DNA from: a virus
Lineage: Duplodnaviria; Heunggongvirae; Uroviricota; Caudoviricetes
Direction: 5' to 3' (one strand)
Length of the DNA: 8,156 bases
Virus record (IMG/VR): IMGVR_UViG_2913167280_000012
Span: 1 to 8,156 of that record
In this document: positions 1 to 8,156 of the stretch, in pieces
Numbering within the stretch: position 1 is the stretch's first letter
How the letters are laid out: each line of letters opens with the position of its first letter
Position numbers and translations under genes: made by a program
Notes under the pieces: generated by a model
What the model saw: the letters and a program-made list of their open reading frames with translations, nothing else
The model's database searches: none
What the model was told of the DNA's origin: nothing

Positions 1-990
1 TTATGTGGATGAAATGTGGATGCCTCCTTTTAATGGATTAAGTGAAATTGCATCCTGGAGGAAATCAGGAGCGAGGTGCGCATAGGTCATAGTTTGCTGG
101 ATCGTGGCGTGCCCCATAATTCGCTGGAGCGTAAGTATATTTCCTCCATTAATCATAAAGTGAGCAGCAAAGGTATGGCGTAGAACATGTACAGCCTGTC
201 CTTTTGGTAGGTCTGGCTTAACACTGCGAAGCACCTTGCGATATTCCTCATAATTGACGTCAAACAAAAGGCCGGATTTCTTTGTTTTGATCTCACTAAC
301 AACTTCATCAGAGACAGGAATAATTCGAACTTTTCCGTTTTTAGTTTTGTTAAACGTCACGCGATTATTGATGATGTGTTCCGCGCGCAGATTTTTCGCT
401 TCTCCCCATCTCGCCCCAGTACTGAGACAAAGTAGCGTAATCCGCCGAGCATCACCGCTTACTGCATCCAGCAATTTGGCGATTTCTTCCGTAGTGAGGT
501 ACGTCATTTCGGGTGATTTTCGTTTCAAAGAGGGGAGGGCGCGGAGTGGATTTTCTCCGTGAAATTCCCCGGCATTTGCCAGGAGTGTAAACATTCCTCC
601 GAGATCCGACTCATCACGCCGAACAGTAGACTCTTTTACTCCCAAGGATAAGCGGGAGCTTCGATAAGCTGCCATGAAACGAGCATTAATCTGGCTAACC
701 CTTGGATCATTCATTTCTTTGATGATTTTTTTCAATCTGGTTAGAACGCCGTTAGCATATGGCTTATTGCGTCCACCCAATTCCCACCATAACGGAAGCA
801 GATCTGAGAGATGACGTTGCTCTGTTGGCTTTTCAAGCCATTCCTTATCGTGCATGTGGCTGAGAACATAGCGCTCAAAGGCCACTGCATCTGCCTTTTT
901 CTTAAAAATCCGCTGAATCCGACGTCCACTTCGGCCACGCGGTCTAACATCCACTTTATATCGTCCACCATCGAGTGCTTTAATTGCCAT
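1..990 (-). CDS. int: P2-type tyrosine integrase (site-specific recombinase)
   Basis: Minus-strand ORF ending in TAA at 1-3. The protein closely resembles my recollection of phage P2 Int (MAIKxLDxGRYxVD... N-terminus, LSTGARWGEA, HxLRHTFAxHFMINGG box, GHxxIxQTMxYAHxAP tyrosine region, SLNPLxGG C-terminus). I prefer the start at 990 (MAIKALDGG...) over the track's 1023 because a GGAGGG Shine-Dalgarno sits about 7 nt upstream of 990 and none precedes 1023. Confidence 0.92.
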   Translation of the reverse strand: MAIKALDGGRYKVDVRPRGRSGRRIQRIFKKKADAVAFERYVLSHMHDKEWLEKPTEQRHLSDLLPLWWELGGRNKPYANGVLTRLKKIIKEMNDPRVSQINARFMAAYRSSRLSLGVKESTVRRDESDLGGMFTLLANAGEFHGENPLRALPSLKRKSPEMTYLTTEEIAKLLDAVSGDARRITLLCLSTGARWGEAKNLRAEHIINNRVTFNKTKNGKVRIIPVSDEVVSEIKTKKSGLLFDVNYEEYRKVLRSVKPDLPKGQAVHVLRHTFAAHFMINGGNILTLQRIMGHATIQQTMTYAHLAPDFLQDAISLNPLKGGIHISST

Positions 991-1056
991 TGGCAAGCCC
1001 TCCGGTGAAACGAGGAAAGACATTTCCAGTTTGTAAAACGTAAGAATAATAAAGGG

Positions 1057-1359
1057 TTAACCAATTTTCCTTTCGGATGGGGGTAAATCCGTTGGCTCTT
1101 GCCCATAGTGTGCGAGAGCCGGAGCTATCTGCCCGGATTCAGGCGCAATTTTTCCAGTCATAAACCACAAGGCATATTTTTCGAACCGCGGGCAATTTAA
1201 GATTTTCATCATTACATCCCCTTTGGGTATGGATTCGCCAGTCTCATAACGCCATAGCGCGTTATGCGGAATACCTATTAACTCCGCAGCCTCATTGCGA
1301 CTTGTAATGCGCTCACTTTCACGCATTAGTTTTAGTTTTTCACCAATCTCCAAAATCAT
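1057..1359 (-). CDS. C: P2 C-like immunity repressor (small HTH protein)
   Basis: Minus-strand ORF immediately upstream of int in the same orientation. The C-terminal half (MMKILNCPRFEKYALWFMTGKIAPESGQIAPALAHYGQ) matches my recollection of P2 repressor C (QIAPESGQIAPALAHFGQ). I start it at the second in-frame ATG (1357-1359), giving ~100 aa like P2 C, with GGAG about 8 nt upstream; the track's 1386 start adds 9 residues and has no RBS. Confidence 0.82.
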   Translation of the reverse strand: MILEIGEKLKLMRESERITSRNEAAELIGIPHNALWRYETGESIPKGDVMMKILNCPRFEKYALWFMTGKIAPESGQIAPALAHYGQEPTDLPPSERKIG

Positions 1360-1453
1360 ATTGCATTCTCCAAATATGTAGTGCATTATGCAAACAATGA
1401 GTTGAACTATGGGGTAAATATCTCACCTATACCCCAAACAGGGAGATTATCAC
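1360..1453. promoter_or_regulatory. Divergent C / cox intergenic switch region (candidate Pc/Pe promoters and operator)
   Basis: 94 bp between divergently oriented C and cox. Contains a -35-like TTGAAC (1402-1407) on the plus strand, an inverted repeat TGCAT-T-ATGCA (1382-1392), a direct repeat AAATAT (1372-1377 and 1417-1422) and an AT-rich tract. Position matches the P2 Pc/Pe switch, but I could not place exact -10 hexamers. Confidence 0.5.
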
Positions 1454-1780
1454 ATGAATGAAGAACTATTGAGGGCATTGTTTAAGATCCCAGACCCCAT
1501 CACCGTCGATGAATTTGCTCGCCGCACGGGCAAGACCGAATCAGCCGTAAGAAAGTTGGTGGAACGTCGACTCATCCCTCTGGCCACTGAGCGTGAAGTT
1601 TTAGGCGAGGAAGGAAGTTCACGCCGCCTTCTCATCCTATGGAACGAGTGGCTCGAAATGGTCTATGACGCAACGAAACAGCTTCCTCCTGAGCGTAAAG
1701 ATTGGCGCAACCACTGGCTTAATAAAGCCAAGAAGCTGGCGGAAGATTTGGGATTAGGCTTTCTTAATTTTGCTGCATGA
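1454..1780 (+). CDS. cox: Cox-like excisionase / early-operon regulator (AlpA/Cox-type HTH)
   Basis: First gene of the rightward operon, divergent from C, 108 aa, with GGGAG about 8 nt upstream of the ATG. The segment VDEFARRTGKTESAVRKLVERRLIPL resembles the HTH of P2 Cox and AlpA-type excisionases, as recalled. Confidence 0.7.
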   Translation: MNEELLRALFKIPDPITVDEFARRTGKTESAVRKLVERRLIPLATEREVLGEEGSSRRLLILWNEWLEMVYDATKQLPPERKDWRNHWLNKAKKLAEDLGLGFLNFAA

Positions 1781-1798
1781 GATGCAGGGAGTTTTGAT

Positions 1799-2140
1799 AT
1801 GAAACAGCAACGTAATTCACGCTTTCGTAATGGTGCTGAACGCCACGCTAATCGTTTCGCTACCAGTGCATCACGCAGCAACATCCGCTACAGCCTGAGC
1901 GAAACACACGCAACGCCGGATGGCTACCCAGTAAAACAAATCGGCGAGCACGCCTGGTTGATTGAGAAAGCTGGAATCGTGGTCCACAAATGCCCACGCA
2001 ATCCGTTTACCGGAAACCGCATTTTTGCACTGAGCAGCGGCGACAATCAGTTCGGGCAGGATTTCACATTATACGAAGCACTTCGCACGGTTGATCGTCT
2101 GCTTCGCGGACAAAGTTTTATTAAACAGGTTGATTTATAA
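1799..2140 (+). CDS. hypothetical early protein (113 aa)
   Basis: ORF with AGGGAG 7 nt upstream of the ATG, 18 nt after the cox stop, same strand. No family recognised. Confidence 0.62.
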   Translation: MKQQRNSRFRNGAERHANRFATSASRSNIRYSLSETHATPDGYPVKQIGEHAWLIEKAGIVVHKCPRNPFTGNRIFALSSGDNQFGQDFTLYEALRTVDRLLRGQSFIKQVDL

Positions 2141-2150
2141 CAGGTGATTT

Positions 2151-2429
2151 ATGACCAAAGAGTATGCACAAGGTGTATTTATCCGTTTTATTGATTTTCG
2201 CGGTGAACTGTTATTACGTGCATCAGCTATTGATGCTGTAGCCCAGGCAGAAAAAAAAGCAGTTACTCACGTTTATGCGAACAACGCACAACTGATCGTG
2301 GAGCTTCCGTACCAGACCGTTCGCGAAGCCATTAACGAAGCTGAAAAAGCGCGCCAGGCTAATAGCGATGAACCCTATATCGAAATTATTTGTATGGATT
2401 CAGAAGCTGAAATTAAGAAAGCAGATTAA
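2151..2429 (+). CDS. hypothetical early protein (92 aa)
   Basis: ORF with AGGTGA just upstream, 10 nt after the previous stop. Composition is protein-like. No family recognised. Confidence 0.6.
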   Translation: MTKEYAQGVFIRFIDFRGELLLRASAIDAVAQAEKKAVTHVYANNAQLIVELPYQTVREAINEAEKARQANSDEPYIEIICMDSEAEIKKAD

Positions 2430-2440
2430 AGGGCGTTGCA

Positions 2441-2683
2441 ATGGACCAGGAATACAAAACTCTCGTCAATAAAGCACTTGAGCGTTTCCATTTTCGCATA
2501 AGCGCATCAGGCACTCATGCTGAGCTCGCAGCCAGAGAGTCATTGACCAGGGCCATCAAGAGTATATACGACACAGCTTTTTACATTGACGACCCGGACG
2601 CGCTCGACGAGCTTTCCATACTCGTCTGCGCCGCAGAAAACGGGGACCATATTGAGCCATATAAACTGGGGAATATTGCATGA
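2441..2683 (+). CDS. hypothetical acidic early protein (80 aa)
   Basis: ORF in the operon frame series. Its TGA stop (2681-2683) overlaps the ATG (2680-2682) of the next small ORF. RBS is weak. Confidence 0.55.
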   Translation: MDQEYKTLVNKALERFHFRISASGTHAELAARESLTRAIKSIYDTAFYIDDPDALDELSILVCAAENGDHIEPYKLGNIA

Positions 2684-2793
2684 GTATATTTATCTCATGG
2701 CTTGTTCTGATTATTTCGGTGGCCTGCGCTATTGGAATTATGCGAATTATTCATTCAGTGAAAAAGATTGAGCGTTTTTTCTCTGACGAATAA
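2680..2793 (+). CDS. small single-pass membrane peptide (37 aa, MSIFISWLVLIISVACAIGIMRIIHSVKKIERFFSDE)
   Basis: Not in the supplied ORF track (too short); found by hand translation. ATG at 2680 overlaps the upstream stop as ATGA, with GGGGA about 8 nt upstream. Residues 3-21 form a hydrophobic helix followed by a basic/charged tail; TAA at 2791-2793. Confidence 0.4.
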   Translation: MSIFISWLVLIISVACAIGIMRIIHSVKKIERFFSDE

Positions 2794-2885
2794 CAGCACA
2801 AATAAAACACCACATTAAATAAGAAAACGTGAAAGCCATCCGCATTAGCGGAGGTATTTGTACATCCAAATAACGGAGAAAGAAA

Positions 2886-3254
2886 ATGAACGCAAAAACC
2901 GAAGACACCCTTATCTCTCTGAAAATGTTATCCGCGATGGAGCGTGAAATGCACGAGCGAGCAACAAAGGTAGGCGCTCACATTCTCAGCGTTCATGCAC
3001 TGATGGTAGCCGGCGTCATAGAAAATGCCGCCGAGCTCATCGAGGAGCAACACAAGGAAATTAGCGACCTTAAAGCTCAGCTCGCAAACGTAACATCTGC
3101 ATCCGACAACAAAGGGAGAGCCGTTCGCCTGGCCAACATGGATGCTTGCATTTATGTAATCGTGGGTGAAAACCCGGACCTTTTCCTTCTGAGACGACTA
3201 ACCGAAGACAGGGCATTTGAAGTCCACAAGTCCGAAGTGACCTTCATTAGCTGA
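2886..3254 (+). CDS. hypothetical early protein (122 aa)
   Basis: ORF with GGAG 7 nt upstream of the ATG, preceded by a 92-bp AT-rich intergenic gap (2794-2885). No family recognised. Confidence 0.62.
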   Translation: MNAKTEDTLISLKMLSAMEREMHERATKVGAHILSVHALMVAGVIENAAELIEEQHKEISDLKAQLANVTSASDNKGRAVRLANMDACIYVIVGENPDLFLLRRLTEDRAFEVHKSEVTFIS

Positions 3255-3265
3255 CGGGCGATGCA

Positions 3266-3595
3266 ATGGAAAAGCTGAAATACCACATGACTCTGATGAG
3301 TCACATTCTGAAAAGCGCAAGTGGCTTTTGTGTATACCCGTTCAGCCCTTCATGGGATGCAGAGCTACAGCAGCTACTGAATGAAGGCGTTCTCGTCGCA
3401 ACGGACGAGCACAACGCGATTTTTCATCACAACGGCAACGTCGTTGAAGTATGGATTGCTAATCGCTGGTACGGCTACGGCTGGCTGAACCGCGTTAACG
3501 GACGCGAGACTGACGCCCGTTGCACCCGCCCACGCTTTCGCACCATGTACCGCCTGCATCAAATGGTGCAGGCCTTCCAGGCAAAGGAAACGTAA
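3266..3595 (+). CDS. hypothetical early protein (109 aa, Trp/Tyr-rich C-terminal half)
   Basis: ORF 11 nt after the previous stop. Weak RBS. Its TAA stop (3593-3595) shares one base with the next ATG (TAATG). Confidence 0.55.
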   Translation: MEKLKYHMTLMSHILKSASGFCVYPFSPSWDAELQQLLNEGVLVATDEHNAIFHHNGNVVEVWIANRWYGYGWLNRVNGRETDARCTRPRFRTMYRLHQMVQAFQAKET

Positions 3596-3798
3596 TGGCA
3601 ATTAAGCGTTTTTCCGTCATTCGTTTCACCTCCAGAGGGCGTGAATACGAAGTTGACGAACGGCTGATTAAAACGCTCGACCGTCACCGTTCGCAACCTG
3701 ACGCGCATCACATTTATCTCACTGACGACACTTACTTCTGCGCCACCAACGTGGTGCAGGTGAATCTTATCAGACAGGTACAGGAGTCACGCCGATGA
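3595..3798 (+). CDS. hypothetical small protein (67 aa)
   Basis: I start it at the internal ATG 3595 (MAIKRFSVIRF...) rather than the track's 3520, because 3520-3594 lies inside the upstream gene. AGGA sits about 8 nt upstream and the start overlaps the upstream stop. Confidence 0.55.
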   Translation: MAIKRFSVIRFTSRGREYEVDERLIKTLDRHRSQPDAHHIYLTDDTYFCATNVVQVNLIRQVQESRR

Positions 3799-4040
3799 CC
3801 ATTCTGGACTACATTGCCGCCAATCCGGGCTGTAGCGGTGGAGAAATCGCCGCAGCACTGAATACCCCAACTACAGCCATTAATGCGGAGTTACGCCGAC
3901 TCTGGCGCAGCGGTTCAGTCATAAGAAAAGAGCGCAAAACAGGCGGTCGCTTTTCTTACCAGATAAACCCGATGCCGTTCGGGTGCAGCAATCCACTTAC
4001 CAACATGTTTAACCAGCTACTGAAGGAAGCCAGAGCATGA
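3795..4040 (+). CDS. hypothetical small protein, possible winged-helix DNA-binding fold (81 aa)
   Basis: ATGA overlap with the upstream gene; AGGAG 8 nt upstream. The pattern ILDYIAANPGCSGGEIAAAL...INAELRRLWRSGSVIRKER looks like a winged-helix regulator; that is a pattern judgement, not a search result. Confidence 0.6.
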   Translation: MTILDYIAANPGCSGGEIAAALNTPTTAINAELRRLWRSGSVIRKERKTGGRFSYQINPMPFGCSNPLTNMFNQLLKEARA

Positions 4041-4336
4041 GCGCCATCAACCACCAGGAATTACGCGAACTGGCAACTGACCTTCAACGAATGGCAACGC
4101 ATCAAAAATTACTGGCGTTTCGCGCAATGCTCTCGCCGTCTGCTGTGCTGGCACTGCTGGATGAGCTGGAGCACGCCAGAACCACGGCTCCTGCCATTCG
4201 CCTGACACTCCATCATGAAATTGCTGATTTCTGCGCGACGCTGGAGGCACCAGGCGAACCGGAAACGCCGGAAGCAATACAGCAAGAGCTGCTGCAACGC
4301 ATTGACAAGGTTTTTGATTTTTTTCTGAACCACTAA
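4037..4336 (+). CDS. hypothetical early protein (99 aa)
   Basis: ATGA overlap with the upstream gene; AAGGAAG about 7 nt upstream. Last ORF before the non-coding island. Confidence 0.6.
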   Translation: MSAINHQELRELATDLQRMATHQKLLAFRAMLSPSAVLALLDELEHARTTAPAIRLTLHHEIADFCATLEAPGEPETPEAIQQELLQRIDKVFDFFLNH

Positions 4337-4368
4337 GAAACCAGAACATGCACACACAAAAAAACCGC

Positions 4369-4398
4369 TTGCCATGCCGCAATCAGTCAGGTTACATT
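4369..4398 (+). promoter_or_regulatory. candidate sigma70-like promoter (TTGCCA-N18-TACATT)
   Basis: -35-like TTGCCA (4369-4374) and -10-like TACATT (4393-4398) in a non-coding region, which would start transcription near 4405. Hexamer matches are only 5/6 and 4/6. Confidence 0.25.
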
Positions 4399-4404
4399 TC
4401 CGCT

Positions 4405-4479
4405 GCACCTCATAAAACGGGTGCCGGGTTTCGCAGCCTGCTGACAACCAAAGCGCACAACCGCGCCAGCGGTTTTTTT
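4405..4479 (+). ncRNA. candidate small RNA (~75 nt) bounded by promoter-like hexamers and a terminator-like hairpin
   Basis: Between the candidate promoter and the terminator. Internal complementarity: GCACC (4405-4409) with GGTGC (4420-4424), and CGCTGC (4401-4406) with GCAGC (4433-4437). No credible ORF. Entirely a prediction. Confidence 0.22.
4459..4479 (+). terminator. candidate Rho-independent terminator
   Basis: Hairpin AACCGC (4459-4464), loop GCCA, GCGGTT (4469-4474), running into a 7-T tract (4473-4479). The stem is short, and flanking GCGCACAA / TTGTGCG could extend it or form an alternative structure. Confidence 0.45.
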
Positions 4480-4491
4480 GTGCGTACTGTA

Positions 4492-4520
4492 TTGCCACGT
4501 CTTTTTCGCACACGAATTAT
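4492..4520 (+). promoter_or_regulatory. second candidate sigma70-like promoter (TTGCCA-N17-AATTAT)
   Basis: TTGCCA (4492-4497) and AATTAT (4515-4520), which would start transcription at the base of the long hairpin beginning at 4521. TTGCCAYG is a direct repeat of the hexamer context at 4369-4376. Weak consensus match. Confidence 0.22.
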
Positions 4521-4596
4521 GGCGGGGCGTACGGGGCCGACTTCGGTCGGGCCGGGTTCTTTGGTTGCCGGTACTGCGAACCCCGTACGTCTCGCC
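4521..4596. repeat. 76-bp imperfect inverted-repeat / long-stem structured element
   Basis: GGCGGGGCGTACGGGG (4521-4536) pairs with CCCCGTACGTCTCGCC (4581-4596) over 16 bp with G-U pairs or mismatches. It encloses a 5-bp hairpin with a UUCG tetraloop (CCGAC-TTCG-GTCGG, 4537-4550) and a second CCGG-based hairpin (4551-4571). Non-coding. Confidence 0.4.
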
Positions 4597-4658
4597 ACCC
4601 ACAGTTTCGCAGCTCTGGATGGTGAGTTTTCAAAACTTACAACCAAAGAGGCCACCCC

Positions 4659-4889
4659 ATGGCAAACCGCAAACAGCACCGCGCTATCGCGGAGCGTCGT
4701 CACATCCAGACTGAAATCAACCGCAGACTTTCCCGCGCATTCCGTGTCGCTAAAATCATGCACATCAATATGCTGCATGAGCGTAGCTGCGAACTTTCAA
4801 ACCTCTACTCATCCGCTGTTTTCAGCTATCTGGCGGATGATCTGCGCGAGCTTCAGCAGCTCATCCAGCAGCAAAACAAACTCCATTAA
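4659..4889 (+). CDS. hypothetical basic small protein (76 aa)
   Basis: ORF with AAAGAGG 7 nt upstream of the ATG; first gene after the non-coding island. Arg/Lys-rich N-terminus (MANRKQHRAIAERRHIQTEINRR). No family recognised. Confidence 0.6.
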   Translation: MANRKQHRAIAERRHIQTEINRRLSRAFRVAKIMHINMLHERSCELSNLYSSAVFSYLADDLRELQQLIQQQNKLH

Positions 4890-4961
4890 TTCCTGTTCCG
4901 GGCCTTTCCTGCACCTTGCGGCGGGAGGCCTTCGCACATCTGTAACAAGAGGATTGCCGCA

Positions 4962-5327
4962 ATGATTCTCGCCAACGACTTTCTTGAATATCTGCTCAAC
5001 ACAGAGCGTGATCTTGCCGTTCGCGTGCGTGAACGTTATGACATGTACCTGAAATCCCTGCCTGTACCGCAGCTCGCTGACGGAAAGATTGTTATTGATG
5101 GTCGTTACATGATTGACAGCCACGAGGGAAATTACAGGCTTTACCGTATTGAAGGTGGCACCCCGTCCGTTATTGGCATTTACCAGCGCCCATCCTCTGC
5201 GATCGTCGATGTGATTGCCGACAGCATCCGCATCACACATCACTATGCCGACACAGAAGACACCGTGCTGGAAATTCAGCGGCTGGCTACCGTCTGCCGC
5301 GACACCCTGAATGGCATGACGAAGTAA
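4962..5327 (+). CDS. hypothetical protein immediately upstream of the replication initiator (121 aa)
   Basis: ORF with AAGAGGA 8 nt upstream of the ATG; ends 6 nt before the gpA start. It occupies the slot held by small accessory replication genes in P2-like phages. No family recognised. Confidence 0.65.
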   Translation: MILANDFLEYLLNTERDLAVRVRERYDMYLKSLPVPQLADGKIVIDGRYMIDSHEGNYRLYRIEGGTPSVIGIYQRPSSAIVDVIADSIRITHHYADTEDTVLEIQRLATVCRDTLNGMTK

Positions 5328-5333
5328 ATCACT

Positions 5334-8156
5334 ATGACGGCAGAGTACATCAGGGACTGGCAACAACCGCGCCACGCAGTGGGGCGTGAAGGAACGGGGA
5401 TCCCCGCTCCTGAATCCGCGCTTTCCTCCTGGCTGGATGCCTACCGGGCAGAGAACGAGCGCCGCAAGGAAATGGCTGATGCGGCGTTCTCCGCCACGCC
5501 GCTGGGCAACCTGATTAATAAAAGCCTGGACGCACAGGAAAAACAGGACAAAACCATCACACTGGCAGGAGACGCCAGAAAACAGGCACGCGGCGCAGTG
5601 GATGAAGCCATGGCCTCGCTGCGCCTGCTGCCGTCCTATCTGCGCGATCCGCTTATTCGCCACCTCTCCTTCCTGCGCAAAAAACAGGAAGCCGATCGCC
5701 GGAAAGGCAAAAAGAGCTGGCAGGCGGAACGCTATGCACGCGGAACCCTGCGCAAAATATTCGAACGTCTGGACCGCACCGATCACCGCTGGCTGACACC
5801 GGGTTATCGCTCCCTTGCCGGACGCGAACGCCTGGACGATTTGCTTTACCTGCCGCAGCTCAACAAACACCAGATACAGACGCTGGCCACCATGACGGCG
5901 GCGATGTTCAGCAGCACCTTCGAAAAACTCTGCGATGGCTTTGGCGCGACCGATGGCGAGCTGACCATGGATGTAACGCTGAAGGCGTATCAGATGCTGG
6001 CCCGCATGGCGTTACACCTGCACGCCATGCCTCCACATTATGACGCACTGACAACAGACAAAGACCGGAGGAACGAACCAGACACGGAGCTGCTGCCGGG
6101 CGCAATCCTTCGCCTGACCTGTGCGGAATGGTGGAAACGCAAACTGTGGCTGTTACGTTGCGAGTGGCGGGAAGAACAACTCCGCGCCGCCTGTCTGGTT
6201 TCCAGAAAAACATCGCCCTATCTGAGCCAGGACGCGTTAAGCGAGTTTCGCGCACAGCGCGAGAAAACACGCGATTTCCTGAAAAGTTTCATGCTGGAAA
6301 ATGAAGACGGGTTCACGATTGATCTCGAGACGGTGTATTACGCGGGAGTAAGTAACCCGGTTCACCGTAAGGCAGAAATGATGGCCACCATGAAGGGACT
6401 GGAACTTCTGGCCGAAGCCCGTGGCGACAGAGCGGTGTTTCTGACCGTCACCTGCCCGTCAAAATACCACGCAACAACGGAGAACGGTCATCCGAACCCC
6501 AAATGGAACGGGGCCACCATGCGCGACTCCAGCGATTACCTGGTTAACACGTTTTTTGCGGCGGTCCGCAAAAAACTGAACCGCGACGGCCTGCGCTGGT
6601 ATGGCATCCGCACGGTGGAGCCTCACCATGACGGCACTGTGCACTGGCATATGATGGTCTTTGCACATCCGGACGAGATTGAAACCATCGTGTCCCACGT
6701 CTGCGATATTGCCATTCAGGAGGACCGCCACGAGCTGGGCGATGACATAACTCCGCGTTTTAAGGCGGAGTATGTCGACGGCTCAAAAGGCACACCAACC
6801 AGCTACATCGCCACCTACATCGGAAAGAACCTGGACAGCCGCGCCGTGGATGGCATCGACCCGAAAACGGGCAAGCCACGCGTTGACCACGAAACCGGAA
6901 AATCAATGGCCGAGAGCGTGGAGCGCGCCATCGGCTGGGCGCGCCTTCACCGGGTCCGTCAGTTCCAGTTCTTTGGCATCCCCTCCCGTCAGGTGTGGCG
7001 TGAACTGCGCCGCCTTGCCAGCCAGATGGCACGCAATCCGGAAGGCCCGCAACGGCTGAAAGATGATGCAATGGATGCGGTACTCGCTGCCGCCGATGCC
7101 GGGTGTTTTGCCACCTACATTGAAAAACAGGGTGGCGTGCTTGTTCCACGCAAGGACTACCTGATTCGCACCGCCTACGACCTCGCAGATGAGCTGAACG
7201 ATTACGGCGAACAGAGCGTACAGATTTACGGGATCTGGTCACCACTCATCGGGGAATCCTCCCGTGTGTGCACGCATCCGGATAACTGGAAGTTGGTAAG
7301 ACGTAAACCAGAACCAGAAGACAACGCCCACGAAAATGGTTTTGACCTTCAGGGCGGCCCTGCCGCCCCTTGGACTCGTGGCAATAACTGTCCCCGTGCA
7401 CAGGAAACGGACAACAACGGGACAGAACAGCCGGAAGAACGACCAGCACCGTGGCCGCAGCTTCCTGACGGCGTTGATGTGGATGAATGGATGCGCTCAC
7501 TGAAACGGCACGAACGCCGGGCGCTGATGCGTTCGCTGCGTGACAAACAGGCAAAAAACAGCAGTGATGAAATGCAGAGCTGGACACAGAGCCGCAAACA
7601 GCAGCGGCCTTTGCCTGATAACCACGAATTACTCGCTAAAGAATGGCGGGAGTCTGCCGAATCTCTCGGCCTGCATATCGGTGAACAGCAGATGCAGCAC
7701 CTGTTGCGGGGCGGCAGCCTGTACGTTGACGGCAGCATCATTGCACCGCAGGGATTTGAAATTGTACGCAAACCGGATATCCGCCCGGACAGCCGAATCA
7801 CGCAGCTCTGGCAGCGCCTGAGCCGCAATCACGGCGTAAGCAGCACGGAGATCCGTCATAACCCGGTCGCCAGCTATCTGGAACAGCTGGGGGCATCAGA
7901 CCCCGAAGCCGCCGCACGCCTGGCATCCACACTTCAGCAAGACCAGAACACCATGAAAACACCCGTTACCGTGCTTTCTGACATGCTGCGCGCCATCCGT
8001 GACGCAGAGCACGCACAGAGAATCAGTGAAACCACTGAACGCGCCCGCCGCAAAGCAAACCTGCTGCGGGGTGGCCTGACCAGTGGAAACAAAAAACAGA
8101 CAGAAACGGGATTCACAAATCCCGTAAATGAGCAAAAAACGCGCCGCGATATATGA
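5334..8156 (+). CDS. A: GpA-type rolling-circle replication initiator (HUH endonuclease, P2 gene A family)
   Basis: 940-aa ORF ending at the window edge (TGA 8154-8156). It carries an HUH motif VHWHMMVF (nt 6639-6659, His437/His439) and a YxxxY tyrosine pair in SYIATYIGKN (Tyr491/Tyr495, nt 6804-6818), matching the arrangement I recall for P2 GpA (Tyr450/Tyr454). Weak RBS, so translation may be coupled to the upstream gene. Confidence 0.9.
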   Translation: MTAEYIRDWQQPRHAVGREGTGIPAPESALSSWLDAYRAENERRKEMADAAFSATPLGNLINKSLDAQEKQDKTITLAGDARKQARGAVDEAMASLRLLPSYLRDPLIRHLSFLRKKQEADRRKGKKSWQAERYARGTLRKIFERLDRTDHRWLTPGYRSLAGRERLDDLLYLPQLNKHQIQTLATMTAAMFSSTFEKLCDGFGATDGELTMDVTLKAYQMLARMALHLHAMPPHYDALTTDKDRRNEPDTELLPGAILRLTCAEWWKRKLWLLRCEWREEQLRAACLVSRKTSPYLSQDALSEFRAQREKTRDFLKSFMLENEDGFTIDLETVYYAGVSNPVHRKAEMMATMKGLELLAEARGDRAVFLTVTCPSKYHATTENGHPNPKWNGATMRDSSDYLVNTFFAAVRKKLNRDGLRWYGIRTVEPHHDGTVHWHMMVFAHPDEIETIVSHVCDIAIQEDRHELGDDITPRFKAEYVDGSKGTPTSYIATYIGKNLDSRAVDGIDPKTGKPRVDHETGKSMAESVERAIGWARLHRVRQFQFFGIPSRQVWRELRRLASQMARNPEGPQRLKDDAMDAVLAAADAGCFATYIEKQGGVLVPRKDYLIRTAYDLADELNDYGEQSVQIYGIWSPLIGESSRVCTHPDNWKLVRRKPEPEDNAHENGFDLQGGPAAPWTRGNNCPRAQETDNNGTEQPEERPAPWPQLPDGVDVDEWMRSLKRHERRALMRSLRDKQAKNSSDEMQSWTQSRKQQRPLPDNHELLAKEWRESAESLGLHIGEQQMQHLLRGGSLYVDGSIIAPQGFEIVRKPDIRPDSRITQLWQRLSRNHGVSSTEIRHNPVASYLEQLGASDPEAAARLASTLQQDQNTMKTPVTVLSDMLRAIRDAEHAQRISETTERARRKANLLRGGLTSGNKKQTETGFTNPVNEQKTRRDI

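What the first reader, a model, noticed from the sequence alone, without database searches (positions are those of the whole stretch)
2441..2793. Unannotated 37-aa membrane peptide translationally coupled to an 80-aa acidic protein
The ORF track misses a 37-codon ORF whose ATG overlaps the upstream stop as ATGA. It encodes one predicted transmembrane helix followed by a basic tail (KKIERFFSDE). Small membrane peptides in temperate-phage early operons are often toxic or host-targeting: Kil-like division inhibitors, type I toxin-like peptides, superinfection-exclusion or abortive-infection effectors. The coupled acidic partner could be a modulator. This gene pair has no counterpart that I recall in the P2 early operon.
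Basis: partly seen in the sequence, partly recalled or inferred. Interest (0 to 1): 0.5.

Follow-up and report, generated by a model that had tools for sequence, protein, structure and literature searches.

The report
Conserved phage membrane-peptide gene pair
The 37-codon ORF is a real, strongly conserved gene for a single-helix membrane peptide that always follows, overlapping it by ATGA, an 80-residue acidic protein (DUF4754) in the early lytic operon of P88-like (P2-family) prophages carried by about a quarter of complete E. coli genomes; public databases already annotate it as a hypothetical protein and its function is untested.

Summary
ORF 2680-2793 (37 aa) starts at the ATG of an ATGA that also holds the stop of the 80-aa ORF 2441-2683 (DUF4754, pI 4.8). 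It encodes one hydrophobic helix (residues 2-21) and an amphipathic, mildly basic tail.

It is not new to annotation. Phage P88 lists it as gp07 "membrane protein", and PGAP calls it "hypothetical protein" in all 60 E. coli genomes sampled.

It is under purifying selection: pN/pS is 0.30-0.34 in its own frame and higher in the other five. The ORF is 37 codons in 65 of 67 distinct relatives, and ATGA or GTGA is present in all 67.

In every detectable DUF4754 lineage, down to about 30% identity, an ATGA-coupled small membrane protein follows. Usually it is a 37/41-aa homologue. One lineage has a divergent 49-aa form and one has a 77-aa two-hydrophobic-segment (predicted two-helix) protein with no detectable similarity.

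A conserved hairpin, ATCCGY-N4-RCGGAGG, closes the block, and variable cargo begins after it.

Best reading: a co-translated cytoplasmic protein plus inner-membrane peptide made early in lytic growth, probably acting as a complex on a host envelope process. The target is unknown. I found no support for a type I or type II toxin-antitoxin system or a known defence system. Interest is modest.

The parts
2441..2683 (+). DUF4754 gene: an 80-aa acidic cytoplasmic protein predicted to be a three-helix bundle.
2662..2679 (+). Translation-initiation region of the peptide gene, lying inside the last codons of DUF4754. It holds an SD-like GGGGA about 7 nt before the ATG.
   Evidence: Anti-SD duplex energy is -5.0 to -10.3 kcal/mol in all 11 lineages tested, against a window background mean of -2.0. 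Distant lineages have GGAGG or AGGAGG at the same place.
2680..2793 (+). 37-aa single-helix inner-membrane peptide gene. The ATG overlaps the DUF4754 stop (ATGA). The predicted topology, from the positive-inside rule, is N-terminus outside and C-terminal amphipathic tail in the cytoplasm.
   Evidence: ATGA in 66 and GTGA in 1 of 67 distinct relatives, with 37 codons in 65 of 67. pN/pS 0.30 among close relatives and 0.34 among distant ones, higher in all other frames. Invariant M1 S6 W7 L10 A17 I24 I30 F34. Annotated in RefSeq.
2838..2854 (+). Conserved hairpin or palindrome ATCCGC-ATTA-GCGGAGG, 45 nt after the peptide stop. It marks the end of the conserved block, just before the mosaic joint. 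Its function is unknown; a weak terminator, RNA-processing site or protein-binding site are possibilities.
   Evidence: It occurs once per locus in 39 of 43 loci, including distant lineages. One compensatory CG-to-UA pair, with the other four pairs invariant. RNA fold of the intergenic region has z -3.0. In viral contigs 61 of 120 motif hits have the peptide gene on the same stretch, and in the 40 of these whose coordinates were printed the motif starts about 48 nt after the peptide gene; 57 hits are unrelated. Most relatives lose homology to the window at about 2858-2897.

Best explanation
This is a genuine two-gene module of the early lytic operon of P88-like (Xuanwuvirus, Peduoviridae) temperate phages. 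The operon order is cox-like gene, DUF4761, a 92-aa gene, DUF4754, the peptide gene, and a hairpin.

DUF4754 is a soluble acidic three-helix bundle. The 37-aa product is a single-pass inner-membrane peptide. Its N-terminus is at the periplasmic face, the helix spans residues 2-21, and a conserved amphipathic, mildly basic tail (R22...F34) lies in the cytoplasm.

The ATGA overlap and the internal SD let ribosomes that finish DUF4754 start the peptide, so the two are made together in a fixed ratio (inferred).

Most likely the peptide tail binds DUF4754 and holds it at the inner membrane, or DUF4754 controls the peptide. The complex would then act on a host envelope-associated process when the phage enters lytic growth. 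The nearest positional analogue is the overlapping fil-dhr pair of phage 186, which blocks host division and replication.

What is shown: the ORF is coding, it is conserved, the two genes co-occur, the overlap and SD are kept, and the module sits in the early operon. What is inferred: translational coupling in vivo, topology, physical interaction and host target.
For: Coding status:
- pN/pS is 0.30 (close relatives) and 0.34 (distant lineages) in the annotated frame, and higher in all other frames tested.
- The ORF is 37 codons in 65 of 67 distinct sequences.
- The peptide is more conserved than DUF4754 in nearly every lineage pair, for example 70% against 41% and 51% against 31%.
- Specific residues are invariant in both the helix and the tail.

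Linkage:
- The same 14 phage records hold both genes.
- An exhaustive HMMER search of 1.84 billion proteins found only 30 DUF4754 hits.
- All six distant full-length relatives sit in P2-like early operons and are followed by an ATGA-overlapping small membrane protein. These are 41-aa homologues, a 49-aa divergent homologue (hhalign 93%), or a 77-aa protein with two hydrophobic segments (two predicted membrane helices, by eye) and no detectable similarity.

Coupling: the ATGA overlap and an SD-like element are present in all lineages.

Complementarity: DUF4754 carries -2 to -8 net charge in every lineage and its partner +0.6 to +2.6. The tail has a hydrophobic moment of 0.73, reached by 51 of 5000 shuffles.

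Context:
- The module lies between the cox-like gene and the gpA replication endonuclease, on the same strand, with no promoter-like site before it.
- It is near-core: 1340 E. coli genomes carry the peptide ORF, out of 1465 that match any part of the window.
- In phage 186, fil and dhr overlap and are followed by the terminator tR1 at the equivalent position.
Against: - There is no experimental evidence of translation, membrane insertion, interaction or phenotype. No paper mentions DUF4754, DUF4761 or the peptide sequence.
- The DUF4754 fold is a generic helical bundle with no informative match.
- Adjacent genes co-occur and co-diverge simply because they are linked, so synteny among close relatives is weak evidence. 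The argument rests mainly on about seven divergent lineages.
- Frameshift alleles that alter the tail after about K28 (30-, 34- and 45-aa forms) exist in public genomes. Either the distal tail is dispensable or those prophages are decaying.
- There is no sequence similarity to 186 Fil or Dhr.
Confidence: 0.5

Rival explanations
1. The peptide is a membrane-damaging toxin and the acidic DUF4754 is its protein antidote or chaperone. The pair would be a toxin-antitoxin-like or abortive-infection module carried by the prophage.
For: The gene order, with an acidic small protein first and a hydrophobic, slightly basic one second behind a 4-nt ATGA overlap, resembles type II toxin-antitoxin operons. 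The peptide's size and hydrophobicity resemble type I toxins. The integrase-to-gpA interval of P2-like phages is reported as a minor defence hotspot holding 8% of P2 systems (bioRxiv 10.64898/2026.02.27.708500).
Against: - No PADLOC model matches (best E 0.011 to an unrelated 659-position PbeC profile), and Pfam shows no toxin or antitoxin domain.
- DUF4754 has no recognisable DNA-binding antitoxin fold.
- No promoter-like site lies upstream, and the pair sits inside the early lytic operon, which in P2-type phages is repressed in lysogens (established P2/186 biology).
- It is near-core to the phage lineage rather than swappable cargo. The variable cargo starts after the hairpin.
Confidence: 0.17
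2. The two proteins have unrelated functions. The ATGA overlap only reflects compact phage gene packing, and the peptide acts alone on a host membrane protein (as MgrB or AcrZ do) or on superinfecting phage DNA entry.
For: Four-base overlaps are common throughout phage operons. Other neighbours in P88 relatives overlap the same way, for example 3331/3334 and 3573/3576 in L001. The peptide is better conserved than DUF4754, which could mean it tracks a conserved host target on its own. Invariant S6-W7 and nearly invariant G19 inside the helix suggest specific contacts within the membrane.
Against: DUF4754 was never found without a coupled small membrane protein in any lineage. This holds even in the lineage where the partner is a 77-aa protein with two hydrophobic segments (two predicted membrane helices) and no detectable similarity. 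Other neighbours are less fixed: the 92-aa gene and DUF4761 are absent in some lineages.
Confidence: 0.25
3. It is a type I toxin-antitoxin locus: a small hydrophobic toxin whose translation is held down by a cis-encoded antisense RNA.
For: A sigma-70-like site (TTTTCA-16-CATAAT) lies on the minus strand inside the ORF at 2764 to 2737. The peptide has the size and hydrophobicity of Hok, TisB or Ldr-type toxins.
Against: - The number of promoter-like hits equals the chance expectation (4 found, 4.4 expected).
- The -35 hexamer is not kept in distant lineages.
- Synonymous sites saturate between lineages (pS 0.6-0.8), so there is no constraint at the nucleotide level.
- Rfam finds no RNA there at E up to 1.
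- The gene is an internal cistron coupled to an upstream protein gene, not a separate locus.
Confidence: 0.04
4. The ORF is not translated, and its conservation reflects an RNA or DNA element.
For: The region is AT-rich (35% GC) and short, and a conserved hairpin lies nearby.
Against: The substitution pattern is frame-specific: pN/pS is 0.34 in frame against 0.84 and 2.57 in the two shifted frames. Amino-acid identity is 50-70% where nucleotide identity is only 60-72%. The start codon, the SD and the ORF length are all conserved.
Confidence: 0.03

Closest known systems
Phage 186 fil-dhr pair (early lytic operon; Fil blocks cell division when overexpressed, Dhr depresses host DNA replication)
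   Same: Both are in P2-family phages and sit in the same place: the first block of small genes after the switch genes in the early operon. Both are pairs of small overlapping ORFs (fil and dhr overlap by 14 nt), and both are followed by a stem-loop (tR1 in 186) before a run of non-essential genes and the replication gene A.
   Different: There is no sequence similarity (BLASTP finds no alignment; hhalign probability 0.1%). By eye, neither Fil nor Dhr has a hydrophobic stretch long enough to span a membrane (translations; not computed). The hairpin sequences are unrelated. The function of the window's pair is untested.
Type I toxins (Hok, TisB, LdrD, IbsC, ShoB, DinQ, ZorO)
   Same: All are peptides under 60 aa with one hydrophobic helix and a short charged tail.
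   Different: No conserved antisense RNA or promoter was found. The gene has no separate locus and no long structured 5' UTR. Translation depends on a conserved upstream protein gene. No Pfam or Rfam family matches.
Bacterial small membrane-protein regulators (MgrB-PhoQ, AcrZ-AcrB, Blr-divisome) and the CptB(SdhE)/CptA(YgfX) soluble-plus-membrane pair. This comparison rests on my own knowledge.
   Same: All are single-pass or two-pass peptides of 30-140 aa that work by binding a larger partner. In ygfY-ygfX a small helical soluble protein gene precedes a small inner-membrane protein gene.
   Different: No sequence relationship was detected. The partner or target here is unknown. This module is phage-encoded and expressed in the lytic programme.
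Lambda Kil, Rac KilR, DicB and T7 Gp0.4 (phage or prophage division inhibitors)
   Different: From my own knowledge, these are soluble proteins acting on FtsZ or MinC, and none has a membrane helix. They were not compared with the peptide directly; a scan of Pfam (E up to 10) and PHROGs (E up to 10) returned only insignificant unrelated matches.

Membership tests
DUF4754 (Pfam PF15946) for the 80-aa protein | Match to the Pfam model above its gathering score of 27 bits | tested here: met
   178.8 bits, E 2.3e-53, covering positions 1-80 of 80. Also phrog_2549, E 8e-32.
P88 gp07-type 37/41-aa membrane peptide (an annotated but unnamed protein cluster) | Sequence homology to P88 YP_009113050.1 and position immediately 3' of DUF4754 with an ATGA overlap | tested here: met
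   95% identical to the P88 peptide. Same position and same overlap.
Type I toxin-antitoxin system | A small hydrophobic peptide under 60 aa with one membrane helix | tested here: met
Type I toxin-antitoxin system | An antisense or divergent small RNA with its own conserved promoter that base-pairs with the toxin mRNA | tested here: not met
   There is one promoter-like site on the minus strand, but the hit count is at chance level and the -35 is not conserved in distant lineages. Synonymous sites are saturated. Rfam finds nothing there. The absence of a transcript cannot be proven without RNA data.
Type I toxin-antitoxin system | Toxicity or membrane depolarisation on overexpression | not testable with these tools
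   This needs an expression experiment.
Type II toxin-antitoxin system | A two-gene operon with antitoxin first, often overlapping the toxin gene | tested here: met
   ATGA overlap, with the acidic protein first.
Type II toxin-antitoxin system | An antitoxin with a DNA-binding domain (RHH, HTH, AbrB, Phd/YefM), a toxin from a known superfamily, and an own autoregulated promoter | tested here: not met
   Pfam, NCBIfam and PADLOC show no such domains. The fold is a plain three-helix bundle. No promoter-like site lies upstream.
Known anti-phage defence systems (PADLOC-DB 2.0) | A significant match of either protein to a defence-system model | tested here: not met
   The peptide has no hit. DUF4754 has only E 0.011 to part of PbeC, a 659-position profile.
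Phage 186 Fil / Dhr | Sequence homology | tested here: not met
Bacterial lipoprotein (signal peptidase II substrate) | A lipobox with an invariant Cys and a basic N-terminal region | tested here: not met
   SVAC at residues 13-16 looks like a lipobox. However, C16 is replaced by S, F, M or I in relatives, and there is no K or R in the first seven residues.

The most novel reading that the evidence does not exclude
The DUF4754-peptide pair may be an undescribed class of phage host-takeover device. In this reading a membrane-anchored two-subunit complex, made in the first minutes of lytic growth, binds and switches off a specific host inner-membrane machine, such as the divisome, a protease like FtsH or RseP, or a transporter. 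The membrane subunit would be the specificity element, since it is more conserved than the soluble one and one lineage has a membrane protein with no detectable similarity to it in its place. The conserved hairpin after the pair would then be a regulatory stop that separates this immediate-early block from the variable cargo.
Probability: 0.25. Interest if true: 0.55.

Novelty: new member of a known kind. Interest (0 to 1): 0.33.

Why it matters
About a quarter of complete E. coli genomes carry this peptide gene (1340 of 5426), including O157:H7, EPEC E2348/69, O26:H11 and ST131 strains. No paper in the searched library mentions it, and neither Pfam nor PHROGs has a model for the peptide.

Small membrane proteins are often missed by annotation and are increasingly found to regulate larger membrane machines. 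A phage-encoded one that is tied to a soluble partner and better conserved than its neighbours is a reasonable candidate for finding a host target.

It is also a clear case where comparative evidence alone validates a 37-codon gene. Beyond that it is an ordinary uncharacterised early phage gene, and nothing here points to an unusual mechanism.

Tried and rejected
- Genome-collection scan with the DUF4754 protein.
- The 37-aa query was too short for the homologue search. I repeated it with five upstream in-frame residues added.
- PDB sequence searches with both profiles found nothing significant.
- Literature searches for DUF4754, DUF4761, the peptide sequence, Xuanwuvirus/P88-like and CP-933T found no functional information.
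- Homology to 186 Fil or Dhr is rejected.
- The lipoprotein reading is rejected because the Cys is not conserved.
- The antisense-RNA (type I) reading is rejected as unsupported.
- The idea that the hairpin is a general P2-family element is rejected for the sample examined. In viral contigs it occurs either on the same stretch as the peptide gene (in the 40 listed cases, about 48 nt after it) or in unrelated contigs, which I take to be chance matches.

Full report
**What is in the sequence**

The window is the left arm of a P2-family prophage. It holds:
- an integrase (1-1023, minus strand)
- an HTH repressor (1057-1386, minus strand)
- a cox-like gene (1454-1780)
- DUF4761 (1799-2140)
- a 92-aa gene (2151-2429, phrog_3800)
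- DUF4754 (2441-2683)
- the 37-codon ORF (2680-2793)
- a block of small genes
- a gpA-type replication endonuclease (from 5334)

The closest isolated phage is P88 (Xuanwuvirus, Peduoviridae), at 91% identity over 2100-2858.

The sequence at 2680-2683 is ATGA, so the peptide's ATG overlaps the TGA of the 80-aa gene. The 80-aa protein is acidic, with pI 4.81 and net charge -6. The peptide has a strongly hydrophobic stretch at residues 2-21, followed by RIIHSVKKIERFFSDE, which has a net charge of about +1.

**Annotation status**

The ORF is not unannotated in public records. P88 carries it as SF19_gp07 'membrane protein'. Phage vB_EcoM-569R5 lists it as 'putative membrane protein'. PGAP calls it 'hypothetical protein' in E. 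coli BCE049, E2348/69 and O157:H7 ATCC 35150. The same holds for all 60 records sampled evenly from the 1341 E. coli records that contain it.

In total 1340 of 5426 complete E. coli genomes carry it. Of genomes matching any part of the window, 1465 exist, so the gene is close to core for this prophage lineage.

**Is it a gene?**

Across the first 33 related loci, the peptide is 84-100% identical where DUF4754 is 71-100% identical. Nei-Gojobori counts give pN/pS of 0.30 in the annotated frame, the lowest of the six frames; the next lowest is 0.45 and the other four range from 0.78 to 1.68. DUF4754 gives 0.26.

After more loci were fetched, there were 67 distinct DUF4754-plus-downstream sequences. 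Of these, 66 have ATGA and one has GTGA. The ORF is exactly 37 codons in 65 of them, and the two exceptions are frameshifts in the tail.

Between distant lineages, synonymous sites are saturated (pS 0.6-0.8) while pN is 0.16-0.32. Pooled pN/pS is 0.34 in frame, against 0.84 and 2.57 in the shifted frames.

An SD-like G-cluster lies 6-10 nt before the ATG in every lineage. Its duplex energy with the anti-SD is -5.0 to -10.3 kcal/mol, against a background mean of -2.0. AlphaFold2 with 20 family members gives a single helix over residues 2-35 at pLDDT 88. I regard coding status as settled short of experiment.

**The pair is a unit**

In the phage collection, tblastn finds DUF4754 and the peptide in the same 14 records and nowhere else; the one extra peptide hit has E 3 and is noise. 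Neither P2 nor 186 has them.

DUF4754 is a very narrow family. A word-indexed search of 5.8 billion proteins gave 23 hits, and every one that carries a source name is from Escherichia or an Escherichia phage. An exhaustive profile search of 1.84 billion representatives gave 30 hits, including six full-length distant relatives at 25-45% identity.

I looked up the contigs of all six. Every contig long enough to show context is a P2-like early operon, with integrase, HTH repressor, Cox, usually DUF4761, a derepression protein and GPA.

In every one, the gene after DUF4754 overlaps it by ATGA and encodes a small membrane protein:
- Four lineages have 41-aa homologues of the 37-mer, for example MNIFISWLILIIAVFCAIGIVRIIDAVKDIESFFTGEKRRK.
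- One lineage has a 49-aa form that is probably a divergent homologue (hhalign 93%).
- One lineage has a 77-aa protein with two hydrophobic segments, read by eye as two membrane helices, and no detectable similarity.

The 41-aa forms also carry E. coli source names.

The family alignment has invariant M1, S6, W7, L10, A17, I24, I30 and F34, and nearly invariant G19, R22, K28 and E31. Conservation therefore covers both the membrane helix and the tail. DUF4754 stays acidic (-2 to -8) and its partner slightly basic (+0.6 to +2.6) in all lineages. The tail is amphipathic, with a hydrophobic moment of 0.73 that only 51 of 5000 shuffles reach.

**What DUF4754 looks like**

**An extra part: the hairpin**

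Forty-five nucleotides after the peptide stop lies ATCCGC-ATTA-GCGGAGG (2838-2854). The motif TCCGY-N4-RCGGAGG occurs exactly once in 39 of 43 loci, always at this position, and this includes the distant lineages. The four loci without it are 186 and the three loci of the 77-aa-partner lineage, one of which (L038) ends before that position.

The loop varies. One lineage has a compensatory CG-to-UA change, and four of the five pairs never vary. The intergenic RNA folds better than shuffles, with z -3.0. The hairpin lacks a proper U-tract and has no Rfam match.

A scan of viral contigs for the motif gave 120 stretches. In 61 of them the peptide gene lies on the same stretch; in the 40 whose coordinates were printed, the motif starts about 48 nt after it. 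A further 57 are unrelated contigs, and two show only weak integrase similarity. The element therefore belongs to this module and is not a general P2-family element in this sample.

Most relatives lose homology with the window just after the hairpin, at about 2858-2897, and the downstream genes fall into several unrelated classes. The hairpin thus marks the boundary between a conserved immediate block and variable cargo. Its function is unknown. A weak terminator, an RNA-processing site or a protein-binding palindrome are all possible.

**Mechanism**

The module sits in the operon that P2-type phages transcribe from the early promoter on infection or induction, which the immunity repressor shuts off in lysogens (established P2/186 biology). 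No promoter-like site precedes it.

Phage 186 offers a positional parallel. Directly after its switch genes come fil, which blocks division when overexpressed, and dhr, which inhibits host replication. They overlap and are followed by the terminator tR1. There is no sequence similarity between those proteins and the window's pair.

My best reading is a co-translated complex of a soluble protein and a membrane anchor that acts on a host envelope-associated process early in lytic growth. The strongest argument for a joint function is that DUF4754 was never found without an ATGA-coupled small membrane protein. This holds even in the lineage whose partner shows no detectable similarity to the peptide. 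Interaction, topology and target are inferences.

**Rivals**

- A toxin-antidote or abortive-infection module fits the gene order and the charges. It lacks any defence or toxin-antitoxin family match and has no own promoter. It also sits in a near-core lytic block rather than in cargo.
- Independent functions with incidental overlap remain plausible, at about one in four.
- A type I toxin-antitoxin reading rests on one antisense promoter-like site. That site is at chance level and is not conserved.
- A non-coding explanation is excluded by the frame-specific substitution pattern.
- A lipoprotein reading fails because C16 is not conserved.

**Verdict**

This is a real, conserved gene pair that public records already annotate but nobody has characterised. 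The peptide family has no Pfam or PHROGs model and does not appear in the searched literature. It is a new member of a known kind, namely small phage-encoded membrane proteins in early operons. Interest is modest, because nothing in the evidence points to an unusual mechanism. Its prevalence in E. coli, its conservation above that of its neighbours and its obligate pairing make it a reasonable target for a small-protein study.

Noticed in passing
window 2838-2854 (stem 2839-2843 / 2848-2852): A conserved hairpin or palindrome, ATCCGY-N4-RCGGAGG, lies 45 nt after the peptide stop. It is present once in 39 of 43 related loci, including distant lineages. One pair shows a compensatory change, and there is no U-tract and no Rfam family. 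It marks the mosaic joint before the variable cargo.
   Followed up: yes
window 4405-4479 and 4515-4602 (+): Rfam finds isrK (66 bits) and a C4 antisense RNA (87 bits), plus a weak a1/b1 target match at 4392-4444. They lie just upstream of the 'derepression protein' ORF (4659-4889). This looks like a P1/P7-style c4-ant immunity element inside a P2-like early region. Two long ORFs in the ORF list overlap or adjoin these RNAs (4348-4965 on the plus strand, which covers them, and 4809-5870 on the minus strand, which starts about 200 nt downstream); the plus-strand one is probably spurious.
   Followed up: no
window 2762-2785 (A5 run at about 2761-2765, T6 run at about 2774-2779); proteins P0017-P0025, P0147-P0149: Public genomes hold frameshift alleles of the peptide that change or truncate the tail after about K28. 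They are 45-, 34-, 35- and 30-aa forms, and one 34-aa form was seen on 388 contigs. Their sequences diverge from the 37-mer near two homopolymer runs. This could be prophage decay, a dispensable distal tail, or slippage-prone sites.
   Followed up: partly
window 2858-5330, compared with L001-L003 and L035-L041: The genes between the hairpin and the gpA gene differ between otherwise close relatives. Examples are 122-aa, 138-aa and 67-aa hypothetical genes, winged-helix regulators, ParE-like proteins, an Rv2179c-like exonuclease, a D12 methyltransferase, and SPFH or Ash proteins. This fits the minor integrase-to-gpA hotspot reported for P2-like phages.
   Followed up: partly
L036 930-1679 and L037 1897-2646: In the lineage with the 77-aa membrane partner, a 249-aa protein matching Phage_GPO_N (a capsid-scaffold/protease N-terminal domain) is encoded right after cox, in place of DUF4761. 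That is an odd location for such a domain.
   Followed up: no
window 2764-2737 (minus strand): A sigma-70-like site, TTTTCA-16-CATAAT, lies antisense inside the peptide ORF. The -35 hexamer is not conserved in distant lineages, and the number of such sites in the region equals the chance expectation.
   Followed up: yes
L044 3497-3610 (E. coli E2348/69): The peptide gene has an out-of-series locus tag (E2348C_RS28425, among RS096xx neighbours). This suggests it was missing from the original annotation and was added at re-annotation.
   Followed up: no

Follow-up and report, generated by a model that had tools for sequence, protein, structure and literature searches.

The combination of an IsrK-type leader RNA, called seqA in P4, with a C4/CI-type antisense RNA is an RNA switch already described in temperate phages and their satellites. 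IsrK of the Salmonella prophage Gifsy-1 was reportedly described by Padalon-Brauch in 2008, and the immI region of P1/P7, with its c4 antisense RNA, the a1/b1 and a2/b2 targets and then icd and ant, is said to have been described by Citron and Schuster in 1990. The box sequences of P1/P7 immI define hetero-immunity, and in P1 and P4 the antisense RNA is cut from a precursor by RNase P, joined in P4 by PNPase. The immunity region of P4 is laid out as PLE, seqA, CI RNA (seqB), seqC and epsilon; this cassette heads the replication operon of the satellite and gives it its own immunity. That IsrK equals P4 seqA, and C4 the CI RNA, has already been published (PMC4825925; PMC3632133). For Gifsy-1, the fold named 'structure A' has been demonstrated by the compensatory mutations G28A/C162U and G31A/C159U, and a translated upstream ORF (orf45) is coupled to the anti-repressor (Hershko-Shalev 2016, PMC4825925). 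The E (epsilon) protein of P4 binds the C protein of P2 (PMC2995052).

The window analysed here, a stretch of 8,156 nt, lies in the early region of a P2-like (P88-type) prophage. The initial annotation had predicted in it a small RNA of ~75 nt bounded by its own promoter and terminator. The Rfam isrK model (RF01394; gathering score 50 bits) matches exactly this interval, 4405–4479 (+), at full length (model positions 1–77 of 77; 65.9 bits, E 9e-13), and a covariance model of our own gave 82.3 bits on the element. On sequence grounds, the predicted RNA is a member of the already known IsrK (P4 'seqA') family, and an immunity role, proposed earlier from its place in the early/immunity region of a temperate phage, is supported by the full-length match. 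The transcription start foreseen near 4405 coincides with position 1 of the model and agrees with the published numbering of the Gifsy-1 transcript (PMC4825925), while the 3' end is indeed a hairpin (AACCGC-GCCA-GCGGTT, 4459–4474) with a T run through 4479. The known family, the C4/CI partner RNA and the read-through link to an epsilon-like gene had been overlooked. No tRNA or tmRNA was found in the window, and no Rfam family beyond those discussed here matched either strand at E ≤ 1.

Folded alone, the 75 nt are no more stable than their shuffles (−23 kcal/mol, z = −0.87), and the window holds promoter-like sites at chance density (8 versus 6.8 ± 2.9 in shuffles, no enrichment); both values are non-significant and were not counted as evidence. 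They are also what speaks for a chance pairing of a weak promoter-like site with a hairpin and T run in an intergenic spacer. Comparison with homologues places the promoter and structure signals beyond chance. The three IsrK hairpins covary in about 100 homologues, and among 71 distinct ones 91.5% of cells are paired, against 34–44% with the 3' partners slid, in an alignment that was fitted to the model and hence leans towards structure. The proposed check for compensatory changes returned double-sided changes in 12 of 17 pairs across these 71 sequences, and a model-free alignment of 13 sequences (MAFFT/RNAalifold) recovered both upstream hairpins in full and three terminator-stem pairs, four of the pairs being compensatory. 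Absence of the terminator from close homologues had been named as grounds for giving up the prediction; this test fails to refute it, because the terminator is kept in all homologues, its helix being 97% paired across the 71 distinct sequences. Covariation therefore bears out the three-hairpin architecture of IsrK, with a variable loop 2 and a U-tract terminator.

The proposed promoter element TTGCCA-N18-TACATT is present at 4369–4398, with TACATT at −12 to −7 and TTGCCA at −36 to −31 from the predicted start. In an alignment of 66 distinct upstream sequences anchored at the 5' end of the RNA, conservation was highest at T−12 (62/66), A−11 (66/66), T−7 (66/66) and T−35 (65/66), consistent with a sigma-70 promoter of its own at a fixed distance from the 5' end, as is characteristic of IsrK. 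PisrK also aligns with the Gifsy-1 PisrK and P4 PLE regions. The conserved promoter position, the covariation and the full-length Rfam match (E 9e-13) refute the chance origin raised above, to which we give next to no credence; the recurrence of the 601 bases around the element in 1282 of 5426 complete E. coli genomes also speaks against it. A second promoter, for C4 (TTGCCA-N17-AATTAT, 4492–4520), was considered and rejected as a chance match: transcripts from it would begin within the 5' stem of C4, and its −35 reads TCGCCA or TCGTCA in other P88-type cassettes.

A related Rfam model, c4-a1b1 (RF03163; gathering score 46.7), reached only 20.5 bits at 4392–4444, so that the element is not a member by score. 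In Gifsy-1 this model scored 48.1 bits and overlapped the isrK match, and the two Rfam families accordingly describe the same kind of locus. The features of the cassette are collected in Table 1.

Table 1. Predicted features of the RNA cassette, its downstream gene and the repressor gene in the window
Feature	Position	Strand	Basis or remark
P2 C-type immunity repressor	1057–1386	−	PDB 2xcj/2l49 'C protein', E 3.3e-30; HTH_3/HTH_31 domains
Left arm, 21-nt inverted repeat	4352–4372	+	19/21 complementary to right arm 4465–4485
PisrK, sigma-70-type	−35 TTGCCA 4369–4374; −10 TACATT 4393–4398	+	18-nt spacer; site scan, conservation
IsrK-family RNA ('seqA' equivalent)	4405–4479	+	RF01394, own model, covariation
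Hairpin 1	4405–4424	+	Within IsrK
Hairpin 2	4425–4440	+	Loop holds box a1
Box a1 GTTTCGCAGC	4428–4437	+	Loop of IsrK hairpin 2
Box b1 CAACCAAAG	4445–4453	+	Single-stranded in IsrK
Intrinsic terminator stem	4459–4474	+	U7 run 4473–4479
C4/CI-type antisense RNA	4515–4602	+	RF01695; 35 nt downstream of IsrK
C4 closing stem	4520–4536 with 4581–4597	+	
Loop box b' CTTTGGTTG	4559–4567	+	C4/CI-type RNA
Single-stranded box a' CTGCGAACCCCG	4574–4585	+	C4/CI-type RNA
Second target copy (P4 'seqC', P1 'a2/b2')	4604–4651	+	Direct/inverted repeats, exact complementary 10-mer, duplex energies
Box a2 GTTTCGCAGC	4604–4613	+	10/10 identical to a1
Box b2 CAACCAAAGA	4640–4649	+	Overlaps Shine-Dalgarno AAGAGG (4646–4651) of epsilon-like gene
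76-aa homologue of P4 epsilon (helper derepression)	4659–4889	+	PF25738, BLASTP, codon-position pattern

The partner RNA matches the Rfam C4 model (RF01695; gathering score 45) at full length with 87.1 bits (E 1e-16), and its segment folds at −49.8 kcal/mol (z = −3.9). A map of direct (D1, D3) and inverted repeats (I2, I3, I4, I6) underlies the assignment of the C4 stem and of the boxes: CAACCAAAG is common to b1 and b2, and a' and b' are the complements of the target boxes. In the minimum-free-energy fold of 4405–4670 (z = −4.1), the middle of IsrK pairs with the a'/b' part of C4, which corresponds to 'structure A' of Gifsy-1, and the positions of the Gifsy-1 mutations G28A/C162U and G31A/C159U map onto the a1 and a' boxes. 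Cognate duplexes averaged −35.0 kcal/mol between C4 and IsrK (−23.8 for permuted partners) and −36.0 kcal/mol between C4 and the leader (−27.6 permuted), with 0 of 10000 permutations as low in either comparison. The antisense RNA is flanked, as in a C4/CI cassette, by two target copies that co-vary with it, one preceding it and the other following it, across the ribosome-binding site. The order isrK then C4 was found in 12 of 12 reference phages, including P4, Gifsy-1, P88 and Stx, Klebsiella and Aeromonas phages. Among 87 viral contigs chosen by the C4 sequence pattern alone and searched with our own model, all but a few carry an IsrK-like element just upstream, usually at 24 nt.

This arrangement revises two further proposals of the initial annotation. 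The element is not an antisense regulator, being a sense-strand leader that carries the first target-box copy for a C4/CI-type antisense RNA; nor is it a stand-alone small RNA gene, since it leads a switch whose C4/CI-type RNA follows 35 nt downstream. For a host target, also listed as an option, the analyses of the cassette and its homologues gave no support. An Hfq-type 3' end, single-stranded boxes usable as seeds and the precedent of other prophage sRNAs that act on host targets (review PMC12197685) would fit an sRNA acting in trans on host mRNAs, with the phage cassette as incidental context. However, the variable boxes change in concert with the neighbouring C4 RNA and leader and follow no conserved host sequence, and they differ between prophages that are ~85–97% identical across the cassette, a divergence that a conserved host target would not tolerate; we judge this reading very unlikely. 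In 11 P88-type cassettes, the backbones are near-identical, yet there are at least six different a boxes and at least six different b boxes; P88 itself differs from the window in both its a and its b boxes. These boxes change together in all three copies, the exception being one a1 box, in the cassette L032, that mismatches its partners.

The gene that follows the cassette encodes a protein matching Pfam PF25738 (Derepression) at 29.5 bits (cut-off 27) and P4 epsilon by BLASTP (29% identity over 66 aa, E 1e-8). Substitutions in its frame number 17, 18 and 34 at the first, second and third codon positions, an enrichment at the third, and seven of eight relatives keep the ORF at its full length of 76 aa, the alignment of the eighth ending short. 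This gene would be the one that the RNA cassette controls, and the locus displays the succession typical of IsrK: a C4-like RNA complementary to the middle of IsrK lies downstream, and an anti-repressor-type gene follows. By analogy, the target of the epsilon-like protein would be the 109-aa C-type repressor encoded at 1057–1386. A protein search of the genome contigs with the epsilon-like protein returned three loci only, and a literature search for epsilon-like anti-repressors in P2-like phages yielded nothing specific. The ORF at 4962–5327 showed no homology to P4 orf151, and PHROGs gives only families of unknown function for it.

The absence of ORFs asserted by the initial annotation holds for ATG-started ORFs inside the RNA, but mechanical ORFs do span it, for example 4348–4965 (+). 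This frame is annotated in RefSeq as an 'ash family protein' pseudogene, and the translation of 4393–4668 matches Pfam PF10554 (Phage_ASH) at 31.8 bits (cut-off 26). A forward frame is open from IsrK to C4 in 68 of 76 distinct cassettes, versus about 27% of shuffles, and Gifsy-1 orf45, which starts at a conserved AUG in the C4 5' end, is translated (PMC4825925). We nevertheless regard it as exceedingly improbable that the locus encodes an 'Ash family' protein to which the RNA signals are secondary. Both Rfam covariance models score far above threshold and the compensatory changes are of the RNA type; whole a and b boxes are exchanged, so that the peptide sequence changes and the pairing is kept; and in 15 of 74 cassettes the IsrK start and the C4 AUG are separated by a number of nucleotides not divisible by three. 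For P4, PMC4825925 describes a CI precursor that is not translated. Downstream of C4, the frame-1 ORF lacks a coding signature whereas the overlapping epsilon-like frame has one, and on this codon-position evidence the Ash ORF was rejected as a real gene for that part. Over the RNA part of the cassette, a forward frame is open unusually often.

Very probably, the IsrK leader, the C4/CI antisense RNA and the epsilon-like anti-repressor constitute the known phage RNA switch. Transcription would start at PisrK, and most transcripts would stop at the terminator (4459–4479); read-through past it is the likely source of both the C4-like RNA and the epsilon-like mRNA, on a transcript that would comprise IsrK, C4, the second boxes and the epsilon-like coding sequence. 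By analogy with Gifsy-1, P4 and P1, the C4 segment would be processed out of this transcript, and the short RNA would accumulate and act in trans as an activator, as is known only from experiments on Gifsy-1 (PMC4825925), where IsrK is a stable, Hfq-associated RNA of ~75 nt. The b'/a' boxes of C4 would pair with a2/b2 and block anti-repressor translation, and would be equally able to pair with a1/b1 inside IsrK. Because a1/b1 are identical to the a2/b2 boxes paired by C4, IsrK would offer a competing target: in cis, the IsrK part of the read-through transcript would sequester the C4 segment and, in trans, short IsrK would titrate or displace it. The ratio of short IsrK to C4 would then decide anti-repressor synthesis, and the anti-repressor would inactivate the C-type repressor and move the P2-like prophage towards lytic growth. 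The orf45 coupling may not transfer to this locus, because the AUG equivalent to the orf45 start (4519) opens a frame without a downstream coding signature.

The trans-acting part of this model has to be weighed against a leader that works in cis only, in which C4/CI pairing with seqA/seqC would cause premature termination and a translation block and the 75-nt RNA would be a by-product of attenuation. In the form in which PMC4825925 and PMC3632133 summarise it, the P4 model favours such a leader, laying the stress on CI-dependent transcription termination and not on trans-activation by the leader. The terminator placed directly after the target boxes fits it as well, as does the ambiguous result of the Gifsy-1 co-expression test of titration of STnc1160 by IsrK (PMC4825925). 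In Gifsy-1, however, anrP translation rose more than 100-fold when the short RNA was provided in trans, G28A and G31A abolished trans-activation, and C18U/G173A partly restored the lost activation in an allele-specific manner (PMC4825925). Rfam lists IsrK among the Hfq-binding RNAs, and the hairpin and U-tract 3' end, of the type found in stable sRNAs, is strictly conserved; both also argue against a purely cis-acting leader, which we consider possible though unlikely.

As an IsrK–C4–epsilon switch, the locus can be compared with its three described counterparts. It belongs to the same Rfam family as Gifsy-1 IsrK (PMC4825925), with 65.9 bits in the window and 79.3 in Gifsy-1, and resembles it in the three hairpins, the promoter-to-start geometry, the intrinsic terminator with predicted read-through into a C4-like RNA (STnc1160/'orf45' in Gifsy-1) and an anti-repressor gene, and the predicted pairing in cis of the IsrK middle with the 3' part of the C4 segment. 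The two differ in cargo, a 76-aa protein of the P4-epsilon type here and the ORF6N-type AnrP in Gifsy-1, and in host element, a P2-like myovirus prophage as against a lambdoid one. The IsrK–C4 spacer is 35 nt in the window and 25 nt in Gifsy-1, and the box sequences differ too. Unlike in Gifsy-1, the orf45-type frame of the window is not arranged for coupling to the cargo gene, and AntQ is not encoded in the vicinity. The window has, upstream, a 21-nt arm that can pair with the terminator, and Gifsy-1 lacks it.

The likeness to P4 extends to the cargo. The window carries the same cassette in the same order, isrK (60.8 bits in P4) and C4 (74.9 bits) preceding an epsilon homologue, with a −35 that is likewise of the TTGCC type and a single antisense RNA that lies between its target copies. 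While the P4 cassette stands at the head of the satellite's replication operon, that of the window is embedded in the early operon of a P2-type, helper-like phage with a protein repressor (C) of its own; P4 further differs in its 107-nt seqA–CI spacer (35 nt in the window) and in another ORF between seqC and epsilon. For P1/P7 immI, compared through the Rfam models, the shared traits are an antisense RNA with two exposed boxes, a' and b', a transcript that also bears two target copies in tandem, and the placing of the downstream copy, which covers the ribosome-binding site of the gene that opens an anti-repressor operon. The combinatorial box swapping of the P88-type cassettes likewise matches the hetero-immunity boxes of P1/P7. 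The differences are an a1b1 model that stays below threshold in the window, the cargo and the phage type.

The upstream arm is specific to the P88-type group. Its complement, the right arm, spans the 3' half of the terminator of IsrK together with the U-tract and the next 6 nt, and the 21-nt repeat dominates the minimum-free-energy fold of 4337–4490 (−56.4 kcal/mol, z = −4.4), in which it replaces the terminator hairpin. The repeat occurs in the P88-type group only (7 of the 8 modules with z < −3 among 84), and its arms hardly vary across the 11 P88-type cassettes identified. The early operon of P88-type P2-like phages has the IsrK terminator at its middle, ahead of replication gene A, and the modelled fold suggests that the left arm could be a candidate antiterminator for transcripts from the upstream early operon. 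The arm might then make the terminator promoter-selective: early-promoter transcripts, carrying the arm, would read through to epsilon and gene A, and PisrK transcripts, devoid of it, would stop at the terminator and yield the sRNA. As a second possibility, there may be RNA cross-talk with P4-like satellites or other P2-like prophages, where a P4-type cassette with freely swapped boxes would bring cross-immunity or cross-induction. Both proposals are tentative and we rate them as rather doubtful.

As a discovery, the switch offers little that is new, and its practical value lies in annotation. Neither RNA is marked in the RefSeq and GenBank records, which instead place over them protein genes that are spurious or too long, under the names 'ash family protein', 'hypothetical protein' or, with an N-terminal extension, 'antirepressor'. 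The stretch matched by PF10554 is exactly IsrK, spacer, C4 and leader, and the same Pfam model falls on the RNA cassette in the obsolete P4 'cI ORF' and in the 'antirepressor' extension of an Stx phage. A survey of satellites used PF10554 as the marker of the P4 epsilon gene (PMC8628076); the real P4 epsilon family is PF25738. The presence in a P2-type phage of the RNA-controlled epsilon cassette of satellite P4 bears on the induction of P2-like prophages, and the shared cassette bears on how helper and satellite may have exchanged the switch.

Rfam models matched the full window in three places, all on the plus strand (see table). The isrK match coincides with the predicted 75-nt RNA, which is therefore assigned to a curated small RNA family to the base. 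A C4/CI-type RNA, absent from the initial annotation, begins 35 nt downstream and is its functional partner; the 75-nt RNA is thus one half of a two-RNA cassette, IsrK plus C4. In all features open to testing, the element behaves as a member of IsrK and of the C4/CI cassette; only with the c4-a1b1 motif, which has its own model, does it score below threshold. The observation is confirmed, and its interpretation as a structured RNA with its own promoter and terminator in the early region of a temperate phage was essentially right. The finding is already known, since the IsrK–C4 system has been reported in Gifsy-1, P4-like satellites and lambdoid prophages (PMC4825925; PMC3632133), in literature that explicitly equates IsrK with P4 seqA and C4 with CI (PMC4825925; PMC3632133). 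No discussion of the cassette within a P2-type early operon, together with a P4-epsilon homologue, was found in searchable papers; this placement changes the setting of the element but not its kind.

Features of the early region and of the IsrK–C4 cassette (window coordinates)
Feature	Position	Strand	Details
Integrase	1-1023	-	
P2 C-type repressor	1057-1386	-	PDB 2xcj/2l49, E 3.3e-30
Cox	1454-1780		
Small early genes	between Cox and RNA cassette	+	in a run
Inverted repeat, left arm	4352-4372		upstream of -35, overlapping it
-35 TTGCCA	4369-4374	+	18-nt spacer to -10
c4-a1b1 RF03163	4392-4444	+	20.5 bits, under threshold 46.7; overlaps isrK match
-10 TACATT	4393-4398	+	
isrK RF01394	4405-4479	+	65.9 bits (gathering score 50), E 9e-13, model 1-77 of 77
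a1 GTTTCGCAGC	4428-4437		IsrK hairpin 2 loop
b1 CAACCAAAG	4445-4453		IsrK, single-stranded
Terminator-like hairpin AACCGC-GCCA-GCGGTT	4459-4474	+	then T-run to 4479
Inverted repeat, right arm	4465-4485		terminator 3' half, U-tract and 6 nt beyond
C4 antisense RNA RF01695	4515-4602	+	87.1 bits (gathering score 45)
b' CTTTGGTTG	4559-4567		C4 hairpin loop
a' CTGCGAACCCCG	4574-4585		C4, single-stranded
a2 GTTTCGCAGC	4604-4613		leader; same sequence as a1
b2 CAACCAAAGA	4640-4649		leader; overlaps Shine-Dalgarno AAGAGG 4646-4651
76-aa epsilon-like ORF	4659-4889	+	downstream of RNA cassette
ORF of unknown function	4962-5327		
Gene A replication endonuclease	5334-8156		

Judged alone, the promoter and hairpin signals are weak. 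Both promoter hexamers and the hairpin with U-tract proposed as the RNA end were located as claimed, but a consensus scan found eight promoter-like sites in the window versus 6.8 ± 2.9 in shuffles, and the fold of the 75-nt RNA (−23 kcal/mol) scored z = −0.87 against dinucleotide shuffles. The assertion that the interval holds no ORF stood in part: nothing credible begins within the RNA, but mechanical ORFs cross it on both strands, e.g. 4348–4965 (+).

Chance co-occurrence of these signals is nevertheless excluded by the isrK match, by covariation and by positional conservation of the promoter. Rfam placed isrK and then C4 in all 12 reference phages examined, including P88, four Stx or lambdoid E. 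coli phages, cdtI, Salmonella phage 118970_sal3, Klebsiella phage Kpn74, Aeromonas phage phiARM81ld, satellite P4 (isrK 8615–8692, C4 8420–8507, both upstream of epsilon) and Gifsy-1 (isrK 34240–34316, C4 34131–34214). A further 120 viral contigs were chosen by C4 sequence pattern alone, and our own IsrK covariance model, built on 13 sequences, recovered 101 IsrK-like elements spread over 100 sources, made up of the window, the 12 reference loci and 87 of these contigs, nearly always directly upstream of the C4 pattern, with a commonest gap of 24 nt. Across 71 distinct sequences, standard pairs filled 91.5% of cells versus 34–44% with the 3' partners slid by 1–3 columns, the covariation score was 0.39 versus 0.14 in shuffles, the terminator helix was 97% paired, and the compensatory changes named initially as a check appeared as double-sided changes in 12 of 17 pairs, in an alignment that leans towards structure because it was fitted to the covariance model. 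Model-free MAFFT/RNAalifold analysis of 13 sequences yielded both upstream hairpins whole, three terminator-stem pairs and four compensatory pairs. Upstream of the RNA, the most informative positions in a gap-free alignment of 66 distinct sequences were A−11 (66/66), T−7 (66/66), T−12 (62/66) and T−35 (65/66), which are the bases that mark a sigma-70 promoter. The start predicted near 4405 equals isrK model position 1, and the residue numbers published for Gifsy-1 (A107 and U120 in the orf45 start codons; G28, G31, C159 and C162) fit a start at that position, which by homology places the window RNA start at about 4405.

The window corresponds to the early region of a P2-like prophage, whose nearest phages, P88 and other Xuanwuvirus members, share 91–95% identity over the cassette; a query of 601 bp with the cassette at its centre found matches in 1282 of 5426 complete E. 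coli genomes. The 76-aa protein encoded downstream matches Pfam PF25738 (‘Derepression protein family’) and P4 epsilon (29% identity over 66 residues, E 1e-8), variable sites in its frame number 17/18/34 at codon positions 1/2/3 among eight relatives, and the ORF is full-length in seven of eight, the remaining alignment ending short; 4659–4889 is therefore a real gene. Among P88-type phages, the protein varies most in its central third (~residues 20–50).

Two short boxes occur in three copies each, in IsrK (a1, b1), as complements in C4 (a', b') and in the downstream leader (a2, b2), where b2 covers the ribosome-binding site of the gene beginning at 4659. Over 73 distinct cassettes, mean pairing energies of the C4 3' half were −35.0 kcal/mol with the cognate IsrK versus −23.8 with permuted partners, and −36.0 with the cognate leader versus −27.6; none of 10000 permutations reached either cognate mean. 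When the read-through transcript 4405–4670 is folded for minimum free energy, the middle of IsrK pairs with the a'/b' part of C4 (z = −4.1). This fold is the counterpart of ‘structure A’ in the Gifsy-1 isrK-orf45-anrP transcript, a translationally silent form backed by the compensatory pairs G28A/C162U and G31A/C159U (PMC4825925); by position mapping, these residues fall in the a1 and a' boxes. A fraction of Gifsy-1 transcripts continues beyond the IsrK terminator, the short RNA in trans raises anti-repressor translation more than 100-fold in a sequence-specific manner, and the stable C4-like species STnc1160 needs the isrK promoter (PMC4825925). In P4, CI RNA is processed out of the leader and its pairing with seqA and seqC causes premature termination (PMC4825925; PMC3632133), and epsilon (E protein) inactivates P2 C (PMC2995052).

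By analogy, the IsrK promoter would yield mainly the terminated 75-nt RNA, and read-through would supply the C4-like RNA and the epsilon-like mRNA. Through a2/b2, the C4-like RNA would block the ribosome-binding site, and IsrK, in cis or in trans, would compete for the same boxes and relieve the block; the epsilon-like protein would then inactivate the P2 C-type repressor, mirroring the action of P4 epsilon on P2 C. The cassette anatomy and box co-variation in this scheme are directly observed, and RNA accumulation, processing, trans-activation and the protein target are predicted for the window by homology. The emphasis on termination in the P4 literature favours an attenuator that works only in cis and releases the short RNA as a by-product, a reading we consider rather unlikely.

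Under a rival reading, the region would encode an ‘Ash’ protein. Pfam PF10554 (‘Ash protein family’) scores above cut-off on translated 4393–4668, exactly IsrK, spacer, C4 and leader. A forward frame is open from IsrK through C4 in 68 of 76 distinct cassettes, compared with 25 of 76 for the opposite strand and ~27% of shuffles; this frequency is unusually high, and translation through the RNA could be conserved. Against coding, the boxes are rewritten wholesale, the frame from IsrK to the C4 AUG is broken in 15 of 74 cassettes, and frame 1 has no coding signature downstream of C4. PF10554 also scores on the obsolete P4 ‘cI ORF’ (8330–8521 of record L008), and on the portion of a Stx-phage ‘antirepressor’ CDS overlying isrK and C4 (1494–1785 of record L003), and true P4 epsilon belongs to PF25738, not PF10554; PF10554 thus appears to represent the IsrK–spacer–C4–leader cassette in conceptual translation. 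The start codon of Gifsy-1 orf45 is the conserved AUG within AAUUAUGG at the C4 5' end (PMC4825925), which corresponds to 4519 in the window. Public records mis-annotate the cassette: a minus-strand ‘hypothetical protein’ is annotated over IsrK and C4 in P88 (KP063541, 5033–5221), and antirepressor/Rha CDSs in lambdoid records L003 (1146–2297) and L010 (1141–2289) are stretched ~360–650 nt upstream, across the promoter and both RNAs. RefSeq annotates an ‘ash family protein’ pseudogene over the cassette, and a survey of P4-like satellites took PF10554 as an epsilon marker (PMC8628076).

A 21-nt inverted repeat, complementary at 19 of 21 positions, flanks the IsrK promoter and RNA. In the predicted fold of a transcript entering from upstream (4337–4490; −56.4 kcal/mol, z = −4.4), the long helix formed by this repeat replaces the terminator hairpin. 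Values of z < −3 occurred in eight of 84 cassettes, seven of them P88-type; the complementarity is specific to this group, the arms are near-invariant within it, and P88 has a second partial copy farther upstream, within another hairpin. We know of no N-type antitermination in P2-like phages. Hypothetically, the left arm could carry early-operon transcripts past the IsrK terminator to gene A, and transcripts from the IsrK promoter, which lack the arm, would stop. Such a promoter-selective terminator, or RNA cross-talk between helper and satellite, is improbable, and the repeat itself may be a new feature. A second promoter-like site, TTGCCA-N17-AATTAT (4492–4520, +), lies just before C4 and was rejected; its start would fall inside the C4 stem, and it is probably due to chance because the −35 reads TCGCCA or TCGTCA in other P88-type cassettes.

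Tandem IsrK–C4–small Rha-like antirepressor cassettes (two or three, 656 nt apart) were seen in some viral contigs (L045 9821–11209; also L030, L095, L021, L029 and L079), with nearly identical or related cargo proteins and different a and b boxes. Matching of the boxes is clearest in the P88-type group, whose eleven members come from E. coli, E. albertii, Salmonella and viral contigs (the window, P88 as L002, and records L032, L041, L050, L051, L070, L077 and L134–L136). Record L136 (NZ_JBQPOM010000071.1, ‘Vagococcus sp. WN89Y’) carries an enterobacterial cassette ~85–87% identical to the window, and its Firmicute label probably reflects contamination or a mislabelled assembly. Within the group, backbones are almost identical (~85–97% identity) and carry at least six a-box and at least six b-box variants in differing combinations; the window and P88 differ in both boxes. 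Changes are matched in IsrK, C4 and leader, apart from one unmatched a1 box in L032. This co-variation shows that the single-stranded parts of IsrK track the adjacent C4 RNA and not a conserved target in the host, and the host-directed action initially considered is unlikely. The pattern resembles modular swapping of RNA specificity and is consistent with distinct pairing specificities being selected, as happens in hetero-immunity.

What the first reader, a model, noticed from the sequence alone, without database searches (positions are those of the whole stretch)
4521..4596. 76-bp long-stem element with an internal UUCG tetraloop hairpin
A 16-bp closing stem encloses two internal hairpins, one of them CCGAC-UUCG-GUCGG; UUCG is an unusually stable tetraloop. 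The size is tRNA-like but the architecture is not (no T-loop GTTC, closing stem far longer than an acceptor stem). It could be a structured 5' leader for the downstream replication genes, a protein-binding or processing site, or a small palindromic mobile or repetitive unit inserted between modules.
Basis: seen in the sequence. Interest (0 to 1): 0.5.

Follow-up and report, generated by a model that had tools for sequence, protein, structure and literature searches.

The report
Phage C4-type antisense immunity RNA
The 76-bp stem-loop is the gene for a well-known kind of small phage regulatory RNA (C4 of phage P1, CI of phage P4), sitting here in a P2-like E. coli prophage where it most likely blocks translation of the anti-repressor-like gene just downstream.

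Summary
Window 4521-4596 (+) folds into a 16-bp closing stem around a CCGAC-UUCG-GUCGG hairpin and a second hairpin (-47.6 kcal/mol, z -4.3).

It is not a new element. Rfam C4 antisense RNA (RF01695) matches 4515-4602 over the full model at 87 bits (cut-off 45), and isrK (RF01394) matches 4405-4479 just upstream. The window is the early region of a P88-like, P2-family prophage.

Two unpaired segments, a' (CUGCGAA, 4574-4580) and b' (UCUUUGGUUG, 4558-4567), are complementary to a1/b1 inside isrK (4430-4436, 4445-4453). They are also complementary to a2/b2 downstream (4606-4612, 4640-4649). b2 overlaps the Shine-Dalgarno sequence of a 76-aa homologue of the P4 Eps derepression protein (ATG 4659).

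In 17 related modules, including P1 and P4, a'/b' differ between phages and both target pairs change with them. 14 of 27 helix pairs show compensatory changes.

Most likely mechanism: an RNase P-processed ~79-nt antisense RNA represses translation of the derepression gene, possibly with polarity on replication gene A. IsrK would carry a competing target copy.

The repeat, tRNA and protein-coding readings are rejected. Verdict: an ordinary, unannotated member of a known family.

The parts
4369..4398 (+). Promoter-like site of the isrK-like RNA (-35 TTGCCA 4369-4374, 18-nt spacer, -10 TACATT 4393-4398). It would start transcription near 4405.
   Evidence: Consensus scan. The TTG of the -35 and the TA..T of the -10 are kept at the same place in P88-like, lambdoid and Klebsiella modules. 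Function was not tested.
4405..4479 (+). isrK-like small RNA (the seqA region of P4; the a1/b1 region of P1): two 5' hairpins, a single-stranded linker and an intrinsic terminator (stem 4459-4474, then a U-run to 4479).
   Evidence: Rfam RF01394 at 65.9 bits (cut-off 50), full model. Terminator scan. The same isrK-C4 tandem is found in 15 other loci, including P4.
4430..4436 (+). a1: UUCGCAG, complementary to a' of the C4 RNA.
   Evidence: Exact 7-nt complement. It co-varies with a' in all modules examined.
4445..4453 (+). b1: CAACCAAAG, complementary to b' of the C4 RNA.
   Evidence: Exact 9-nt complement. There are only 3 occurrences in the window, against 0.12 expected, and all are in this module. 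It co-varies with b'.
4515..4602 (+). C4 antisense RNA gene as matched by Rfam. The predicted mature RNA is 4521-4599 (79 nt). Helix P1 is 4521-4536/4581-4596, P2 is 4537-4550 (UUCG loop at 4542-4545), and P3 is 4551-4555/4568-4572.
   Evidence: RF01695 at 87.1 bits (cut-off 45), E 1e-16, model positions 1-87. Fold z -4.34. 14 of 27 pairs have compensatory changes in 13 sequences. Ends are assigned by register with the annotated P1 c4.
4558..4567 (+). b': UCUUUGGUUG in the P3 loop, an antisense recognition segment.
   Evidence: Complementary to b1 and b2. These are among the most variable columns of the family (entropy 1.05 against 0.48 for paired columns).
4574..4580 (+). a': CUGCGAA in the unpaired junction 3' of P3, an antisense recognition segment.
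   Evidence: Complementary to a1 and a2. Hypervariable between phages.
4591..4630 (+). Alternative hairpin. The 3' strand of the C4 closing stem (4591-4597) pairs with 4620-4626, with a2 in the apical part, followed by UUUU (4627-4630). It is terminator-like and mutually exclusive with the C4 closing stem.
   Evidence: Present in the MFE of the 261-nt read-through transcript. An equivalent hairpin is predicted in 13 of 14 modules, with both strands changed in F039, Kpn74 and P4; P1 shows only a weaker 5-bp stem. Weinberg et al. noted such overlapping terminator hairpins.
4606..4612 (+). a2: UUCGCAG, the downstream target of a'.
   Evidence: Exact complement. It starts at a near-fixed offset (+1 to +8 after the Rfam model end) and co-varies with a' in all 17 modules.
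4640..4651 (+). b2 (CAACCAAAGA 4640-4649, plus one G-U pair at 4650) overlapping the Shine-Dalgarno sequence AAGAGG (4646-4651) of the next ORF.
   Evidence: An 11-bp duplex with b'. In every module b2 abuts the Shine-Dalgarno sequence (GAGG/GGAG) of the downstream ORF. P1 b2 is annotated in the same way.
4659..4889 (+). Regulated gene: a 76-aa homologue of the P4 Eps (epsilon) helper-derepression protein.
   Evidence: Pfam PF25738 Derepression, 29.5 bits (cut-off 27). P4 Eps hits the same family at 170 bits. Pairwise BLASTP with P4 Eps gives 29% identity over 66 aa, E 1e-8. Function was not tested.

Best explanation
The element is the gene for a C4/CI-type antisense RNA. It is the middle part of a three-part 'IsrK-C4' RNA immunity cassette carried in the early region of a P88-like (P2-family, Xuanwuvirus) E. 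coli prophage.

Proposed working:
1. Transcription starts at the promoter-like site at 4369-4398. Most transcripts stop at the isrK terminator (4459-4479) and give a short IsrK-like RNA.
2. Read-through transcripts contain the 4521-4599 stem-loop. RNase P cuts this out at its 5' end (between U4520 and G4521), and its 3' end is trimmed next to the conserved ACC.
3. The resulting ~79-nt RNA exposes b' (P3 loop) and a' (junction). These pair with a2 (4606-4612) and b2 (4640-4650) on the same operon's mRNA.
4. The b' duplex covers the Shine-Dalgarno sequence of the Eps-like derepression gene (ATG 4659) and blocks its translation.
5. By analogy with P1 and P4, the untranslated mRNA is then exposed to Rho. 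That would also lower expression of the downstream ORF (4962-5327) and of replication gene A.
6. The a1/b1 copy carried by IsrK is a competing binding site. In cis it can sequester a'/b' in the unprocessed transcript, and in trans it can titrate the antisense RNA.

Shown here: the identity, the fold, the complementarities, and their co-variation across phages.
Inferred from characterised relatives: the processing, the translational block, the Rho polarity, and whether IsrK activates or represses.
For: **Family match.** Rfam C4 matches at 87.1 bits against a cut-off of 45, over the full-length model. isrK matches at 65.9 bits against 50, immediately upstream.

**Structure.**
- z -4.34 on the + strand only.
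- In 13 homologues all 27 pairs are kept, and 14 show compensatory changes.
- G-U pairs fix the strand.

**Target sites in the window.**
- a'/b' are exactly complementary to a1/b1 and a2/b2.
- CAACCAAAG occurs only at these three places in 8 kb, against 0.12 expected.
- 0 of 20,000 shuffles of the flanks contain both sites.

**Layout compared with P1.** The order a1, b1, RNA, a2, b2, start codon matches the experimentally annotated P1 c4-icd-ant region, with comparable spacing.

**Co-variation across phages.**
- In 17 modules (P88-like, lambdoid Stx and Salmonella phages, Klebsiella Kpn74, P4, P1), a'/b' differ between phages.
- Both target pairs track them, with a2 and b2 at near-constant offsets after the RNA. 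b2 is always joined to the Shine-Dalgarno sequence.
- Over the 14 modules, cognate duplex length sums are 16-19 in 13 of 14 (Kpn74 scores 13). The non-cognate mean is 10.5.

**Processing signals.** An invariant A-U-G-G at the 5' edge and C-R-C-C at the 3' edge fit an RNase P substrate. P1 C4 and P4 CI are known RNase P substrates (PMC5499578, PMC2190699).

**Relation to P4.** The P4 CI RNA and seqA region are hit by the same two Rfam models, and P4 eps lies downstream in the same operon. The equivalence of IsrK with seqA and of C4 with CI is stated in PMC3632133 and PMC4825925.

**Tetraloop.** The UUCG loop is typical of the family: 233 of 492 unique family members have UNCG in P2 (Weinberg 2010 supplement).
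Against: - Nothing here shows that the RNA is made, processed or stable in this prophage.
- The isrK terminator lies between the only conserved promoter and the C4 gene, so expression depends on read-through or on transcription from the upstream early operon.
- For the full 261-nt read-through transcript, the predicted MFE is not the C4 fold. It is a cis structure in which a1/b1 pair with a'/b' and the 3' strand forms an alternative hairpin (-109.9 against -102.4 kcal/mol with the C4 fold enforced). A purely cis-acting mode is therefore thermodynamically plausible.
- Published work on the Gifsy-1 homologue (PMC4825925) explains regulation through IsrK acting on an mRNA conformer and through translation of an ORF over the C4 region, not through a C4-like repressor.
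- The sign of the IsrK effect differs between systems. It activates in Gifsy-1, but the homologous sequence is needed for immunity in P4.
- The 'derepression' function of the 76-aa ORF rests on weak homology: 29.5 bits, 29% identity.
Confidence: 0.85

Rival explanations
1. Purely cis-acting leader or riboregulator. The sequence never acts as a free RNA. Instead it toggles the read-through transcript between two folds. In conformer A, a1/b1 pair with a'/b' and the 4591-4626 hairpin with its U-run is formed. In conformer B, isrK and the C4 stem-loop fold separately. The toggle would control termination and ribosome access, with short IsrK acting in trans as the switch, as proposed for Gifsy-1.
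For: - The MFE of the 261-nt transcript is conformer A.
- The alternative 3' hairpin followed by Us is conserved, with compensatory changes in F039, Kpn74 and P4.
- Weinberg et al. raised a cis role.
- Genetic and structure-probing data exist for the Gifsy-1 homologue (PMC4825925).
Against: - In P1 and P4 the homologous RNA is a stable, processed, trans-acting immunity factor (annotation; PMC5499578; PMC3632133).
- An ~80-nt processed species (STnc1160) is also seen in Gifsy-1.
- The invariant RNase P-type ends and the a2/b2 sites matched to a'/b' are not needed for a simple two-state leader.
- The two modes are not exclusive.
Confidence: 0.1
2. The DNA encodes a protein or peptide, either an 'Ash family protein' or an orf45-like upstream ORF. 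In this reading the stem-loop is incidental, or only modulates translation of that ORF.
For: - Pfam Phage_ASH hits the 205-aa ORF at 4348-4965 (31.8 bits).
- PGAP annotates an 'ash family protein' pseudogene on the near-identical DNA.
- The frame in register with the invariant AUG at 4519 is open from isrK to the downstream start codon in 15 of 16 modules. Only about 5% of shuffles of one sequence do this.
- orf45 translation was shown in Gifsy-1.
Against: - There is no codon-position bias: 19, 21 and 18 variable columns at positions 1, 2 and 3.
- Substitutions are compensatory for RNA helices.
- The hypervariable a'/b' segments change together with two non-coding sites, which coding cannot explain.
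- In the window the frame runs on to 4965, out of frame across the Eps-like ORF, giving a low-complexity product.
- RNase P cleavage would split the AUG.
- The P4 'cI protein' that also hits Phage_ASH is, according to the literature, an RNA.
Confidence: 0.03
3. A repetitive palindromic or miniature mobile element (REP/ERIC-like), or a tRNA-like remnant or DNA-level cruciform or protein-binding site.
For: Imperfect 17-nt inverted repeat, intergenic position, and tRNA-like size.
Against: - 1998 of 5426 complete E. coli genomes have it, with a median of 1 place per genome and a maximum of 7. The annotated features listed under the matches are prophage genes: derepression protein, Rha or Ash.
- No tRNA is found.
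- The strand asymmetry of the fold and the conserved G-U pairs point to an RNA on the + strand.
Confidence: 0.01

Closest known systems
c4 antisense RNA of phages P1 and P7 (ImmI region: c4-icd-ant)
   Same: - Same Rfam family and three-helix fold.
- Same order: a1, b1, RNA, a2, b2, start codon.
- b2 lies over the ribosome-binding site.
- The regulated product antagonises the prophage repressor.
- Same RNase P-type ends.
   Different: - The P1 upstream a1/b1 element matches Rfam c4-a1b1 (RF03163) rather than isrK, and has no isrK-type terminator before c4.
- P1 regulates icd, with ant translationally coupled behind it. Here the first ORF is itself the Eps-like protein.
- The host phage is P2-like, not P1-like.
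- The a'/b' sequences differ.
CI RNA immunity system of satellite phage P4 (seqA - CI/seqB - seqC, then eps and alpha)
   Same: - The same two Rfam models hit P4 in the same order.
- An Eps-family derepression gene and a replication gene lie downstream in the same operon.
- a'/b' and both targets co-vary.
   Different: - In P4 the isrK-like and C4-like parts are 107 nt apart, against 35 nt here.
- The ORF directly under b2 is a different short ORF, and eps lies about 245 nt further on.
- P4 is a satellite whose Eps acts on the helper's C repressor. Here the cassette sits in a helper-type phage whose own repressor is 58% identical to P2 C.
- Eps identity is only 29%.
IsrK - orf45 (STnc1160) - AnrP locus of Salmonella Gifsy-1 and the equivalent modules of Stx and other lambdoid phages
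   Same: - About 70-73% nucleotide identity over isrK, C4 and a2/b2.
- Same promoter, terminator, alternative folds and open frame from the invariant AUG.
- One GenBank record already annotates both ncRNAs (LC710660).
   Different: - The downstream cargo is a Rha/Ant-type antirepressor or antiterminator, read in frame with the upstream ORF. Here the cargo is an unrelated 76-aa Eps-like protein in another frame.
- The published model stresses activation by IsrK, not repression by the C4-like RNA.

Membership tests
C4 antisense RNA (Rfam RF01695; P1 C4 / P4 CI) | Covariance-model score above the curated gathering threshold over the full model. | tested here: met
   87.1 bits against 45, model positions 1-87, E 1e-16.
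C4 antisense RNA (Rfam RF01695; P1 C4 / P4 CI) | A long closing helix enclosing a short hairpin with a stable tetraloop and a second hairpin with a large loop, supported by covariation. | tested here: met
   Fold. 27 pairs kept in 13 sequences, 14 with compensatory changes. The UNCG loop is typical of the family.
C4 antisense RNA (Rfam RF01695; P1 C4 / P4 CI) | Two unpaired segments (a', b') complementary to a downstream a2/b2 pair, with b2 at the ribosome-binding site of the next gene. | tested here: met
   Co-variation in 17 modules.
C4 antisense RNA (Rfam RF01695; P1 C4 / P4 CI) | A second, upstream copy of the targets (a1/b1; seqA). | tested here: met
   4430-4436 and 4445-4453, inside the isrK match.
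C4 antisense RNA (Rfam RF01695; P1 C4 / P4 CI) | Released from a longer transcript by RNase P as a stable RNA of about 77-79 nt. | not testable with these tools
   Only the sequence signals are present: invariant U(-1)/G(+1) and 3' RCC. Processing is documented for P1 and P4 only (PMC5499578).
C4 antisense RNA (Rfam RF01695; P1 C4 / P4 CI) | Represses an anti-repressor or lytic function and so contributes to immunity. | not testable with these tools
   The target ORF is a weak Eps homologue. No functional data exist for P88-like phages in the literature searched.
isrK (Rfam RF01394; P4 seqA region) | Covariance-model score above threshold, own promoter, intrinsic terminator, located immediately 5' of a C4-type RNA. 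| tested here: met
   65.9 bits against 50. Promoter-like and terminator-like sites. The tandem arrangement is seen in 16 of the 17 modules; P1 has c4-a1b1 instead of isrK.
REP/ERIC-type repetitive palindromic elements | Many dispersed copies per genome in intergenic regions unrelated to prophages. | tested here: not met
   Median of 1 place per genome and a maximum of 7, in a prophage gene context.
tRNA or tRNA-like gene | Cloverleaf with anticodon arm and T-loop. | tested here: not met
   ARAGORN finds none. No tRNA family appears in the Rfam scan.
Ash protein family (Pfam PF10554) | A conserved protein-coding gene. | tested here: inconclusive
   The HMM hit is above threshold (31.8 bits against 26) and the frame is open in 15 of 16 modules. 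However, there is no codon-position bias, and the constraint pattern is that of RNA helices and antisense sites.

The most novel reading that the evidence does not exclude
P88-like P2-family phages carry their own P4-type RNA immunity and derepression cassette, which phage P2 itself lacks. In this reading the C4-like RNA keeps an Eps-like protein silent. When released, for example when IsrK outcompetes it, that protein inactivates a P2-C-type repressor. The phage's own repressor is 58% identical to P2 C, the known target of P4 Eps.

This would give this branch of a classically non-SOS-inducible phage family an RNA-gated induction switch. The switch could also act across co-resident P2-like prophages or against P4-like satellites. 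The independently assorting a'/b' specificities would then define RNA 'immunity types'. It would also suggest that P4 acquired its immunity module from such a helper-type phage, or the reverse.
Probability: 0.3. Interest if true: 0.5.

Novelty: already known. Interest (0 to 1): 0.18.

Why it matters
**For the scan.** This closes the finding. The hairpin is a textbook phage antisense RNA that a routine Rfam search identifies.

**Annotation.** Public records mislabel this DNA in four ways:
- An 'ash family protein' pseudogene in RefSeq.
- A minus-strand hypothetical protein in the phage P88 record.
- N-terminal extensions of 'antirepressor' genes in Stx phages.
- A Pfam family (Phage_ASH) that appears to be built on translated RNA genes.

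**Biology.** The cassette here guards an Eps-like gene in a helper-type P2-family phage. I found no description of that combination. If functional, it bears on how such prophages are induced and how they interact with P4-like satellites.

Tried and rejected
- **tRNA or tRNA-like gene.** ARAGORN finds nothing.
- **REP-type repeat.** Rejected by copy number in 5426 E. coli genomes.
- **A separate promoter for the C4 RNA** (TTGCCA-17-AATTAT, 4492-4520).
  - Its -35 is not conserved even among P88-like relatives, and the spacer is absent from lambdoid modules.
  - Its start site would fall inside the closing stem.
  - The AATTAT is better explained as the conserved RNase P leader. I treat the site as a chance match.
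- **RNAalifold on a MAFFT alignment of the region 3' of C4.** It gave no structure because the alignment was poor. Folding each sequence on its own showed the conserved alternative hairpin instead.
- **Searching the Weinberg 2010 alignments for this exact loop sequence.** No hit.
- **Primary papers on RNase P processing of C4 and on the P4 target sites** (PMC41593, PMC176756). They are not held, so those facts are cited through later papers.
- **NCBIfam.** It has no model for the Eps-like ORF or for ORF121.
- **Literature searches for a description of this cassette in P88-like phages.** None found.
- **A genome-wide scan with the 76-aa protein.** It returned only three close relatives, so distant P2-family carriers were not sampled.

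Full report
**Observation.**
- A 16-bp closing stem (4521-4536 with 4581-4596, two G-U pairs).
- The hairpin CCGAC-UUCG-GUCGG (4537-4550).
- A second 5-bp hairpin (4551-4555/4568-4572) with a 12-nt loop.
- An 8-nt unpaired junction (4573-4580).

The energy is -47.6 kcal/mol, z = -4.34, and none of 200 shuffles folds as well. The opposite strand folds much less well (-33.7, z -2.8). ARAGORN finds no tRNA. The literal string GTTC does occur in the second loop (4556-4559), but not in a T-loop context.

**Identity.** An Rfam scan of the window gives two hits above the curated thresholds.
- C4 antisense RNA (RF01695) at 4515-4602: 87.1 bits against a cut-off of 45, full model, E 1e-16.
- isrK (RF01394) at 4405-4479: 65.9 bits against 50.

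Weinberg et al. counted UNCG in 233 of 492 unique C4 sequences (supplement of PMC2864571).

**Genomic setting.** The window is the early region of a P88-like, P2-family prophage (Peduoviridae, Xuanwuvirus) of E. coli. Its genes are listed below.

| Coordinates | Strand | Feature |
|---|---|---|
| 1-1023 | - | integrase |
| 1057-1386 | - | repressor, 58% identical to P2 C |
| 1454-1780 | + | Cox |
| 1780-3795 | + | small early ORFs |
| 3795-4040 | + | MarR-like ORF |
| 4037-4336 | + | Ead/Ea22-like ORF |
| 4405-4602 | + | the two RNA genes |
| 4659-4889 | + | 76-aa ORF in Pfam family 'Derepression' (PF25738, the family of P4 Eps) |
| 4962-5327 | + | ORF121 |
| 5334-8156 | + | gene A replication endonuclease |

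The 76-aa ORF is a weak Eps homologue: 29.5 bits against a cut-off of 27 in Pfam, and 29% identity over 66 aa with P4 Eps, E 1e-8. Phage P2 itself has no C4 or isrK in the equivalent region.

**Antisense anatomy.** Two unpaired segments of the RNA have exact complements on both sides on the same strand.
- b' (UCUUUGGUUG, 4558-4567, P3 loop) matches b1 (4445-4453) and b2 (4640-4649, plus a G-U pair at 4650).
- a' (CUGCGAA, 4574-4580, junction) matches a1 (4430-4436) and a2 (4606-4612).
- a1 and b1 lie inside the isrK match.
- b2 overlaps the Shine-Dalgarno sequence AAGAGG (4646-4651) of the Eps-like ORF, whose ATG is at 4659.

These matches are not chance. CAACCAAAG occurs three times in the 8-kb window, all within this module, against 0.12 expected. 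In 20,000 dinucleotide shuffles of the flanks, no shuffle contained both sites in one flank. The order a1, b1, RNA, a2, b2, start codon, and the spacings, match the experimentally annotated c4-icd-ant region of P1.

**Comparative test.** I collected 16 further modules and located C4 and its upstream partner in each with Rfam.
- P88-like: P88, E. coli 89-3156 and O157:H7 2571, Citrobacter phage Shae_phiSM, E. albertii, a Salmonella chromosome, and a contig labelled Vagococcus.
- Lambdoid: five Stx-converting phages and Salmonella phage 118970_sal3.
- Others: Klebsiella phage Kpn74, P4 and P1.

In P4 the two models hit the known CI RNA and the seqA leader, with eps downstream. This agrees with the published equivalence of IsrK with seqA and of C4 with CI (PMC3632133; PMC4825925).

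Results of the comparison:
- All 27 base pairs of the consensus fold are kept in 13 sequences, and 14 pairs show compensatory double changes.
- The a' and b' segments are the most variable parts of the RNA (entropy about 1.05 against 0.48 for paired columns).
- In every module a1/b1 and a2/b2 carry the matching complement. a2 starts +1 to +8 and b2 +29 to +39 after the model end, and b2 always abuts the Shine-Dalgarno sequence.
- Over the 14 modules, cognate RNA-target pairs give summed duplex lengths of 16-19 in 13 of 14 (Kpn74 scores 13). The non-cognate mean is 10.5.

The P88-like modules are otherwise about 85-95% identical to the window over the module. Six distinct a'/b' combinations are seen among them, seven counting the window's own, and a' and b' assort independently. 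This three-way co-variation is strong evidence that the pairings are under selection.

**Processing signals.** The alignment shows an invariant A-U-G-G at the 5' edge of the stem and C-R-C-C at its 3' edge. P1 C4 and P4 CI are established RNase P substrates of the hairpin type (PMC5499578; PMC2190699). By register with the annotated P1 c4 RNA, the predicted mature RNA here is 4521-4599, 79 nt. Processing itself cannot be tested with these tools.

**Alternative structures.** Folding the 261-nt read-through transcript (4405-4665) gives an MFE in which a1/b1 pair in cis with a'/b'. In that fold the 3' strand of the C4 stem (4591-4597) pairs with 4620-4626, forming a hairpin with a2 in its apical part, followed by UUUU. 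This fold scores -109.9 kcal/mol, against -102.4 when the C4 fold is enforced.

An equivalent 3' hairpin is predicted in 13 of 14 modules, and both strands are changed in F039, Kpn74 and P4. P1 shows only a weaker 5-bp stem. The fold corresponds to the 'structure A' described for the Gifsy-1 isrK locus, and to Weinberg's remark about terminator hairpins overlapping the closing stem. A cis-regulatory component is therefore likely to coexist with the trans-acting RNA.

**Mechanism proposed.**
1. Transcripts start at the conserved promoter-like site 4369-4398. They either stop at the isrK terminator, giving short IsrK, or read through.
2. Read-through RNA is processed to the ~79-nt antisense RNA.
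3. This RNA binds a2/b2 and blocks ribosome access to the Eps-like gene.
4. By analogy with P1 and P4, the block should also cause Rho-dependent polarity on ORF121 and gene A.
5. The a1/b1 copy in IsrK competes for a'/b'.

The complementarities, the fold and the co-variation are shown. Expression, processing, the translational block, the polarity and the sign of the IsrK effect are inferred. IsrK activates in Gifsy-1 (PMC4825925), but the homologous sequence is required for immunity in P4 (PMC3632133).

**Rivals.**
- A repetitive palindromic element is excluded. 1998 of 5426 complete E. coli genomes carry a match, with a median of one place per genome, next to derepression, Rha or Ash annotations.
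- A protein-coding reading has some support. Pfam Phage_ASH hits the ORF spanning both RNAs. The frame in register with the invariant AUG is open in 15 of 16 modules, which happens in about 5% of shuffles of one sequence.
- Against coding, there is no codon-position bias (19, 21 and 18 variable columns). The constraints are those of RNA helices and antisense sites. In the window the frame runs out of frame across the Eps-like gene to 4965.
- A second promoter-like site at 4492-4520 is not conserved and would start inside the stem.

**Novelty and verdict.** The kind of element, its architecture and its mechanism are known from P1/P7, P4, N15 and lambdoid prophages. One GenBank record already annotates the isrK plus C4 tandem (LC710660). 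I found no description of the cassette in P88-like phages or of its pairing with an Eps-like gene in a helper-type phage. That is a new context rather than a new kind of element. The finding is real, well explained and ordinary, so its interest is low.

Noticed in passing
window 4348-4965 (+); L009 (P4) 8168-8584 (-): Pfam family Phage_ASH (PF10554) matches the translation of the DNA that encodes isrK and C4, here and in P4's old 'cI protein'. RefSeq labels the same DNA an 'ash family protein' pseudogene. The P88 record places a minus-strand hypothetical CDS on it. Stx phage records extend 'antirepressor' CDSs across it. There is no codon-position bias, so the protein family is probably a translated RNA gene.
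   Followed up: partly
window 4519-4965 (+), and the equivalent frame in 15 other loci: The invariant AUG at the RNase P site (4519-4521) opens a frame that has no stop between isrK and the downstream start codon in 15 of 16 modules. By position it corresponds to the first start codon (A107) of 'orf45' in Gifsy-1, which was shown to be translated. In the window the frame continues for 148 codons, out of frame over the Eps-like ORF.
   Followed up: partly
window 4352-4372 and 4465-4485: A 21-nt inverted repeat, 90% complementary, brackets the isrK promoter and the 3' half of its terminator plus the U-run. In transcripts coming from the upstream early operon it could compete with the terminator hairpin, giving possible antitermination. 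It is conserved only within the closely related P88-like group, so covariation could not be assessed.
   Followed up: partly
window 4591-4630; same position in L001-L013: A conserved alternative hairpin uses the 3' strand of the C4 closing stem and is followed by a U-run, with a2 in its loop. It is predicted in 13 of 14 modules, with compensatory changes in F039, Kpn74 and P4; P1 shows only a weaker 5-bp stem. It may be a regulated terminator.
   Followed up: partly
window 4558-4580; L001, L003, L004, L014, L015, L016: Among otherwise very similar P88-like phages the a' and b' recognition segments occur in different combinations. For example, the window shares b' with Shae_phiSM and a' with two Stx phages. 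This suggests modular exchange of RNA 'immunity' specificities.
   Followed up: partly
window 1057-1386 (-); L017 (P2): The prophage repressor is 58% identical to P2 C, the known target of P4 Eps. P2's own early region has neither C4 nor isrK, so the cassette is an accessory of the P88-like branch.
   Followed up: partly
window 4337-4404, compared with L001 4084-4914 and L002 5066-5890: P88 and E. coli 89-3156 carry an SPFH-domain gene between the Ead-like ORF and isrK. The window and the O157:H7 2571 prophage lack it, so there is an insertion/deletion hotspot just upstream of the RNA cassette.
   Followed up: no
L016 (NZ_JBQPOM010000071.1): A contig labelled Vagococcus sp. carries a P88-like enterobacterial module (isrK, C4, Eps-like ORF at 84% identity). 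This probably reflects contamination or mislabelling of that assembly.
   Followed up: no
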